From: an uncultured bacterium
GTDB lineage: Bacteria > Krumholzibacteriota > Krumholzibacteriia > LZORAL124-64-63
Assembly (NCBI GenBank): GCA_963727525.1
Contig: CAVSGO010000005.1
Coordinates: 480,001-544,000, forward strand
Length of the DNA: 64,000 bases
Direction: 5' to 3'
This document shows, one piece after another, positions 1 to 64,000 of this stretch (positions are counted from its first letter, which is position 1; every line of letters starts with the position of its first letter). Under the pieces are notes generated by a model. It saw only the letters and a list, made by a program, of their open reading frames with translations, was not told where the DNA came from and made no database searches. The position numbers and the translations under genes were made by a program.

Positions 1-1
1 G

Positions 2-274
2 GTCGCGCACGGGATCGTGCCCGGCCAGTTCCAGGCGGTGCGTGCGCAGGTGCCGCATCCGTAGCGTCGGATCCGGATCAGCTTCCCAGCCCGGCGAGGT
101 CAGCATCTCCACACTGACCACGGCCGTCGGCGGCCGCAGCGAGTAGATGAGCGACTGTAGCCCCGTGAAGCCGAGGTTGCCGATCAGATGCTCCGGGTGC
201 AGCTCGCCATCGTCGCGGCGGAAGACGGTGTGCCGCTTCGGGGGAATCTTGCCCAGCCGGTGGTAATACGGCAT
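2..274 (-). CDS. hmgA: Homogentisate 1,2-dioxygenase, N-terminal part (runs off window edge)
   Basis: Not in the ORF track. Hand translation from ATG at 274 gives MPYYHRLGKIPPKRHTVFRRDDGELHPEHLIGNLGFTGLQSLIY, the typical start of short-type HmgA. Lies directly downstream of hppD. Confidence 0.85.
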   Translation of the reverse strand, partial: MPYYHRLGKIPPKRHTVFRRDDGELHPEHLIGNLGFTGLQSLIYSLRPPTAVVSVEMLTSPGWEADPDPTLRMRHLRTHRLELAGHDPVRD

Positions 275-315
275 GCTCGAAACTCCTCGCGATTTCCGCG
301 CGATCGTTCTCCGCG

Positions 316-1449
316 CTACAGATTCCCGCGTCTGGACTGCTCGCGCTCGATGGCCTCGAACAGCGCCTGGAAGTTGCCCTTGCCGAAGCTGTCGCTGCCG
401 GCGCGCTGGATCACCTCGAGGAACAGAGTCGGCCGATCCTGGAGCGGGCGCGTGAAGAGCTGCAGCAGGTAGCCCTTCTCGTCGCGGTCGACGAGAATCT
501 TCAGATTGCGCACGCGGTCGCGGTCTTCCTCGATGTCGCCAACGCGATCCCAGATCGTCTCGTAGTAGGAATCAGGCACGTCGAGGAACTCGGCTCCATT
601 GTCGCGCAGGACCTCGATCGTCTCGAGAATGTTGTCCGTGCGCAAAGCGATGTGCTGCACGCCCGCCGACATGTTGAAGTCGATGTATTCCTGGATCTGG
701 CTGCGCTTGCGACCGGGCGCCGGCTCGTTGATCGGGAACGTGACGGCACGGTTGTCGTTCGTCATCACCTTGCTACGCAGCGACGAGAACTCGGTGCAGA
801 TGTCCTTGTCGTCGTAGCTGACGAATTGCGTGAAATCGAAGACCTGCGTGTAGAAATCGCACCAGTGCTGCATCCGCTCGTACTCGACATTGCCCACCAC
901 ATGATCGACGCAGTGCACGCCCACATTGTGGCCACGTACCGTGTCGAGAGCGAAACCGGGCAGGAAACCTCCGTAGTCGCCACGTTCGATGAAGCTGTGG
1001 ATGGTATCGCCATAGGTCCGCACGGAGGCCCGCCGCACGGCACCGTCCGCCGATTCGAGATCGTGGGGAGCGCGCACGGGCGTGGCACCGCGCGCCACCG
1101 CCGCCGCATAAGTGGTCGCTGCGTCCTCCACCTCGAAGGCCAGATCGCGTACGCCGTCGCCGTGCAGCGCCAGCCAGTTGTTGAGGGGACTCAGATGCGT
1201 GAGCGGCGAGGTGAGGACCAGAAATACGGTGCCCTGGCGAAGCACGTAGCTGGCGCGGTCGTGGCAGCCCGTTTCCGGACCCCGATAGGCGACCTGATCG
1301 AAGCCGAAGCACTTGCGGTAGAAGTACGCCGCCTGTTTCGCATTGCCGACCCAGAGCTCGATGTGGTGAATGCGCAGGAGCTTGATGCTCGTATCGGGCA
1401 AGGCGGATTCACCGCGCGCGGGACCGGACATGATCGTCGAATCGGGCAT
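316..1449 (-). CDS. hppD: 4-hydroxyphenylpyruvate dioxygenase
   Basis: VDHVVGNV, SQIQEY, GVQHIAL, LLQLFT, FLEVIQR, FGKGNFQALFEAIEREQ motifs. Confidence 0.96.
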   Translation of the reverse strand: MPDSTIMSGPARGESALPDTSIKLLRIHHIELWVGNAKQAAYFYRKCFGFDQVAYRGPETGCHDRASYVLRQGTVFLVLTSPLTHLSPLNNWLALHGDGVRDLAFEVEDAATTYAAAVARGATPVRAPHDLESADGAVRRASVRTYGDTIHSFIERGDYGGFLPGFALDTVRGHNVGVHCVDHVVGNVEYERMQHWCDFYTQVFDFTQFVSYDDKDICTEFSSLRSKVMTNDNRAVTFPINEPAPGRKRSQIQEYIDFNMSAGVQHIALRTDNILETIEVLRDNGAEFLDVPDSYYETIWDRVGDIEEDRDRVRNLKILVDRDEKGYLLQLFTRPLQDRPTLFLEVIQRAGSDSFGKGNFQALFEAIEREQSRRGNL

Positions 1450-1621
1450 GCCGCACCTTCACCTGGTTGAGTGAGAGATTGGGCGATCGAGAACGCTCTA
1501 ACGTGGACACAACTAGTCGCTTTGGCGACAATTGTCAACGCAACCAGGCCCGACCGGACGCGTACGGAGGGTTTCGCCGAGAGTTCGCCCGCAGGAGCCG
1601 GAGAATGGCCGGGATGCCGAC

Positions 1622-2878
1622 GTGACGATCACCAGCCGGATGCGCCGCATCGCGGGTCTCGCCCCTGGCGAGGGCGTACCTGTCTGCCTGGCCACCCTCC
1701 TCTTCTTCGTCCTGATGACCGGCTATGCCATACTCAAGCCCCTGCGCGACGAGATGGGTATCGCCGCGGGCGTGGACAGCCTGCCCCACCTCTACCTCGC
1801 GACTCTCGCCACGATGGTGGCGGCCGCTCCGCTCTTCGGCTGGCTGGCGCGACGGCGGCGGCGCGAGGTGTTCCTGCCCGTCACGTACCAGTTCTTCGCG
1901 GCGAACCTCCTGCTTTTCTATGGTTTGCTGCGCTGGTGGCCCACCGCAGAGACCGTGGTGGGCCGTATGTTCTACGTCTGGGTAAGCGTCTTCAACCTCT
2001 TCGCACTGTCCCTGTTCTGGGGCTTCATGGCCGACGGCTTCGGCCTCACGCGCAGCCGCCGCACCTTCGGAGTCCTGGCCGTGGGAGGTACGGCGGGCGC
2101 AGTGCTCGGAAGCACGATCACGGCTGCGCTCGTGCAGCTCGTCGGACGCCTGCCGTTGCTGCTCGTCTCGGTCGTCTGCCTGGAGACCGCGGTGGTCCTC
2201 GTCCGCATCCTGCACCGCCGGTTCGTGGCGCTGGATGCCACGGACGCCGCCCCATCCGAGCCACCGGGGCACGCCCTCGACGGGATCCGACTCACGTTCA
2301 CATCACCCTACCTCATCGCCGTGAGCGCGTTCCTGATCCTCTACAGCCTGACGTCGACGCTCGTGTACCTCGAACAGGCCCACATCGTCGCGGCCGCGGA
2401 ACATGGCCGCGCGGCACGGGCGGCGCTCCTGGCCCGGATCGAGGTCTGGGTGCAGGGGGTCACGCTCGCCACTCAGCTCCTGGGCACGAGCCGCGTGCTG
2501 CGCTGGCTCGGGACCGGGCTCACCCTCGCCTTGTTGCCCATGGTCACCGGTCTGGGCTTCCTGGCGCTCGGCTTACGGCCGACTCTCACCATGCTCATCG
2601 CCTTCCAGGTGGTACGCCGGGCCACGAACTACGCCCTCGTCAAACCGGCGCGGGAGACCCTCTTCGCCCCCCTGGCGCGCGTCGCCAAGTACCGAGCCAA
2701 GACCTTCATCGACACCTTCGTCTACCGGGGCGGCGATGCCCTGGGCGCAGCCCTCTTCGACCGGCTCGCCGCCCGCGGACTTGGCCCCGGCGGTGTGGCC
2801 GTGGTAGCCGCGGCGCTGACGGTGGCCTGGGCGGCGGTGGCCGTCCACCTCGGACGCCGCCAGGCGGCACTCGCGTGA
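1622..2878 (+). CDS. MFS-type transporter of the NTP/NDP exchange (ATP:ADP antiporter-like) family
   Basis: About 12 hydrophobic segments; YAILKPLRD, LFWGFMAD.F, KPARETLF, KYRAKTFIDTFVYRGGD motifs. Start uncertain (1532/1622/1640). Confidence 0.8.
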   Translation: MTITSRMRRIAGLAPGEGVPVCLATLLFFVLMTGYAILKPLRDEMGIAAGVDSLPHLYLATLATMVAAAPLFGWLARRRRREVFLPVTYQFFAANLLLFYGLLRWWPTAETVVGRMFYVWVSVFNLFALSLFWGFMADGFGLTRSRRTFGVLAVGGTAGAVLGSTITAALVQLVGRLPLLLVSVVCLETAVVLVRILHRRFVALDATDAAPSEPPGHALDGIRLTFTSPYLIAVSAFLILYSLTSTLVYLEQAHIVAAAEHGRAARAALLARIEVWVQGVTLATQLLGTSRVLRWLGTGLTLALLPMVTGLGFLALGLRPTLTMLIAFQVVRRATNYALVKPARETLFAPLARVAKYRAKTFIDTFVYRGGDALGAALFDRLAARGLGPGGVAVVAAALTVAWAAVAVHLGRRQAALA

Positions 2879-3043
2879 AAGCCCGCCTGTGCCACCCCTG
2901 GCCGCCACCGATGTCGCGAGCGTGAGCGAGATGCGCCGTGGCGGGTGCTTCCCCTCAAGATCCCCGTCAACCCGCCGATAGCTACGGAGAATCCGCAAGC
3001 GGTCGCAGCCGTGATCACGCCTTCAAGCTCGAGGTCAGAACGT

Positions 3044-3388
3044 ATGCGAGAACGTCGCAAGAGCCTCCGCCGCAACACACCTCACCGCGTGAACGTCCTG
3101 TCCGCCGCCGACGGACATGTCGTCGGACGCCTCGTGGATATCACCACCTCGGGAATGATGGTGGTGACCGCCACGCGTATGCTGCCGGGACGATCGGTCT
3201 CCTTGCGCATCCCCCTTCCCACCATGGTCAACGGCCGCACCGAGATCGACGTCACGGCGAAGTCGATCTGGAGCCGCCCCGACTCGAATCCGCGATACCA
3301 CCGCATCGGACTGGTATTCGAGGACCTGGGCCCGGAAGAAGCTTACATCATCCAGACAACCCTGCACCGCCTGCATCTGGTGGGGTGA
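3044..3388 (+). CDS. Stand-alone PilZ domain protein
   Basis: MRERRKSLRR (RxxxR) and VDITTSGM (D/NxS/TxxG) motifs, IGLVF near the end; GAGG upstream of ATG 3044. Confidence 0.85.
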   Translation: MRERRKSLRRNTPHRVNVLSAADGHVVGRLVDITTSGMMVVTATRMLPGRSVSLRIPLPTMVNGRTEIDVTAKSIWSRPDSNPRYHRIGLVFEDLGPEEAYIIQTTLHRLHLVG

Positions 3389-3410
3389 CGGGGACACGGA
3401 GGACACGACG

Positions 3411-4382
3411 ATGGGCGCGGCCGACGGCATCCTGCTCGAATCGGGCACCAACGAGGTGGAGATGCTGGAGTTTGCACTCCAGGACCAGAGCTTCGGCGTC
3501 AACGTGCTGAAGATCCAGGCCATCGAACAGTTCGACCCCCAGCGGGTCACCGCCGTGCCGCTCGCGCACCCGTCGGTGGTCGGCAGCTACGGCTTCCGCG
3601 ACGCCGTGGTGACGCTCGTGGACCTCGGTTTCGAGCTGGGTATCAGAGACACGGCGATAGTGCTTGACCAACCGGGCAGCGACGGCGACGCCGAGACCCG
3701 GATCGTACTCGTCATGGAGTTCAACGGACTCACGACCGCGTTCCTCGTCGACGGGGTGAACCGCATCCACCGAGTGAGCTGGGAATCGATCAGCGCCCTG
3801 AGCCCGTTCCTGAGCGCGTGCAGCAGCAAGTTCACGGGATCGCTCAACATCGAAAGCCGCGAGATCATGGTCGTGGACATGGAGCGCGTCGTGGTGGATG
3901 TGCTGCCCCGTGCCCAGCAACTCCACCGGGTGATCGACGACAGCTCGATTCCTTGCTACGCCCGACGCGCCACCGTCCCCGTACTCCTTGCCGAGGATTC
4001 GGGCACGATCCGCGAGACCGTGCGCGCCGAGCTGCAGCGCGGCAACTACCAGCAGGTCCACGCCTTCGCCAACGGCAGTGACGCCCTCACCGCCCTCACC
4101 GCATTCGCGGAGCGGGCGGCCAGCGAACGACGTCCGCTCACCGAGTACGTGGGCGCTGTCGTCACGGACATCGAGATGCCTCAGATGGACGGCCTGGCTC
4201 TCTGCAAGACGATCAAGCAGACGCCAGGACTGTGCGACCTGCCCGTGATCATGTTCTCGTCGCTGATCAACGAGCAGATCGCCGCGAAGTGCCTGTCCGT
4301 GCATGCGGATGCGACGATTTCCAAGCCGCAGTTCAACGAGCTCGTCCACTTGCTCGACAAGCATGCCCTCGCATGTCCCTAG
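3411..4382 (+). CDS. cheV: Chemotaxis protein CheV (CheW + receiver)
   Basis: ILLESGTNEVEMLEF, FGVNVLKI CheW part; AEDS, TDIEMPQMDG, FSS, KP receiver motifs. Confidence 0.92.
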   Translation: MGAADGILLESGTNEVEMLEFALQDQSFGVNVLKIQAIEQFDPQRVTAVPLAHPSVVGSYGFRDAVVTLVDLGFELGIRDTAIVLDQPGSDGDAETRIVLVMEFNGLTTAFLVDGVNRIHRVSWESISALSPFLSACSSKFTGSLNIESREIMVVDMERVVVDVLPRAQQLHRVIDDSSIPCYARRATVPVLLAEDSGTIRETVRAELQRGNYQQVHAFANGSDALTALTAFAERAASERRPLTEYVGAVVTDIEMPQMDGLALCKTIKQTPGLCDLPVIMFSSLINEQIAAKCLSVHADATISKPQFNELVHLLDKHALACP

Positions 4383-5197
4383 GGGACGCCCGCGTACTCC
4401 AGGTGGGCGGTCACCGTCTCGTTGCCCGCCCCTTCCACCGATATCTCCACCAGTAGGCGCGTCCCGTCCGGCGCAAGGCGCAGGCGCCGGACGATGGTCA
4501 GGGGTCCACCCGCCTGTTCGACGACGAGGGTGCCGTCCTGCCAGGTCGCGCGGGTCACGTGCGCACCGGGGCGTGGTTCGTTGCCATGCGGCCCTCCGGC
4601 GTTCGCGTGTAGCTGGCCGTCGGTGATGTACGTGTAGCTCCGGTCGTTTCCGTCCATGATCTCGATCGTCCCGGAGGTGCCGCTGATCAGGAGCTGGCGA
4701 ATGGCGGTCTCGAGGTGCTGTCCGGGACGGGCATCGTCCCCGGAACGCGCGCCCTGCGCCGCGCCATGGCGCCCACCACCAGGACGCCCCCTCCCACCGC
4801 CAGCCATGGCGCCGCGGCCCATCCCACCGCGACTCATGCCGCCGCCTCCCATCTGGTCGTCGTTGTCGAAATCGCCGCGGCCGCCGGGCATGTCGTCGCC
4901 GCCGCCGACCTCGGCGCCGGCACGCTGACGGGAGGCGCGTGCGCTCGCGAGGAGCTTGCCGATCCGGGACGTGAAGGCCTCGAGGTTGTCGCTTCCGTGC
5001 TCGTCGAGGTTCCAGACGCCGTTGAGGTTGGGTGCAGGAGTCGCCGATTCTGGAGACGCGGATTCAGGAGGCGCGGATTCGAGGCTCGTGGAGTGGGGTT
5101 TCGCAGACCCGGCGCTCGCGGACCCGGGCTCCTGGGCCCGGCCTGGTGACGTCAGGCAGGCCAGAATCGTGAGGACGACGGCAGCACGCAAAGCCAT
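4379..5197 (-). CDS. Secreted hypothetical protein with Gly-rich low-complexity insert
   Basis: Signal-peptide-like N-terminus (MALRAAVVLTILACL), NLNGVWNLD..SD segment, GGM/GGRG-rich middle, beta-rich C-terminus. Confidence 0.6.
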   Translation of the reverse strand: MALRAAVVLTILACLTSPGRAQEPGSASAGSAKPHSTSLESAPPESASPESATPAPNLNGVWNLDEHGSDNLEAFTSRIGKLLASARASRQRAGAEVGGGDDMPGGRGDFDNDDQMGGGGMSRGGMGRGAMAGGGRGRPGGGRHGAAQGARSGDDARPGQHLETAIRQLLISGTSGTIEIMDGNDRSYTYITDGQLHANAGGPHGNEPRPGAHVTRATWQDGTLVVEQAGGPLTIVRRLRLAPDGTRLLVEISVEGAGNETVTAHLEYAGVP

Positions 5198-5283
5198 GGC
5201 AACATTCCTTTCGGCCGACGTGGGGTGGGCTGGTGTCGGCCCCAACGCCGCACCGGCCGCAAACCAGCGCTCACCTGGTCCAT

Positions 5284-5311
5284 AAAAGCGGCGCGGGTGT
5301 CCCCGCGCCGC
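5284..5311 (-). terminator. Intrinsic terminator after ctpA
   Basis: 10-bp stem GCGGCGCGGG/CCCGCGCCGC, 4-nt loop, followed by TTTT on the minus strand. Confidence 0.75.
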
Positions 5312-5335
5312 ACCAGCTATGGACTTCGTCCAGCG

Positions 5336-7069
5336 TCAGTGGTCGGCCGAGGTCACCGGTTCGCCCGCTGCGGCCGCGGAATCGGCGGCGGCCTTCTCGA
5401 GCTGATCGCGATTCCACTCGGCGGCCACCGCGAACAGGTCCTTCAGGGTGTGCGCCCGCTTGAAGATATCGAGGGCCTCCTCGAGCTGCATGTCCTTCTC
5501 GATCGCGACCTCGTAAGCCGCCTGCGCTCCCTGCGACCGCCGCATGAGCTCACGTCGCAGCCCCCACTTCAGAAAGTCCTCGTTGGCGTTGAGCAGCGAG
5601 TCGCTCATGGTCAGGTTGAAGGCGCCGAGGTACTCCGGCAGATTTTCGCGGTGGCGCAGGAAGTCCTCGAAATGACCGAAGAGCTTCTCGTCGACCTGGA
5701 AATCCCGCGGCACGTCGCCATGCTGACTCACGTAGTCGACAGCGTAGGCGAAGAGCGCGTAGTCGCGTTCCACCGCGACCTCGAAATCGCTGAGGAAATC
5801 CTGATCGATCTCGATGTCGGGCGTGATGCCACCGCCGCCGTAGACGACGCGGCCGCTGTCGGTATGGAACTGCTCCTTCTTGTGACGGGGCACCTCGCGA
5901 TCGGCGGGTTCCTGCTGCAGATCGGTATGGTTCTCGTCGTCGGGCGCGTCGTCGGGTTTGAAGAGATGGTGCCCCTCGTCCTTGCGATCCTTGTGGATGG
6001 AGCGGCCCGACGGCGTGTAGTACCGCGCCGTCGTCAATTTCAACGCCTCGTCCTCGGTGAGCGGGAAGACGGTCTGCACGGAGCCCTTGCCGAAGCTGGT
6101 CTTGCCCACGACGAGGGCCGCGTCATGGTCCTGCAGAGCGGCTGCCACGATCTCGCTGGCCGAGGCCGACGACCCGTTGACCATGACGATCATGGGTAGG
6201 TTGTCGTACACCTTGCCCTTCTGCTCCGAGTAGAACGACATGCTGTTCGAAGGCAGGCGGCCCTTCGTGTAGACGAGCAGATCGCCACGCGGCAAGAAAA
6301 GCTCGGCCACCTCCTTCGCCGATCCCAGCAAACCGCCGGGATTGAAGCGCAGATCGAGGATCAGACCGCGCGGATGCTGGGCCTCAAGCTCCTCGAGCTT
6401 GGTGCGCATCTCCTCGGCCGTGGTGCGCGCGAAGTTGGAGACGCGGATGTAGGCGATGTCGCCGAGCATGAACGCGTAGGGCACGCTCTCCACCTTGATG
6501 ATATCGCGCGTGATCGTGAGCGGGATGGCGTCGGCGCGCCCGGGCCGCTGGATCGTGATGTTCACCTTCGTACCCTTCGGACCCCGCAACTTCTCCACCG
6601 CATCCGTGCTCGTGAAATCGTAGGTCGAATTGCCCTCGATCTCGGTGATCTGATCGCCACCCTGGATGCCCATGTAATAGGCGGGCGTGCCCTCGATCGG
6701 CGAGATCACCGTCGGGTAATGGTCGCGAACGTTGATCGTGATGCCCAGTCCGCCGAACTCGCCCTCGGTGGACATCATCAGATCCTCGTAGTTGCGCTGG
6801 TTCAGGAAATCCGAGTGCTCGTCGAGCTTGTCGAGCATGCCCTGCACCGCGGCCTCGGCGATGTTCTCGGGGTCGAGCTCGTCCACGTAGTTGAGCATGA
6901 TGCGGTCGAAGACGTCCTGCATCAGCTGCCCCGCGTCGAGGTACTGCTCGCGCCGCGACTTGCTCGACGGCTCCTGTCCGGCCGCCTGGGCCGCGAGCCA
7001 GCCGCCGCAGGCGCCGATGACCAGCGCGCCCGCGAGCAGGAGCAACAATTGCTTGGGAAAACGCATCAT
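5336..7069 (-). CDS. ctpA: C-terminal processing protease, S41 family (PDZ + peptidase)
   Basis: FGGLGI PDZ, LDLRFNPGGLL, SASASEIV, GKGSVQ, LTTARYYTPSGRSI; signal peptide from MMRFPKQ. Confidence 0.92.
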   Translation of the reverse strand: MMRFPKQLLLLLAGALVIGACGGWLAAQAAGQEPSSKSRREQYLDAGQLMQDVFDRIMLNYVDELDPENIAEAAVQGMLDKLDEHSDFLNQRNYEDLMMSTEGEFGGLGITINVRDHYPTVISPIEGTPAYYMGIQGGDQITEIEGNSTYDFTSTDAVEKLRGPKGTKVNITIQRPGRADAIPLTITRDIIKVESVPYAFMLGDIAYIRVSNFARTTAEEMRTKLEELEAQHPRGLILDLRFNPGGLLGSAKEVAELFLPRGDLLVYTKGRLPSNSMSFYSEQKGKVYDNLPMIVMVNGSSASASEIVAAALQDHDAALVVGKTSFGKGSVQTVFPLTEDEALKLTTARYYTPSGRSIHKDRKDEGHHLFKPDDAPDDENHTDLQQEPADREVPRHKKEQFHTDSGRVVYGGGGITPDIEIDQDFLSDFEVAVERDYALFAYAVDYVSQHGDVPRDFQVDEKLFGHFEDFLRHRENLPEYLGAFNLTMSDSLLNANEDFLKWGLRRELMRRSQGAQAAYEVAIEKDMQLEEALDIFKRAHTLKDLFAVAAEWNRDQLEKAAADSAAAAGEPVTSADH

Positions 7070-7174
7070 TCGTGTCCGTCCTTCTCTGTCAGTGCCGACA
7101 GCGACCCTTCCCGGGGCGGGACCGCGCTCACGGGCTCGGGGCGGCACCACCACCAGCGCAACACTCGGGGTTCC

Positions 7175-7843
7175 CTAAAGGAATTTAAGCAATCCGTGTT
7201 CCAACCGCGCCAGATGAACCAGAGCGACCGCCAGCATGCCCTGCGGGTCCTGCCGGGCGTCGATCACCACGATCCGGGACCGGCCGGCCGCCGCGAGGGC
7301 CTGGTAGCCGTCGTAGACCCGTGCATGGAATTCGAGATCCTCCCGATCGAGCCGGTCCTGCTTGCGGCTGCGCAACCGTTCTCGGCCCTCCTCCGGGGGG
7401 AGCAGGCAGAAGAACGTCAGGTCCGGTTCGACGCCAGCGGTGGCGAAATCGTTGAAACGCCCCACGACCTTCTCGCCCAGGCCGCGCCCGAACCCCTGGT
7501 AGGCCACCGAGGCATCGGTAAATCGATCGCACAGGACCACCAGGCCGGCCTCCAGCGCGGGCTGGATCTTTTCCCGCACGAGCTGGGCTCGGCTCGCCAC
7601 CATGAGCAGCAGCTCCGTCTCCGCGCACATGTCGCGAGACGCGAGATCGAGCAGAATGTTGCGCACGCGCTCGCCGATCTCGGTCCCACCCGGCTCCCGC
7701 AGCAGCATGGCATCGCAGCCCCGCGCGGCCAGGTGGTCGGCGAGGGCCCGGATGAGGGTGGTCTTGCCGCTCCCCTCGGGCCCCTCGAAGGTGACCAGCA
7801 GACCCCGGCGTTCGCGCTCGCCGGCGGTGCCGCCGGGCGTCAT
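7175..7843 (-). CDS. tmk: Thymidylate kinase
   Basis: FEGPEGSGKTT, REPGGT, DRF.DAS.AYQG; ATGA overlap with the upstream gene. Confidence 0.95.
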   Translation of the reverse strand: MTPGGTAGERERRGLLVTFEGPEGSGKTTLIRALADHLAARGCDAMLLREPGGTEIGERVRNILLDLASRDMCAETELLLMVASRAQLVREKIQPALEAGLVVLCDRFTDASVAYQGFGRGLGEKVVGRFNDFATAGVEPDLTFFCLLPPEEGRERLRSRKQDRLDREDLEFHARVYDGYQALAAAGRSRIVVIDARQDPQGMLAVALVHLARLEHGLLKFL

Positions 7844-8511
7844 GGCCAGACCTCGCCGTCGGCCTCGACGTCGGCCGGGGGATCCGCATCGGTCGCCGGC
7901 ACGCCCACGGCCGGTGCGGCGGACGTCAGCCTTGCCCCCACGTGCGTGATCCGCTGGAGCACGGTTACCAGAGTCAGGATGGCCAGGACCCAGAGCACGA
8001 TCCGCAGCAGCCACCACCCCAGCAGCACCCCCACGCTGAGGATGATGACGCGCTCCGTGCGCTGGAGCACTCCTACGAGGCAGGTCTCCCCCAGCCCCTC
8101 GGCCCGCGCACGGACGTAGCTCGTGGCCAGGCTGCCGAACATGGTCACCAGGATGAGCACCACGCCCGTCTGCCATCCGGACGGCATGCTGTCCATGCAC
8201 CAGGCCGCCACGGCCGTGAGCATGGCAGCTTCGCCGAAGCGATCGAGGCAGGAGTCGAGGAAGGCGCCCCGCCGCGATACCGTGCCCTGCCGGCGGGCGA
8301 GGTCGCCATCGAGCATGTCGAAGCCCGACCCGACGAGGAACACGATGGCACCGAGGAAGAGCTGACCGATCGCCACCAGCCACGCCCCCAGAAAGGAGAG
8401 GGCCAGGCCGAGCAGCGTGACGGCGAGGGGCGAGAAGCCCAGCGAATCGAGCAGCAACACGAGGGGGCGCAGGGCACCACGTGCCGTCGTCTTGAGCTGG
8501 TTCGTATCCAT
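7840..8511 (-). CDS. CDP-alcohol phosphatidyltransferase, PIP-synthase-like
   Basis: DMLDGDLAR...GAFLDSCLD signature plus SYVRARAE and G.LQRTER motifs. Confidence 0.88.
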   Translation of the reverse strand: MDTNQLKTTARGALRPLVLLLDSLGFSPLAVTLLGLALSFLGAWLVAIGQLFLGAIVFLVGSGFDMLDGDLARRQGTVSRRGAFLDSCLDRFGEAAMLTAVAAWCMDSMPSGWQTGVVLILVTMFGSLATSYVRARAEGLGETCLVGVLQRTERVIILSVGVLLGWWLLRIVLWVLAILTLVTVLQRITHVGARLTSAAPAVGVPATDADPPADVEADGEVWP

Positions 8512-8512
8512 G

Positions 8513-9289
8513 CTAGCGTGACCTCGTCTCGTCGTCGCGCACGGGGTCGTCGTCCCCGTCGTCGCGGTTCAAGGCGGGGAGCGAACCCCGCAGCAAAAGC
8601 ACGAGTTCCCCCTTGAGCCGCGGTCCCGTCATCGCCTCGAGCAAGGCCGATGCGGGCCCGCGCAGGGTCTCCTCGTGCACCTTCGTGATCTCGCGCGCCA
8701 CCGCGATCTCGCGCATGGGCGCCAGGTCGGCCAGTTCCTCGAGCGTGCGCCGGATGCGGTGGCAGCTTTCGAGCATGATGACCGTGCCCCGCTCTGCGAG
8801 GACATCTTCCAGGAACCGGCGGCGGGCGCCGGTCTTGCGCGGCGGGTAGCCCACGTAGAGGAATCGATCGGGCGGAAAGCCCGCCAGCACGAGCGCCGCC
8901 AGGATGCTGGACGGACCGGGCACCACGCTCCACGGCAGCGACGCCTCGGCGAGCGCGCGCACCAGGCTGTAGCCCGGGTCCGACACGCACGGCATGCCGG
9001 CGTCGCTGACCACCGCCACACGCTGGCCGCTGTGCAAACGCTCGACGATGCGCGGGATGGCGCGGGCCTTGTTGTGATCGTGGTAGCTATCCAGGGGTGT
9101 GTGCAATCCGAATCGCTGCAGGAGGCGGCGCGTCTGACGGGTGTCCTCGGCATAGATCGTGTCGACGGCCTCGAGCACCGACAGCGCGCGCAGCGAGATG
9201 TCGCCCAGGTTGCCGATGGGCGTGGCCACGAACCAGCACGAGCCGGGTTCCAGGTCCACGGTCGGGCAAGCCACCGGGGCCGGCATCAT
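8513..9289 (-). CDS. rsmI: 16S rRNA (cytidine1402-2'-O)-methyltransferase
   Basis: VATPIGNLGDISLRA, AEDTR, VSDAGMPCVSDPG, REITKVHEE, KGE. Confidence 0.95.
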   Translation of the reverse strand: MMPAPVACPTVDLEPGSCWFVATPIGNLGDISLRALSVLEAVDTIYAEDTRQTRRLLQRFGLHTPLDSYHDHNKARAIPRIVERLHSGQRVAVVSDAGMPCVSDPGYSLVRALAEASLPWSVVPGPSSILAALVLAGFPPDRFLYVGYPPRKTGARRRFLEDVLAERGTVIMLESCHRIRRTLEELADLAPMREIAVAREITKVHEETLRGPASALLEAMTGPRLKGELVLLLRGSLPALNRDDGDDDPVRDDETRSR

Positions 9290-10104
9290 CCGTCTCCCGG
9301 GGCGCAGCGCTCGAAGTCGCATACGGGCGACGCGGCGCGCTTGAAAGCCATGGCGCGCACACGGGCGGTCACCGCCTCCACCAGTGGGGCCGCGAATCCC
9401 AGGGCCGCGAGTTGCCGGCGCGCGAGCCTCTCGTCCACGAGATGGTGCAGCACCCGATCGGCCTCGGCGTAGGTGAAACCGAGTTCGTCCTCGTCGAACT
9501 GCCCGGTCCACAGATCGGCGCTCGGACGCTTCGCGAGCACGGCGGGCGGCAGGGCGAGGTGCGCGCCGAGCAGGCGCACCTCCGTCTTGTAGAGCTGACC
9601 GACCGGGTTCAGATCGCATGCGGCGTCGCCATGCCGCGTCGTGTACCCGAGAAGCCACTCGGAACGGTTGCCGGTGCCGAGCACGAGCGTCCCGTCGCGC
9701 CGGCTCGTGTCGTAAAGAGCGAGCATGCGCACCCGGGCCATGACATTGCCGGCACGGATGGCGTCGGCGTCGGGCCGCTCGCGCAGGAACGCGTCGACGA
9801 CGGGCGTGATCTCGATCAGCTCGGTGCCGATGCCCAGCGCTTCGGCGAACGTCCGGGCATCGTCCCGGGAGGCCGGCGCGCTCGTCCGGTAGGGCAACAG
9901 GAGCCCCCGGACGCGCTCACGGCCGAGTCCTGCTACCGCGAGGGCAGCCGACACGGCCGAGTCCACTCCGCCGGAAAGTCCCACGACGACCCCCCGCGCC
10001 CCGGCGGTGGCCACCGTCTGTGCCACGAAAGCGCCCGCCCTGGCGACCGCATCGGCGGGCGCAACGGCCCAGGAGGGGATGTTCGGATCGTGCAAGTCGG
10101 GCAT
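9286..10104 (-). CDS. nadE: NH3-dependent NAD+ synthetase
   Basis: GLSGGVDS, GNVMARVRM, GTGNRSE..LGY.T.HGD, LYKTEV, PSADLW..Q.DE.ELG. Confidence 0.95.
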   Translation of the reverse strand: MPDLHDPNIPSWAVAPADAVARAGAFVAQTVATAGARGVVVGLSGGVDSAVSAALAVAGLGRERVRGLLLPYRTSAPASRDDARTFAEALGIGTELIEITPVVDAFLRERPDADAIRAGNVMARVRMLALYDTSRRDGTLVLGTGNRSEWLLGYTTRHGDAACDLNPVGQLYKTEVRLLGAHLALPPAVLAKRPSADLWTGQFDEDELGFTYAEADRVLHHLVDERLARRQLAALGFAAPLVEAVTARVRAMAFKRAASPVCDFERCAPGDG

Positions 10105-10210
10105 GCAGGCTCGCTTCCGCGACATGGGTTCCAAGTGTGTGCCGCCAAGATACCGCCCCGGACGTGAAAAGTCTCCCGTCGTGCGGGAAAATCGTCCCGG
10201 CTTCCGCGCG

Positions 10211-11659
10211 CTAGCCGCGTCGCCAGGCTTCTGGCAGGAAGAGCACGACGACCGTGTAGATCTCCAACCGGCCTGCCAGCATGAAGAAGACGAGCAGCCA
10301 CTTCTCCCACCCCAGCAGCGCTGCGTAGTTGCTGGCCGGCCCCACGAGGCCCAATCCGGGGCCGATATTGCCGAGCGTGGCGGCCGTGGCCCCGACGGCG
10401 GTGACCAGGTCGCGGCCGCCCAGGGTGAGCGCGAGCACCCCGGCCACGTACACGAGCATGTACAGGAGGAAGAAACCGAGCACGTTGGTGGCGAGGTTCG
10501 GCGACACGGCGCGGTCGTTGAACCAGATGGTGACCACGGCTCGCGGGTGGAGGAGCTTGCGCATCTCCACCTTGGCCTGCTTCAGCAGCAGGAGCAGGCG
10601 CACGACCTTGATGCCGCCGCCGGTGGATCCGGCGCATCCGCCCACCGACATGAGGATCAGCAGCACTGCGTGCGCCACGGGCGGCCACAGCAGGTAGTCG
10701 GCAGTCCCGAAACCCGTGGTCGTCATGATCGAGACCGTCTGGAACGTGCCGTGGCGCAGCGACGTGGTCCAGGCCGGGTACGCGTGCAAGAGCACCAGCG
10801 GGGCGGTGACGAGCACGGTGGCGACGGCCGCCACGCCGATGTAGAAGCGGAACTCCTCGTCATCCCAGTACGCGCGCCACTTCCCGGTGAGGACCAGGTA
10901 GTGGAGCGTGAAGTTGGCTCCGGCCAGGAGCATGAACACGATGATGATCCACTCGATCGCCGAGCCGCCATAGGCGCCGATGCTCGCGTTGCGCGTGCTG
11001 AAGCCGCCCGTGGCCATGGTGGCAAAGGCATGGCACACGGCATCGAAGACCGGCATGCCGGCGATGACGAGGGCCACCACCTCGGCGCCTGTCAGCAGCA
11101 CGTACACGCCCCAGAGCAGCTTGGCCGTCTGCTTGATGCGCGGGCGCAACCGCTCGGCCACGGGGCCGGGCACCTCGGCCCGGAAGAGCTGCATGCCGCC
11201 GACACCCAGCAGGGGTAGGATCGCGAGGGCAAGCAGCACGATGCCCATGCCGCCGAGCCAGTGCGTGAGCGCGCGCCAGAAGAGCACGCCGTGCGTGCAC
11301 CCCTCGATGTCCGTGAGGATCGATGCGCCGGTGGTGGTGAAGCCCGACACGGACTCGAAGACCGCGTTGGTGAAGCCCGGGATCTGGCCGCTGAACCAGG
11401 CGGGCAGCGCCCCGAGGAGACCGACGGCGAGCCAGCCCAGACTCACCACGGCGAAGCCCTCGCGTGTACGCACGTCCGGCGCGCCGCGGGAAAGGCGCAG
11501 GGCGACGCCGCCGACCGTCGCACCGGCCACCGCCGCGACGACGAAGGACCACGCGTCGCTGTCCCCGTACAGGGCCGAGATCACCGCCGGCACGAGCAGA
11601 CAAGCCGCCGTCACCGCCAGCAGGAAACCGAGCACCCGGACGACCGCGCGCAGATTCAC
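10211..11659 (-). CDS. trkH: Trk potassium uptake membrane protein
   Basis: [53 protein letters not shown]. Confidence 0.95.
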
Positions 11660-11666
11660 GGATCGA

Positions 11667-13019
11667 TCACGTCCTTCTCGCCCCGCCGGCGAAGAAATCC
11701 TCGACCGCATGCACTGCGTCAGGCAACGCGAAGACGATGACCTCGTCGCCGGCTCGCAGCACCGTATCGCCTCGCGGCGTCTCCACGCGGCCACGCGTCA
11801 GGACCGCGCCGATCACCGCGTGACGCGGAAACGCCAGCTTGTGCAGGGGACGCCCGGCCGCGGGATGCGCATCGCCCAGGCGTAGCTGGAGGATCTCGGC
11901 GCCGGTGTAGCCCAGCTTCTCGGCGCTGATCACGGCGCCCCGCTTCACGAAACGCGCGATCCACGCCGCCGTGGACAGGCGCGGCGATACGGCCGCATCG
12001 ATGCCCAGATCCGGCAGTAGCGGCACGTAGTCGGGGCGGTCGACGAGGCACACGGTCTTGCGTGCCCCGTGATGCCGCGCGAGCAGGCAGGCGAGGATGT
12101 TGATCTCCTCCTCACCCCCCACCGCCACGAATCCGTCCATCTCGCCCACGCCCTCGCTCTCGAGCAACGAGGCGTCGACGGCGTCGCCACGCAGTACGAG
12201 CGCGCGATGGAGCTGCCGGCTCGCGTGCTCGCACCGTGCCTCATCGTCGTCGATCAATTTCACCTTCACGCCGGCGGCGAGCAGGTCGCGCGCCAGCTCG
12301 ATGCCCATGGCCGTGGCGCCCACGATCATCACGCGGTTGAGCGCTCGACCGCGTGTCTGCACGAAGTAGAGCGACCGATCCACGAGACGGCGCTCCCCCG
12401 TGAAGTAGATGGTGTCGTCGGGCTGTAGCACGGTGTCGCCGTTCGGGATGACGGTCTCGTCGCCACGCGAGACGGCAGCCACCAGGGCGATGTTCTCACC
12501 CTGTTCGCGATCGAGGTCGCGCAGGCGGCGGCCGGCCACGTAGGAGTCGGAAGCCACGCGCGAGGCGACCACGCGCACGCGCCCACCAGCGAATTCGTAC
12601 ACCTCGCGCGCTGCGGTCTGGAAGAGGATCTCGCGGATCGAGTGCGCCGCCTCGTGGTCGGGATTGATCGCGAGGTCGATGCCATCGAGGGCCAGGCGGC
12701 TGCCGAGGAAGTAGTCGTCATTGCGCACACGGGCCACCTTCACGCGGGCGCCCAGACGATGCGCGGTGAGGCAGGCGATGAGATTGATCTCGTCGCGGTT
12801 GGTGACGGCGGCGAAGAGATCGCAGCCGGCCATGCCGATGGACTCGAGCGTGGCCGGATTGACGCCGTTGCCGTGGACGAAATGGCAATCGAGCGACTCC
12901 TGGGCCGTGCCGAGCACGTCGACATCCTTTTCGACGACGATGACGTCGTGCTCGCGCTCGCTGATCGTCCGCGCGAGGTCGGAACCCACCGCCCCGGCCC
13001 CGATGATGACGATCTTCAC
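11667..13019 (-). CDS. trkA: Trk potassium transporter regulatory subunit (two RCK modules)
   Basis: [12 protein letters not shown], two TrkA_N/TrkA_C repeats; adjacent to trkH. Confidence 0.95.
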
Positions 13020-14041
13020 GAACCGGCTCCTGGAAAATCGTTCAGGGCCGCGATCGTCGCGTCGATGTCGGCGTCGCTGACATCGAGATGGGGGATCAGC
13101 CGCACGCGTCCCGGTCCGAAGCCCACGCCGAGCACGCCCCGTTCCCGCAGATGGGCCAGCAAATCCACGGCCGTGGCCGGGGGCGCTACCCGCAGGATCA
13201 CGATGTTCGACTCCACCGGATGGGCGCGGCGCAGGAGCGGATGCTTCAACTCGCTAACCAGGCGCCGTGCCCGGGCGTGATCCTGCGCCAGCCGTGGTAG
13301 ATGGTGCGCCAGCGCGTAGCGGCATCCTTCGGCCAGGATGCCCACCTGGCGCATGCCGCCGCCCCACATCTTGCGGAACTTCCGTGCGCGCGCCACGGTC
13401 TCGCGGCGACCCACCAGGGCCGACCCTACGGGCGCGCCCAGGGCCTTGGAGAAACACACGCTCACCGTGTCGGCGGGCGCCGCGAGGTCGGCAAGCGAGA
13501 TCCCGGTGGTGACGTGGGCGTTCCATAGCCGGGCCCCGTCGAGATGCACACGCAAACCGCGCGCATTCGCCTCGCGGCCGATCTCCACGATCTGCGGCTG
13601 CGGGAAGATGCGGCCGCCCGCGCGGTTGTGCGTGTTCTCGAGGCACACGAGGGCCGGTGGCGCGGCGTGGATATCCGCGGGGTGCAGCGCCGCGGCCACC
13701 TGCGCCCAGGTGAAGGCGCCGCTTTCGCCCACGATGGTCGTGAGCTGCACGCCGCTGAGCACTGCCGGTGCGCCCACCTCGTAGTGTACGATATGAGCAT
13801 CGGCCTCGACGATCACCTGCTGCCCGGGCTCGGTCTGCGAGCGGATCGCGAGCTGGTTGCCCATGGTGCCGCTGGGGACGAAGAGAGCGGCCTCCTTGCC
13901 CAGCAGGGCCGCCACCTCGTCCTGCAGGCGATTGACGGTGGGGTCGTCGCCGAAGACGTCGTCGCCGACCTCGGCCGCAGCCATGGCCGCACGCATGCCC
14001 GGGGTGGGGCGCGTGATGGTGTCGCTGCGCAGATCGATCAT
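13016..14041 (-). CDS. ltaE: Low-specificity L-threonine aldolase
   Basis: [52 protein letters not shown]. Confidence 0.94.
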
Positions 14042-14149
14042 CGGCCAGCCTCGCTCGTTCTGGTGGTGGAACGTGGTGCGCAGCAAGAAACCGACACGAC
14101 CAGCCGCACGGGGCCGTTCGGTCGGTTTCTGGCGCCTGTCGCGGTCAGC

Positions 14150-14446
14150 CTAGACCGTGGCCTCTCCGTCGAGTACGGCGACCCGGTCCTTGAGCATCTT
14201 GGAGACCTTGAAGACGGGGACATGGCGCGACGGCACGGGCACGGCATCGCCGGTCCGCGGATTCCTGGCCATGCGCTCCTTGCGCTCCTTGACCTTGAAG
14301 GTCCCGAAACCGCGAATCTCCAGATGCTGTCCCTCGACCAGAAGATCGCCGATCTTCTGCAGGAACAGATCGACGGTCTCGCTCACTTCTTTCTTGGTCA
14401 GCCCCGTTCGCTGGGCGATGTCTTCCACGATATCGGCTTTGGTCAT
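14150..14446 (-). CDS. HU/IHF family DNA-binding protein
   Basis: [25 protein letters not shown]...VPVFK; GGAGGAG SD. Confidence 0.95.
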
Positions 14447-14740
14447 GCGGATCTCCTCCGAACGGCAACCCGGTGCTGCGGCGAGCAGCCCCCTCGCGAC
14501 TCTGCCATGTTTAACGATAACCGCAACCGAGTCAAGGGCTTTATGCCGCCACCGCCCGGTCGCGACGCCCACGGATCGGTCGATCCGGCACATTGCACGG
14601 TTTGCAGGTCTCCGCATGGCAGGACGAAACGAGGTCCAGGATACCCAGGGCCTCCTCGCACGACCTCGATCTTCCTGATGGCTCCCGCAACTTGCTATCG
14701 AGCATCGAGTTATCCCGCCACGTACGCGCCGCGCGCGGCG

Positions 14741-14756
14741 TGGCACCCCCCTTGCA
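14741..14756 (+). promoter_or_regulatory. Sigma-54 (-24/-12) promoter
   Basis: TGGCAC-CCCCC-TTGCA, an exact match to TGGCAC-N5-TTGC(A/T), about 125 nt upstream of ATG 14881. Confidence 0.75.
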
Positions 14757-14880
14757 ATCCGCGTGCAGCGAAGATGGCCGGAGGTGCCAGTACGAAGCAC
14801 CGTGCCACTGCAACCGACGGCCTCCGGCCTCTTCGTCAAGCAGAACATCGGGCAATGAATGCAATAAGGAGGACCGACCC

Positions 14881-15309
14881 ATGTCGAATCAGAAGTGGAC
14901 GCTGCTGCTGGCGGCGCTGGCCCTGGTCAGCCTGGTGGCGACCGGCTGTGGAAGTGACGACTCGAGCCCCGCCGCTCCGACGCTGGACACCGCGCCCCCC
15001 GTCCTGCCCTCGGGCGTGGACGTCGCGTACGTGTCGACGCAGCATCAGGCCGTCCTGTCCTGGGACGCGAACACGGTGGACGCCGACTTTGCCGGCTTCC
15101 TGGTCACGCGCACGGCTTACAATGGTACCGTCGAGCTCTTCGCGACGCCGCAGGCTCAGACGTCTCTGGTCGACGACATCGCCGGCCTGGGCCGCAGCCT
15201 GACCTACCACATCTATGCCGTCGACACATCCGGCAACGTGAGCGCGGCCACCAACGCCGCTCTGACCATCACGATCGATGAGCAGGCGCCGTCGCCGTCC
15301 AATCCGTGA
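14881..15309 (+). CDS. Small lipoprotein with one fibronectin-III-like domain
   Basis: AAGGAGG SD; lipobox VATGC; DTAPPVLP...LSW...DFAGF.V.R...Y.IYAVDTSGNVS. Confidence 0.75.
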   Translation: MSNQKWTLLLAALALVSLVATGCGSDDSSPAAPTLDTAPPVLPSGVDVAYVSTQHQAVLSWDANTVDADFAGFLVTRTAYNGTVELFATPQAQTSLVDDIAGLGRSLTYHIYAVDTSGNVSAATNAALTITIDEQAPSPSNP

Positions 15310-15347
15310 GTCCCGCGAGGGGTTGGTTCCCTGTTGCAACGTGCTCG

Positions 15348-15373
15348 GGGGCCTTCCGGTGACGGAAGGCCCC
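15348..15373. terminator. Intergenic hairpin between the two lipoprotein paralogs
   Basis: 11-bp stem GGGGCCTTCCG/CGGAAGGCCCC with GTGA tetraloop; no clear U tract. Confidence 0.5.
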
Positions 15374-15409
15374 TCACCTCGACCACCTCACGGTTCCTGG
15401 AGTTCGACC

Positions 15410-15841
15410 ATGCCGCGCATCACGAATCCGATCTATCTTCTGGTCGCCTTCGGGCTACTGCTCTTCGACGCTGGTTGCGGGAACGACGCGACGGAGGCGC
15501 CTTTGCCATCCGCACCCGCGATCGTGGACACGGCGCCGCCGATCCCACCCACGGGTCTGCTGGCCGAGGTCGGGTTTCACGACGTCAAGCTGCGCTGGGA
15601 ACCCAACCTGGCCGATCCCGACTTCCGAGGTTTCACCCTGACGCGGACGGCCGCCGGGGCCGACGTCGCGATGCTCGCGGATCCCGTGAATACCACGGTC
15701 TTCGTCGACACGCACCCGTTCACGGGCCTTGCGACCTACACGCTCTGCGCCGTGGATGGCGAGGGCAACGTCTCGGCAGCCTGTGTGCTGGTGGTGGACA
15801 CCTCGATCGATCACGTCCCGTCCGACATCACGGTGCCCTGA
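15410..15841 (+). CDS. Small lipoprotein, paralog of 14881-15309
   Basis: Lipobox-like DAGC; DTAPPIPP...LRW...DFRGF.L.R...Y.L.AVDGEGNVS. Confidence 0.7.
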   Translation: MPRITNPIYLLVAFGLLLFDAGCGNDATEAPLPSAPAIVDTAPPIPPTGLLAEVGFHDVKLRWEPNLADPDFRGFTLTRTAAGADVAMLADPVNTTVFVDTHPFTGLATYTLCAVDGEGNVSAACVLVVDTSIDHVPSDITVP

Positions 15842-15852
15842 CACCCGCCGGT

Positions 15853-16995
15853 TCAGCGGGCCGGCGACGCACGCAGCGGGAGGCCTGACCAGGCGTCCCA
15901 CACCTCCGCGACCGTGAGCGTCTCGAGGTAGCCGTATTCCGGCCCGCGGAGATCGGGCTCGCGGTCGTGTGCGCACAGGGCGACGACCTCGGGCACGGGC
16001 GGCTTCCACAGCGCCGGCTCGGTGGGCCCGAACAGGGCCACGGTGGGCGTCCGCAACGCGCCCGCGATGTGCATCACTCCCGTGTCATTGCAGAGGAAGC
16101 GTTCGGTACGGGCAAGGACGGCCGCGCCCGTGCCCACCGACAGCGGGGGCGCGATCACCACGGGAGCGGCCCCCGGGGCGAGTGTCAGATGGGCTCGCAT
16201 CTCGGCGAGAGCACCCGCGTCGGCCGGTCCGTGCAAGACGAGTACGGGATACCCCGCCTCCGCCGCGCGTGCGGCGATGGCGGCGAATCGCGCCGCCGGC
16301 CACAGATTCTGCCTCTTACCGGCTCCGGGGTGCAGGGCCCAGAACGGGCCGGGCGGCATCAACGCCTCGAGCAGTTCCTGCGCCCTGTCCACCTCGGACG
16401 GCGCGGGCACGACCACGGTGCTCGTGTCCTGCGTGGTGATGCCCACGGCCCGCAGCGGCGCCAGGCCGTGCAGGACGGCATGCTCGTCGAGATCCGGGCT
16501 GCCCGGAAGCTGCAGGCTGTACGCACGCGCACTCACGGCAGAACCGAACGGACGACTGTCACCGCCGACGACCCAGCGCGCCCGTGACCAGAGCGCCAGG
16601 AACGCGCTGGTCACCGAGAAACTCACGCTGTTGAGCACGAAGGCCAGCTCCGCGTCCCACGCGCGCAGCTCGCCGAGGAACCGGCGCAGGGCCGCGGGTT
16701 GCCACCATAATCGCTGCTCGAAGAGGATGATCCGGTCGAGATGGGGGTTCGCGCTCACGACCTCGCGATTCACGGGAGCCGTGACCAGGGCGATCTCGCT
16801 GTGCGGCCAGGTCTCGCGCAGGGCGCGGAAGCAGGGCGTGGCGCAGACCATGTCGCCCATCTGGTTGTGCTGGCGCACCACGAGGATCCGGCGCGGACGC
16901 AGGGCGAGCATCGCACGCGGAGCGAGCGGTTCGCGGCGCCAGTGCGCCGCCAGCGCGGCGGTGGCCGTTCTCTTGAAGCGCCGGCTCGCACTCAT
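15853..16995 (-). CDS. Glycosyltransferase family 9 (LPS heptosyltransferase-like)
   Basis: MGDMV.ATP, LHPGAG, NDTGVMHIAGAL..PTVALFGPT. Confidence 0.9.
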   Translation of the reverse strand: MSASRRFKRTATAALAAHWRREPLAPRAMLALRPRRILVVRQHNQMGDMVCATPCFRALRETWPHSEIALVTAPVNREVVSANPHLDRIILFEQRLWWQPAALRRFLGELRAWDAELAFVLNSVSFSVTSAFLALWSRARWVVGGDSRPFGSAVSARAYSLQLPGSPDLDEHAVLHGLAPLRAVGITTQDTSTVVVPAPSEVDRAQELLEALMPPGPFWALHPGAGKRQNLWPAARFAAIAARAAEAGYPVLVLHGPADAGALAEMRAHLTLAPGAAPVVIAPPLSVGTGAAVLARTERFLCNDTGVMHIAGALRTPTVALFGPTEPALWKPPVPEVVALCAHDREPDLRGPEYGYLETLTVAEVWDAWSGLPLRASPAR

Positions 16996-17957
16996 TCGCG
17001 GTCCTCCAGGTCGCGCAGCAGATCCAGATAGGCGCGATGGCGCCACGGCGGCAATGTACCATGGCTCACGGCGCGCTTCACGGCGCACTCCGGCTCGTCG
17101 CGATGCAGGCAGGTGCGGAAGCGACAGTCATCGGCGAGGGTCGCGAGATCGGGGAAGTGATCGCGCAGCTCCACCGGCGCGATGTCCCAGGGGTCGAAAC
17201 CGCGCAGGCCGGGCGAGTCGGCGATGAATCCGCCGCCGGTGAGCGGAAACAGCTCGGTGTGCGTCGTGGTGTGGCGACCGAGACCGGTCTTGCCCGTGAC
17301 CTCGGCCGTGCGCAGGCTCAGCCCGGGTTCGATCGCGTTGAGCAGGGTGCTCTTGCCCACGCCCGAGGCGCCGAGAAAGACGGAGATTCCCTCGTGCAGA
17401 AGCGCCTGCAGCTCGGCGAGACCGGCGCCGGTCTCCGCCGACGTGCGCAACACGCGAACGCCGAGACCGGCGTAGTAGTCCCAGCGCGGATCGGACGCGA
17501 GCGCGAGATCGAGATCGCATTTGTTCAGGCAAAGCACGGCCGCCACGCCGAAGCTAGAGGCACCCACGAGGAGTCGATCCACGAACCCTGTCTGCGGGGC
17601 CGGTTCGGCCACCGATTGCACGGCGACCACCCGGTCGAGGTTGACGATCAGCACCTGCTCGATGTGGCCGCCGGTGCGCCGCGCGGCCTGGCGCGAGATC
17701 CGGTTGTGACGCGGCAGCACGGCCTCCACCACGCCCGCGGGCACGGCTGATTCCGCCTCGCTAGGCAGCGTGCGCAGATGCACGCGATCGCCCACCACGA
17801 CGACGTTCTGCTCGCGCTTCTCACCCCGCTTGAGCTTGCCCCGGAGCTGGCAGCGCCACACGTCGCCTGCTGCCGCCACGAGGCATGACCCGGCGCCGGC
17901 GCGCACCACGACCCCCTCGAGCAATGGCGGATCATCGTGTTTCAGTGTTTCGCCCAG
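16992..17957 (-). CDS. rsgA: Ribosome small subunit-dependent GTPase A
   Basis: VGDRV OB fold, NKCD, GASGVGKST, GRHTTT, DSPG, CRFRTCLH..EP.C zinc finger. Start uncertain (CTG 17957 proposed). Confidence 0.93.
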   Translation of the reverse strand: MGETLKHDDPPLLEGVVVRAGAGSCLVAAAGDVWRCQLRGKLKRGEKREQNVVVVGDRVHLRTLPSEAESAVPAGVVEAVLPRHNRISRQAARRTGGHIEQVLIVNLDRVVAVQSVAEPAPQTGFVDRLLVGASSFGVAAVLCLNKCDLDLALASDPRWDYYAGLGVRVLRTSAETGAGLAELQALLHEGISVFLGASGVGKSTLLNAIEPGLSLRTAEVTGKTGLGRHTTTHTELFPLTGGGFIADSPGLRGFDPWDIAPVELRDHFPDLATLADDCRFRTCLHRDEPECAVKRAVSHGTLPPWRHRAYLDLLRDLEDRE

Positions 17958-18075
17958 AATGAGGTCCTTTCCATGCGGGTAAAACGACTTGTGCCTGGCA
18001 GCGCGTTTGGTTAGGTTAGCCGTGGCAGAATGTGATAACACGGAAGATCTGGAAACTCAAGGTGGTGCGTTCACC

Positions 18076-18540
18076 ATGGACATGGCTGAAGTCCTTCAGC
18101 ACACCTCTCCCGCACTATTCATCCCCGATCTCAAAGCCAAGGACAAGGCTGCGGCACTCGAAGAACTCGTCGACGGACTCGTCGTCGGCAGTCCCGAGAT
18201 CACGAAGAAGGAAGCCGTCCTGCAGATGCTGCAGAGCCGCGAGGACCTCGGCTCCACCGCGGTCGGCCCCGGCGTGGCCTTCCCCCACGGCCGCACCCTC
18301 GCCGTCCAGAAGCTGACGGTCCTCATGGCACGCTCGCTCGCGGGCATCGCCTTCGACTCCATCGACGGCGAACCGACGCACCTGTTCTTTGTGCTCATCG
18401 CGCCGCCGCAAGACTCCGGTCACAAGTACATCAAGTCGCTGGCCGTGCTCACCGATCGCCTGCAGAGCGACGACGTGCGCGAACGTTTGCTGGCCGCCGA
18501 GGACTTCGAGGGCTTCTGCGCCGCGTTGCAGGAGGTGTAG
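18076..18540 (+). CDS. PTS EIIA (fructose/mannitol/Ntr-type) domain protein
   Basis: RE..GSTAVG.GVAFPHGR phospho-His motif, FDSIDGEP. Confidence 0.9.
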   Translation: MDMAEVLQHTSPALFIPDLKAKDKAAALEELVDGLVVGSPEITKKEAVLQMLQSREDLGSTAVGPGVAFPHGRTLAVQKLTVLMARSLAGIAFDSIDGEPTHLFFVLIAPPQDSGHKYIKSLAVLTDRLQSDDVRERLLAAEDFEGFCAALQEV

Positions 18541-18542
18541 CC

Positions 18543-18887
18543 ATGCATCCGCAGTTGCAGAAACTCGTGGCGCTCCAGGATATCGAGCAGATGATCCATG
18601 AAGCCGAGGACAAGGCCAAGGCCGAGGAACTCGAAGATATGGGCTTTCAGCTCAGCGGGCTGGAGAACCTGAAGAAGCGCAAGGAAGAACTGGAAGCCGG
18701 CATCGATACGCGGCACCTGAGCTATTACCGACGCCTCACCAAGCGCTTCGGCCACGCCGTCGTGCCGGTGGTGGGCAACCTGTGCATGGGCTGCTTCGCC
18801 AACATCCCGGCAAGCTTCGTCAGCGTGACCAACGAGAACAAGTTGCAGAAATGCGAGAACTGCGGCCGGATCCTGTACTGGCCGTAG
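18543..18887 (+). CDS. C4 zinc-ribbon protein (DUF164/zf-RING_7-like), short form
   Basis: L..LQ.I N-terminus, Y.RL, CMGC...CENCGRILY. Confidence 0.85.
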   Translation: MHPQLQKLVALQDIEQMIHEAEDKAKAEELEDMGFQLSGLENLKKRKEELEAGIDTRHLSYYRRLTKRFGHAVVPVVGNLCMGCFANIPASFVSVTNENKLQKCENCGRILYWP

Positions 18888-18902
18888 CCCCCGCGCCATT
18901 GC

Positions 18903-18931
18903 CAAGGAGCAGGCTCGTCGCCTGCTCCTTG
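18903..18931. terminator. Hairpin between convergent genes (likely terminator)
   Basis: 12-bp stem CAAGGAGCAGGC/GCCTGCTCCTTG followed by CGTTT. Confidence 0.65.
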
Positions 18932-18966
18932 CGTTTCGGACGTCCGTGGCACGAGCCGCGGATTCG

Positions 18967-21807
18967 TTACTTCTGCACCATGAGTTGCCGCGTGACGACC
19001 CGCCGCCCGGCTCCCTGTCCCACCACCATCCGCGCCACGTACACTCCGCTGGCCACCGTCGCGCCATGCGCGTCGCGGCCGTCCCAGGCCACCGCGTGGT
19101 CGCCGGCCGCGAAGTCCTGTCGGCCGAAGTCGCGCACCCGCCGGCCGCGGATGTCGTAGACCGCCAGCGCCACCGATTCGCCCGCCGGCAGCGAGAATCC
19201 GAATGTCGTGCGGCCAGGGGCCGGGTTGGGGAACGCGCCCCGGAAACTCACACGCGTCTGGCTCACCTGCGGCTGCGGATCCTCGACACCCGTTGCTTGG
19301 GCCGGTACGCCCTCGGTGCAGCCCGTGCGCGCCAGGTCGTGGCCAGCCATCGCCCAGCGGCGCGTCGCGCCCGCGAGTGCGTCGGTGCCGGTGCCGCAGA
19401 CGTAAAGGAAGCGGCCGACGGTGATCACGAGATCGGCGATGCCGTCGTTCTCGATGTCGGTCACCACGGCGCTCTGCGCCGTCTCGAGGTCGAACAGGTT
19501 CGGCCAGTCGGCCGGGATCGTCGCCTGCGCCGCCCACTCGTGCAACCAGCCGCCCGTGGTACCGACCAGGAGCTGGGGACGGTCGATACCGGGACGCGCG
19601 ACGCGCCCGATGATCGGTTCGGTGCTCGCGTTGTCGGCGGGCCCGACGGTCACCGGATATCCGGCGAGCAACGTCCCGTCGACATTGACCGCAAACACAC
19701 TGCCCGACCGCGTGCTGAAGCAGAGCACCGGGTCGGTAGCGTTTTCCACGCCGGCCACTGTCACGCCCAGGATGGGCGAGCCCGTGCCGGTGTTGTAGGG
19801 CCAGGCCCCGTTCACGGCGCTGCCGTCGCGATTCAACAGCTGCACGCGGCCCGTGCTCATCGGCACCGCGATCTCGAGGTTGCCATCGCCGTCGAGATCG
19901 CTGAGCGTGACGCCGCCCGACGGCGCCGCGCCGGAGCCGAGCAGGAAGTCGTGCACCGAGCCGTCGGACTCGATGATCGCCACGCCCGTGTTGAGGGCGG
20001 CGACGACCTCCGGCGCACCGTCGCCGTTGAGGTCGCCGATCGCGGCGCGGCCCAGCACCTGCGCGCCCGGGAACGTGACGGGCCAGCCGGGGCGCTCGTT
20101 GCCGGCGCTGTTGAGCAGGTGCACCTGGTTACCGCTGGCCGCGACGATCTCGCCGGCATAGAACCCGGTGATCGGCCCGACGCTCACGTAGGTGTCGCTA
20201 CCGGTCCCGAGGTCCCGAGGAAACGACGGCAGGGGCACGAGAGCCGAATCGAGAGCATGGACCCGGCCGTTCGTGTCGCCGACGACGACCTCTCGCACGC
20301 CGTCGCTGTCCAGGTCGAAGAGAACGGGCAGCGAGCAGTCGCCCGCCGCGCCCATCCCGTAGCTTGCCACCGTGCCCGCACCCAGCGCGTAACGCCGCAC
20401 GAAGCCGTCGCTGTCCACGGCGACGACGTCCTTCACGCCATCGTCGTCGAGGTCGGCCACGCCAGGCGCGGACACGTAGTGGGTGGTGTTGCCGCCGAGG
20501 GTGAAGAAGCCACCGTCCTTGGCCACCGCGAACCCAGGCGAGGTGCGCCACGCGGCGTTGAAGAGTAGCGGCGCCTCATCGTGGGCATCGACTTGCATCA
20601 CCGCAGCGATGGCCGTCTGGTTGCCCTGCGAGGGATCGAGCGCCAGTGCGGCCGGCTGCGTCAGGAGGTGGCCGTTGGCCAGGTACTGCGCGGTCTCGTA
20701 GGTCCCCAGCGGGCCGCTGTCCGGACGCAGCACGTAGTATCCCGCATAGTCGCACATGGTGCCCATGACGCCGTACGCCGTCCAGAACAGCCGCAGGTGG
20801 TTGCGGATCGTCGGGCCCTCGAGCGTGGCCGGCGACCAGGTCGCTCCTCCATCGAGCGAGCCCACGACCGTGGCGCCGAGATTGGGCGAGGAGTCCTTGT
20901 GGTAACCGATCACGACGTCGTCCCCGTGCTGGTCGCTGGCCAGCGACAGACCGGAATAGCCCCATGTCGTGTCCGCAACCACCAGCGTGGCCGGCGCGGG
21001 CCAGTCGGCCAGAGTGATACCGTTGCTGGTCGCGCGGGCGAAGTTGATCTGCATCAGGTCATTGCCGCAGTCGAGGACCGTGCGCAGGCCCGCCAGGTTG
21101 ACGGTGGCGCCGCCACCGAAGCCGAGGCTGAGCGCCATGGTTCTCGTGATGCCGGACGCGAGGGGCGGAAAGTCGTAGATGACGACGGGCGCGGTGAACA
21201 CGGTCGCGGCGTCCTCGGAAAGGCTGTAACGCAGCTCCCAGTCCTCGATATCCGTCTCGACGGCGTACGCCACCGCGACGTCGATGTACTGCGTGGCCGA
21301 CGTGCGCAGCGCCACCGTCAGACCATCGACACGCGGCAACACACCGGGCACGTCGGGGAAAGTGTCGACGACGGTCTGCGTCCAGAAGGGCGTGGGCAGA
21401 TCTACCTGGGACCGCCACACCCAGATCGTCCCGTCGCCCGCATCCGCGTAGAAGCTGAGGAATACCCACTCGTCGAACAGCCCGCTGGAGATTTGCAGGC
21501 GCGCGTCCTTGTACTCCGTGCCGGGCGCGCTGACGACGTCCCACGTCATCCAGGTGGCGCCATGGTCGTCGCTGCGCAGGATGACGAGTTCGCTGGTGTC
21601 GAGGTCGATCTCGCGATTGACGAGGGTGTAGATCTTGCCGGTGGAACTGATGGCCAGGCTCGGCTCCGTGCCGTCGATCTGGTGTCCATCGTACGGGTAG
21701 TAGACGAACTTGCCGGGATTGCCACCTAAAACGGTGGCCCGGGCGGCGGGCAGCATCCCGAGCACCGAGGTGGCGACGACGACGAGTATGATCAATGCCT
21801 TGCGCAT
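18967..21807 (-). CDS. Secreted protein: Asp-box (BNR) propeller + VCBS/FG-GAP repeats + FlgD-Ig/T9SS-like C-terminal domain
   Basis: Signal peptide; SDDHGATW and SLDGGATW Asp-boxes; DLDDDG/DLNGDG/DLDGDG repeats; FPNP...WDGRD..G..VASGVY tail. Confidence 0.82.
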   Translation of the reverse strand: MRKALIILVVVATSVLGMLPAARATVLGGNPGKFVYYPYDGHQIDGTEPSLAISSTGKIYTLVNREIDLDTSELVILRSDDHGATWMTWDVVSAPGTEYKDARLQISSGLFDEWVFLSFYADAGDGTIWVWRSQVDLPTPFWTQTVVDTFPDVPGVLPRVDGLTVALRTSATQYIDVAVAYAVETDIEDWELRYSLSEDAATVFTAPVVIYDFPPLASGITRTMALSLGFGGGATVNLAGLRTVLDCGNDLMQINFARATSNGITLADWPAPATLVVADTTWGYSGLSLASDQHGDDVVIGYHKDSSPNLGATVVGSLDGGATWSPATLEGPTIRNHLRLFWTAYGVMGTMCDYAGYYVLRPDSGPLGTYETAQYLANGHLLTQPAALALDPSQGNQTAIAAVMQVDAHDEAPLLFNAAWRTSPGFAVAKDGGFFTLGGNTTHYVSAPGVADLDDDGVKDVVAVDSDGFVRRYALGAGTVASYGMGAAGDCSLPVLFDLDSDGVREVVVGDTNGRVHALDSALVPLPSFPRDLGTGSDTYVSVGPITGFYAGEIVAASGNQVHLLNSAGNERPGWPVTFPGAQVLGRAAIGDLNGDGAPEVVAALNTGVAIIESDGSVHDFLLGSGAAPSGGVTLSDLDGDGNLEIAVPMSTGRVQLLNRDGSAVNGAWPYNTGTGSPILGVTVAGVENATDPVLCFSTRSGSVFAVNVDGTLLAGYPVTVGPADNASTEPIIGRVARPGIDRPQLLVGTTGGWLHEWAAQATIPADWPNLFDLETAQSAVVTDIENDGIADLVITVGRFLYVCGTGTDALAGATRRWAMAGHDLARTGCTEGVPAQATGVEDPQPQVSQTRVSFRGAFPNPAPGRTTFGFSLPAGESVALAVYDIRGRRVRDFGRQDFAAGDHAVAWDGRDAHGATVASGVYVARMVVGQGAGRRVVTRQLMVQK

Positions 21808-21951
21808 GACGGGAACCTCCGGAACGGGGCGGCATGTCTCTTCTGGACGTTCATGCGCAGGAACGAGCCACGATGTGCAGGTCCGCGCGAAAACAAGGCG
21901 GCAGCCCCTCGCGGAGCCGCCGCCCGTTCTCCCTCACCTGTCGCGAATGTT

Positions 21952-23181
21952 CTAGTGGTCGTACGCCCCCGCGGTGGCGAGGACCTGCGCCAACTCCTCG
22001 ACGACCTTCTCCTTCTCGCCCCCGTCGTCTTTCACGCCGAGGTCGTCCTTGCCCCACTTCTCCTGCGGGAAGGGTCCGAGGGCCTCGAGTTCGTCCCAGT
22101 CGGCGGCACCGGTCTCCTTCTGGAAGACCAGGTTCTCCTGGCGGCAGTCGACGGTGATGAGGTCACCCTTGCGGATCTGGTCGCTGCAGATCAGGTTGCT
22201 GATGTTGGTCACCACTTCCTTCTCCACGAGCCGCTTCAGCGGGCGTGCGCCGTACTGCACGTCGGTGCCCTTCTCGACCAGGTAGGCCTTTGCCGAGGGC
22301 GTGATCTCCAGCAGGAAGGGCTCGGCGCAACGCAGACTGCGGTGGTGGATCTGCGTGAGCAGGATGTCGAGGATCTGGAAGAGGTGAGGCCGCTTCAACG
22401 TGTCGAACGTAACGATGTCGTCGAAGCGGTTGAGGAACTCGAAGGGGAACACCTTCTTGGCCTCGCGCATGGCGGCTTCGGCAACGTCGCGGTCGAGGGC
22501 GGCGTCAGCCGCGCCGGTACTGAAGCCGATGTGATTCTGGGCCAGGTGCGCGCCCATGGCCTCGCTGCCCACGTTGGTGGTGAGGATGATGATCGACTGC
22601 CGGAAATCGACCTCTTCGTTGTTGCCCAGCACCACGGTGCCGTCCTCGAGGATGCCCAGCAGGAGATTCCACAGCTTGGGGTGCGCCTTCTCTATCTCAT
22701 CGAAGAGCACGATGGAAAGGTTGCGCTCGCTCTCGGGCGGGAAGAGCCGCGTGAGGCGGCCGCCCGGCTCGGTGATCAGGCCGCACTGGTTCTCGATGGC
22801 GCGGCGATGATGCCGGTCGATGTTCTCCTGCGCGAGCAACGGACGGATCTCGCCGCCCACGTAGCCGGGAGGCGAGCCGAGCAGCTTGCTGATGTTGTAG
22901 TGCGCGGAGTACTCCTGGCAGTTCACGCGCGTGAAAGCGCGCTTGCTGCCGAAGACAGTCTCGGCCAGGGCGCGGACGGTCTCGGTCTTGCCGACGCCGG
23001 TGGGCCCCATGAACATCATCGTCAACAGCGGACTCTCAGGATCGTGGATCCCGGCGATGAGCCGGCTGAAGCTGTCGGCGATCTTGTCGATGGCCGTGGG
23101 CTGGCCCACCACCATCTTGCGCATGCGGTTGGCGAAGCGATCGAGCTGGGTGTTGGTCTTGTCCAGGCTTAGCGTTTTCAC
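21952..23181 (-). CDS. Clp/Hsp100 ATPase made only of the D2 AAA+ module
   Basis: VVGQ, GPTGVGKTE, GSPPGYVG, LFDEIEKAHP, IGF loop, EFLNRFD, YGARPLKR; no N-domain or D1. Confidence 0.88.
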   Translation of the reverse strand: MKTLSLDKTNTQLDRFANRMRKMVVGQPTAIDKIADSFSRLIAGIHDPESPLLTMMFMGPTGVGKTETVRALAETVFGSKRAFTRVNCQEYSAHYNISKLLGSPPGYVGGEIRPLLAQENIDRHHRRAIENQCGLITEPGGRLTRLFPPESERNLSIVLFDEIEKAHPKLWNLLLGILEDGTVVLGNNEEVDFRQSIIILTTNVGSEAMGAHLAQNHIGFSTGAADAALDRDVAEAAMREAKKVFPFEFLNRFDDIVTFDTLKRPHLFQILDILLTQIHHRSLRCAEPFLLEITPSAKAYLVEKGTDVQYGARPLKRLVEKEVVTNISNLICSDQIRKGDLITVDCRQENLVFQKETGAADWDELEALGPFPQEKWGKDDLGVKDDGGEKEKVVEELAQVLATAGAYDH

Positions 23182-23468
23182 GACGTGACCTCGTGCCGTT
23201 CGCGTTCCTGCGTTCCTGATGGGACATCCCTGTCCCTGCGGCAACGGTGGGTTCCGGGGCGCGAGTAGCGGCTCCACCGTCGGGTTCTAGATCGGCCCGC
23301 GACAAGACGTCTTGAGTGCCAAAGTTTTGAGCTGTTGTCAGTTACCGGCGCGCGCGGGGGCCAGGTAATTGATGTTTCATCATCGCCTGGCGCGTCGCCG
23401 AGGTAGGGGCGGCATTGCTGGTCGGCCGCCTTGATGCGCTTGCCGTGCTCTCGGGATTCGCCCCCCGG

Positions 23469-25211
23469 TCACGGCAGGTATGGCACCGCCAGGTACGGCG
23501 CCTGAGCCTGGCCCACGTGCTCGGCCCACCGTCCATCGCTGATCGGCGCCACGGGGCTATGGACCTGGAAATACCGCTCCACCGCCTCTGCCGTACGCAC
23601 CTGGGTGGGGGTCACGTCGGCGGGCGGGACCTTGGTGAGCATGTCGAGGCCGCTGTTGCCCTCGAGCAGGAAGTTCGTACACACGGCGGTGTAGGTGGCG
23701 TCGGGATCCCACGGCTTGCCGCCGACGGTGAGCGCGACGAGGCGATCCCAGTCTGGGCGCGAGGAGTCGTACACGACGGTGACGCCCGAGACGCAGAGAC
23801 CGCTGACATCGCCGCGCAGCTTGGCCTCGATCACACTGCGCAGCAGGCGGCCGTTCATCTGCACCACCACCAGTTCGTTGCCGAAGGGCAACACGCCGAA
23901 GATGTCGCCGGCAGTGATGGGGCCAGGCGGCAGATCGGCACGCAGACCGCCGAGATTCTGGAAGGCGAAGTCGGCATCGAAATAGGCACGCATGGCGTCG
24001 GTGACGAGGTTGCCCACCTGGTTCGAGCCGGCGCCACCGCGGGACATCGCCGCCGTGGTCTTGCCGATCTCGGCATTCATCTCCGCATTCGCGCGGTCGA
24101 GGTAGGGCTGGAGCAGGTTCGTGGTCGTCGAGTCGGGCCACAGCTCGTCCTGAAACAGCGTGACCAGCGTGCCGCTGTCGTGGGCCGGTTCGTAGCCCAC
24201 GAGCGTCTTCGTCTGCGGATCGATCAGCAGGATCACGTGGCCCACGCTCGACCCGTTGCCGAACGTTTCGAAGCACATCGTGTGATTCACGGGATCGATC
24301 CAGGGCTTCTGATAGCCGCGGTGAGTGTGGCCACCCACGGCGATGTCGATGCCCGGCACGGTGTTCACGAGTTCCATCAGGTTCATGCCGCCGTACGAGG
24401 TATTGCTGCCGTAGGTCTGCGACGCCTGGCTCTGATTCTCGGCTCCCGCCTCGCTATCGACGATTTCCGCATCCTGCTTCCCGACGATCTTCTCCCAGCC
24501 TTTCTTCGGGTCATAGGGCAGCCCCTCGTGGATCGCGAGCATGATCAGGTCCGCACCCTGTGCGCGCAGCTCGTCGCGATATTTCGCCACGACGGGCGGC
24601 ATGGGCAGAAACGTCAGACCGACGATGTTCTCGGGAAAGCTCATCTTCGCGGTCGCCGGCGTGATGATGCCGATGACGCCGATCTTGATGCCTGCCTTCT
24701 CCACCATGAGCGTGGGCCGGCACCAGTCCACGACCTTGCCGGTGTCCGTGGAGACGAGATTGGCGGCGAGCCACGGAAAGTGCGACTGGCGGGCCAGGGC
24801 CTCGTTCACGTCGCGGCCGAGGTCGAAGTCGTGGTTGCCTGGGACTGCGAAGTCGTACCCGATGCTGTTGTAGTAGTCGATGACGGCGCGGCCCTTGGTC
24901 TTGTTGCCGATGGGCGTGCCCTGGAACATGTCGCCCACGTCCACCAGCAGCACCGGTTGGCCGGCCTGCGCGGCCTCGTCGCGGACCTCGTGGATGTAGG
25001 TGGCCGCCGAGGCGGCGCCGCCGAGCGGTGGTGGGAACGCGGGGTTCATGAAGCGCGCGGGCTCGGGCGCGATGTGGCCGTGGACATCGTTGGTCCACAG
25101 CAACTGCAGATGGATGAGGGCATCGTCGGCCGGCTTCGCCGACGCCGCGCTGGCAAACGCCAGGAGCAACAGGCCGCACCCGAGAACGACGGTGGTCTTG
25201 CGCATGGTCAT
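23469..25211 (-). CDS. Secreted bifunctional metallophosphatase / 5'-nucleotidase
   Basis: Signal peptide; NDVHG, DVGD, GNHDFD, GGHTH, N.GGLR, LPFGN motifs. Confidence 0.92.
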   Translation of the reverse strand: MTMRKTTVVLGCGLLLLAFASAASAKPADDALIHLQLLWTNDVHGHIAPEPARFMNPAFPPPLGGAASAATYIHEVRDEAAQAGQPVLLVDVGDMFQGTPIGNKTKGRAVIDYYNSIGYDFAVPGNHDFDLGRDVNEALARQSHFPWLAANLVSTDTGKVVDWCRPTLMVEKAGIKIGVIGIITPATAKMSFPENIVGLTFLPMPPVVAKYRDELRAQGADLIMLAIHEGLPYDPKKGWEKIVGKQDAEIVDSEAGAENQSQASQTYGSNTSYGGMNLMELVNTVPGIDIAVGGHTHRGYQKPWIDPVNHTMCFETFGNGSSVGHVILLIDPQTKTLVGYEPAHDSGTLVTLFQDELWPDSTTTNLLQPYLDRANAEMNAEIGKTTAAMSRGGAGSNQVGNLVTDAMRAYFDADFAFQNLGGLRADLPPGPITAGDIFGVLPFGNELVVVQMNGRLLRSVIEAKLRGDVSGLCVSGVTVVYDSSRPDWDRLVALTVGGKPWDPDATYTAVCTNFLLEGNSGLDMLTKVPPADVTPTQVRTAEAVERYFQVHSPVAPISDGRWAEHVGQAQAPYLAVPYLP

Positions 25212-25227
25212 GTCCCTCTCTCGACCG

Positions 25228-26559
25228 CTAGAAATCGCGCGAGAATCCCAGACCCACCCGGAATCGCGTATCCTCGACCCGTGCCTCGGGATCGGTGGTG
25301 AACCCGGCGGGGTACGCGAAGATATGCGGCTGGATCGACTGCAGCTTGCTCAGCTCCACCGATGCCAGCAACGCGCCCCCGGCCACCGGCATGCCCGCAC
25401 CCGCGGTGAACACCACGGTGCCGGCGTCGCGGTCCGCATAGCTATCGTAGTGGCGGAATCCGAACATCGCCCGCATGCCGTTGTAGAAGGTGTGTTGAAC
25501 GCCGAGCCGCACGTCGAAAACGTCCTGCAACTCGCCCGGGTTCCCGCTCATCGTGCTGCCGAGGGCGGCCCGCGGGCCCTCCAGCTTGCTCCACTGGCAA
25601 TACAGGAGTTCGGCCGAGACGATCGTGCGCGGGTCGTTGCGCGGATAGAGCGTGAAGCCGGCGCGATACTGGCCCGGGTAACGGACGCTCGCGGAGCCGC
25701 TCGTGGTCGTGGTCACGTACGCCGTGTCGACGGCCGACCAGCCGTACGTGTCGATCGCGCGATCGCCGTCCACCTTCAGCGGCAGGTCGTAGGCCAGCCC
25801 GACGTCCACGCGTTCGCTGACGTGCACGCGCCCGCCGAACGTGGCGTTGACGCCCGAGAGGTCCCAGCGGTCGGTGATCTCGAAGCTCTGCGTGACGTCC
25901 TGGGTATAGCGATCCGAAACGTAGGTATCGCGCGAGCCGAACGCATAGTGCAGCGTGGCGCCGACGGAGATCGCCGACGTGACCGCGGCGGCGGCGCCCA
26001 GGCCCAGGTCATGCAAGGTGCCGACCACCTTGTAGGTGCGGTTCTGCAGCACCGCGTCGCGGTTGTTGTACGGGTCGGGGCTGCGCAGCTCCTCGTCGAA
26101 CACGTAACCGAACTCGTTGCGGTCGGCGAGGGCGAGCCCGATAGCGACCGGGACGTTCCCCAGCCGCAGCCCGCGCGCCGCACTCAGTCCGCCCGGGAAG
26201 TGATCGTGGCGGTTGCTCGCGATCACCGTGTCGGTGACGTAGTTCTCGAAGGTGTCGAAGAGCGGCTGGAAGCGGTCCTCGTCGGCATGGTCGACCGCGG
26301 CCGCGAGATCGACGCGCCAGTACCCGGCATCGATGAGGAACGCCGGATTGAAGAGGCCGGACAGACCGCCCCTGTACATGGCCACCCCGGTCCCACCCAT
26401 CGCGTTGACATCGGCCGCCAGATACGGATTCTGGCCCCCATAGGTCGACTCGATCTGCGGAACCGCCACCGCCGTGCCCGCGAGGGCGAGCACGCCGGCC
26501 ACCGCCAGCGTCCGCAGCGCGTGTCCGGAGATCACCTCGGTCAAATGTCGCGTGCACAT
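25228..26559 (-). CDS. Outer-membrane beta-barrel, FadL/PorV-like
   Basis: Signal peptide, AMGG.G...NPA N-terminal motif, amphipathic strands, terminal GLGFSRDF. Confidence 0.7.
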   Translation of the reverse strand: MCTRHLTEVISGHALRTLAVAGVLALAGTAVAVPQIESTYGGQNPYLAADVNAMGGTGVAMYRGGLSGLFNPAFLIDAGYWRVDLAAAVDHADEDRFQPLFDTFENYVTDTVIASNRHDHFPGGLSAARGLRLGNVPVAIGLALADRNEFGYVFDEELRSPDPYNNRDAVLQNRTYKVVGTLHDLGLGAAAAVTSAISVGATLHYAFGSRDTYVSDRYTQDVTQSFEITDRWDLSGVNATFGGRVHVSERVDVGLAYDLPLKVDGDRAIDTYGWSAVDTAYVTTTTSGSASVRYPGQYRAGFTLYPRNDPRTIVSAELLYCQWSKLEGPRAALGSTMSGNPGELQDVFDVRLGVQHTFYNGMRAMFGFRHYDSYADRDAGTVVFTAGAGMPVAGGALLASVELSKLQSIQPHIFAYPAGFTTDPEARVEDTRFRVGLGFSRDF

Positions 26560-26592
26560 CGCTTCGATTCTCCTTTTGCGGGGCAATCCCGC

Positions 26593-29133
26593 CTAGAAGC
26601 TGTAGTCCAGCTGCAGACGGACCGACAGCTCGTCTCGCGGCACGTAGGTCGACGCCAGTTCGTCGGTCGTGTTGCCGTATGACCGCCGATCGAGATAGGT
26701 CTTGGGCAGGTTGTGATCCCGCGTGACCTTGAGCTGGCAGAGCAGTCGCTGGGAGACGCGGCTCTCCACCTTGAACCAGTTGCGGAAGCCCGAGCCGTCG
26801 AGCAGCACAAACTCGTTGCCCTCGAAATTCCACAGGAAACCGTCGTAGATCGACGTGGCGAACTGCAGTGTGATGCCCGGCGTGAGATTGTGCTCGTAGC
26901 GCGCCTCGAACGCGTGCGCCGGCCCCGCCGCCAGACCGACGCCGCTCCAGCCCGTACCGGGAGGGGCCGGGTAGGTCAGACGCGGCCGCGGCGGAAACTG
27001 CACGTTGCTCGTCATGTACGTGAACTGCAGCCGGTTGTAGTTGCTCAGCAGGGCGATGAGCTGCCAGCGCGTCTCCCAGTTGCGATAGGTGCGCACGTCG
27101 GTGGGCCAGGCCTCGGTACGGCTGCTGTAGCGTTGCCGCAGCCGTAACCGCAGGTTGAAGATCGGCTGGTACTCGGCCTTGATGGTGTAGCGCTGCAGGT
27201 CGGCGCCGTCGGCCTTGCGCTGCCACTGGTCGTATTCCAGGCCCGTGAGATTCAGCGTGCGGCTGATCCGGTAGTTCATGCTGAGGAAGAGCCCCTTCTC
27301 TGCCTTTGGCTGGGGCGATTCCGTCACGAGCCACGAGTATAGATCGTCCTGCAGGCGGAACGGCGAATCGAGCAGCGTCTGCTCGTACTTGCTGTCGTTG
27401 CTGAACGAGCGCTGGTACGGATTGTCGAAGTCGAGATCGTAGTCGCGGTAGATCGCGAGCAGATTGAGATTCTCCCACTGGGTGTAGGCGTTCACCAGCC
27501 AGGCCTTGGGATTGTCCCCACTGAAGAGACCGCGCCGCGGATCTTGCAGCCAGGCGTACTCGCCCTGTACGGCCACGTTGCGATAGACGGTCTGGAAGTC
27601 CGTGCCGAAGACCCGGCGAAACTTGTACTCGCGCCGCACGCCTGCGGCCTGATCGTCGAAGACGCTGCGATAGCCGGCGAACACCTCGGAATCGCGGGCC
27701 GTGATCAGATCCTCGATCGTGGTGATGGAATAGTCGTAGAGGGTGTGCGGATCGGGATCGAAGGCCCTGTTGTACCGCGCCGAGTAGCCGCTCACGCCCA
27801 CGAACGTGCCGGGCGCCACCGTGACGTGCACGGCGCCGCCGAACATGTCCTCTTGCAGGGCATCGCGCGCCAGACCCGTGGGGTCGCCTGCCGTGGTGAG
27901 GTGCTGGTCGAGATACGCCGTCGACGGGCGCGGGACCATGGCCACGTAGCGATTGACGGTGCCGTCGTCATTGAGGATGACGTCCTTACGGTCGGTCGAC
28001 CCGAAGAGCGCGATGTTGACGGGTCCCACCGTGCCTTCGAAGGCCGCGCCGTTGAGTGCGTACTCGCGAGTGCGGCTCAGATCGCCGCGCACGCCCAGCG
28101 GCCGCTTGTTCCAGCCGTAGCCGGTCTGCCGGAAATGGATGAAGTCGGTGTTATCCATCACCAGGCCCTGGCCGAACGCGACGCGGAAGTTGCCCAGTAC
28201 CCCGCGCTTGAGATGGAACGGTCCCAGGTCCTTGTTGCTGACGCCGAGGTAGAGCTTGGCCGTCTCGTCCCACGTACTCTCGCCAACGTTGCGGTGGGTC
28301 GTGGCCCCCACCCGGACACCGTGCGTGAGGTTGAGCCGCATCTTCTGCGTCATCGCCGGATCCATGACCCGCGTGTCGCCGGTCGCGAAATGCGTGTCGA
28401 AGCTCGGCCCCCAGATGAGGGAGAGATTCGCCAGGGATTCGTCGTCGCCGCTGGCGTAGGGCGTGTCGTAGTACCGCAGCGTGTACTGGCCGCGCACCTT
28501 GTCCACGCCGAGGTCTTCTGGACTGTACACGACGAAGTCGCGCAGGTTGCGATAGGCCCAGTAGCGCATGCCCTCGGCGCGCCGGAGCTGGTACGCGTTC
28601 TCGAACCCGCCGAGCTGGTCACGCGCCCCCAGGATGCTGGTGGCGTCGACCGGTGAGACGTTCTGGAACGACATCAGGTCGAAGAGGTCGAGATCGTTCA
28701 CGTTCACGGGATCGAGCAGCATGTCGAAGTACTCGTCGGCGAGACCCTCGCTCGATCCTTCCTGCCCGAGATAGCGGCGGGCCTGACGGTAGCTCTGCGT
28801 GAGCCGCTGGATGGCCTCGTCCGGCGGCGGCGGCGGCAACGTTTCCACGAGCGGCTTCAGCACCGCCAGGATGCCGGGCGTCACGCCGGGCACCTCGAGG
28901 AGATCGTAGACACTGCTGAAATAGCGATCGTAGGTGCGGTAATCGTGGATCGCGCGCGCCACGTCCGGCGGGATGGGCAAGGCGAGCATCTGCTCGAGGG
29001 TGGCGCGGTTGAGATCCAGTTTCGCGACCGGATCGGCGTGCGCCGGCGCCGCAGCGAGACCGCCGAGCCACAGCGTGGCGCCCACGAGCGCCAGCGCGAC
29101 CAGGAGCTCTCGGGTCTTCCGCTCGTGCCTCAC
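26593..29133 (-). CDS. Helix-hairpin-helix (ComEA-like) domain outer-membrane protein
   Basis: Signal peptide; LDLNRAT.EQ..ALP...AI.DYR....F.SV.DLLEVPGV plus a second PVNVN...HhH module; beta-strand-rich body, GNF...FGQGL; terminal QLDYSF. Confidence 0.8.
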   Translation of the reverse strand: MRHERKTRELLVALALVGATLWLGGLAAAPAHADPVAKLDLNRATLEQMLALPIPPDVARAIHDYRTYDRYFSSVYDLLEVPGVTPGILAVLKPLVETLPPPPPDEAIQRLTQSYRQARRYLGQEGSSEGLADEYFDMLLDPVNVNDLDLFDLMSFQNVSPVDATSILGARDQLGGFENAYQLRRAEGMRYWAYRNLRDFVVYSPEDLGVDKVRGQYTLRYYDTPYASGDDESLANLSLIWGPSFDTHFATGDTRVMDPAMTQKMRLNLTHGVRVGATTHRNVGESTWDETAKLYLGVSNKDLGPFHLKRGVLGNFRVAFGQGLVMDNTDFIHFRQTGYGWNKRPLGVRGDLSRTREYALNGAAFEGTVGPVNIALFGSTDRKDVILNDDGTVNRYVAMVPRPSTAYLDQHLTTAGDPTGLARDALQEDMFGGAVHVTVAPGTFVGVSGYSARYNRAFDPDPHTLYDYSITTIEDLITARDSEVFAGYRSVFDDQAAGVRREYKFRRVFGTDFQTVYRNVAVQGEYAWLQDPRRGLFSGDNPKAWLVNAYTQWENLNLLAIYRDYDLDFDNPYQRSFSNDSKYEQTLLDSPFRLQDDLYSWLVTESPQPKAEKGLFLSMNYRISRTLNLTGLEYDQWQRKADGADLQRYTIKAEYQPIFNLRLRLRQRYSSRTEAWPTDVRTYRNWETRWQLIALLSNYNRLQFTYMTSNVQFPPRPRLTYPAPPGTGWSGVGLAAGPAHAFEARYEHNLTPGITLQFATSIYDGFLWNFEGNEFVLLDGSGFRNWFKVESRVSQRLLCQLKVTRDHNLPKTYLDRRSYGNTTDELASTYVPRDELSVRLQLDYSF

Positions 29134-30053
29134 TTCGCCTCACCACCCCACACGAAGGTGAGTCCGAACTGGTGGGTCGAGTCAAGCACGCCACCGCCCG
29201 TCGAGAAGCCGTACTGCACGGCCACACCGTGCACAGTATAGCCGAAGCCCGCCGTGAGCTTGCCGGGATTGGTCACCACGCCGCCGCGCAGGACGAAGCC
29301 GTCCACCACGCTGAACTCGATGCCGCCCCGGTACTGGACCTCATGATCGAGATGGTTGGCCACCTCGAAGGAAGTGATCACGCCGGTGTAGGGCTCGTAG
29401 GCCACGCCGCCCTTGACGAGCTGCGGCAGCTCCTCCTGATCGATACCGATGTTGGGCTGGTTCAGGTTGTGCACCAGGAAGCCCAGATGGGTGCGCTCGT
29501 GCAGGGTCACGGCCATGCCCACATCCACCCCGACGCTGCTGTCGTTGCCGGGATCGGTGCTCCCGGCGAACTCGTTGTCCCAATCGCCGACCGTGTCGGC
29601 GAACTTCAGGTGGAAGACGTTCAGGGAACCGCCCAACGTGATCGTGGAATGCATGTCGTCGTAGAGCACCACGCCGTAGCCGGCCGACAGCGTGAGCTCG
29701 GTCATCAGGTCCACCGCGCCCTGAGTCACGGAGAACCGACGCATGCCCACACCCACGGCGCCGGCCTTGCCAGGCAGCGGGATCGCCGCCCCGATGAAGG
29801 CCTGGCGCGCGAAGGCGAGGCCATAGGGTTGGACGTAGGTCGCCGCCAGGGTGGGTCGGTCGGCCCGCGCGAGGAACGCCGGGTTCGTGGCGACGGCGAA
29901 GGGCGCGTCGGCCACGGCCACGCTCGCCTCCCCCATGCCCCGCGCGCGCGGATCGATCGTCACGTCCTCGAACGCCGCGCGCGCCGCCAGCGGCGCCAGC
30001 AGCACGAGGGCGAGAATGAGGCGGCTGACCAGGATTCTCGGTGTGCGCGTCAT
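29130..30053 (-). CDS. PorV/PorQ-family outer-membrane protein
   Basis: Signal peptide; PRARGMGEA.VAVAD....TNPA.L; LRGG, AGFG, HQFGL.F. Confidence 0.75.
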   Translation of the reverse strand: MTRTPRILVSRLILALVLLAPLAARAAFEDVTIDPRARGMGEASVAVADAPFAVATNPAFLARADRPTLAATYVQPYGLAFARQAFIGAAIPLPGKAGAVGVGMRRFSVTQGAVDLMTELTLSAGYGVVLYDDMHSTITLGGSLNVFHLKFADTVGDWDNEFAGSTDPGNDSSVGVDVGMAVTLHERTHLGFLVHNLNQPNIGIDQEELPQLVKGGVAYEPYTGVITSFEVANHLDHEVQYRGGIEFSVVDGFVLRGGVVTNPGKLTAGFGYTVHGVAVQYGFSTGGGVLDSTHQFGLTFVWGGEAK

Positions 30054-30064
30054 CGCTTCCTCTC

Positions 30065-32455
30065 CTACTTCAGCCGCGTGGCCACGACCACGGGTACGGT
30101 TTTCGTTTCCTCGTCACCGGTCGTCTCGTCGACCACCGACAGATGGGCCACGTACACGCCCGCTCGCACGAGCTCGTAATCCTGGTCGCGACCATCCCAG
30201 ACGACCACCTTGTGCAGGTTGGTTGGAACGGCATCGAAATGGCTATCGAAGAGCGTGACCACGAGCCGCCCATCGAGATCGTAGAGCCGCAGACGGGTCT
30301 CGCTGTTCTCCCGGGTCCCAAACGTGATGGGGAACGTCTCGCCCAGACGCGGCAAGAACGTCCGCGACGGCACCGAGAGCGCGACACCCTCGCCCACCGC
30401 GGGCTCCCCACCGCCACCGTTGCCCCCGCCGGTCGGCGGATCCGGCGTGGCGGTTTCCGCTGCGAAGGTGACGCTCCAGTTCTCGCTCAGCTCGTCGCGC
30501 CCATCGACGCCGTTGCTCCCGGTTGCGATCTGTTCACCCTCGTTCATGTCGATGCGGGTGTACGACTCGCCAACCGCATGTGCGAACATGATCGTGTCCT
30601 GATTGGCCGGCGCCGTGTCGGGCGCGTAGGACGTGGGAGTCGTGTCCGGATCGATGCCGTCGATGCTCACACCGGTCTTCGAGAAGCGGTAGGAGCTGCC
30701 GTTGCCCCAGATCACGATGTCGATATCGGTGACGAGATCGGAGAGCTGGTCCCAGTAATAGAGGATGACCAGCTCGCCATTGCCGGTATCGACGTTGAAA
30801 TTCGTCAGATCGCCGTACTGGCTCAGCACGTTGCTGCCGTCGAAGACCGGGACCATGTCGGGTACATCGTCGGGCACGGCGCCGTCCTCGAACATCTCGA
30901 AATCCGGCAAGACGCCGAACTGTCCCTCGAAGCCGTCACTGCCGCCGAGCGACACGGTCACCCGATCGCCGGCCGCCACGACCGCATCGGCCGGGAAGCG
31001 GATGTGGAAATCGCCGAACGTGCCGTCGCCGCCGACGTTGTCGGCAGTGGGGTTGCCCTCGACAACGCGCCAGTAATATTCCGAGCTCGGCGCATAGAGC
31101 GCGTCGGTCAGGTAATAGTTGGCCAGCGACACGTCAAAGTCGTTGGGATTGTCGATCTCGACGAACTCGCCGGGCGTGGGCGTGGTGCACACCTCGGTGA
31201 AGAGCAGCTTGGCCGGCCCCTCGCCCTGCTGGGGCGCCTCGATCACACCGAAGGTGTTCGCGTGGGCGAAACCTCCCATGGGCACGGTCGCGGTGGCCCC
31301 CTCGGTGGTGGCCGCCGTCACGTACCAGGCGACGGTGTCTTCCACCGCGAGCCCCTCGATCGCGGCCGTCCAGGCGCTCGCCGCGCCGGAGGTGCCGGGG
31401 AGCGTCTGCTCGTCGCCGCCGTTGACGGCGTAGTGGAACGTCACCGCCGCCAGCGCGTCATGGCTGAGCACCGTGGCCGCGAGGGTGACCGGCAAGCCGG
31501 CGTAGGCGGGACTCGAGGCAGTGGCCGCGGTGACGATCGGCGCCGTGCGATACCAGGTCTCCGGTGCGGCCGCCGGCTCCTGCGTCGACACGTCGTGCCA
31601 GCTCGCCGCAAGATTCTCGCTCGTCTCGTCGTGTCCCGTGAGGCCGTTGCCGCCCGACTCCGCCTCGCCCGTCTCGTCGAAGGAGAGACGCTGCAGGGAG
31701 TGGCCAAAGGTGGGCGCGGCGGCCAGGGCAGGGTGCTGCGACGCCACCGGGGTATCGTCCAGGTACGTGCTCGAAGCCTGGTCGACATCGACACCGTCGA
31801 TGGCCACGCCCGTCTTGTCCACGCGCACGCGCGTGTCGCTGCCATAGACGAGATAGTCGAGGTCCTGGACGAGATCCGTCGCACCGTCCCAGCGATACAT
31901 GACGATGCTGTCGAACGTATCGCTCAGCCTGGGCACGTTCGAGCCCGAGCTGCCGAGGCCCGCGCCGATGGACCCCGGGGCCACGGCGCGCATCTCCGGT
32001 ACGGCGTCCGGCGCGGTGCCGTCCTCGAAGAGTTCGAGGTCGGGCTGATGCCCGTAGTTGAGCTGGAAATCTGCCGAGCCCTTGAGCGCGATCACCAGCG
32101 TGTCGCCGGCAGCGATCGTCATCCCGTCGGGGAAGCGGCAGTGGAAGTTGCCCGACGAGCTGGCGCCGACGCCACCGTCCTGGACGATGGTCCAGTAGAA
32201 CCTGTCGAGCGAGACGTCCTGCGTGGTGGCGATGTAGACGTCGGAAAGATCGACGTCGGCGGCGGTCGGATTGGCGATCTCGATGAACGGACTGCCGTAG
32301 TACGTGGGCGGCCGCGGTTCCCGCTCCCTCACAACGATTTCCGTGAGGACGAGATGGTCGGCTGCGGCCCGGACGACGGGCACGACCGCGAGGCCGCTGA
32401 CCACCGCCAGGACCAGACCGAGGGTCCGCGGCGTGAGACGACGGCAAGATGTCAT
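30065..32455 (-). CDS. Secreted protein with two lamin-tail-domain repeats and a variant FlgD/T9SS-like tail
   Basis: LVLTEI...FIEIANPT..VDLS and LLFTEV...FVEIDNPN..VSLA repeats; tail RLYDLDGRLV...WDGRD...AGVY; GAAGGAG SD before ATG 32455. Confidence 0.78.
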   Translation of the reverse strand: MTSCRRLTPRTLGLVLAVVSGLAVVPVVRAAADHLVLTEIVVREREPRPPTYYGSPFIEIANPTAADVDLSDVYIATTQDVSLDRFYWTIVQDGGVGASSSGNFHCRFPDGMTIAAGDTLVIALKGSADFQLNYGHQPDLELFEDGTAPDAVPEMRAVAPGSIGAGLGSSGSNVPRLSDTFDSIVMYRWDGATDLVQDLDYLVYGSDTRVRVDKTGVAIDGVDVDQASSTYLDDTPVASQHPALAAAPTFGHSLQRLSFDETGEAESGGNGLTGHDETSENLAASWHDVSTQEPAAAPETWYRTAPIVTAATASSPAYAGLPVTLAATVLSHDALAAVTFHYAVNGGDEQTLPGTSGAASAWTAAIEGLAVEDTVAWYVTAATTEGATATVPMGGFAHANTFGVIEAPQQGEGPAKLLFTEVCTTPTPGEFVEIDNPNDFDVSLANYYLTDALYAPSSEYYWRVVEGNPTADNVGGDGTFGDFHIRFPADAVVAAGDRVTVSLGGSDGFEGQFGVLPDFEMFEDGAVPDDVPDMVPVFDGSNVLSQYGDLTNFNVDTGNGELVILYYWDQLSDLVTDIDIVIWGNGSSYRFSKTGVSIDGIDPDTTPTSYAPDTAPANQDTIMFAHAVGESYTRIDMNEGEQIATGSNGVDGRDELSENWSVTFAAETATPDPPTGGGNGGGGEPAVGEGVALSVPSRTFLPRLGETFPITFGTRENSETRLRLYDLDGRLVVTLFDSHFDAVPTNLHKVVVWDGRDQDYELVRAGVYVAHLSVVDETTGDEETKTVPVVVATRLK

Positions 32456-32566
32456 CGGGACACTCTCCTTCGGAGGCTTCTGCGCAATGAGGACGCTTAG
32501 GATAGTTGGGGGGGTGGGGCCAGGCAAGTCGTTAATCTCCCGCATGCCGTGGTCCGCGCGCTGCGA

Positions 32567-33040
32567 TCAGGCGGGAAAACGGCTCTCGGTCTCGGCGAGG
32601 GCGTCGCGCAGGTCGTCGGGGCTCTCGGCCTTACGCAATGCCGACAGGAGCTGACCGCTACGCACGAGGCGGGTGAGGCGGGCCAGCACCCGCAGCATCT
32701 GGCGCGGATCGTCGCGCGGGCCGACGATGAGGATGACGACGTCGACCGGCAACGCATCGTCGCCGTCGGGATCGGGGGCGAGCGGGGTGACGAGGGTGGC
32801 CAGGGCGAGGTGAACGCGGTCGACGCCCGCGAACCGGGCATGTGGCAGCGCTAGACCTTCTCCCACCGACGTGGAACTCTCCTCCTCGCGGCGAAGGATC
32901 TCCTCGACCAGGGCTTCGGGCTCCTTCAGGCCCAGGGAGGCGACGAGGGCCGACACCAGCAGACGCATCAACTCGGCGCGGTCGTGGCACTCGAGCCGCG
33001 GCAGGAATGCCCCTTCTGTTGTATAGTCCACCAGCTTCAT
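32567..33040 (-). CDS. Second PTS EIIA domain protein
   Basis: REE.SSTSVGEGLALPHAR. Confidence 0.85.
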   Translation of the reverse strand: MKLVDYTTEGAFLPRLECHDRAELMRLLVSALVASLGLKEPEALVEEILRREEESSTSVGEGLALPHARFAGVDRVHLALATLVTPLAPDPDGDDALPVDVVILIVGPRDDPRQMLRVLARLTRLVRSGQLLSALRKAESPDDLRDALAETESRFPA

Positions 33041-33103
33041 GGCACCGAACTTATAGGGGCAGAGGCGTCCTGTCCAGTTTCCCACGGGAGTTCAGGGATT
33101 TTC

Positions 33104-34624
33104 GTGCACGATCCATTCGCACCGCTGGTTCGCAAGAAGCGACTGGCCGCGGCCCTCGCCGGGCTCGGTCGTCGCGTGCAACGACCATGGCGACCGTCCC
33201 GTATCGCGCCGGGACGCGCCGGACCCCCCAACCTGTTGATCATCGGCGTCGACACGCTGCGCTGGGACCACCTGAGCCTCGCCGGCTACCCCCGACCCAC
33301 CTCGCCGCGGCTGGACACGCTGGCGCGGGGCGGTTGCGTCTTCACCGACGTCATGGCGGCGGCGCCCTGGACCCTGCCTTCCTTCGCCAGCGCCCTCACC
33401 GGGCTGATGCCGGGCCTGCACGGGGGCCGCCTCGTGGGCGCGTTGCGCAACATGGACGAGCAACCGCCGCAGCGGCTGGACGACCGCGTGGTCTCGCTGG
33501 CCGGCCACCTGCGCCGGCACGGCTACCGTACCGCCGCGTTCTACGCCAACGCCTACTTCACGTTCGGTCTGGCCGAGAGCTTCGACGACCATACGTACGT
33601 CAACCTGCCCGCGGCCGAGGTCTGCGCCCGGGCCGCCGACTGGATGCGCCGCCATGGCGACCGGCCCTTCGTCTGCTTCCTGCTGCTCAACGACCCCCAT
33701 GAACCCACCACGCCGCCGCCCGCGGACCTGCACGCCATGCTCACCACGCTCGCGGACGCCGAACCGCAGCCGTCGCCCGAGCGGCTGCGCGGCCTGGCCA
33801 CCTGGGGCAGCCCCGGGTCGCCGGATTCCCACCTCGGTCTCTCGCCGTGGCCGCTACCGGAGTCGATCCGGCATCTGCAGCGACTCAAGGTCGCGATCTA
33901 CGACGCCACGATCCGTGCCGTCGACCGCGCCATCGGCGACCTCGCCGACCAGCTCGCACGCTGGCATCTGGACACCTGCACGATCACCACGGTGTTCAGC
34001 GACCACGGGGAGGAGTTCCTCGACCACGCGGCCGAAGCCCATGCCTGGGGCCACGATCCCCGCCGGATACGCGGCATCGGGCATGGCCACACGCAGTTCC
34101 AGGAGCTGCTGCACGTGCCGTGGCTGAGCTGGGGCCCGGGAGTCCCGGTGGGCACGGTCTGGGAGCGGCCAGTGTCGCTGTGCGATCTCGCCCCCACCCT
34201 GCTCGACTGGTCGGGCAACCCGCCCCTGCCACTACCCGCACCGGCGTGTACGGGACTGGTGGGACAGTCGCTGGCACCGCTGGTCGGCGCACCCGACGAC
34301 GTGACGATCGCCGGGCGCTGGCTGCTGGCCGAGGCCCTCGCGTTCGGCCCCGACCTCGTGGCGGTGCGCCGCGGCCGCTGGAAGCTCATCGCCCATCGCG
34401 ACGGACGCCCCCTCGGGCTCTACGACCTCGCGGACGACCCCACAGAGCGCGACGACCGGCAGCACCTGCACGCCGATATCCTGCGCGATATGCAGGGCCA
34501 CCTCTCGCGGTGGCGTCAGGCTACCGGCAAGGCCGACCCGGCGCCCCCGGGCAAATCGGCGGCCTGGAGCGACTTCGACGACGAGGTGCGCAAGCGATTG
34601 CGGGATCTGGGCTATGGGGAGTAG
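33104..34624 (+). CDS. Sulfatase-like hydrolase/transferase (alkaline phosphatase superfamily)
   Basis: PNLLIIGVDTLR.DH, PWTLPSFAS.LTG, DPH.P, SDHGEEF.DH, LHVP, LYDL..DP.E, L..LGY. Confidence 0.85.
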   Translation: MHDPFAPLVRKKRLAAALAGLGRRVQRPWRPSRIAPGRAGPPNLLIIGVDTLRWDHLSLAGYPRPTSPRLDTLARGGCVFTDVMAAAPWTLPSFASALTGLMPGLHGGRLVGALRNMDEQPPQRLDDRVVSLAGHLRRHGYRTAAFYANAYFTFGLAESFDDHTYVNLPAAEVCARAADWMRRHGDRPFVCFLLLNDPHEPTTPPPADLHAMLTTLADAEPQPSPERLRGLATWGSPGSPDSHLGLSPWPLPESIRHLQRLKVAIYDATIRAVDRAIGDLADQLARWHLDTCTITTVFSDHGEEFLDHAAEAHAWGHDPRRIRGIGHGHTQFQELLHVPWLSWGPGVPVGTVWERPVSLCDLAPTLLDWSGNPPLPLPAPACTGLVGQSLAPLVGAPDDVTIAGRWLLAEALAFGPDLVAVRRGRWKLIAHRDGRPLGLYDLADDPTERDDRQHLHADILRDMQGHLSRWRQATGKADPAPPGKSAAWSDFDDEVRKRLRDLGYGE

Positions 34625-35070
34625 GTCGGGCCGAGGCTCGGCAGGAGCGCGTCCAGTATCCGTCCGTGATCGAAGGCGAGTGGCGGCAGGGCGTCGAGGG
34701 GGAACCAATCGGCCGCAGCGGCGTCGTCGCCGCCCACGACCGGCGGCGCCTCGCCGTCGAGTTCGACCACGTAGACCACCGACACGGTGTGGCCGCGCGG
34801 ATCGCGGTCCGGAGCGCCGAAGGTGTGGAACTGGCGCAGAGCGAGTCCGTCCAGCCCGGTCTCCTCGCGGAGTTCGCGCGCCACGGCGAGATCGGGATCC
34901 TCCCCGTAATCCACGAACCCTCCCGGGAGCGCCCACTGGCCCGCGAAAGGGTCGCGGCCGCGCTGCACGAGCAGCACGCGGTCGCGCCCTGTCGCCTCCG
35001 CCGCGCCCTCACGGCAGAGGACGACCGCGTCGACGGTCAGGGCCGGTCTGCGGTAACCGTCATCGCTCAC
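34612..35070 (-). CDS. NUDIX hydrolase
   Basis: Nudix box GGFVDYGE....AVARELREETGL, RDPRG, LAFDH; GTGA overlap with the STAS gene. Confidence 0.9.
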   Translation of the reverse strand: MSDDGYRRPALTVDAVVLCREGAAEATGRDRVLLVQRGRDPFAGQWALPGGFVDYGEDPDLAVARELREETGLDGLALRQFHTFGAPDRDPRGHTVSVVYVVELDGEAPPVVGGDDAAAADWFPLDALPPLAFDHGRILDALLPSLGPTYSP

Positions 35071-35417
35071 TTCGAGTCGACCGCAAACGACGCCAGCGCG
35101 GCTTCCTGGGTGTCGAACGTGTCGAAGACGAGCTTGAGCTGGGTCACGTTCAGGATGTTGTCGATCCGCTCGCTCACCGCACAGATCTTGAGGCGGCCGT
35201 CGTTCTTCTTGAGCGTATGGAAGGCCGAGACCAGGATGCCCAGCCCGGTGGAGTTGATCCACGTGACCTTGGACATGTTCATCAGGATATCGACGTGCCC
35301 CTCCTTGATCAGGGTCTTCACCTCGCCCTGCAACTTCTCGTAGTCGGGACCACCCATGATCTTGCCGCCGAGATTCAGAACCATGACCTCGCCCATATTC
35401 TGCTTCGAGATGTTCAT
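35067..35417 (-). CDS. STAS-domain anti-sigma factor antagonist
   Basis: V.WINSTGLGILV, L.VTQL..VF. Confidence 0.9.
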   Translation of the reverse strand: MNISKQNMGEVMVLNLGGKIMGGPDYEKLQGEVKTLIKEGHVDILMNMSKVTWINSTGLGILVSAFHTLKKNDGRLKICAVSERIDNILNVTQLKLVFDTFDTQEAALASFAVDSK

Positions 35418-35590
35418 CGCTGACTCCCTTGGACACGCTCCGGCTGTCTCCGCCCGTAGATTCGGCGCAATGCGTAGAATGGGGAGAAACGACGTCCAGC
35501 GCAACCCTCGACTGGACCTCCCCGGGGCGGTTTTGGTACATTGGCATCAACTGCCACGACCCCCGTGGATGCGTCGGGAGGACGCGAACC

Positions 35591-37054
35591 ATGCCCACCG
35601 TGCGTCCCGCTGTCCTTGCCGGCACCTGGTACCCCGCCCAGCCGGGGCCACTGCGCAATCACGTCGCCTCGTACCTCGCCATGAGTGAACGCAGCGACCA
35701 GCCGCAGGGCAAGCCCAGGATCGCCGTGGTCCCGCACGCCGGCTACCGGCACAGCGGACCCACCGCCGGCAAGCTCTACGGCCTGCTCGCCGGATTTGCC
35801 TACGACGCGGTATTCATCCTCGCGCCGAGCCATCGCGCGCGTCTGCGGCGCGCCGCGCTGTCGAGCATGACAGCGTATGCCACGCCGCTCGGCGAGGTGC
35901 CCGTGGCCGTGGATATCGTGCAGACGCTGGCGGCCACGCCGTACTTCGACATCGACGACGGCGCCCACGCGATGGAGCACGCGGTGGAAATCCAGCTGCC
36001 GCTGCTGCAGTGCGCGCTGCCGGCCGGCACGCCGATCGTCCCCATCCTCGTCCCCCATCTCGACCGCGCGTCGCGGCTGCACACTGCCGGCACCCTCGAC
36101 CCCTGGCGGGATGCCCGGCATCTGTTCCTCATCTCGAGCGATTTCACCCACTATGGCGACGAGTACGGCTTCGTGCCGTTCACGGATGACGTACCGCAGC
36201 GGATCGAACAGCTCGACACGGGGGCGATCCTGAAGATCCTGGCTCACGACAGCGACGGGCTCATCGAGTACGGCTCGGCCACCGGCATCACGATGTGCGG
36301 CCTCGACGCCGCGGCCGTCGTGCTGCTGGGCGCGCCGCCGGCCGGCTACGAGGCCGCGCTCCTCGGCTACGCGCGAAGCGCCGACGACGATCCCGGCGCG
36401 ACGATGTCCGTGAGCTACGCCGCCATCGTACTCTGCGCCGACGACGACGCCGTCGCCCCTGGCGCCACGCCGGGGCCGGCCGCATTCACACCGCCGGAAC
36501 GCGCGTTCCTGCTCGACCTGGCGCGGGCGGCCGTCACCGCGGCGGCGCGCGGGCACACCGCCCCATCGGCCGCGAGTTTCGCCGCGATGCGCGGCATCGC
36601 CCTCGGGACCGCGCTCCAGGCACGGCGGGGCGTTTTCGTCACGCTCAACGACCGCGGCGGGCACCTGAGAGGCTGCATCGGCACGATCGAGGGCGAGCTT
36701 CCAGTGGTCGATGCGGTGGTCGACAGCGCCACCGGCGCCGCCCTGGCCGACCCACGATTCGTCCCGCTGCGCGAGTCCGAGCTTGACGGGACCACGATCG
36801 AGGTTTCCATACTGACTCCCACGCGGGCGGTGCCCGGCCCGCAGGCGATCGAGATCGGCCGGCACGGGATCGTGCTGCGCAAGGGAAGGCGCAAGGCCGT
36901 GTTCCTACCTCATGTCGCGCCGCAGCAGGGCTGGGACCTCGCGACGACTCTCGACCATCTGGCCATCAAGGCGGGCCTGGCGGCCGACGGTTGGCGCAAC
37001 GGAAGCGAATTCCACGTTTTCGAGGCCGAAATCCTCGGCGAGGAGCGGGATTGA
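35591..37054 (+). CDS. AmmeMemoRadiSam protein B (MEMO1) - protein A (AMMECR1) fusion
   Basis: VRP...AG.WYP, PHAGY..SG, EH..E.QLP.LQ, SSDFTHYG, TMCG; then GVFVTL, LRGCIG, DPRF, EVSIL, FLP.V, KAG. Confidence 0.9.
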   Translation: MPTVRPAVLAGTWYPAQPGPLRNHVASYLAMSERSDQPQGKPRIAVVPHAGYRHSGPTAGKLYGLLAGFAYDAVFILAPSHRARLRRAALSSMTAYATPLGEVPVAVDIVQTLAATPYFDIDDGAHAMEHAVEIQLPLLQCALPAGTPIVPILVPHLDRASRLHTAGTLDPWRDARHLFLISSDFTHYGDEYGFVPFTDDVPQRIEQLDTGAILKILAHDSDGLIEYGSATGITMCGLDAAAVVLLGAPPAGYEAALLGYARSADDDPGATMSVSYAAIVLCADDDAVAPGATPGPAAFTPPERAFLLDLARAAVTAAARGHTAPSAASFAAMRGIALGTALQARRGVFVTLNDRGGHLRGCIGTIEGELPVVDAVVDSATGAALADPRFVPLRESELDGTTIEVSILTPTRAVPGPQAIEIGRHGIVLRKGRRKAVFLPHVAPQQGWDLATTLDHLAIKAGLAADGWRNGSEFHVFEAEILGEERD

Positions 37055-37177
37055 ATGCCGGCACGTGAAAATCGTTTGTTCGCGGAGGGCTGTGGGGCTA
37101 TTTTGGGCGGTCGGCAAGATGCCGCCGCGAACGTCCCCGATCCCCCGCTACCTAGCCCGAACCCGGTGACGGAGAGC

Positions 37178-38356
37178 ATGGGCCTTCTGGACAAGTGCCG
37201 GAAATTCCGGACCGCCCGCGACCTGATGGACGCAGGGCTCTACAATTACTTTCGCACCATCGAATCGGCCCAGGAGAACACGGTCCGGTATAAAGGTCAC
37301 GAAGTCATCATGCTGGGCAGCAACAACTACCTGGGGTTGACCAATCATCCCAAGGTGAAGGAAGCGGCCCAGCTGGCCATCGCCAAGTACGGCACGGGTT
37401 GCGCGGGTTCACGTTTCCTCAACGGCACGCTCGACATCCACGTGGAGCTCGAGCAGAAGCTCGCCGCCCTCGTGGGCAAGGAGCGCGCCCAGCTCTTCTC
37501 CACGGGATTCTTCGCGAACCTGGGCACCATCTCCACCATCGTGGGCCGCAACGACGTGGCCATCGTCGACCGCACCGACCATGCCTCCATCATCGACGGC
37601 ACCCGCATGAGTTTCGGCCGCGTGGCGAAGTACAAGCACCAGGACATGGAGAGCCTGGAGTACCTGCTGCAGCGCGAGCGGGAGACGGACAAGCTGGTCA
37701 TCGTCGACGGCGTGTTCTCCATGGAGGGCGACATCGCGCGCCTGCCGGACATCGTCGCGCTGTCCAAGCAGTACGGCGCGCAGACCATGGTGGACGATGC
37801 GCACGGCCTTGGTGTGCTCGGTGACCATGGGCGCGGCACCTGCAACCATTTCGGGCTCACCGACGACGTCGACATCATCGTCGGAACCTTCAGCAAGAGC
37901 CTGGCCTCCGTGGGTGGCTTCGTGGCGGCCGACGCCGACACGATCCACTACATCCAGCACCTCGCCCGTGTGCTCATCTTCTCGGCCAGCCCGCCGCCCG
38001 CGTCGGTGGCCTCGGTCTCGGCCGCCATCGACGTGATGCTCGAGGAAGACTGGCGACACGAGGCCCTGTGGCGCAACACGCACATCATGCTGGAGCGGCT
38101 GCGCGGCGCCGGCTTCGATACCGGCCCCAGCGAGACGCCGGTGATCCCCGCCGTCGTCGGCGACGACCAGATCGCCTTCAAGATGTGCGTGCGCTGTTTC
38201 GATGAGGGCGTGTTCATCAACCCGGTGGTGTCGCCCGCCGTGGAACCGGGGCATGCGCTGATCCGGCTCAGCCTCATGGCCACTCACACCGAGGACGAGA
38301 TCCACAAGGCCATGGACATCATGACGAAGGTGGGCAAGGACCTCGGGGTGGTCTGA
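37178..38356 (+). CDS. spt: Serine palmitoyltransferase (alpha-oxoamine synthase family)
   Basis: GSNNYLGLT.HP, YGTGCAGSRFLNGTLD.H, DHASI, DGVFSMEGD, DDAHG, GTFSKSL, IFSAS. Resembles Bacteroides-type Spt; neighbours support it. Confidence 0.8.
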   Translation: MGLLDKCRKFRTARDLMDAGLYNYFRTIESAQENTVRYKGHEVIMLGSNNYLGLTNHPKVKEAAQLAIAKYGTGCAGSRFLNGTLDIHVELEQKLAALVGKERAQLFSTGFFANLGTISTIVGRNDVAIVDRTDHASIIDGTRMSFGRVAKYKHQDMESLEYLLQRERETDKLVIVDGVFSMEGDIARLPDIVALSKQYGAQTMVDDAHGLGVLGDHGRGTCNHFGLTDDVDIIVGTFSKSLASVGGFVAADADTIHYIQHLARVLIFSASPPPASVASVSAAIDVMLEEDWRHEALWRNTHIMLERLRGAGFDTGPSETPVIPAVVGDDQIAFKMCVRCFDEGVFINPVVSPAVEPGHALIRLSLMATHTEDEIHKAMDIMTKVGKDLGVV

Positions 38357-38383
38357 ACGCCGCCCCACCGCCCGTACGACCTC

Positions 38384-38421
38384 CGACCCCCGGTCCCCGA
38401 TCGGGGGTCGCGTCTTTGTTT
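38384..38421 (+). terminator. Intrinsic terminator-like hairpin after spt
   Basis: CGACCCCCG/CGGGGGTCG stem followed by CGTCTTTGTTT. Confidence 0.6.
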
Positions 38422-38511
38422 CTCCGACCCCGGCAGTTGACGATTGTCCCGTGACGCGGTAAGTCTTTGTCCTGCACCACACGCCCGTCGTCCACGAACC
38501 AGGGAGCCGTC

Positions 38512-39642
38512 ATGCCCATCGCTATTGAGCCCGTGCGCAGCAAGGCCGATCTCGACGCGTTCCTGCGCGTCCCCTACACGGTGTACGGGATCGACCATCC
38601 GCAGTACGTCTATCCGCTGCTCGGGCACATGAAGCAGTTCCTCGATCCGCAGAAGAATCCGTTCTTCCGCCATGCGGAGACCGAGAAGTGGATCGCGCGG
38701 GACGAAGGCGGCAAGGTGGTAGGTCGCATCGCGGCGGCCGTCGACCACACGAGCAACCAGTACCACGATGAGCTGGTGGGATTCTTCGGCTTCTACGAGT
38801 GCACGGACGACCTTGCCGTGGCGCACGCCCTGCTGGGTACCGCCCGGCGCTGGATCGCCGATCACGAACTGGCGACCATGCGGGGCCCGGGCTGCTTCAC
38901 CACCAATCACGACTACCTCGGCCTGCTCGTGCAGGGCTACGACGAGCGGCCGCTCATCGGCATGCCATGGCAGCCGCCCTACTACCAGCAGCATTTCGAG
39001 GATTTCGGCTTGCAGAAATCCAAGGATCTTTGGGCCTGGGACATCCACCCCGCCGACAACGTCATCCCCGAGCGCATCGTGCGCTTCTCCGAGCGCATCA
39101 AGGCGCGGCAGACGTTCACCATCCGTCGCTTCCGCATGAAGAAGTTCTGGGAGGACGTGGAGACGGTGCGCGAGATCTACTCGGCCGCCTGGGCCGACAA
39201 CTGGGGTTTCGTACCCATGGACGAGGTGGAGTTCCGGTACGCCGCCAAGGACATGAAGAGCATGGTCGACCCGGGCTTCCTCCTCATCGCCGAGATCGGC
39301 GACGAACCCATCGGTTTCTGCATGACCACCCAAGACTTCCACGAGGCCATGTACCCGCTGAAAGGTCGACTGCTGCCGTTCGGATGGTTGAAATTCCTGC
39401 TCGCTAAGGGCAAGATCAAGCGGGCGCGCACATTGCTGCTGGGGGTCAAGCCGGAACACCGGTCGAGGGGAGTCGACGTGCTCCTGGTCTACGAGACGAT
39501 GAAGTACGGCATCGGGCGCGGCATCAACCGCAGCCAGTGCTCGTGGATCCTCGAGGACAATGTCGGCATGAACCGCATCCTCGAGAACTACGGCGCCACC
39601 GTATCCAACGTGTATCGTATCTACGAAATGCCGGCCCCATGA
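38512..39642 (+). CDS. Tandem-GNAT acyltransferase, bacterial ceramide synthase-like (bCerS/YghO family)
   Basis: NPFF.HA, VGRIAA, GFFGFYE, RGP, P.YY...FE..G..K..D, AW..NWGFVP, G.L.PFGW.K, LGV..EHR.RG, SWILEDN..M, YRIYE. Confidence 0.8.
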   Translation: MPIAIEPVRSKADLDAFLRVPYTVYGIDHPQYVYPLLGHMKQFLDPQKNPFFRHAETEKWIARDEGGKVVGRIAAAVDHTSNQYHDELVGFFGFYECTDDLAVAHALLGTARRWIADHELATMRGPGCFTTNHDYLGLLVQGYDERPLIGMPWQPPYYQQHFEDFGLQKSKDLWAWDIHPADNVIPERIVRFSERIKARQTFTIRRFRMKKFWEDVETVREIYSAAWADNWGFVPMDEVEFRYAAKDMKSMVDPGFLLIAEIGDEPIGFCMTTQDFHEAMYPLKGRLLPFGWLKFLLAKGKIKRARTLLLGVKPEHRSRGVDVLLVYETMKYGIGRGINRSQCSWILEDNVGMNRILENYGATVSNVYRIYEMPAP

Positions 39643-40688
39643 GCGCGGGCGGGACGCGCTCTCCCACGCCCGAAGCCGGTGGGATGATCGCCGTCACCGG
39701 CGCCACCGGGTTCCTCGGCAGCCATATCTGCGACATCCTGATGCAGCGCGGCTATCGCATCCGCGCGGCCGCGCGCGCCACGAGCGACCTGCGCTGGCTG
39801 CGCGGCAAGCCGATCGAGGTGGCGACGGTGGACCTCGCGGACAGCGCCCGCGTGCGCGCGTTCGTGACAGCCTGCGATGCCGTCGTGCACTGCGCCGGCC
39901 GCGTGTCCGGGTCCGGCGAGGACGACTACCAGCAAGCCAACGTCGTGCCCACGCGGACTCTGCTGGAAGCGGCGTCGCTCGAACGCGCGCCGGGCTGCTT
40001 CGTCTACGTCTCGTCGCTGGCCGCGCACGGTCCGGCGGGGCCGCAGGCGCCGGCGACCGAGGACGGTCCGCTGCAGCCCGTCTCGGCCTACGGCCGGAGC
40101 AAGCGCGACGCCGAATCCCTCGTGCACGGGCGCCCCTGGCCGTTTCGCGTGGTGACGCTGCGGCCGCCGTCCCTCTACGGCCCGCGCGACCGTGAATTCC
40201 TGCCGCTCTTCAAGGCCGCCAGCCGCGGCTGGACGGCGACCCTGGGCAACTTGCAGGCCATCTCCCTCGTGGACGGACGCGACGCGGCGAGCGCTGCCGT
40301 GTCGCTGATGGAGACACCGGATACGCACGGCGCCTACTTCGTCGACGACGGCGTCGACGAGGACGGCAAGGAGGCGGCACGCCGGCGCCTGGCCTGGGGC
40401 TACACCTGGGACGAGATCCACTACGCCCTGGCCGTGGTCTGGCGACGACGCGTGCGCGAGCTGACTCTGCCCATGCCGCTGCTGCGCGCTGCGGCGGTCG
40501 TGATGCCCTCGCGCTGGCGTCGGTCGGCCGCCCTGCTGAGCGACGACCGGCTGCGGGATCTCGGCGCCCAGGGCTGGGTGTGCAGTGCGGCCCGGCTGCG
40601 CCGCGAGACCGCCTGGCGCCCCCGCCACGACCTGGTCGCTGGATTCCAGGACACGCGCGATTTCTTCGAGCGCAACGGATGGTTGTGA
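39639..40688 (+). CDS. NAD-dependent epimerase/dehydratase (extended SDR), ceramide/ketosphingoid reductase-like
   Basis: VTGATGFLG, VVHCAG, YVSSLAA.GP, YGRSK, RPPSLYGPRD; ATGA overlap with the preceding gene. Confidence 0.75.
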   Translation: MSAGGTRSPTPEAGGMIAVTGATGFLGSHICDILMQRGYRIRAAARATSDLRWLRGKPIEVATVDLADSARVRAFVTACDAVVHCAGRVSGSGEDDYQQANVVPTRTLLEAASLERAPGCFVYVSSLAAHGPAGPQAPATEDGPLQPVSAYGRSKRDAESLVHGRPWPFRVVTLRPPSLYGPRDREFLPLFKAASRGWTATLGNLQAISLVDGRDAASAAVSLMETPDTHGAYFVDDGVDEDGKEAARRRLAWGYTWDEIHYALAVVWRRRVRELTLPMPLLRAAAVVMPSRWRRSAALLSDDRLRDLGAQGWVCSAARLRRETAWRPRHDLVAGFQDTRDFFERNGWL

Positions 40689-41617
40689 TGCGCGGAGCCC
40701 TGGCGGCGCAGCAGCCCTGGCGGCGCGCGGTCGACCGCTGGGCCGTGGTCTACGTCCTGGTGACGGGGCTGCTACCGCTCCTGGATCCGGCGGTGTTCAG
40801 CGAGGTCCCCACCGGCCCCCCTCTGGGCCTCGGCCCGCACATCGCCCTGCATCTCGGGCTCGCCGCCTTGCTCTGGGTGCTCCCTCCCTGGCTGCGCAGT
40901 CGCGAGTCGTTCGCGCCGCGCTTGCTGGCCGAGATCACCGTACCGCTGCTCTTTCCGCTCTTCTATAGCGAGCTGGCCTACCTCGGCCAGATCTACTTCA
41001 ACGTGAACGCGAGCTTCGACCCCTGGCTCATCGACATCGAACAATCGATCTTCGGGGGCCAGCCCAGCCTGCTCTGGTCCGAGCGCATGCCGTGGCCCTG
41101 GCTGCACGAGTACTTCGAGTTCGCGTACTTCAGCTACTACCTCTTCGCCGCCGGCGCGCTCTTCATGATCTGGCGCCTGGGCGACGCCACGCGCGACGAA
41201 CGCTGGCGGCACACGACCGGCATGGTGCGCGACCTCGTGGCCGTCATGCTCACGTGCTATGCGTGGTACATCGTGTTGCCGGTGTGGGGGCCGAAGTACT
41301 TCGCGAAGATCGGCGTTGCCGGCCCGGTGGAGGTAGGCGGCGGCATCTTCACGAGGATCATGCACTATATCCACGCCCACGGCGCCCTGCACGGCGCGGC
41401 GTTCCCCAGCTCGCACGTGGCGGGCTCGATGGTACCTTGGTGGTGGACGTGGCGGCTCTTCCCACGGCAGCGCTGGTGGACAACCGCCCTCTGGCTCTCG
41501 CTCTGCGCGTCCATCATCTACTGCCGCTATCACTATGGCGTGGATCTGATCGGTGGGGTGCTCTGGGGGGCCCTCGTCATCGGAGCGTCGCGGCGTTTTC
41601 GGGACTTTTCCAGTTGA
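40688..41617 (+). CDS. PAP2-superfamily membrane phosphotransferase, Aur1/IPC-synthase-like
   Basis: Multi-TM; E.F.FAYFSYY, Y...PV.GP, AAFPSSHV, RYHYGVD. Confidence 0.75.
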   Translation: MRGALAAQQPWRRAVDRWAVVYVLVTGLLPLLDPAVFSEVPTGPPLGLGPHIALHLGLAALLWVLPPWLRSRESFAPRLLAEITVPLLFPLFYSELAYLGQIYFNVNASFDPWLIDIEQSIFGGQPSLLWSERMPWPWLHEYFEFAYFSYYLFAAGALFMIWRLGDATRDERWRHTTGMVRDLVAVMLTCYAWYIVLPVWGPKYFAKIGVAGPVEVGGGIFTRIMHYIHAHGALHGAAFPSSHVAGSMVPWWWTWRLFPRQRWWTTALWLSLCASIIYCRYHYGVDLIGGVLWGALVIGASRRFRDFSS

Positions 41618-41710
41618 ATTTGTCTATCGATTAGCTACAATGGTGCCGGTGCCCGGCTGGGTTTCTCCCTCCAATCCCCCGACTTGGTCGGGCACCACCC
41701 GACAGTTCTC

Positions 41711-41752
41711 GCGCGTCAGGCGGCCCTCCGGGCCGCCTTCGTGCTACGCGCC
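41711..41752 (-). promoter_or_regulatory. Candidate SECIS element for TGA 41753-41755
   Basis: After UGA: G-GCGCGU-AGCACGA-AGGCGGCCC-GGA-GGGCCGCCU-G-ACGCGC (6-bp lower stem, 9-bp upper stem, G-first loop 23 nt from UGA). Confidence 0.6.
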
Positions 41753-41941
41753 TCAGCTGAAGCCGCTACCGCAAGACGGCCCACCTTCGCCGCCGCCGGT
41801 GGCGAAGGTCGACAGGGCGCGCTCCACGTCGTGCGACGCGCACTGCGGGCACTGGGCCTCGCCGGCCTCCATCTCCGCGAATGTGAGGATGTCCTCGAAC
41901 GACGTGCCGCACGCGCGGCAGCTGAATTCGAAGATCGGCAT
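41744..41941 (-). CDS. FmdB-family zinc-ribbon protein, probable selenoprotein ending CGSGFS-U-GA
   Basis: AGGAGG SD; MPIFEFSCRACG..FE....CPQCAS..VER.LSTF; TGA at 41753 followed by GGC GCG TAG. Ends at 41753 if TGA is a true stop. Confidence 0.8.
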
Positions 41942-41973
41942 GAATCCTGTCCTCCTGCTGTCGAACTCCCGGA

Positions 41974-42123
41974 TCACTGTCCGGACTTGGTTTCTTTCGG
42001 TTTCTTGTGCGGGTCTCCGACCTCGCAGACGTCCGCCGCTCAGCCCGGGCGGAAACCGAGCCGCGGCAGGATCACGTTGACCACCACGAGGTAGGCCACG
42101 ATGAAGATGATCAGCTTGATCAC
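41974..42123 (-). CDS. Small single-TM protein with in-frame TGA, candidate selenoprotein (49 aa)
   Basis: GAGGAG SD then GTG; MIKLIIFIVAYLVVVNVILPRLGFRPG-U(TGA 42040-42042)-AADVCEVGDPHKKPKETKSGQ*; GC3-rich codons before the TGA. Confidence 0.6.
42008..42039 (-). promoter_or_regulatory. Candidate SECIS element for TGA 42040-42042
   Basis: After UGA: 12 nt, then UGCG-A-GGUC-GGA-GACC-CGCA; loop 21 nt from UGA with the same C-GGA-G apex as the other element. Confidence 0.55.
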
Positions 42124-42154
42124 GGTCCGGCTCCTCTTCGATCGTCCATCTACA

Positions 42155-42180
42155 GTCAACTATCTGCAAATCTAGTTAAC
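42155..42180. promoter_or_regulatory. Imperfect inverted repeat, putative operator
   Basis: GTCAACTA-N10-TAGTTAAC (7/8 match) between the putative -10 and the GTG start. Confidence 0.4.
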
Positions 42181-42184
42181 CCTT

Positions 42185-42212
42185 AATTTATCGGTTTTAG
42201 CCGCCCTGTCAA
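42185..42212 (-). promoter_or_regulatory. Putative sigma-70 promoter for the two small genes
   Basis: TTGACA-N16-TAAATT on the minus strand within an AT-rich patch. Confidence 0.5.
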
Positions 42213-42305
42213 GCTCCCCGGGGCCCCTCTTGCCGCGGCCTTCGCCATGGTGTTTACTTCCAGCCCGATCCAAGAACGCCGATCACCTCGACGCCGGGAG
42301 ACCCC

Positions 42306-44009
42306 GTGAGCCCGTTCCAGCGCACCCTCGTGACCGCCGCCCTGCCCTACGCGAACGGTGACATTCATCTCGGCCACATCGCGGGCGCCTACCTGCCGCC
42401 CGATATCTATGTGCGCTACCTGCGCTTGCGCGGACGACCGGTGCTTTTCATCTGCGGCACCGACGAGTACGGCGTGCCCATCACCCTGGCCGCCGAGAAG
42501 CTCGGCATCACGCCCAAGGCGCTGGTGGACCGCAACTACGTGACGATCCGCGATTCCTTCGCCGGCCTGGGCATCGCTTTCGACAACTTCTCCCAGACCA
42601 GCCGCGCGATCCACACCGAGACCAGCCAGGCGTTCTTCCTCGATCTGCACGGTCAGGGCGTGCTGAAGCAAAAGTCGACCCAGCAGTTCTTCAGCCCCAG
42701 CCAGAAGCGCTTCCTGGCCGACCGCTACATCGAGGGCACCTGCCCACGCTGCCACAAGCCGGGCGCCCGCGGCGACCAGTGCGAGTCGTGCGGTTCGTCG
42801 CTCGATCCCACCGACCTTATCGATCCGCGCGACGTCCTGCACGGCGAACCCCTGGAACTGCGAGAGACCACGCACTGGTTCCTGCCCCTGGGCGACTGGC
42901 AAGAACAACTCGAGGCGTTCATCACCAGTCATCCCGAGTGGAAGGACAACGTCCAGCAGTACTGCCGCTCCTGGCTGACCGAGGGTCTCGAGGACCGCGC
43001 CGTCACGCGCGACATCTCCTGGGGCGTGCCCGTGCCCCTGCCCGACCACGAGGGCAAGGTGCTCTACGTGTGGTTCGACGCGCCCATCGGCTACATCTCC
43101 TCCACGCGCGAATGGGCCATCGCGCAGGGCGACCCCGAAGCGTGGCGGCTGTGGTGGCAGGATCCGGCCACGCGCCTGGTGCACTTCATCGGCAAGGACA
43201 ACATCGTCTTCCACACCCTCATGTTCCCGGCCATGCTCATGGCCCACAGCGAGCCCTGGGTGCTACCCGACAACGTGCCCGCGAACGAGTTCCTCAACCT
43301 CGAGGGCCGCAAGCTGTCCACCAGCCGCGGCTTCGCGGTGTGGCTGCCGGATTACCTCGCGAAGTTCCAGCCGGATCCTCTGCGTTACACCTTGGCGCGC
43401 AACCTGCCCGAGACCCGCGACATGAACTTCACGTGGGAGGGCTTCCTCGCCCGCAACGACAACGAGCTGGGAAACAACTTCGGCAACCTGATCAACCGCG
43501 TCCTCACGTTCATCCACAAGTACTTCGACGGGAACGTGCCCGCGTGGGACCCGTCGCGGCATCAGGACATGGACACGCGCGCCCTCGCCGAGGTGACGGC
43601 GCAGCGCGAGCGATGGGCCGAGCACCTCGAAAAGTTCGAGGTGAAGGCCGCCATGGAGTGCGCCTTCGCCGCCGGTCAGTTGGGCAACCGCTACTTCGAC
43701 GAATCGGCCCCCTTCACCAGCCGCAAGACCGACCTCGCCCGCTGCGCCCACAGCCTGGGCGTGGCTGTGCAGATCCTTCGCCAGCTCGCCGTGATGCTGG
43801 CCCCTGTGTGTCCATTCGCCATGGAAAAGCTCTGGGGCTGGCTGGGCATGAGTACGCCGCTCTTCGACGGCGCCTATGACGAGGGCCTGCAAGACATCCC
43901 GGCGGGCCGCCCTCTCGGCAAGCCGGAGATCCTCTTCCCCCGCCTCGACCCCGCCCTCGTGCAGGCCGAGATCGACCGGCTAAACGCGCTGGTGGCGGAG
44001 CAGGAGTAG
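42306..44009 (+). CDS. metG: Methionine--tRNA ligase (no C-terminal EMAP/tRNA-binding domain)
   Basis: ALPYANG..HLGH, GTDEYG, C..C/C..C knuckle, YVWFDAPIGY, FIGKDNI.FH, KLSTS. Confidence 0.96.
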   Translation: MSPFQRTLVTAALPYANGDIHLGHIAGAYLPPDIYVRYLRLRGRPVLFICGTDEYGVPITLAAEKLGITPKALVDRNYVTIRDSFAGLGIAFDNFSQTSRAIHTETSQAFFLDLHGQGVLKQKSTQQFFSPSQKRFLADRYIEGTCPRCHKPGARGDQCESCGSSLDPTDLIDPRDVLHGEPLELRETTHWFLPLGDWQEQLEAFITSHPEWKDNVQQYCRSWLTEGLEDRAVTRDISWGVPVPLPDHEGKVLYVWFDAPIGYISSTREWAIAQGDPEAWRLWWQDPATRLVHFIGKDNIVFHTLMFPAMLMAHSEPWVLPDNVPANEFLNLEGRKLSTSRGFAVWLPDYLAKFQPDPLRYTLARNLPETRDMNFTWEGFLARNDNELGNNFGNLINRVLTFIHKYFDGNVPAWDPSRHQDMDTRALAEVTAQRERWAEHLEKFEVKAAMECAFAAGQLGNRYFDESAPFTSRKTDLARCAHSLGVAVQILRQLAVMLAPVCPFAMEKLWGWLGMSTPLFDGAYDEGLQDIPAGRPLGKPEILFPRLDPALVQAEIDRLNALVAEQE

Positions 44010-44078
44010 GAGCGGGTCATCCAGCTCCGAGGTGCCGGTGGCACGGTCTTGATCGACCGTCTTTGAACGGCGTGAAGA

Positions 44079-44101
44079 GGCCCCGGGCGAAACCCGGGGC
44101 C
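44079..44101. terminator. Hairpin between convergent metG and the 44142 gene
   Basis: GGCCCCGGG-CGAAA-CCCGGGGCC; followed by TCTTC on the minus strand. Confidence 0.6.
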
Positions 44102-44141
44102 GAAACGAGAAGACGAAAGGTGCTTGAAGGGCCCCTCCGTA

Positions 44142-47012
44142 TCAGCGGACGAGCGTCATCTTGCGCGTCAGCACCTCCCCCTCAGCGTCCAGTCGATAGA
44201 GATACACGCCCGTGGCGACGGAATGGCCATGGCTATCCTCGCCGAGCCATACGGCCTCGTGGCGTCCCGCAGGCAGGTCGCCGTGCACGAGGGTGGTGAC
44301 GAGCCGACCACTAATATCGTACACGTCCAGCGCAACGGGGCCAGCCTGCGTCAGGGCAAAGCGAATCTTCGTCACGGGGTTGAAGGGATTGGGTTGAGCG
44401 GCGGCAAGCGCGAGCGCAACCGGCAGATCGTGATCGCCCGCCGCCGTCGGGTAGGGCGTGGTCGACGGCACACCGATGAAGTCGACGAATACGTCGAGTC
44501 CCTCGCTCGCCGTCAAGACGAGCTGGAAGCCCGTCGTCGGCGCCAGCGAGGTGAGATCGAGATCGATCGGACTCGTGTCCGTCACCGGAATGGTGAATGT
44601 ATCTCCCGTGGTGGGACAGTCGATGACGAGATCGCCCGGATTCTCCACGGACGCGATGCGAACCACCACACCCAGGTTCGCCCAGAAGTCATTCCAGACC
44701 GGGATCGGGTGGTTCAGCGTGAGCGACCGCACACCGGTCGGGGTATCGCTCAGGCGCCGGGGCACGCTCGCCAGGTTGATGCCGAGGGAACCGTCGATCG
44801 AGACGTCGGGCCCGGCCGGATTGCCGAACTCACCCTCGCTACCGTCGGTACCGCCCAGCGAGAAGCCGCCGTAGTCCTCCTCGTTGCTTGGCGTGCTGTC
44901 GTCACCCGTGCCGGCCGCGACGATCTCCACCCCGAGGGTGTTGGGGACATACGCGCCCTCGTACTTGTAGTCGTCGTCGTTGTGGATGGCGATCGTCACA
45001 GGGTAGTCGTACGGATTCACCCACTCGCGCGTCTCGTCGTTGTTGTTGTTCCAGACCTCCACTTCCACCCACTCGGGAGGATCGACGGTCCGGTCGAGGC
45101 GATAGACCCGGACGTTCTGGCACCGCGAGTATCCGCCACCAAAGGTGATCTTGAGCTTCTTGCCGGGCGGTATGGTGCGCTCGAACCACTCGCAGTATTT
45201 ATGGTACGTGTGCGTGTCGGGGACGGCGGTGACCGTGTCGTCATAGCTTTCCGAGAAGGCAGCCTCCACGATGGCCACCGCGGCCACCGGATCGGCGCCG
45301 GGTGCGGGTTCGATCCACCCATCGAGGCCCGGCAGATGGATGATGCCGCCGCCCAGCTCGTCGATGTCGCTGGTCTCCTGCTTCGTGCCGGTGCTGTCTT
45401 CCTGCGCCGTGTCGTGCTTGTAGCTGACTTTCGGCACGCCGTTCACGGTGTGGGTCCCGGTGACGACGACAGCATGGCCGCCGTCGCGACGCAGCGTGTC
45501 ATTGTAGATGTAGTAGAACCCCACGCCGAGCTCCACATCCTCCCCGTGCGCCGATTCGGACTCGATCCAGCCACGGTCGGGGAACGCGGTGTCCGCCCCA
45601 TCACTGTCGGTCGCTTGCGACTCGCCCGTGGAACTGGCGACGTTGCCCTCGACGCTCTTGGCCTGGTATTTCACATGGATCGGCAATCCGTACGCCTCGA
45701 TGAAGTCGAGCTTGGCCTTGATGATGTCTTCAGGACCAGCGCCTTGCCGGGCCAGGCGGTTCATGAGATTGCTCAGCTGCTCGAAGGTCTCGCGCAGACC
45801 GGGCGGGAAGTCGATTTCCGGATGCTTGTTCTTCAACCAGGTCAGGCTGTTGGCACACGCGGCCGGCGCGCATCCGTTCCAGTCGGTGGTGGACATGGTG
45901 CTATCGAGCTGCACGTTCGGCATGTCGCACCCGATGAAACTGTTGACCTCGATCTCCAGCGGCAGCGCGGAGGGCAACCACCAGCGGGCAGCACTCACGT
46001 CGATCGCCGGAGACACGCTCGCGCCCGTCAGGCCGTGCGTCTCCACGCGTTCCTGCTGGACGGACGCCGGCCCCTGCATGGCCAGGCTGTTGTACCAGTC
46101 GGTGACCTGATCGTCGTTGAGGGGATCCGCGGTGATCGTGTAACCGTAGACCATGTCCGGCACCACGATGCCGTTCGTGATGGTCATGCCATTCATGGGG
46201 AACCGTACATCGAACGACTCCAGAGGCGGTCCCATGCCAGCTCCCGGCACCAGCATGTTGCGGACGATCCACTCGGCAGTCGTCGAGATGTCCGGGACGT
46301 ATGCCGCCATGTTGAGAAAGCCCATCGCCGGCGGCACCTCGAAGTCGAGGCTCACGCGGCCGATGCTGGAGTTCGGGACGTCTCCGTAGCCCTCGTAACC
46401 GAAAGTCAGCTGTGCGAACGAGACATCGAATTGTGGCGGCGGCACACCGTAGTCGAGGCGAAGCTGGTACGTACCACAATCGCCGCCCCAGCCGTCGACA
46501 ACGATGAAATACGGAATGCCGGCCACGACCGGCAGCGCATCGATGCGTGACACCCATGCGCCACATGGATCTCCGGGTCGGTAGTAGTCATCGTTGCAGG
46601 CCACCGGATTGCCCGGCGTGTAGGCTCCCGCGTAGACGAAGATCTTGGTGTCGTAATCACTGCCGCACAGATCGATCGTGAGCAGGTGATCCTCCTGCGG
46701 CACGTACACGTAGACGACGTCGGGCGACGTCGACCCCGTGGAGGGACACGCCTCGTCGTAGTCGTCGATGTGACTGCAGGTGAAGCCGGTATCGAGGAAC
46801 GGCAAGACCTCGACGAACTGGGCGTCTTGGATGGTCTCGCCTCCATCACGGGTTCCCCCGCCCGCGACGGTATGATGCACGGGATGCGACTTCGGCATGG
46901 TCGGGACGGCGGTCGCGTTCGCCAGCGGCGGACGATCGGCCGGCGTGGCGGCCATGGCCCCGGCCGCCACCGCGAGAACGAGCAGGGAATACACGAGTAA
47001 ACCACGTGTCAT
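44142..47012 (-). CDS. Large secreted protein with a putative papain-fold Cys protease domain and FlgD-Ig/T9SS-like tail
   Basis: Signal peptide; Cys/Asp-rich N-domain shared with the 48787 gene; GCAPAACAN and GGHAVVVTG; PNPFNP...VATGVYLYRL...RKMTLVR. Confidence 0.75.
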   Translation of the reverse strand: MTRGLLVYSLLVLAVAAGAMAATPADRPPLANATAVPTMPKSHPVHHTVAGGGTRDGGETIQDAQFVEVLPFLDTGFTCSHIDDYDEACPSTGSTSPDVVYVYVPQEDHLLTIDLCGSDYDTKIFVYAGAYTPGNPVACNDDYYRPGDPCGAWVSRIDALPVVAGIPYFIVVDGWGGDCGTYQLRLDYGVPPPQFDVSFAQLTFGYEGYGDVPNSSIGRVSLDFEVPPAMGFLNMAAYVPDISTTAEWIVRNMLVPGAGMGPPLESFDVRFPMNGMTITNGIVVPDMVYGYTITADPLNDDQVTDWYNSLAMQGPASVQQERVETHGLTGASVSPAIDVSAARWWLPSALPLEIEVNSFIGCDMPNVQLDSTMSTTDWNGCAPAACANSLTWLKNKHPEIDFPPGLRETFEQLSNLMNRLARQGAGPEDIIKAKLDFIEAYGLPIHVKYQAKSVEGNVASSTGESQATDSDGADTAFPDRGWIESESAHGEDVELGVGFYYIYNDTLRRDGGHAVVVTGTHTVNGVPKVSYKHDTAQEDSTGTKQETSDIDELGGGIIHLPGLDGWIEPAPGADPVAAVAIVEAAFSESYDDTVTAVPDTHTYHKYCEWFERTIPPGKKLKITFGGGYSRCQNVRVYRLDRTVDPPEWVEVEVWNNNNDETREWVNPYDYPVTIAIHNDDDYKYEGAYVPNTLGVEIVAAGTGDDSTPSNEEDYGGFSLGGTDGSEGEFGNPAGPDVSIDGSLGINLASVPRRLSDTPTGVRSLTLNHPIPVWNDFWANLGVVVRIASVENPGDLVIDCPTTGDTFTIPVTDTSPIDLDLTSLAPTTGFQLVLTASEGLDVFVDFIGVPSTTPYPTAAGDHDLPVALALAAAQPNPFNPVTKIRFALTQAGPVALDVYDISGRLVTTLVHGDLPAGRHEAVWLGEDSHGHSVATGVYLYRLDAEGEVLTRKMTLVR

Positions 47013-47152
47013 GGTCGTGCCTCCGGATCTGGTGGGAACGTCGATCTCCGGAGTAGAGACCGGTCAGTGATACCGGCAGCCTATCATAACACGAGTTTTT
47101 TTGTCGTAATAGATTTCCGTATGATGCATACGCACCGCAACGGCGGGTCCGA

Positions 47153-48667
47153 TCAGCGCACCAGTGTCAGTTTTCCCACCTGTGACTGCCCTTCGGCAAC
47201 CACGCGGTAGAAATACGTACCGCTGGGCAAGGCGCGGCCGTGGCGGTCGACGCCGTTCCAGGTGAACTCCTGCGGGCCCGCATCGAGGCCGCCCACGTAC
47301 AGCTCGCGGATGAGGCGGCCGGCGAGATCGACGATGGTGAGCGACACGTGCGCACGTCGCGCGAGCGAGAAGGCGATCTTTACCTGCGGGTTGAACGGGT
47401 TCGGGTAGGCCTGCGCGTGGCTCACCAGGGACGGCGTCTCCTCGACGCCGAGAGCCTCGGGGATGAAGAAGTCGAAGTTCACGAGGCCCAGCGACGGATC
47501 GTCCACCTGGTGCCAGATGCTGTCCTCCACCTCCGCGGCCGTGTACGCCGCCCAGAAATTGCCCTGCGCCATCTGCGGCAATGGTGTGTTGTTGTAGAAG
47601 CCGTAGATCTCGCCGCCGAGGCCGTTGTCCATGATGAAGTTGTTGCCGTCGTCGCCGGGGAATTCGTTGGTCAGGTCGCCCAGGTTCGGTTGCCCGCCGT
47701 TGATCGCCGCCACGCCGTACCAGTGCCCCACGATGAGGTTGTCCACGAGGATGGGCGCGTTGCTGCCGTTGCAGGCCACGCCGAAGCCCCAGTTCACCGT
47801 GTCGGGGTGGATGTTGTTGTTGCGGATCCGGTTGCCGATGATGGTCGGGTTTGCGCCCGTCGAGTAGCAGAGGATGCCGTAGCCGCAACCCTCGATGCGG
47901 TTGTCCTCGATCACCGCGTTGCTGGACGCCCACACCGAGATGCCGCCGCTCATCTGATGGCCGCTGCCGAGGATGGTGCAGCCGCGGATCGTGGGGGAGT
48001 TCACGCCCTGCAGCCCGATGTTGAAGTACGGGTAGGGCGACGTGTTCTGGATGTTGTTGTTCTCGAGGGTGCAGTCCTCGAACAGGGGCGACGACGTGAG
48101 CGTGATCGTCACCGTGCGCTGCTGATTGTCGCGCATGGTGCAGCGCCGGATGGTGCCGTTGGCCGACGCGAAGTCGAAGGCTCGGTTCAGGCAATCGTGG
48201 ATCAGGCAATCCTCGACGAGGGGATCGGCGCCAAAGACATCGACGGCGATGTCGGCGAAGGCGATGTCGCAGTGCGCGAGGTGCAGTTCGGAACCGGCGA
48301 TGGTGTCCTGGAAGTCGATGCCGCGCCAGGCGCCGGGCGTGGCGGCCTGCGAGGTGAGTGCGATGGGCGCGCCCAGGGTACCCACGGCCACGAAGCTGCC
48401 GTTCACCGTCAGCCCCATGACACCGCTCGTGTCCAGGAAAGTGAGCGTGGCCCCGGCCGGCACGGTCACCCGGTCGCCCACCGTGATCAGTACCGAGTCG
48501 TGGAACTCGTAGGCCCCCGAGCCACCGGTCACCGCACCGCCCGAACTGGCGACGAGGTCGTCGAGGCTCCAGTTCACGCCCAGCCCGGGCGTGGCGTATT
48601 CGGCGTGCGCACCGGCCGCGAAGAGCACGAGCGCGAACACGAGAGCAACGGGGCGAGCACACCGCAT
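47153..48667 (-). CDS. Secreted right-handed beta-helix protein with FlgD-Ig/T9SS-like tail
   Basis: PI..TS....PG.W.GI.F, repeated P.I..C/N.I..N units, YPNPFNP...LPSGTYFYR...KLTLVR. Confidence 0.82.
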   Translation of the reverse strand: MRCARPVALVFALVLFAAGAHAEYATPGLGVNWSLDDLVASSGGAVTGGSGAYEFHDSVLITVGDRVTVPAGATLTFLDTSGVMGLTVNGSFVAVGTLGAPIALTSQAATPGAWRGIDFQDTIAGSELHLAHCDIAFADIAVDVFGADPLVEDCLIHDCLNRAFDFASANGTIRRCTMRDNQQRTVTITLTSSPLFEDCTLENNNIQNTSPYPYFNIGLQGVNSPTIRGCTILGSGHQMSGGISVWASSNAVIEDNRIEGCGYGILCYSTGANPTIIGNRIRNNNIHPDTVNWGFGVACNGSNAPILVDNLIVGHWYGVAAINGGQPNLGDLTNEFPGDDGNNFIMDNGLGGEIYGFYNNTPLPQMAQGNFWAAYTAAEVEDSIWHQVDDPSLGLVNFDFFIPEALGVEETPSLVSHAQAYPNPFNPQVKIAFSLARRAHVSLTIVDLAGRLIRELYVGGLDAGPQEFTWNGVDRHGRALPSGTYFYRVVAEGQSQVGKLTLVR

Positions 48668-48786
48668 GAGACGACCTCCAGCGACGGGTTCCTGGGCGAC
48701 GGGTGACAGTATAACACAGGGGCCGACCCGGCGTCAGCGCCAGGCCGGCCCCCGTGATCGGGGCCATTCAACTTCCGGAACCGCTA

Positions 48787-49845
48787 CTAGAACAGCGCCT
48801 TCACTGTCGACCAGCTCGCCGGCTCGGTGGCCACGGCGGGCTCGAGGCCGGTGAACCAGCAGATGTAGTCGTACGCCTGCGGCGCGTCGCCGGACGGCGG
48901 ATCGAAGGTCGTGGGTCCGGTCCAGAACCACACGACCTCGCCCTGCGCGTATCCGGTCAGCGTGAGCGGCGCCGTCTCGCACGGGCCGCACGTGACGTTC
49001 TGGACGACGGCCACGTCGTTGCAGTCCTGCGGATAGAGCTCGAACAGGTAGAGCGCTTGCTCAGCGTCGCCCGTCACTTCGATGGAGCCGCCGGGACCCA
49101 TGGTCAGCGCGAACCAATCGGTGTCGCGATAGCTCGCCCCGGCATTACTGTGGTACCAGCCGCTGACGCCGCAGAGCACGGCCTCGCCCGCGAGGTCGCC
49201 CGCGATGGGTTGCAATGCCGGGTCGGGGTGCACGCCGCATCCGCCGTTGTACACGTCCACGTAGCCGTTCTCGATGGGCGGCTCCCCCTCGGGCACACCG
49301 TTCGCCGGGCACTCCAGGGCGCAAGGCGAGAACATCGTGACGTCGAGCTGGTAGTCGCCGAACGAGCCGCCGTAGCCGTCGACGATGATGTAATAAGTCT
49401 CACCCGCCGACACGGCCACGTCCTCCACGCGCGACGAGTACGCGAAGCAGGGATCGCCGAAGTAGAAATCGTCGTTGCAGGCAAGGAGCGCGAGGCTGCT
49501 GTCGTAAACGTAGACTTTCGTGTCATAGCTCGAGTTGCAGAGGTCGGCGGTGATGGCTCCCGTCGCGGTGGGCGTGTACGCATACACGACGTCGGGCGAG
49601 GTGGAACCCGTGTAGGGGCAGACCTCGTCGTAGTCATTGGTGTAGCCGGCCGTGGTGCCCGTGTCGCTGAAAGGCAGCGCGTCGATCACGAAGGCATCGG
49701 CGATGGTGTCGCCGCCCTGGCGGAGCACCGGCACATTCTCCGGCACGACCGGCGTGCCCTTGACGGGCGCCTGGCGTCCGAAGTCGAGGGCCAGGGCCGG
49801 CACGGCGAGCGCGGCCACGATAAGGATCGTGAGCAAGGTACGCAT
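48787..49845 (-). CDS. Secreted Cys/Asp-rich protein with short C-terminal SWSTVKALF motif
   Basis: AGGAGG SD, signal peptide, GGDTIADA...PDVVY...YDTK...ACNDD...YYIIVDGY domain; ends VATEPASWSTVKALF. Confidence 0.75.
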   Translation of the reverse strand: MRTLLTILIVAALAVPALALDFGRQAPVKGTPVVPENVPVLRQGGDTIADAFVIDALPFSDTGTTAGYTNDYDEVCPYTGSTSPDVVYAYTPTATGAITADLCNSSYDTKVYVYDSSLALLACNDDFYFGDPCFAYSSRVEDVAVSAGETYYIIVDGYGGSFGDYQLDVTMFSPCALECPANGVPEGEPPIENGYVDVYNGGCGVHPDPALQPIAGDLAGEAVLCGVSGWYHSNAGASYRDTDWFALTMGPGGSIEVTGDAEQALYLFELYPQDCNDVAVVQNVTCGPCETAPLTLTGYAQGEVVWFWTGPTTFDPPSGDAPQAYDYICWFTGLEPAVATEPASWSTVKALF

Positions 49846-49990
49846 AGTGATGTCCTCCTATTTCGTGGATGCGTATTAAAAAGTCCGCAACGATAGCACG
49901 ATGATATAATGAAATCGCATCAATCGGGGAGACAGAATCGACGGGTGACACGAGAAAAGACATGATATGCCGTGGTGCCAGCAACGCGGC

Positions 49991-50986
49991 TCAGACGACG
50001 ACCTCACCCTCATCGAGCACGGGACGCGCCGTACCCTCGGAGGCGATGGCCGTGATGGTGGGCCGGTGCACGAGGTAATCGACGTGCAGGCGGGAGCGAT
50101 TTTTACCGCCCGGGATGCCGTCGTTGTCGCCGAAGGCGATGTGGCAGGTGCGCAGAGCCTTCTCGTCCTCGAGCATGCGGCCGACGAGGCGGGCACCCGG
50201 ATTCAGCCCGATCCCCAGCTCGGCGATGACGGCAGCGCCCCCATCGGTGTCCATATAGCCCCGCACGCGGGCCCGCCAGTCGGCATCGTCGCAACCCACC
50301 TCGATGACGCGTCCGTCGCGCACCTCCAGGGTGATCGGAGCCGTCGGTAGACCGTCGCCCCCCACTGGACCGTCGACCACGATCACGCCCTGCGCTCCAT
50401 GCTCCACCGGCGCGCAGTAGATCTCGCCGCACGGCAGGTTCACACCCATGGCGACCGTGGCCTGGAGGTCGCTGACGAAGGCGCGATCGGTGATGTCGAA
50501 GGTGATGTTGGTGCCGGAACCAGCCGTGATGCGTACGCGCGCCGCTCCGGCGAGTGCCGCCATGAGAGCGTCGGCGCGTCGGTGCATGGCGGCGTAATCA
50601 ACGTCGAGGGAGCCGCCCGTCATCATGCCTTCCGTGATGCCGGGGCAGTGACCCAGACGGATCGTCCCACGCGACTCGATGGCGTGCATCCACCGGATGC
50701 GCACGGGTACCTCGGCGGTATCGCCGTCGAGCACGTTCACCACCACGTTGACGCCGTCGAGCGCGGCCGTCATCCCGTCGGGGAGGGCGGCGAGCGGGCG
50801 GCCGATGGCGGGAAGGTCGAACGTCCTGACGTGGCACCCGCTCGCCTCGGCCGCGGCGACGAATGCGTCGGGGCAGTCACCGCAGCGCGCGTCACACACC
50901 ACGAGGACGCGATCATCGGACGTGAGGCCGAGCGCCGCGACCATCGCACGGCGGGCGGCGTGTATCATCGCAGGCGTGATAGCCAT
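49991..50986 (-). CDS. Aminopeptidase, M29-like (leucyl aminopeptidase-related)
   Basis: GTN..F, NLP.GE.Y.AP, IAELGIGLN, EDEK...CHIAFG.N..GG.N.S..H.D. Confidence 0.85.
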   Translation of the reverse strand: MAITPAMIHAARRAMVAALGLTSDDRVLVVCDARCGDCPDAFVAAAEASGCHVRTFDLPAIGRPLAALPDGMTAALDGVNVVVNVLDGDTAEVPVRIRWMHAIESRGTIRLGHCPGITEGMMTGGSLDVDYAAMHRRADALMAALAGAARVRITAGSGTNITFDITDRAFVSDLQATVAMGVNLPCGEIYCAPVEHGAQGVIVVDGPVGGDGLPTAPITLEVRDGRVIEVGCDDADWRARVRGYMDTDGGAAVIAELGIGLNPGARLVGRMLEDEKALRTCHIAFGDNDGIPGGKNRSRLHVDYLVHRPTITAIASEGTARPVLDEGEVVV

Positions 50987-51059
50987 GATCCTCTCCCTGG
51001 TCGCGTGGGGACGGCCTGCATACGGCGGCTCGTCGATGAAGTTGCCGGGCGTTCGAAAT

Positions 51060-53216
51060 TCAGCGCACGAGTGTGGCGCGCTGCCAGGACGTGCGTCCAT
51101 CGGCGGCGAGCCGGAGCAAGTACACGCCGCTCGCCACGGGGCGCCCCACGGCGTCGTCGCCGCGCCACGTGAGCGCGTGCGCACCGGCCGGGAGATCGCC
51201 GTCGGCCAGCGTCGCCACCAGGCGCCCGCGCAGATCGTGCACCGTCAGGCGCACGGGCCCCGCGCTGGCCAGCGAGAAGGCCAACGTCGTGGCGGGATTG
51301 AAGGGATTCGGATATGGCGGCGCGAACCACGAGGCGGGTCGCGGCAGGTCCGGGGCCGCGCTGGTCCAGGCGGTGTCGTCGCGGATGACGAGTCCTCCCC
51401 CCTCGACGCTGATGGTGTAAGCCAGGCCATCGCTGGCGGCGAGAGCCTCCGTGCCGCTCGGATCGTCGTATCCGCCCACGATCGCCGGCTGGCCCGGCGT
51501 GGCGATGTCGACGATACGCGCACCGCGGTGGGTCTGCACCCACAGCCGCGAGCCGGCCACCATGAGCGCCGACGGATAGCGCACGCTGACGTGGGCCACG
51601 GGCTGCAACCCATGTGGACCGCCGGGTACGTACTCGCCCACCACGCTGCGCGTGGCAATGAACACGCGGCCGTCCGCCACGGCGATGTCGGCCACGGTGT
51701 CCACGTCCACCGCGCCGATCTGCAATGGCGTGTCGAGATCGCGGATACCGTAGAGGCGCACCTCCTGGTGCGCGTAGTCCCACACCCCGAGCAACGATCC
51801 CTGCAGCGAGACGAACCCCGGCCGCGTGGCCAGCACGGCCGCACGCCGCGGCGCGGCGGGATCGCTGACGTCGTAGAGCTGGATGCCCAGGCCATGGCAC
51901 ACAGCGAGGCGGTCGCCGTCGAGTCGACAAGCCGCGCGCGAACCGGGCATCGTATTGCGGATCTTGGCGATGACGCGGGGCAGGGCGGGATCGCTGACGT
52001 CGTAGAGCCAGATCGAAGCGGAATCGCAGCACGCCAGCCTGCCGCCGTTGAGGGCGGGCTCCCCGAACGGTCCCTTGAGCATATCGGCGAGCAGCCGGGG
52101 TCGGGCCGGATCCCGCGCGTCGATGAACACGAGGTCGTGCTCGGCGGACGTGCGTCCCACGACGATGCCGTGTTCCATCACCGCGTCGCCGAGACGGCCG
52201 ACCTGCGTGCGCACCGCCAGCAGCGTGGGCGGCGCGTCGTACTCGGGCCACGCATAGGTGCGCAGACTGCCGCCTTCCAGCACGAACACCGCGCCAGGCG
52301 TGGCGGCCAGGCCAGCGACCAGCGCCGGATGCACGGCACCCGGCCGCGGCGCCGCGGGATCGGCGAAGGAAAAGGCCTGCAGACCACCCTGGCGCGTCCC
52401 CAGGAGCAGCAGGTCGCCGGCGCGGGCGAGGCTCGTGTGCGCGGCGTCGGCAGACACGCCCGCCGGTTGCACCGAGAGCGTCACCGGCGTCAGCGGGCCG
52501 TTGAACCCGTAGGTCGCCAGCTCGGGACCTGCCGGCCCCTCCTGCGCGACCACGAGCGTCGTGCCCACGGCCAGCATCGCGTCGATGCGCGCGGCCGGCA
52601 GCGTGAGCGTGCCCAGGTCGACCGGCAGCGTCGGTTGCGTCACGTCGATGGCGTGCAGGCGCGACGCCCCGTCCACAAGATAGAGCACGTCGCCGATCGT
52701 CGCGGGCCAGCGATAGCCGTCGAACTCCCCGATGAACAGCCCGGCGCCGAACGTCGGGTCGCCGGGATTCTCGAGATCGTAGGCGAAACAGACAGTGTCG
52801 TCGCACAGGTAGGCCGCGCCGCCGCGCAGTGTGAGCGTGTCGTAGAAGTAAGGCGCGAAACCGGTGTACACGGCATCCACGACACCGGGATCGCGCAGGT
52901 CGAGGAGCGTGGCTCCAGAGGTGACGATGCTCTGTGCACCGATCAGCAGGCCGTCGTCGTAGGCCACGTGGTCAAGCAGGCAGGTCGTGACCCGGAACTC
53001 GCTTGCGAGCGTCGGCGCCTGCGGATCGGTCACGTCGCGGACCACACCGCGCGCGCCGGCAAATTCGAGAACCGTGTGATCGTCGAGTGCGAGGGGAGTG
53101 CCCACGAAATCGGACCCGAGCAAGACGACGTTCATCGTGGTGACGCTGGCCTCGGCCAGACAGACGGGCGCCGCAACGATCAGTGCGAACAGCGTGAACG
53201 AGCCCCGGAAGGTCAT
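51060..53216 (-). CDS. Secreted LVIVD-repeat protein with FlgD-Ig/T9SS-like tail
   Basis: Many (I/Y)D(V/L)(S/T)DP..P repeats; YPNPFNP...VASGVY..RL tail. Confidence 0.82.
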   Translation of the reverse strand: MTFRGSFTLFALIVAAPVCLAEASVTTMNVVLLGSDFVGTPLALDDHTVLEFAGARGVVRDVTDPQAPTLASEFRVTTCLLDHVAYDDGLLIGAQSIVTSGATLLDLRDPGVVDAVYTGFAPYFYDTLTLRGGAAYLCDDTVCFAYDLENPGDPTFGAGLFIGEFDGYRWPATIGDVLYLVDGASRLHAIDVTQPTLPVDLGTLTLPAARIDAMLAVGTTLVVAQEGPAGPELATYGFNGPLTPVTLSVQPAGVSADAAHTSLARAGDLLLLGTRQGGLQAFSFADPAAPRPGAVHPALVAGLAATPGAVFVLEGGSLRTYAWPEYDAPPTLLAVRTQVGRLGDAVMEHGIVVGRTSAEHDLVFIDARDPARPRLLADMLKGPFGEPALNGGRLACCDSASIWLYDVSDPALPRVIAKIRNTMPGSRAACRLDGDRLAVCHGLGIQLYDVSDPAAPRRAAVLATRPGFVSLQGSLLGVWDYAHQEVRLYGIRDLDTPLQIGAVDVDTVADIAVADGRVFIATRSVVGEYVPGGPHGLQPVAHVSVRYPSALMVAGSRLWVQTHRGARIVDIATPGQPAIVGGYDDPSGTEALAASDGLAYTISVEGGGLVIRDDTAWTSAAPDLPRPASWFAPPYPNPFNPATTLAFSLASAGPVRLTVHDLRGRLVATLADGDLPAGAHALTWRGDDAVGRPVASGVYLLRLAADGRTSWQRATLVR

Positions 53217-53224
53217 CGGCCCCT

Positions 53225-55219
53225 CTATTTCGCCAGCACCACCCTCCGCGATAGTATGCGCTCGTTCGTGACGAGCTGCACCAGGTAAACGCCTGCGGCG
53301 ACGGCGTGGTCGCTGTCATCGCGCCCATCCCAGGTGAGTGTCTGCCATGTCCCGGCCGCCGCATCGGCGAACAGGGTGCGCACGCGGCGGCCGCGCAGAT
53401 CCACCACACGGCAGGCGGCCTGGGCGCCCGCCGGCGCCCGCCAGCGCAACGAGGTGCGAGGGTTGAAGGGGTTGGGATACGCCGCCTGCAGCGCGGCGAT
53501 CCCGGCCGGTGGGGCCGACGCGGGGCCCGGCTGCGTGGCGAAACGGACGCTGGATCCGTCGGCCAGCGTGAGTGCCACGTCGTAGAGGAACCGCGCGTCG
53601 AGAGGGGCACCGGTGTCGATGCCGCTGAAGGCGTCGCCCGTCCAGGCAACGCCGCCCACGGCCGTACGCGCCGCCACCTGGTCGTCGTCGCCGAGTACGA
53701 GGCGAGTGACGGCCACGGCCGCCACGTCGCCCACCGGCACCGCGCACCGGAAGCGCAGGACCACGTCGAGATCGGGCGTCCAGTCCGCGCTCCAGAGCGT
53801 GAGTATCGCCGGCGTGGCTTCGCCGGAACTGGACCACACCTTCACCCACCCCGCGGTGGCGGAGTTGACGACGTTGCCGCTCGGCGCACCGACGGCGTAA
53901 TCGGCATAGGTGTCGCCGTCGAAGTCACCCGCCGCGGCGACCCACCAGCCGAAGCGGTCGCCGGGCGCGGTGCCGTTCACCAGCAGTTCGTGCGTCACCT
54001 GCGGCAGCGACGACGCGCTGCCGTACGAGCTGGAGCCGCCGGGGTAGATCACGGCGAGTCCCGCCTGCGCACCCAGACCGGCCACGGCATTGGGCGCGCC
54101 GATCAGCAGGTCGGCGTACGTGGCCCCCTCCACATCGCCCACGCCGGCAAGGCTGAAGCCCAGCCAGTCGTTCGCCGCAGCTCCGTTCACGGTGCGGTCG
54201 GCGTTGCCGTCAGCGCTGCTGCCACCGTAGAACACCTCCACGCGGCCGGCATCCGCGCCTCCCGTGTTGTCGAGCGGCGCGCCCACGGCCACGTCGTCGT
54301 AGCTGTCGTTGTTCCAGCGTCCGGCACCCGCCACCGCGTAGCCGAACTCGTTATCTGCGGTGCTGGTGGCGTTGCTGGTGAGCGTGAGGTCGGATGCCGC
54401 GTTGGGCCCCGGATTGGCTGCGGTGGTGCCGGCGAAGACATAGGCTGCGCCCTCGCGCAGGCCGGCGCCGGTGCCGTTGCTGGGCGCGCCCACCACGGCA
54501 CAGCGCGCGGTGCCGCCGAGGAAGTTGCCCGTTCCGGCCACCGACCAGCCGAAGCGCTCGTAGGCCAGGGCGCCGGTCAGGATGAGGTCGGGCGCCGCGC
54601 CGATACCGCTGTTCGAGCCATAGAACACGTAGGCCGCGCCGGCCTCCACGCCGGTGCGGTCGCTGTACGGCGCACCCACGATGAAGTCGTCGCGTCCATC
54701 ACCGTTGAAGTCGCCCAGCGCGGCGATCGCGAAGCCAAACTCCTCACCGCCGGCCGTGCCCTCGAGGATGCGGTCAGCCTGGGCCGGCGTGGACGGCAGG
54801 GGCGTACCGCCGTAGAAGACATAGACGCGTCCAGCGTCGGTCCCCGCGGCGTCGGCGAGGGGCGCGCCAATGGCGAAATCGCCCACACCGTCGTGGTTCA
54901 CGTCGCCGATGGCGGCCACGGCCCGGCCGAACGACTCGCCACCGGTCCCGGACCACACCTGGAAGGCATTCACCGTGAGATCCACCCCGCCAAGCCACAG
55001 GAATGCCCGGCCGCTGTCGCCGCCGTAGCCGGGTGAACCCACGAGAAGCTCGTCGCGGCCGTCGCCGTTCTGGTCGGCCACGCCGGCGGCGCAGGCACCG
55101 AAGTCCTGGCCGTCGACGCCGGCGGCGTCGCGCAGGATGACAGCCCGGGCACTCGGAGCGGTGGCAAGGCCGAACCCGAGGGCCGAGAGCGCCAGGGCGG
55201 TGAAGAAACGAGCGACCAC
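53225..55219 (-). CDS. Secreted integrin-alpha-like FG-GAP repeat protein with FlgD-Ig/T9SS-like tail
   Basis: About seven FG..VA..GD.NGDG..D..VGAP....G..YVF.G repeats; YPNPFNP...WDGRD...GVY; GGAGG SD before GTG 55219. Confidence 0.85.
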   Translation of the reverse strand: MVARFFTALALSALGFGLATAPSARAVILRDAAGVDGQDFGACAAGVADQNGDGRDELLVGSPGYGGDSGRAFLWLGGVDLTVNAFQVWSGTGGESFGRAVAAIGDVNHDGVGDFAIGAPLADAAGTDAGRVYVFYGGTPLPSTPAQADRILEGTAGGEEFGFAIAALGDFNGDGRDDFIVGAPYSDRTGVEAGAAYVFYGSNSGIGAAPDLILTGALAYERFGWSVAGTGNFLGGTARCAVVGAPSNGTGAGLREGAAYVFAGTTAANPGPNAASDLTLTSNATSTADNEFGYAVAGAGRWNNDSYDDVAVGAPLDNTGGADAGRVEVFYGGSSADGNADRTVNGAAANDWLGFSLAGVGDVEGATYADLLIGAPNAVAGLGAQAGLAVIYPGGSSSYGSASSLPQVTHELLVNGTAPGDRFGWWVAAAGDFDGDTYADYAVGAPSGNVVNSATAGWVKVWSSSGEATPAILTLWSADWTPDLDVVLRFRCAVPVGDVAAVAVTRLVLGDDDQVAARTAVGGVAWTGDAFSGIDTGAPLDARFLYDVALTLADGSSVRFATQPGPASAPPAGIAALQAAYPNPFNPRTSLRWRAPAGAQAACRVVDLRGRRVRTLFADAAAGTWQTLTWDGRDDSDHAVAAGVYLVQLVTNERILSRRVVLAK

Positions 55220-55417
55220 GACGAAACCTCCCGGGAAATCACGGGCCATTGAGGTGGATTTTCGGCCACCAATCGGTCCATCTCTTGCTATATATGGCCT
55301 AAAGGCCTTTCTATGCGGCGCCGATCCTTGCAGAAAGACCTTGATCGCCGAGCGTCGCTGCTGCCATTGTAGGCTGAACCGGGGCGGCTAGAAACGGATT
55401 TCGCCGAGGAATTTTGC

Positions 55418-56830
55418 ATGCGCACAAATGGACTCATCGCGGCTGCCCTGCTCATCCTGGGTGGCGTTGCAATTTTCGTGACCAATACGCCGGAATCCGA
55501 TCCGGCGGCCCCCACGGGGGCCCAGACGGCGTCGATCGCCAACGGCATGGGCGGCCCTGCGGAGATGCCGCTGCCGGAGATCCCGGTCGATATGCAAGGC
55601 CCGGATGGCTTCACCGCTGCCGATAGCACGGTCCCTGGTGACGAGGATCTGGTCATCGGCCGCAAGCAGACCTTCTACGAAGCCATGCAGGCCCACGGCG
55701 TGGGCCACACCGACATCATGGCCCTCGTGAAGGCCGTCAAACCCTTCCGCAACCTCAAGTCGGTACACGCCGGCGAACACTTCCGCGTGGCGACCGATGC
55801 CGACGGCCAGCTCACCTCATTCGGCTTCGACCTCGACCTCGAGAGCTGGATACGCTACGTACGGACGGGCAACACCTTCGAGCAGGAGCAGGGCAGTTAC
55901 CCGGTGGAGCACCGCGTATGCGGCGTGTCGGGCACGATCGCCAGCAGCCTGTACGCGAGCCTGCAGGGCGTGAGCGCCCCCCTCGACCTGGCCCCCAAGA
56001 TGACTGACGTGCTCGGCTGGGACGTCGATTTTCAGCGCGACGTGCGCAAGGGCGACACCTTTCGCATCCTCTACGAAGAGGTGTGGAAGAACGGGACCTT
56101 CGTGCGTACCGGCCCCATCCTCGCCTGCGCGTATGGTCGCAGCGACCGGACGCTGAGCGCGTACCGGTACCTCACCGGCGACGGCAATCCGGGCTACTAC
56201 GACACCGACGGCAAGAACCTGCAGAAGGCCCTCATGCGTGCTCCGCTGAACTACTCGCGCATCAGCAGCGGGTTCAGCTACGCGCGCCGCCACCCCGTGC
56301 TCGGCAGGGTGATGCCCCACCTGGGCATCGACTACGCCGCACCCATCGGCACCCCCGTGTGGGCCGCCGGCAATGGCACCATCATCGACATCGGCCGCAA
56401 GGGCGGCAATGGCCGCTACATCCGCATCCAGCACACGAATCGCGAATACGAGACCTACTACCTGCACCTCTCGCGCTTTGCGAAGAACATGCACCGGGGC
56501 ACTCACGTGCACCAGGGTCAGGTCATCGGCTACGTGGGAGCCAGCGGCTATGCCACAGGCCCCCACCTCGACTTCCGCGTGAAGCGCGGCGGCACCTTCG
56601 TGAATCCCCGCAAGCTCAAGCTTCCGGCCGCCGAACCCGTCCCCGGCGACGAGCGCGCCGTCTTCGACTCCCAGCGCGACCTCTATCAGTGGGCCCTCGC
56701 GGATCTTCCCGACACCACGAGCCCCGAGACGCTCACGGCCCTGAGTCCCTCCACCCCGCCGCACTGGAACGCCGAGGCCTACGTCGCCGCGAGCATTCCG
56801 GCCGCGGTGCGGGCCGTGGCCGAGGACTAG
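55418..56830 (+). CDS. M23 peptidoglycan DD-metalloendopeptidase (MepM-like)
   Basis: N-terminal anchor; ISS.F...R.HPVL, HLGIDYAAP.GTPV, Y.HLS, QGQVIGYVG.SG.ATGPHL. Confidence 0.92.
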   Translation: MRTNGLIAAALLILGGVAIFVTNTPESDPAAPTGAQTASIANGMGGPAEMPLPEIPVDMQGPDGFTAADSTVPGDEDLVIGRKQTFYEAMQAHGVGHTDIMALVKAVKPFRNLKSVHAGEHFRVATDADGQLTSFGFDLDLESWIRYVRTGNTFEQEQGSYPVEHRVCGVSGTIASSLYASLQGVSAPLDLAPKMTDVLGWDVDFQRDVRKGDTFRILYEEVWKNGTFVRTGPILACAYGRSDRTLSAYRYLTGDGNPGYYDTDGKNLQKALMRAPLNYSRISSGFSYARRHPVLGRVMPHLGIDYAAPIGTPVWAAGNGTIIDIGRKGGNGRYIRIQHTNREYETYYLHLSRFAKNMHRGTHVHQGQVIGYVGASGYATGPHLDFRVKRGGTFVNPRKLKLPAAEPVPGDERAVFDSQRDLYQWALADLPDTTSPETLTALSPSTPPHWNAEAYVAASIPAAVRAVAED

Positions 56831-57085
56831 CGCACGAGCATCTCCACTAATCCATGGGTCTCACTGCATTTCTATGCTAGGATTGCAGTTAGCTGATGCA
56901 AGCGGGCGCGGACCGTCCTCATTCAATCCAGGGGAATCTGTCCTGCGCGCGGCGACGCATCAACGGCGGGCGGGAGTGACCCTTTGATCGACGTGATTGC
57001 CAATCCATGCGCCAGGAGGGTACTCCTCGCGGTGGGACAAGCCATGACCTGCCGCCTGACGCCGCGTCAGCGGCCCGTTTGTTAG

Positions 57086-58291
57086 ATGGTTCCGGTGCCG
57101 GTGCCCGCGTTGCTCCTGGGCCAGGGGCTCACGCTCCTGGGAACGGTCCGCTGCTTCGGCCGCGCCGGCATACCCGCCTACGTGCTCACCGAGAGAGACC
57201 ACCTCGCCGTTACCTCGCGCTGGTATCGCCGCTGGCCCGGCGCGAGCATCGCGCCCTACGACTACACCGGGCTGACCGCCGTGCTGAGGAGGCTGGATCT
57301 GGAGCGCGCCGTCCTCGTGCCGTGCTCCGATCGCTGGGCCGAGGCGGTGGGCCACCTGGACGGCGACCTGGCTCGCCGATTCCCGAGTGTGGTCGCCGCG
57401 ACCGACGTGATCGAGATGCTGGTCGACAAGGGACGCTTCGGCCACCTGCTGACCGACGCCGCCATTCCCCATCCCCGCACCGTCGAGGTGAGTGCGCCGG
57501 CCGATCTCGACGGCGTCTCCGACGAGTTCCTCGCCGACGCCTTCCTCAAACCGCGCGATTCCGTGGCGTTCTATGACCGCTTCGGGCGCAAGGCCTTCGA
57601 TTTTGGCACGCGCGCCGAGGCGTCCGCGTTGCTGGAACGGACCCACGACCTGCGCCTGGCCATGCTCCTGCAGGAGTACATCCCCGGCCCGGCCGACCAC
57701 CACTATTTCATCGACGGTGTCGTGGCTCGAGAGGGCGGTGGCTTCCTGGTGCTCTTCGCGCGGCGGCGCCTGCGTATCCACCCGCCACGGTTCGGCAACA
57801 GCACGGCCCTGGTCAGCGTGCCGCTCGCCGAGGTCGACGGCGCGGTGGCCTCACTGGAAACCCTCGTGGCGCGGCTCGAACTGCGGGGCATCTTCAGCGC
57901 CGAGTTCAAGCGCGACGCCCGCGATGGCCGGTTCAAGCTGCTCGAGGTCAACCCACGTCCGTGGTGGTACGTCGAGTACGCCGCAACCTGCGGCGCCGAC
58001 GTCTGCGGGCCCGCCTTTCATGATGCGCTAGGCGCACCCGTCGCCGCGGCCGCGCCGTACAGGGTCGGCGTCCGGCTCGTCTACCCCTATTATGACTGGC
58101 CGGCGTGGCGACGCGGCGGAACGGCACAACAGGGCTCGTGGCCGTCGCTATTGAGATTCTGGATGGGCGCCACGCAACCGGAGTGGCGTCGCGACGATCC
58201 CTGGCCCGGTGTCACGGCGCTCGCGCAGCTCACGCGCGGCTGGATGCGGCGACGTGTGCGGCGCCTGATGCGAGGACGCAGCGGTGGGTAG
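57086..58291 (+). CDS. ATP-grasp carboxylate-amine ligase (D-aspartate ligase-like)
   Basis: LVPCSD, DK..F, LKP, LQEYIPG, EFKRD.RDG.FKLLEVNPR. Confidence 0.82.
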   Translation: MVPVPVPALLLGQGLTLLGTVRCFGRAGIPAYVLTERDHLAVTSRWYRRWPGASIAPYDYTGLTAVLRRLDLERAVLVPCSDRWAEAVGHLDGDLARRFPSVVAATDVIEMLVDKGRFGHLLTDAAIPHPRTVEVSAPADLDGVSDEFLADAFLKPRDSVAFYDRFGRKAFDFGTRAEASALLERTHDLRLAMLLQEYIPGPADHHYFIDGVVAREGGGFLVLFARRRLRIHPPRFGNSTALVSVPLAEVDGAVASLETLVARLELRGIFSAEFKRDARDGRFKLLEVNPRPWWYVEYAATCGADVCGPAFHDALGAPVAAAAPYRVGVRLVYPYYDWPAWRRGGTAQQGSWPSLLRFWMGATQPEWRRDDPWPGVTALAQLTRGWMRRRVRRLMRGRSGG

Positions 58292-59321
58292 GGACCTGAC
58301 GACACGCATTCTGCGCGACGACGAGTACGAAACCTGGAACCGGTTCGTGGCTGAATCGCCGGCCGGCTCGCCGTACGCCAATACGGACTATCTCGACGTC
58401 CTCTGCTCCGTGGGCGGCGGCCGCTTCCGGGTGCTCGTCGCCGAGCAGGGCGGCGAGATCGCCGGCGGCATCGCCCTCTACGAACGCGGTTCGCGCTGGG
58501 GCGTGATCCTGGAGCCGCGCCTGCTCCTGCAGTACAACGGCTTCGTCCTACGTACACCGCGGTCGCAGTACCCCTCCGAGATCACCGCGTTCGACGTCAA
58601 GGTGCTCACCGCCCTCGGCGAGGTCATCGCCCGCACGCCGTACGCGCTCCGCGCCGTCAAGAGCCGCTCGCCTGTCGCGGATGGCCGGGCCCTCGAGCAG
58701 CTCGGCTGGAACATCTGGCCCACGTACACCTATGTCGTGCCCCTGGATGACCTGGAGCGCCAGTGGGGTCTGGTGGAACGGAACCTGCGCCGGCTCGTGA
58801 AGCGCGCCGAGCAGGAAGGGCTCGTCTGTACCGAGGACGACGACTTCGACGCCTTCTACCGCCTGCACCGGGACACTCACCAGCGCAAGGGCGCCCCGCT
58901 CTACCTGCCCGAAATCGCGTTCCGCACCTTTGTCGAGCGCCTGCGCGCCCTGGGCTACTGCCGCCTCTTCCACGCCCGCACGGCCGATGGCCGGTCCATC
59001 GCCTCGCAACTCGTCCTGGTCGGCGCCCATCCGGTCTCGCACACGGTGTCCGCGTCGGCCGACGGCGAGCTGCAGAAGCTGGGCGCGAACCCGTTCCTAC
59101 GCTGGCGAGCCTTCGAGGCGCTCGCAGCCGCCGGGTCGGTGGCCAACGACCTCACGGACGCGTCGCTTAACCCCGTCACCCACTTCAAGAGCCAGCTCGG
59201 CGGTCGCCTGGAGACTTGCCTCGCCGCGGTGGCGCCGCGCAGCCGCAAAGTGCGCGCGGGCCACGCCGCGGAGAACCTCGCGCGCCGGATCCTCGCGCCG
59301 TTGCGGCGGGGTGGCGCATGA
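58284..59321 (+). CDS. GNAT/FemAB-like acyltransferase
   Basis: W..FV..SP.GS, Y.G, TY.V.L, RR.VKRA...GL, L.W, FKSQLGG. Confidence 0.78.
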   Translation: MGRDLTTRILRDDEYETWNRFVAESPAGSPYANTDYLDVLCSVGGGRFRVLVAEQGGEIAGGIALYERGSRWGVILEPRLLLQYNGFVLRTPRSQYPSEITAFDVKVLTALGEVIARTPYALRAVKSRSPVADGRALEQLGWNIWPTYTYVVPLDDLERQWGLVERNLRRLVKRAEQEGLVCTEDDDFDAFYRLHRDTHQRKGAPLYLPEIAFRTFVERLRALGYCRLFHARTADGRSIASQLVLVGAHPVSHTVSASADGELQKLGANPFLRWRAFEALAAAGSVANDLTDASLNPVTHFKSQLGGRLETCLAAVAPRSRKVRAGHAAENLARRILAPLRRGGA

Positions 59322-61045
59322 GCGCGCTATACGGGGCCGAGTTGCTGGCGACCGCGCTCGAGCGCGCCGGCGTGACCCACGTGTTCGGCCTGCCCGGCAC
59401 GCAGAACGCGGCGCTGTTTCCCGCCCTCGCCCGCACGTCCATACGCGTGGTGATGACCGGCAGCGAGCTGATGGCCGCGTTCATGGCCAACGGCTTCTTC
59501 CGCGCCGGTGGCGGCGTGCCCGTGGTGGCTGCCATCCCCGGCCCCGGATTCACCTATGCGCTGACAGGTTTCGCGGAGGCGGCGCACGATAGCGCCGCGC
59601 TCGTGCTCCTGACCGGAGTGCCGGGCCACCGCGAAGGCAAGCGCTTCGACCTTCAGGCGCTCGACCAGGTGGGCATGGTTCGGGGCCTGGCGAAGCGCAC
59701 GCTCAGGCTCGATCAGGTCGAGGATACCATGCCCGTCGTGGCGGATGCCTTGTCCGCCGCCACCTCTCGCGGCCCGGGCCCCGTGCTGCTGGAGGTGGAC
59801 CATGGCCTGCTCGTGGCACCGGCACCTGCCGACGCGCAATCCGGCTTCATGGTCGAACCGCTCGCCCGTGCCGACGACGCCGAGCTCGGCAAGATCGTGG
59901 TCGCCCTGCGCGCGGCGCGCCGGGTCGTGGTGATCGCGGGACAGGGCACTGCGGACTGTGCGGACGACCTGGCGGCGTTCGTCGCACGCCGGCCATCGAT
60001 GGTCATGACGACGGTGTCGGCCCGCGGCGTGCTGCCAGAATCGCATCCGTGGTCGCTCGCCCACGACTTTCTCGCCTGCAGCGTGGCGGAGACCAATCGC
60101 CTGCTCGCCGAGGCCGATCTCGTGCTCGTGCTGGGCTGCCGCACCTCGCACAACGGAACGGGTGGGTACGGGCTGCAGTTGCCCGAGGCATGCACCGTGC
60201 ACGTGGATCTCGATCCGGACGTGCTCGGCGCGAACTATACGCCACGCTGGGCCGTGCGCGCCCCGGTCGCCGACGTCCTGACGCGCCTGCTCGCCGCGCT
60301 CGCCAAGGGCGAACCGTGCGGCTCCGACTGGTCGCCGGACGACGTGGCGCGGTGGTGCCGGTCGCTGCGGGAGAACTGCGTCGACCATCCGCCCGAGCCG
60401 GCGTTTCCTGGCGTGCCGGAAGGGACGGCCGCGGCGTTCTTCGCGGCGCTCCAGTCGGTGTTGCCGGACAACGCGATCCTCGTGACCGACACCGGCCTCC
60501 ACCAGATCATGGCCCGCACCCATCTGCGCGTGGAGCACCCGCGGGGCCTGCTCGTCCCCGCCGACTTCCAGTCGATGGGTTTCGGGCTGCCGGCGGCGAT
60601 CGGCGCCGCGCTCGCCGCGCCACGTCGCCGGGTCGTGGCCATCCTGGGCGACGGCGGCCTGATGATGGCGGGCCTCGAGCTCGCCACGGCCGTGCGCGAG
60701 CGCGTCGACCTCACTGCCATCGTACTGTGCGACGGCCACCTCGGTCAGATCCGCGCCCAGCAGATCGGTGCCGGCGCCGGCGAGGCCGCGGTGGCGCTCG
60801 CCGGTCTGGATCTCGCCGCCCTGGCCGCCACCACGGGGGCTCGGTACGAGAGCGTCGCCGGCGACGCGGCGGCCGACCTGAGCCGCGCACTCGCGACGAA
60901 GGGTGTCGTGCTGGTCGCGGTGCCCCTGGGCGACTCGCAGGCCATGCGCCGCGCGCAGTGGCGAGGCAAGGCGCGCGGCAAGGCGCGGCGATTCCTGGGG
61001 CGCCGCGGCATCGATATCGTGCGCAAGCTTCTGCGCCGTCCCTAG
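59318..61045 (+). CDS. Thiamine-diphosphate-dependent enzyme, acetolactate-synthase-like
   Basis: GV..VFGLPG, E..AAFMA.G, GPG, Q.LDQ, GPV, D.G.HQ, MGFGLPAAIGA, GDGG. Confidence 0.85.
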   Translation: MSALYGAELLATALERAGVTHVFGLPGTQNAALFPALARTSIRVVMTGSELMAAFMANGFFRAGGGVPVVAAIPGPGFTYALTGFAEAAHDSAALVLLTGVPGHREGKRFDLQALDQVGMVRGLAKRTLRLDQVEDTMPVVADALSAATSRGPGPVLLEVDHGLLVAPAPADAQSGFMVEPLARADDAELGKIVVALRAARRVVVIAGQGTADCADDLAAFVARRPSMVMTTVSARGVLPESHPWSLAHDFLACSVAETNRLLAEADLVLVLGCRTSHNGTGGYGLQLPEACTVHVDLDPDVLGANYTPRWAVRAPVADVLTRLLAALAKGEPCGSDWSPDDVARWCRSLRENCVDHPPEPAFPGVPEGTAAAFFAALQSVLPDNAILVTDTGLHQIMARTHLRVEHPRGLLVPADFQSMGFGLPAAIGAALAAPRRRVVAILGDGGLMMAGLELATAVRERVDLTAIVLCDGHLGQIRAQQIGAGAGEAAVALAGLDLAALAATTGARYESVAGDAAADLSRALATKGVVLVAVPLGDSQAMRRAQWRGKARGKARRFLGRRGIDIVRKLLRRP

Positions 61046-61101
61046 CGGACGCGGCAATGACAACTCCACGAGCACCGATCTGATTGTTAATGCTGGAACA
61101 T

Positions 61102-61124
61102 CTTACAACCGGCTGTAAGTTTTT
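61102..61124 (+). terminator. Weak terminator-like hairpin in AT-rich gap
   Basis: CTTACA-ACCGGC-TGTAAG followed by TTTTT. Confidence 0.35.
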
Positions 61125-61193
61125 ATTCCCTGAGACAAGTAATATCATGAAAGTTGAGAAACTTGCAGCGTCACGCCGCACTCTGCCTATGGT

Positions 61194-62093
61194 CTACCCA
61201 CGCAGTCGCAGGACCGGCCGGGCCAGCGTGCGCGCCAGGCCGACCCAGCTCGACGGCACCAGCGGATCCATCCCGATGCTCCGCCAGTAGTAGCCGAGCC
61301 CCCGCCGCCAATCATGCCGTGCGTAGACGCCACCGCGTTGCGCGTAGCTGTAGGCGAGGGCGGCGCGCACCGCCGACCGCGGGATCCCGTCGCCATGGCG
61401 CGCCAGAAAATCCGCGAGAAGCTTCTCGCAGCAATCCAGCCGCACGAGCGCCTGCCGCGACATCTGATCGCCATGCCCGATCCGGTAGTGCATGAGCCGC
61501 TCGTCCACCCAGTCGAATTCGCAGCGCAGCGAGAGCCGCAACCATAGATCCCAGTCGATCGCCATGGCGAGAGTCTCGTCGAATCCCGCCACCTGCTCTA
61601 GCAGATCGCGCCGGACCACGGCTGACGAGAAGGGGATCATGTTGTCGAAGAGCAGCGCCGTCGTGAGGTCGCCCGCGCGCGGCACACGATGCCGCGTCGG
61701 CTCCGGCGGCACGCGCGTGGAACCGTCGGCCGCGAGAAACAGCCCGCGGGAGTAGACCACCCCCACCTCGGGCCGATCGAACAGCGGCACCTGCTTTTCC
61801 AGCTTCGCGAGATCCCAGCGATCATCCGCATCGAGAAACGCCACGAGGGGATGCGTCGCGAGCCGGATGCCGTGGTTCTTGGCCGCCGACTGCCCCGCGT
61901 TGCTCTGGCGGACGTACCGGAACCGCGCGTCATCGAACCAGCGCGCCGCCACCTGCGGCGTGTCATCGGTGGACCCGTCGTCGATGAGCACCACCTCGAC
62001 GTCGCGGTGCGTCTGGCCAAGCGCCGACTCCACGGCATCGGGCAGGAACCGGGCGTAGTTGTAGCACGTCACCACGATGCTCACGGGTGTCAC
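61194..62093 (-). CDS. Glycosyltransferase family 2
   Basis: VSIVV.CYN, DDGSTD, N.G.SAA.N.G, AFLDADD.W...KLEKQ, GFDE, DWDLWLR. Confidence 0.92.
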   Translation of the reverse strand: MTPVSIVVTCYNYARFLPDAVESALGQTHRDVEVVLIDDGSTDDTPQVAARWFDDARFRYVRQSNAGQSAAKNHGIRLATHPLVAFLDADDRWDLAKLEKQVPLFDRPEVGVVYSRGLFLAADGSTRVPPEPTRHRVPRAGDLTTALLFDNMIPFSSAVVRRDLLEQVAGFDETLAMAIDWDLWLRLSLRCEFDWVDERLMHYRIGHGDQMSRQALVRLDCCEKLLADFLARHGDGIPRSAVRAALAYSYAQRGGVYARHDWRRGLGYYWRSIGMDPLVPSSWVGLARTLARPVLRLRG

Positions 62094-62151
62094 GTTCTAC
62101 CTCCGGGGTCAGTATACCACGGCGCCGAGAACGCTCCTTGCCGCAGCGTCG

Positions 62152-63600
62152 TCACTCCGCTTCCAGCAGATCCCTCAGATTCCGCAGCGTGACCAGGATC
62201 TCGTCGGGGAGGCGCAGGAGCTTGCCGGTGGCAGGGTCCCAGACCGCGGCGCGGTCGTCGGCCACCAAGCGGCCGATGACGACCTGGAACCGATGTCCGT
62301 CTGGAGACCAGGCGGTGATGGTGGTGCGCCGCTCCGGCGCGAGCGGGTCGCCTGGCGACGGGTCGAGGACCGCGGTGGCGGGGAGGCGGTCGAGGGTGAC
62401 CTGGACGTCGTGGACGTAGTTGTTGCCGATCGCCTGGGCCATGCGCAGGTGGTAACCAGGGGGATCGGTGGCACGCCAGGCGCCGGCGGAGTCGGGGCGG
62501 GCGCGGCCCCAGAGCACGGGAGCGCCGGGCTGATCGAGGTGGAAGGAGTCGGCGGTCGCCAGACGGAAGGTGAAGGCACCCATGTCAACGAGGGCGGATG
62601 CGGGCAGTTCCACGGTGTTCAGGGCCGTGGACGACGTCTTCAGCACCGTCCGCAGCCGGCGCACCCACAATTCGTGATCGGGCTGGCCCTCGCCCAGGTC
62701 GACCACGTACGGCTGATCGGGCCGCGAGCCGAGCACCAGGGTCACCCGGCGGTAGAACGGATCGAGTCCCACCTGCGCGGGGAAGCCGGGATCCGCATCC
62801 AGCGGCAGGAACTCCTTCACCACGTTCGCGCTCACCTCGTAGACGAGGCTGGCCAGCGCACGGCTGTCGCCGAGCAGCCAGGTGACGCCGTTCTCCTCGC
62901 GGCGCCGGTCCTCGTAGAGCGACTGGTAGCGGGCGATGGCGGCGCCATATACGGCGACACCGGCGTCAGGCACGCGCACCCACCAGCGACCGTCGTGGCG
63001 CGCGATCACGGTGGCATGGGTGGCGCCGCGGCCACGCAGGCGCAGTGTATCCACGTCATCGCGCGCGAACGGCGGCAGGATGGTGGTCATCCGCACGCCA
63101 TCGGGCAATTCATTCCACAGGTCGTGCAGAGCCGCGGTCACGGGAAACACGCCGCTGCGGCCAAGGCCGCGGGCGTAGCAGAGGCCGGTCACGGGATTGA
63201 CGGCGCCGAAGGCAAGGCGCAGCGGCGTGCCGTCGGTGAAGTGCAGCGCGATCTCGAGCGAACCTTCGCCCCCGAAGCCGAAGCGGCTCGCGTCCTCCAC
63301 CGAGCCGGGGATGACGGCCCCGCCGGTGGCATCGGTGAGCGAGCCGAGGTAGCGCGCCACGCGGGTGGAATCGACATAGTCGGTCACGGCGCCGGTGAGG
63401 CGCCAGTGCGTACCCTCGTGCTCGACGGTGGTCGTACCCACCGGCTTGCGGATCTCCATGGCCGTGAGCCGCTCTGGCAGGCGTGCCAGGAGCGCGCCGC
63501 CCGCGTCGGGGCCCGTGGCGCCCGTCCCGCCGCCCGACCAGCGCCAAAGCGCCACTGCCGCCACGAGCACGATCGGGATCAGGACGATACGCCAGCGCAT
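62152..63600 (-). CDS. DUF4340-like membrane-anchored periplasmic protein
   Basis: N-terminal TM; repeated W.L...FG/GL...L..G...Y modules; directly downstream of a GldG-like gene. Confidence 0.6.
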   Translation of the reverse strand: MRWRIVLIPIVLVAAVALWRWSGGGTGATGPDAGGALLARLPERLTAMEIRKPVGTTTVEHEGTHWRLTGAVTDYVDSTRVARYLGSLTDATGGAVIPGSVEDASRFGFGGEGSLEIALHFTDGTPLRLAFGAVNPVTGLCYARGLGRSGVFPVTAALHDLWNELPDGVRMTTILPPFARDDVDTLRLRGRGATHATVIARHDGRWWVRVPDAGVAVYGAAIARYQSLYEDRRREENGVTWLLGDSRALASLVYEVSANVVKEFLPLDADPGFPAQVGLDPFYRRVTLVLGSRPDQPYVVDLGEGQPDHELWVRRLRTVLKTSSTALNTVELPASALVDMGAFTFRLATADSFHLDQPGAPVLWGRARPDSAGAWRATDPPGYHLRMAQAIGNNYVHDVQVTLDRLPATAVLDPSPGDPLAPERRTTITAWSPDGHRFQVVIGRLVADDRAAVWDPATGKLLRLPDEILVTLRNLRDLLEAE

Positions 63601-63610
63601 ATGATCCCCC

Positions 63611-64000
63611 TCAGCGCCTTCGCCGGTGGCGCAGCACGATTCCCACGCTCACGCCCCCTACGAGCAACGGCCACCCCAGCGCGCAGATCCAGCCGATCAG
63701 CACCGATCGTCGGTGCTCCAGCAGCAACGGCTGGAAGCTGCCTCGCCGCGCGCGCAGGTTGATCAGGACGTCCTCCTGTACGAGCCAGTTGACCATGTTG
63801 AGCAGGAGGTCGCGATTGCCGTAGAGATCGAGATTGGCATTGGAGATGAACTCGCTGTTGCCAACCACGACCAGCCTTCCGGACTGCTGTTCCCCAAAGA
63901 GCGACTCGCCGGCCTGCTCCCGGAGGTCGCGCTTTCGCATGGCGCGGTTTATCTGGTCGGGCATGCTCTGCGATTCGGGCACGTCGCGGCGCGGGCCGTC
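63611..64000 (-). CDS. GldG-family ABC-type auxiliary protein, C-terminal part (runs off window)
   Basis: GRLVVVGNSEF..N....GN.DL.LN.VNWL......I followed by a terminal TM helix and RRRR. Confidence 0.78.
   Translation of the reverse strand, partial: DGPRRDVPESQSMPDQINRAMRKRDLREQAGESLFGEQQSGRLVVVGNSEFISNANLDLYGNRDLLLNMVNWLVQEDVLINLRARRGSFQPLLLEHRRSVLIGWICALGWPLLVGGVSVGIVLRHRRRR

Follow-up and report, generated by a model that had tools for sequence, protein, structure and literature searches.

On the minus strand of the window analysed here (the whole stretch of 64,000 nucleotides, from an uncultured member of the Krumholzibacteriota), two small open reading frames, ORF-A and ORF-B, lie one behind the other downstream of a promoter-like site, and each has a Shine-Dalgarno sequence, an in-frame TGA near a cysteine codon and a hairpin beyond that TGA (Table 1). 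As judged from the sequence comparisons described below, this arrangement is very probably a two-gene operon in which both genes encode small selenoproteins, and both would be truncated by ordinary gene calling. The plain list of open reading frames contains at this position only a 138-residue frame with a TTG start (41753-42169) and a 39-residue frame (42040-42159). The elements on which the initial annotation of this DNA was built were all recovered, namely the two frames with their Shine-Dalgarno sequences and TGA codons, the hairpins with apices 21 nt (ORF-A) and 23 nt (ORF-B) past the TGA, the single TTGACA-N16-TAAATT promoter and the 138-residue frame, beside which the 39-residue one must be set. 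The promoter scores 10 of 12 against the consensus, and the 900-nt region around it holds two promoter-like sites, as against 0.2 expected from shuffled sequences.

Table 1. Features of the ORF-A/ORF-B locus, in window coordinates.
Feature	Position	Strand	Basis
Predicted sigma-70-like promoter: TTGACA (42212-42207), 16-nt spacer, TAAATT (42190-42185)	42185..42212	-	consensus match only
Shine-Dalgarno GAGGAG of ORF-A, 7 nt upstream of the GTG start	42131..42136	-	read from sequence
ORF-A, candidate single-pass membrane selenoprotein of 49 residues	41974..42123	-	conserved TGA, open frame, Cys-type homologs
Candidate Sec codon TGA of ORF-A	42040..42042	-	TGA in every listed match; Cys here in other phyla
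SECIS-like hairpin of ORF-A: GCG(A)GGUC / GGA loop (42018-42016) / GACC CGC	42009..42026	-	covariation
Shine-Dalgarno AGGAGG of ORF-B, 9 nt upstream of the ATG start	41951..41956	-	read from sequence
ORF-B, candidate FmdB-family zinc-ribbon selenoprotein of 65 residues	41744..41941	-	PF09723, TIGR02605, ortholog comparison
Candidate Sec codon TGA of ORF-B, followed by GGC GCG TAG	41753..41755	-	first stop is TGA in 38/38
SECIS-like hairpin of ORF-B: AGGCGGCCC / GGA loop (41729-41727) / GGGCCGCCU	41718..41738	-	covariation; no T-run after it

ORF-A starts with GTG at 42123, reads VIKLIIFIVAYLVVVNVILPRLGFRPG-TGA(42042-42040)-AADVCEVGDPHKKPKETKSGQ-TGA and ends at a real stop TGA at 41976-41974. 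With the first TGA read as selenocysteine (Sec, U), it would comprise a hydrophobic helix, the segment PRLGFRPG-U-AADV-C (a U-x4-C motif) and a charged tail. The product is predicted to be a single-pass membrane peptide whose charged C-terminal side, by the positive-inside rule, would be cytoplasmic, so that the U-x4-C pair would be placed at the cytoplasmic face of the membrane. Homologs occur in 143 of the 208 genomes of the phylum, and every match listed carries at least one in-frame TGA; among these matches, TAA or TAG is never found at the aligned Sec codon. In all 20 of the extracted orthologs the frame past the TGA stays open, for 15-38 further codons with divergent tails, and residues P20, G23, U28, C33, G36 and D37 are invariant (20/20). 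These orthologs keep the motif LPRLG..P[GT]-U-x4-C-[S]-[IV]-G-D-R, and where the relatives have C-S-I-G-D-R this genome has C-E-V-G-D-P. Neither ORF-A nor ten of its Cys-type homologs is matched by any Pfam or NCBIfam model, and a protein atlas queried with a Cys-type homolog returned only unnamed clusters of the type "hypothetical protein", with scores below 0.9. Annotation pipelines mostly miss this gene, and the database deposits of its homologs include truncated peptides of 26-30 residues.

ORF-B, which starts with ATG at 41941, ends in ...PSCGSGFS-TGA(41755-41753)-GA-TAG, and its layout is CxxC-x19-CxxC, a glycine-rich linker and C-GSGFS-U-GA before the TAG stop (C-x5-U). The protein belongs to the FmdB family, as indicated by its matches to PF09723 (E 1.3e-12, 47.9 bits, cut-off 34.4) and TIGR02605 (57.6 bits, cut-off 31.3); C8, C11, C31 and C34 are ordinary cysteines in 19/19 orthologs, and Sec would be position 63 of 65. 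It would be a cytosolic zinc ribbon with a flexible glycine-rich tail ending in a Cys/Sec pair. In all 38 genomes in which both genes were located, ORF-B follows ORF-A at a distance of 0-68 nt, and at the family level the distributions of the two genes match.

The genome possesses everything that decoding of UGA as Sec would need. It has a tRNA-Sec (70.4 bits, called SeC with anticodon tca by ARAGORN), selA (462 bits), selB (302 bits) and a selD (365 bits) that has one in-frame TGA and is itself Sec-containing; within the phylum, selA is present in 200 of 208 genomes. The selD gene also provides an internal standard, since its SECIS, CCAGG-GGA-CCUGG, has the same GGA loop as the two hairpins described here, at a similar spacing (20 nt past the UGA). 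Bacterial SECIS elements are modelled as stem-loops immediately 3' of the UGA whose small apical loop contains a G and lies about 16-37 nt from that codon, and both hairpins fit this description; at both UGAs, decoding would proceed through a canonical hairpin of this kind located about 20 nt downstream.

The ORF-A loop begins 21 nt past its TGA. The stem is weaker in this genome (4 bp, a bulge and 3 bp) than in the orthologs, where it has 7 bp, and across 36 distinct orthologs 90.5% of the cells are paired, while controls slid along the alignment reach only 24-56%. One pair covaries, being AU in 21 sequences and GC in 12, which at the codon level means that Ile AUC pairs with Asp GAU in 21 and Val GUC with GAC in 12; this level of covariation was reached by 0 of 500 shuffles. 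The hairpin lies inside the coding sequence and would impose S-[IV]-G-D-R on the protein. That these residues are set by the RNA hairpin CUCGAUC-GGN-GAUCGGG is indicated by the Cys-type forms of ORF-A, in which their conservation is lost, and the gene would thereby become a clear example of a SECIS hairpin that dictates amino acids of its own protein.

The Cys-type forms also indicate that the TGA stands for an amino acid. Among 36 database homologs that were fetched, the residue at the U position is Cys in 25, W in 5, G in 1 and S in 1, and the remaining 4 end exactly there. The Cys-type homologs, which come from other phyla, carry this Cys within LPRLGVPT-C-MSGxC, and 47 genome loci also carry a Cys-type ORF-A. 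The proposal that neither UGA is recoded, that ORF-A is a 27-residue peptide and that the downstream hairpin is regulatory (for example, an attenuator controlling ORF-B) is extremely improbable: it can appeal to the deposited short peptides and to the fact that S-I-G-D-R conservation reflects the RNA stem rather than a protein function, but the Cys located 5 residues past the TGA, ahead of the stem, is shared by 20/20 orthologs, the C/U-x4-C spacing is kept in the 25 Cys-type homologs, which are without the hairpin motif, the frame remains open in every extracted ortholog despite the divergent tails, every match listed in the profile search of the phylum carries TGA, and these organisms have the full Sec machinery.

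For ORF-B the extension past the UGA is only 1-4 residues long, and the case for protein conservation in it is weaker than in ORF-A. The first stop is TGA in 38/38 related genomes, against a background of 60% TGA, and in all 38 of them another in-frame stop comes 1-4 codons later (1 codon in 25, 2 in 10, 3 in 1 and 4 in 2), against a background of 5.8%; both backgrounds were taken from the long open frames of this genome, and because related genomes are not independent, raw probabilities derived from such counts overstate the case. The identity of the second stop is mixed (TGA 18, TAG 17, TAA 3). Between the two stops, U is followed by Gly in 27 genomes and by Ala in 8; Gly uses all four of its codons, and the Ala-Ser extension is spelled GCC-AGC, GCA-TCC, GCG-TCC and GCC-TCG, variation which indicates that selection acts on the protein and not on the DNA.

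The hairpin of ORF-B is situated in the 3' untranslated region, past two more codons and the real stop, where it would act on the UGA from untranslated sequence. It has a 9-bp stem with a loop that starts 23 nt past the TGA; 83% of the cells are paired, 7 of 8 pairs show compensatory changes, and the covariation is at a level reached by 0/500 shuffles. A loop that starts with G at 16-24 nt after the TGA is present in 35/38 orthologs (one genome, G000, was misaligned in this set and its spacing was measured by hand). As a chance control, 4303 TGA stops closing open frames of 250 codons or more in this genome were scanned. An uninterrupted stem of 5 bp or longer, with a loop that measures 3-5 nt, begins with G[G/T] and lies 16-24 nt downstream, occurs at 2.5% of them, and one with a stem of 7 bp or longer at 0.5%, so a 9-bp hairpin at this position is rare.

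It could still be argued that only ORF-A is a selenoprotein and that ORF-B ends in ...GFS at an ordinary TGA, the hairpin being a terminator or an mRNA-stabilising stem. The hairpin marks the end of the operon and faces a convergent gene, which is where a terminator is expected; a T-run follows it in 3/38 orthologs, TGA is the commonest stop of the genome, and a conserved 3' hairpin behind so short an extension could well have one of these two roles. Moreover, searches for a G-F-[ST]-U tail with Cys in place of Sec came up empty in the best 120 database hits, in 10 FmdB genes of five genomes with a Cys-type ORF-A or in 75 metagenomic FmdB loci. On this point the initial annotation, which had suggested looking in homologs for TGA or Cys at the aligned position, holds for ORF-A, where Cys was found, and only in part for ORF-B, where TGA is present in 38/38 but Sec/Cys pairs exist only between sister FmdB subfamilies, such as close homologs with the tails ...SCGPS-U-GH versus ...SCGTCRH and ...HCSTCGHH. 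Against an ordinary stop are the uniformity of the first stop beside the mixture of the second, the constant proximity of that second stop, the retention of Gly and Ala-Ser through synonymous, non-adjacent codon changes, the SECIS-like spacing of the loop, the lack of a T-run in 35/38 orthologs, and the genome G013, in which the SECIS-like stem is followed further downstream by a distinct terminator with a T-run.

The remaining objection to an ordinary stop comes from the FmdB family at large. In the family-wide control of 75 distinct metagenomic FmdB loci, the pattern of a stop, 1-4 codons and another stop was observed in 28 of the 51 genes that end in TGA versus 1 of the 24 that end in TAA or TAG (p = 1e-5), and a SECIS-like hairpin follows 27 of the 28 short-extension TGA genes versus 9 of the other 47 (p = 2e-11). 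In other words, both the short extension and the hairpin are associated with TGA rather than with TAA or TAG. All in all, termination at the first TGA of ORF-B is improbable, and the first in-frame UGA of both genes is almost certainly read as Sec. The earlier proposal that both UGAs encode Sec is thus supported by the retention of TGA, the covarying hairpins and the full Sec machinery, and none of the three observations that it had named as counter-evidence was made: a genome without the machinery, homologs with TAA or TAG at this position, or a TGA with neither conservation nor a hairpin 3' of it. Its further claim, that gene callers truncate or miss the pair, agrees with the best 120 database hits to ORF-B, all of which end at ...GF[TSAG]; annotation pipelines truncate the homologs of this gene.

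With both proteins taken as selenoproteins, ORF-A and ORF-B are probably a membrane-associated selenol/thiol module that binds metals or takes part in redox reactions, and the label of the initial annotation, a co-regulated redox/metal module, is plausible in view of the Sec/Cys pairs and the operon structure. Their partnership is suggested by adjacency and by shared distribution. The two genes are not obligate partners, since seven metagenomic FmdB genes with a tail of the G-F-S-U type have no ORF-A within the 330 nt upstream, and a motif search found an FmdB gene within about 1 kb of a Cys-type ORF-A in 0/47 loci. Other functions, including two proteins that act independently of each other, are rather unlikely.

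A more specific proposal, the likeliest of those considered although short of an even chance, is that a soft metal or metalloid ion is held and then transferred by the two chalcogen pairs, with two of its four ligands supplied by each protein. A hint in this direction is given by the metagenome sample, in which Cys and His abound in the tails of Cys-type FmdB proteins (CCNGCCHHHH is one such tail) and several of the Sec forms end in U-G-H. Alternatively, both proteins could be selenoproteins that form a thiol/selenol redox relay by selenenylsulfide or diselenide exchange and do not handle metals, which is a lesser but serious possibility; the two motifs, U-x4-C in ORF-A and C-x5-U in ORF-B, would then alternate between the selenol/thiol and selenenylsulfide states and might pass reducing equivalents, sulfane sulfur or selenium at the membrane. 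Such a relay would be in keeping with the bacterial selenoproteins with paired Sec/Cys motifs, most of which are described as redox proteins (PMC13188914), and with the surroundings of the Cys-type ORF-A, because in 4 of the 14 loci examined it is surrounded by genes for sulfur or thiol redox proteins, namely a rhodanese/metallo-beta-lactamase fusion together with TauE, a CoA-disulfide-reductase-like protein fused to rhodanese (twice) and thioredoxins. Such neighbours speak for sulfur and thiol redox no less than for metals. Nevertheless, neither protein has a thioredoxin fold or a CxxC/UxxC redox motif, the spacings between Sec and Cys (x4 and x5-6) occur on unstructured segments, the Cys/His-rich tails of the Cys-type FmdB proteins are in the manner of metal-binding tails, and no reductase or oxidase gene adjoins the operon in a conserved fashion.

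Several known systems resemble parts of the module. For a putative regulatory protein of the FmdB family, 2 sequences from the Global Ocean Sampling data were predicted to be selenoproteins (PMC2398784), and reviews list the FmdB-family selenoprotein as CxxU or UxxU (PMC9312934, PMC13188914). That protein has its domain family in common with ORF-B (TIGR02605 / PF09723) and also has Sec in place of Cys, but its Sec lies inside the CxxC knuckle, whereas that of ORF-B is outside the zinc-ribbon CxxC motifs, third from the end of the glycine-rich tail, with the SECIS-like hairpin in the 3' untranslated region. The families UXX-star and KCU-star (NF041114, NF041211, NF033934) are described with Sec one to three residues from the C-terminus, which puts their SECIS behind the true stop, as in ORF-B, and for UXX-star proteins it has been suggested that Sec may act as a metal ligand (PMC13188914). 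Unlike them, ORF-B has an N-terminal FmdB zinc ribbon, and there is no sequence relationship: none of the three models matches ORF-B or its relatives at E <= 1, or metagenomic FmdB proteins at E <= 1e-4. Likewise, NF041114, NF041211, NF041197 (dual-CXXC), NF045695 (TsoA) and TIGR04081 (selenobacteriocin) gave no hit at E <= 1 with ORF-A, ORF-B or their orthologs, and none at E <= 1e-4 in 11 metagenomic FmdB proteins.

The tail of ORF-B is also reminiscent of thioredoxin reductase, a large flavoenzyme with a C-terminal Gly-Cys-Sec-Gly tail, which has reportedly been produced in E. coli from a gene carrying a SECIS behind UGA-GGU-stop. The two have in common a flexible tail, a Cys/Sec pair, the order U-G-stop and a bacterial SECIS supplied by untranslated sequence; Cys and Sec are adjacent in the enzyme, whereas ORF-B, a 65-residue zinc ribbon with no known catalytic partner, carries them 5-6 residues apart. 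ORF-A, for its part, can be compared with small single-pass membrane peptides bearing Cys motifs and with membrane Cys pairs that deliver metals to soluble partners, for instance the FeoB-associated Cys-rich membrane protein and MerT with the C-terminal Cys pair of MerA. ORF-A is similar to them in its very short N-terminus, its single helix and its Cys/Sec pair beside the membrane, and the hand-off to a flexible tail with a Cys pair, of the MerT/MerA type, is an idea that the ORF-A/ORF-B pair shares; it differs from them in having a motif of its own, LPRLGVPT-[C/U]-MSGxC, without a match in Pfam or NCBIfam.

The Sec forms of ORF-A and ORF-B are absent from Pfam, from NCBIfam release 20 and from the 2026 inventory of 119 prokaryotic selenoprotein families, to which two families would be added, and no published description of either form was found in the literature on FmdB, Krumholzibacteria, zinc-ribbon and UXX-star selenoproteins, the supplementary family lists of the papers aside. 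ORF-A would be among the smallest selenoproteins proposed, and a membrane-anchored one, and the locus would unite two selenoprotein genes in one operon, with ORF-A retained by roughly two thirds of the phylum's genomes. No formate dehydrogenase alpha subunit (TIGR01553) was found at E <= 1e-20 in this genome, which is 96.7% complete, and since no formate dehydrogenase selenoprotein is detectable in it, ORF-A and ORF-B may help to keep the Sec trait.

The Sec in the FmdB tail would indicate a reactive site and offers a concrete target for mutagenesis and for metal or redox assays. It is conceivable, if speculative, that a C-terminal Sec is a general and overlooked feature of the FmdB family, which is widespread, rather than a peculiarity of this one locus, and that in this phylum it operates with a dedicated membrane partner of 49 residues, itself a selenoprotein, in a joint two-Sec/two-Cys site at the cytoplasmic face of the membrane. 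Were this true, a large share of the entries named "FmdB family zinc ribbon protein" would be selenoproteins whose deposited sequences stop one to four residues early, the family's functional site would be located in the tail by its Sec, and the joint site could hold a metal or a cluster, or else serve as a diselenide relay.

Next to the operon, a short-chain dehydrogenase gene lies upstream in 11/28 loci and a PAP2-family gene downstream in 26/38; metG is adjacent in 4/38, a frequency at which a functional link to metG was rejected. A RiPP or selenobacteriocin precursor was also rejected, for there is no match to TIGR04081 and there are no maturation enzymes beside the operon, and a single-copy gene conserved across the phylum disfavours it too. 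In searching the literature it should be borne in mind that several entries under the name FmdB refer to subunit B of formylmethanofuran dehydrogenase, an unrelated protein.

A promoter-like site on the minus strand precedes a pair of small genes, both with a strong ribosome-binding site and both containing an in-frame TGA that is interpreted here as selenocysteine (Sec, U): ORF-A, a candidate single-pass membrane selenoprotein, and ORF-B, a candidate of the FmdB zinc ribbon family. Both frames, their TGAs, the hairpins and the promoter-like site are present in the sequence as the initial annotation described them, and the GGA loops of the hairpins start 21 nt (ORF-A) and 23 nt (ORF-B) 3' of the TGA, the very distances that it gave; the second value was measured by hand, because the source-genome row of the MAFFT alignment was misaligned. 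Two promoter-like sites were found in the region scanned, versus 0.2 expected. The claim that gene calling misses or truncates the pair also holds: the plain ORF list has nothing at this locus beyond two ORFs, one of 138 residues (TTG-started) and one of 39 residues, and the best 120 database homologs of ORF-B, named 'FmdB family...' or 'zinc ribbon domain-containing protein', all end in ...GF[T/S/A/G] and are thus annotated as truncated.

Features of the candidate selenoprotein locus and its surroundings (window positions unless a contig is named)
Feature	Position	Strand	Details
Promoter-like site	42212-42185	-	TTGACA-16-TAAATT; 10/12 consensus match
ORF-A	41974-42123	-	translation: GTG start 42123; VIKLIIFIVAYLVVVNVILPRLGFRPG, TGA 42042-42040, AADVCEVGDPHKKPKETKSGQ, stop
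ORF-B	41744-41941	-	translation: ATG start 41941; MPIFEFSCRACG...CPQC...PSCGSGFS, TGA 41755-41753, Gly-Ala, TAG
Second promoter-like site	41614-41641	+	TTGAAT-16-TACAAT (9/12); 3' end of PAP2-family gene; antisense towards the candidate operon
Four consecutive genes	37055-41617	+	class I/II aminotransferase, GNAT acetyltransferase, NAD-dependent epimerase/reductase, PAP2_3 family protein; convergent with the candidate operon
Memo-like/AMMECR1 fusion	35429-37054	+	541-residue protein
selD (locus L018)	source-genome contig C8:225636-226547	-	itself a selenoprotein, ...KSAG-U-AAKLAPGD

The Sec machinery, proposed earlier as a check, was found in the source genome (4.66 Mb): tRNA-Sec (70.4 bits, cut-off 47; called SeC with anticodon tca by ARAGORN), selA (462 bits), selB (302 bits) and selD (365 bits; one in-frame TGA inside). 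Across the phylum, selA occurs in 200 of 208 species genomes and in all 125 high-quality ones. The source genome, 96.7% complete, yielded no formate dehydrogenase alpha subunit, so that the Sec trait must rest on other selenoproteins. The suggested comparison within this genome shows that the hairpin of selD (CCAGG-GGA-CCUGG, loop 20 nt after the UGA) matches both candidate hairpins in loop and spacing.

An initial search of 41 relatives recovered ORF-A homologs that contain one in-frame TGA and lie immediately 5' of the FmdB gene. When the phylum as a whole was searched with a profile, ORF-A was found in 143 of 208 genomes, and among the matches listed every one has the in-frame TGA; its distribution by family is f1 86/90, f3 39/43, f9 7/13, f7 5/8, f6 3/10, f5 1/12, f8 1/1, f2 0/7 and f4 0/23. 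The frame stays open past the TGA in 20 of 20 extracted orthologs, with the motif LPRLG..P[G/T]-U-x4-C-S-[I/V]-G-D-R kept and P20, G23, U28, C33, G36 and D37 invariant, as conservation beyond a Sec codon would predict. Neither ORF-A nor its Cys homologs are matched by any model in Pfam or NCBIfam. A collection of 5.8 billion proteins yielded 348 hits (E up to 0.01); of the 36 that were fetched, 25 place a Cys at precisely the Sec position, in the context LPRLGVPT-C-MSGxC, and four end exactly there. The others carry W (P0004, P0006, P0009, P0011, P0021), G (P0002) or S (P0057), forms that may be genuine substitutions or else the product of gene calling under a code in which TGA means Trp or Gly; the Sec-type peptides of two relatives (G026, G031) differ very little from P0002. 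Scanning a single genome for each species added 47 Cys-type loci, whose records are titled as assemblies of Acidobacteriota, Planctomycetota, Nitrospirota, Omnitrophota, Myxococcales and Leptospira.

The Cys-type forms retain C-x4-C and have lost S-I-G-D-R, a segment that coincides exactly with the hairpin CUCGAUC-GGN-GAUCGGG. In 36 distinct orthologs this stem is 90.5% paired (slid controls, 24-56% of cells), Ile AUC pairing with Asp GAU in 21 sequences and Val GUC with GAC in 12, and none of 500 shuffles reached its covariation score. Since S-I-G-D-R coincides with a covarying stem and is lost in the Cys forms, the SECIS dictates part of the protein sequence.

ORF-B scores 47.9 bits on PF09723 (cut-off 34.4) and 57.6 on TIGR02605 (cut-off 31.3). 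In the 38 genomes where both ORFs were located, ORF-B always lies downstream of ORF-A, at 0-68 nt, and has the tail C-G-x-G-G-F-[S/T/G]; TAA or TAG at the Sec position was sought and TGA was found in all 38. The next in-frame stop (TGA 18, TAG 17, TAA 3) follows after one codon in 25 genomes, two in 10, three in one and four in two. In the source genome, open frames 250 codons or longer end in TGA (60%), TAG (32%) or TAA (8%), with a further stop within 1-4 codons in 5.8%. U is followed by Gly in 27 genomes, with all four codons used, and by Ala in eight. Ala-Ser is written GCC-AGC, GCA-TCC, GCG-TCC or GCC-TCG; this varied codon use is difficult to account for if the extension is not translated. 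The ORF-B stem is 83% paired (slid controls, 33-52% of cells), with compensatory changes at 7 of 8 pairs and covariation reached by 0 of 500 shuffles, and in 35 of 38 its loop begins with G and lies at a distance of 16-24 nt from the TGA. Only 3 of 38 hairpins are followed by a T-run; in ortholog G013 a separate T-run terminator comes after the SECIS-like stem. In relative G002 (loci L046 and L108), the FmdB gene 3' of ORF-A lacks G-F-T-U at its end and continues in the same frame over several hundred codons, probably through a frameshift or error in a fragmented assembly.

The same design was sought in metagenomic FmdB genes, using an alignment made from database FmdB proteins only (80 loci fetched, 75 distinct and usable). 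A second stop within 1-4 codons follows in 28 of 51 TGA-first genes versus 1 of 24 TAA/TAG-first genes (Fisher p = 1e-5), and a SECIS-like hairpin in 27 of those 28 versus 9 of the 47 others (p = 2e-11). Other tail types occur among the 28, such as ...SCGPS-U-GH; close relatives of that type have ...SCGTCRH or ...HCSTCGHH before an ordinary stop that no hairpin follows, and the two forms make a Sec/Cys pair inside FmdB tails. No selenoprotein-specific NCBIfam model matches these metagenomic proteins. ORF-A lies upstream in five of the loci, and seven genes with a G-F-S-U type tail have none within 330 nt upstream; the two are not obligate partners outside Krumholzibacteriota.

Taken together, stops, hairpins and Sec machinery agree with the proposal that both UGAs encode Sec: by the usual comparative standard ORF-A is almost certainly a selenoprotein gene, and ORF-B very probably is. 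Judged from sequence, both hairpins are of the canonical bacterial SECIS kind, and what is new in the pair is the selenoprotein families, or the position of Sec within a family already known, and not the mechanism. A Global Ocean Sampling paper of 2008 predicted two selenoproteins of the FmdB family whose Sec lies within a CxxC motif (PMC2398784), and two reviews give the family as CxxU or UxxU (PMC9312934; PMC13188914). A 2026 table of 119 families contains neither a C-terminal-Sec FmdB form nor a small U-x4-C membrane protein, and its 'UXX-star' and 'KCU-star' families share the near-C-terminal Sec design but are unrelated (PMC13188914). Searches of the main text of papers returned no description of either form.

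ORF-A consists of an N-terminus of 2-4 residues, one hydrophobic helix and a charged tail, and the positive-inside rule would put its U-x4-C at the cytoplasmic face of the membrane; ORF-B lacks a signal sequence and bears a C-x5/6-U pair on a glycine-rich tail. Tentatively, the two may bind and hand off a metal or metalloid, a reading towards which the Cys/His-rich Cys-type FmdB tails and the several Sec forms ending U-G-H were counted. A selenenylsulfide relay is a somewhat fainter possibility, and 4 of 14 examined Cys-type ORF-A loci, lying among rhodanese, TauE, CoA-disulfide-reductase-like or thioredoxin genes, speak for sulfur or thiol redox; the remaining probability falls to other functions, or to independent ones for each protein. 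Neighbours within the phylum are uninformative: upstream, 11 of 28 loci have a short-chain dehydrogenase; downstream, 26 of 38 have a convergent PAP2-family gene; and metG adjoins in 4 of 38. Many Cys-type FmdB proteins (L155, L159, L224 and others) have ends such as ...CCNGCCHHHH or ...SCxxCxH, which look like metal-binding tails.
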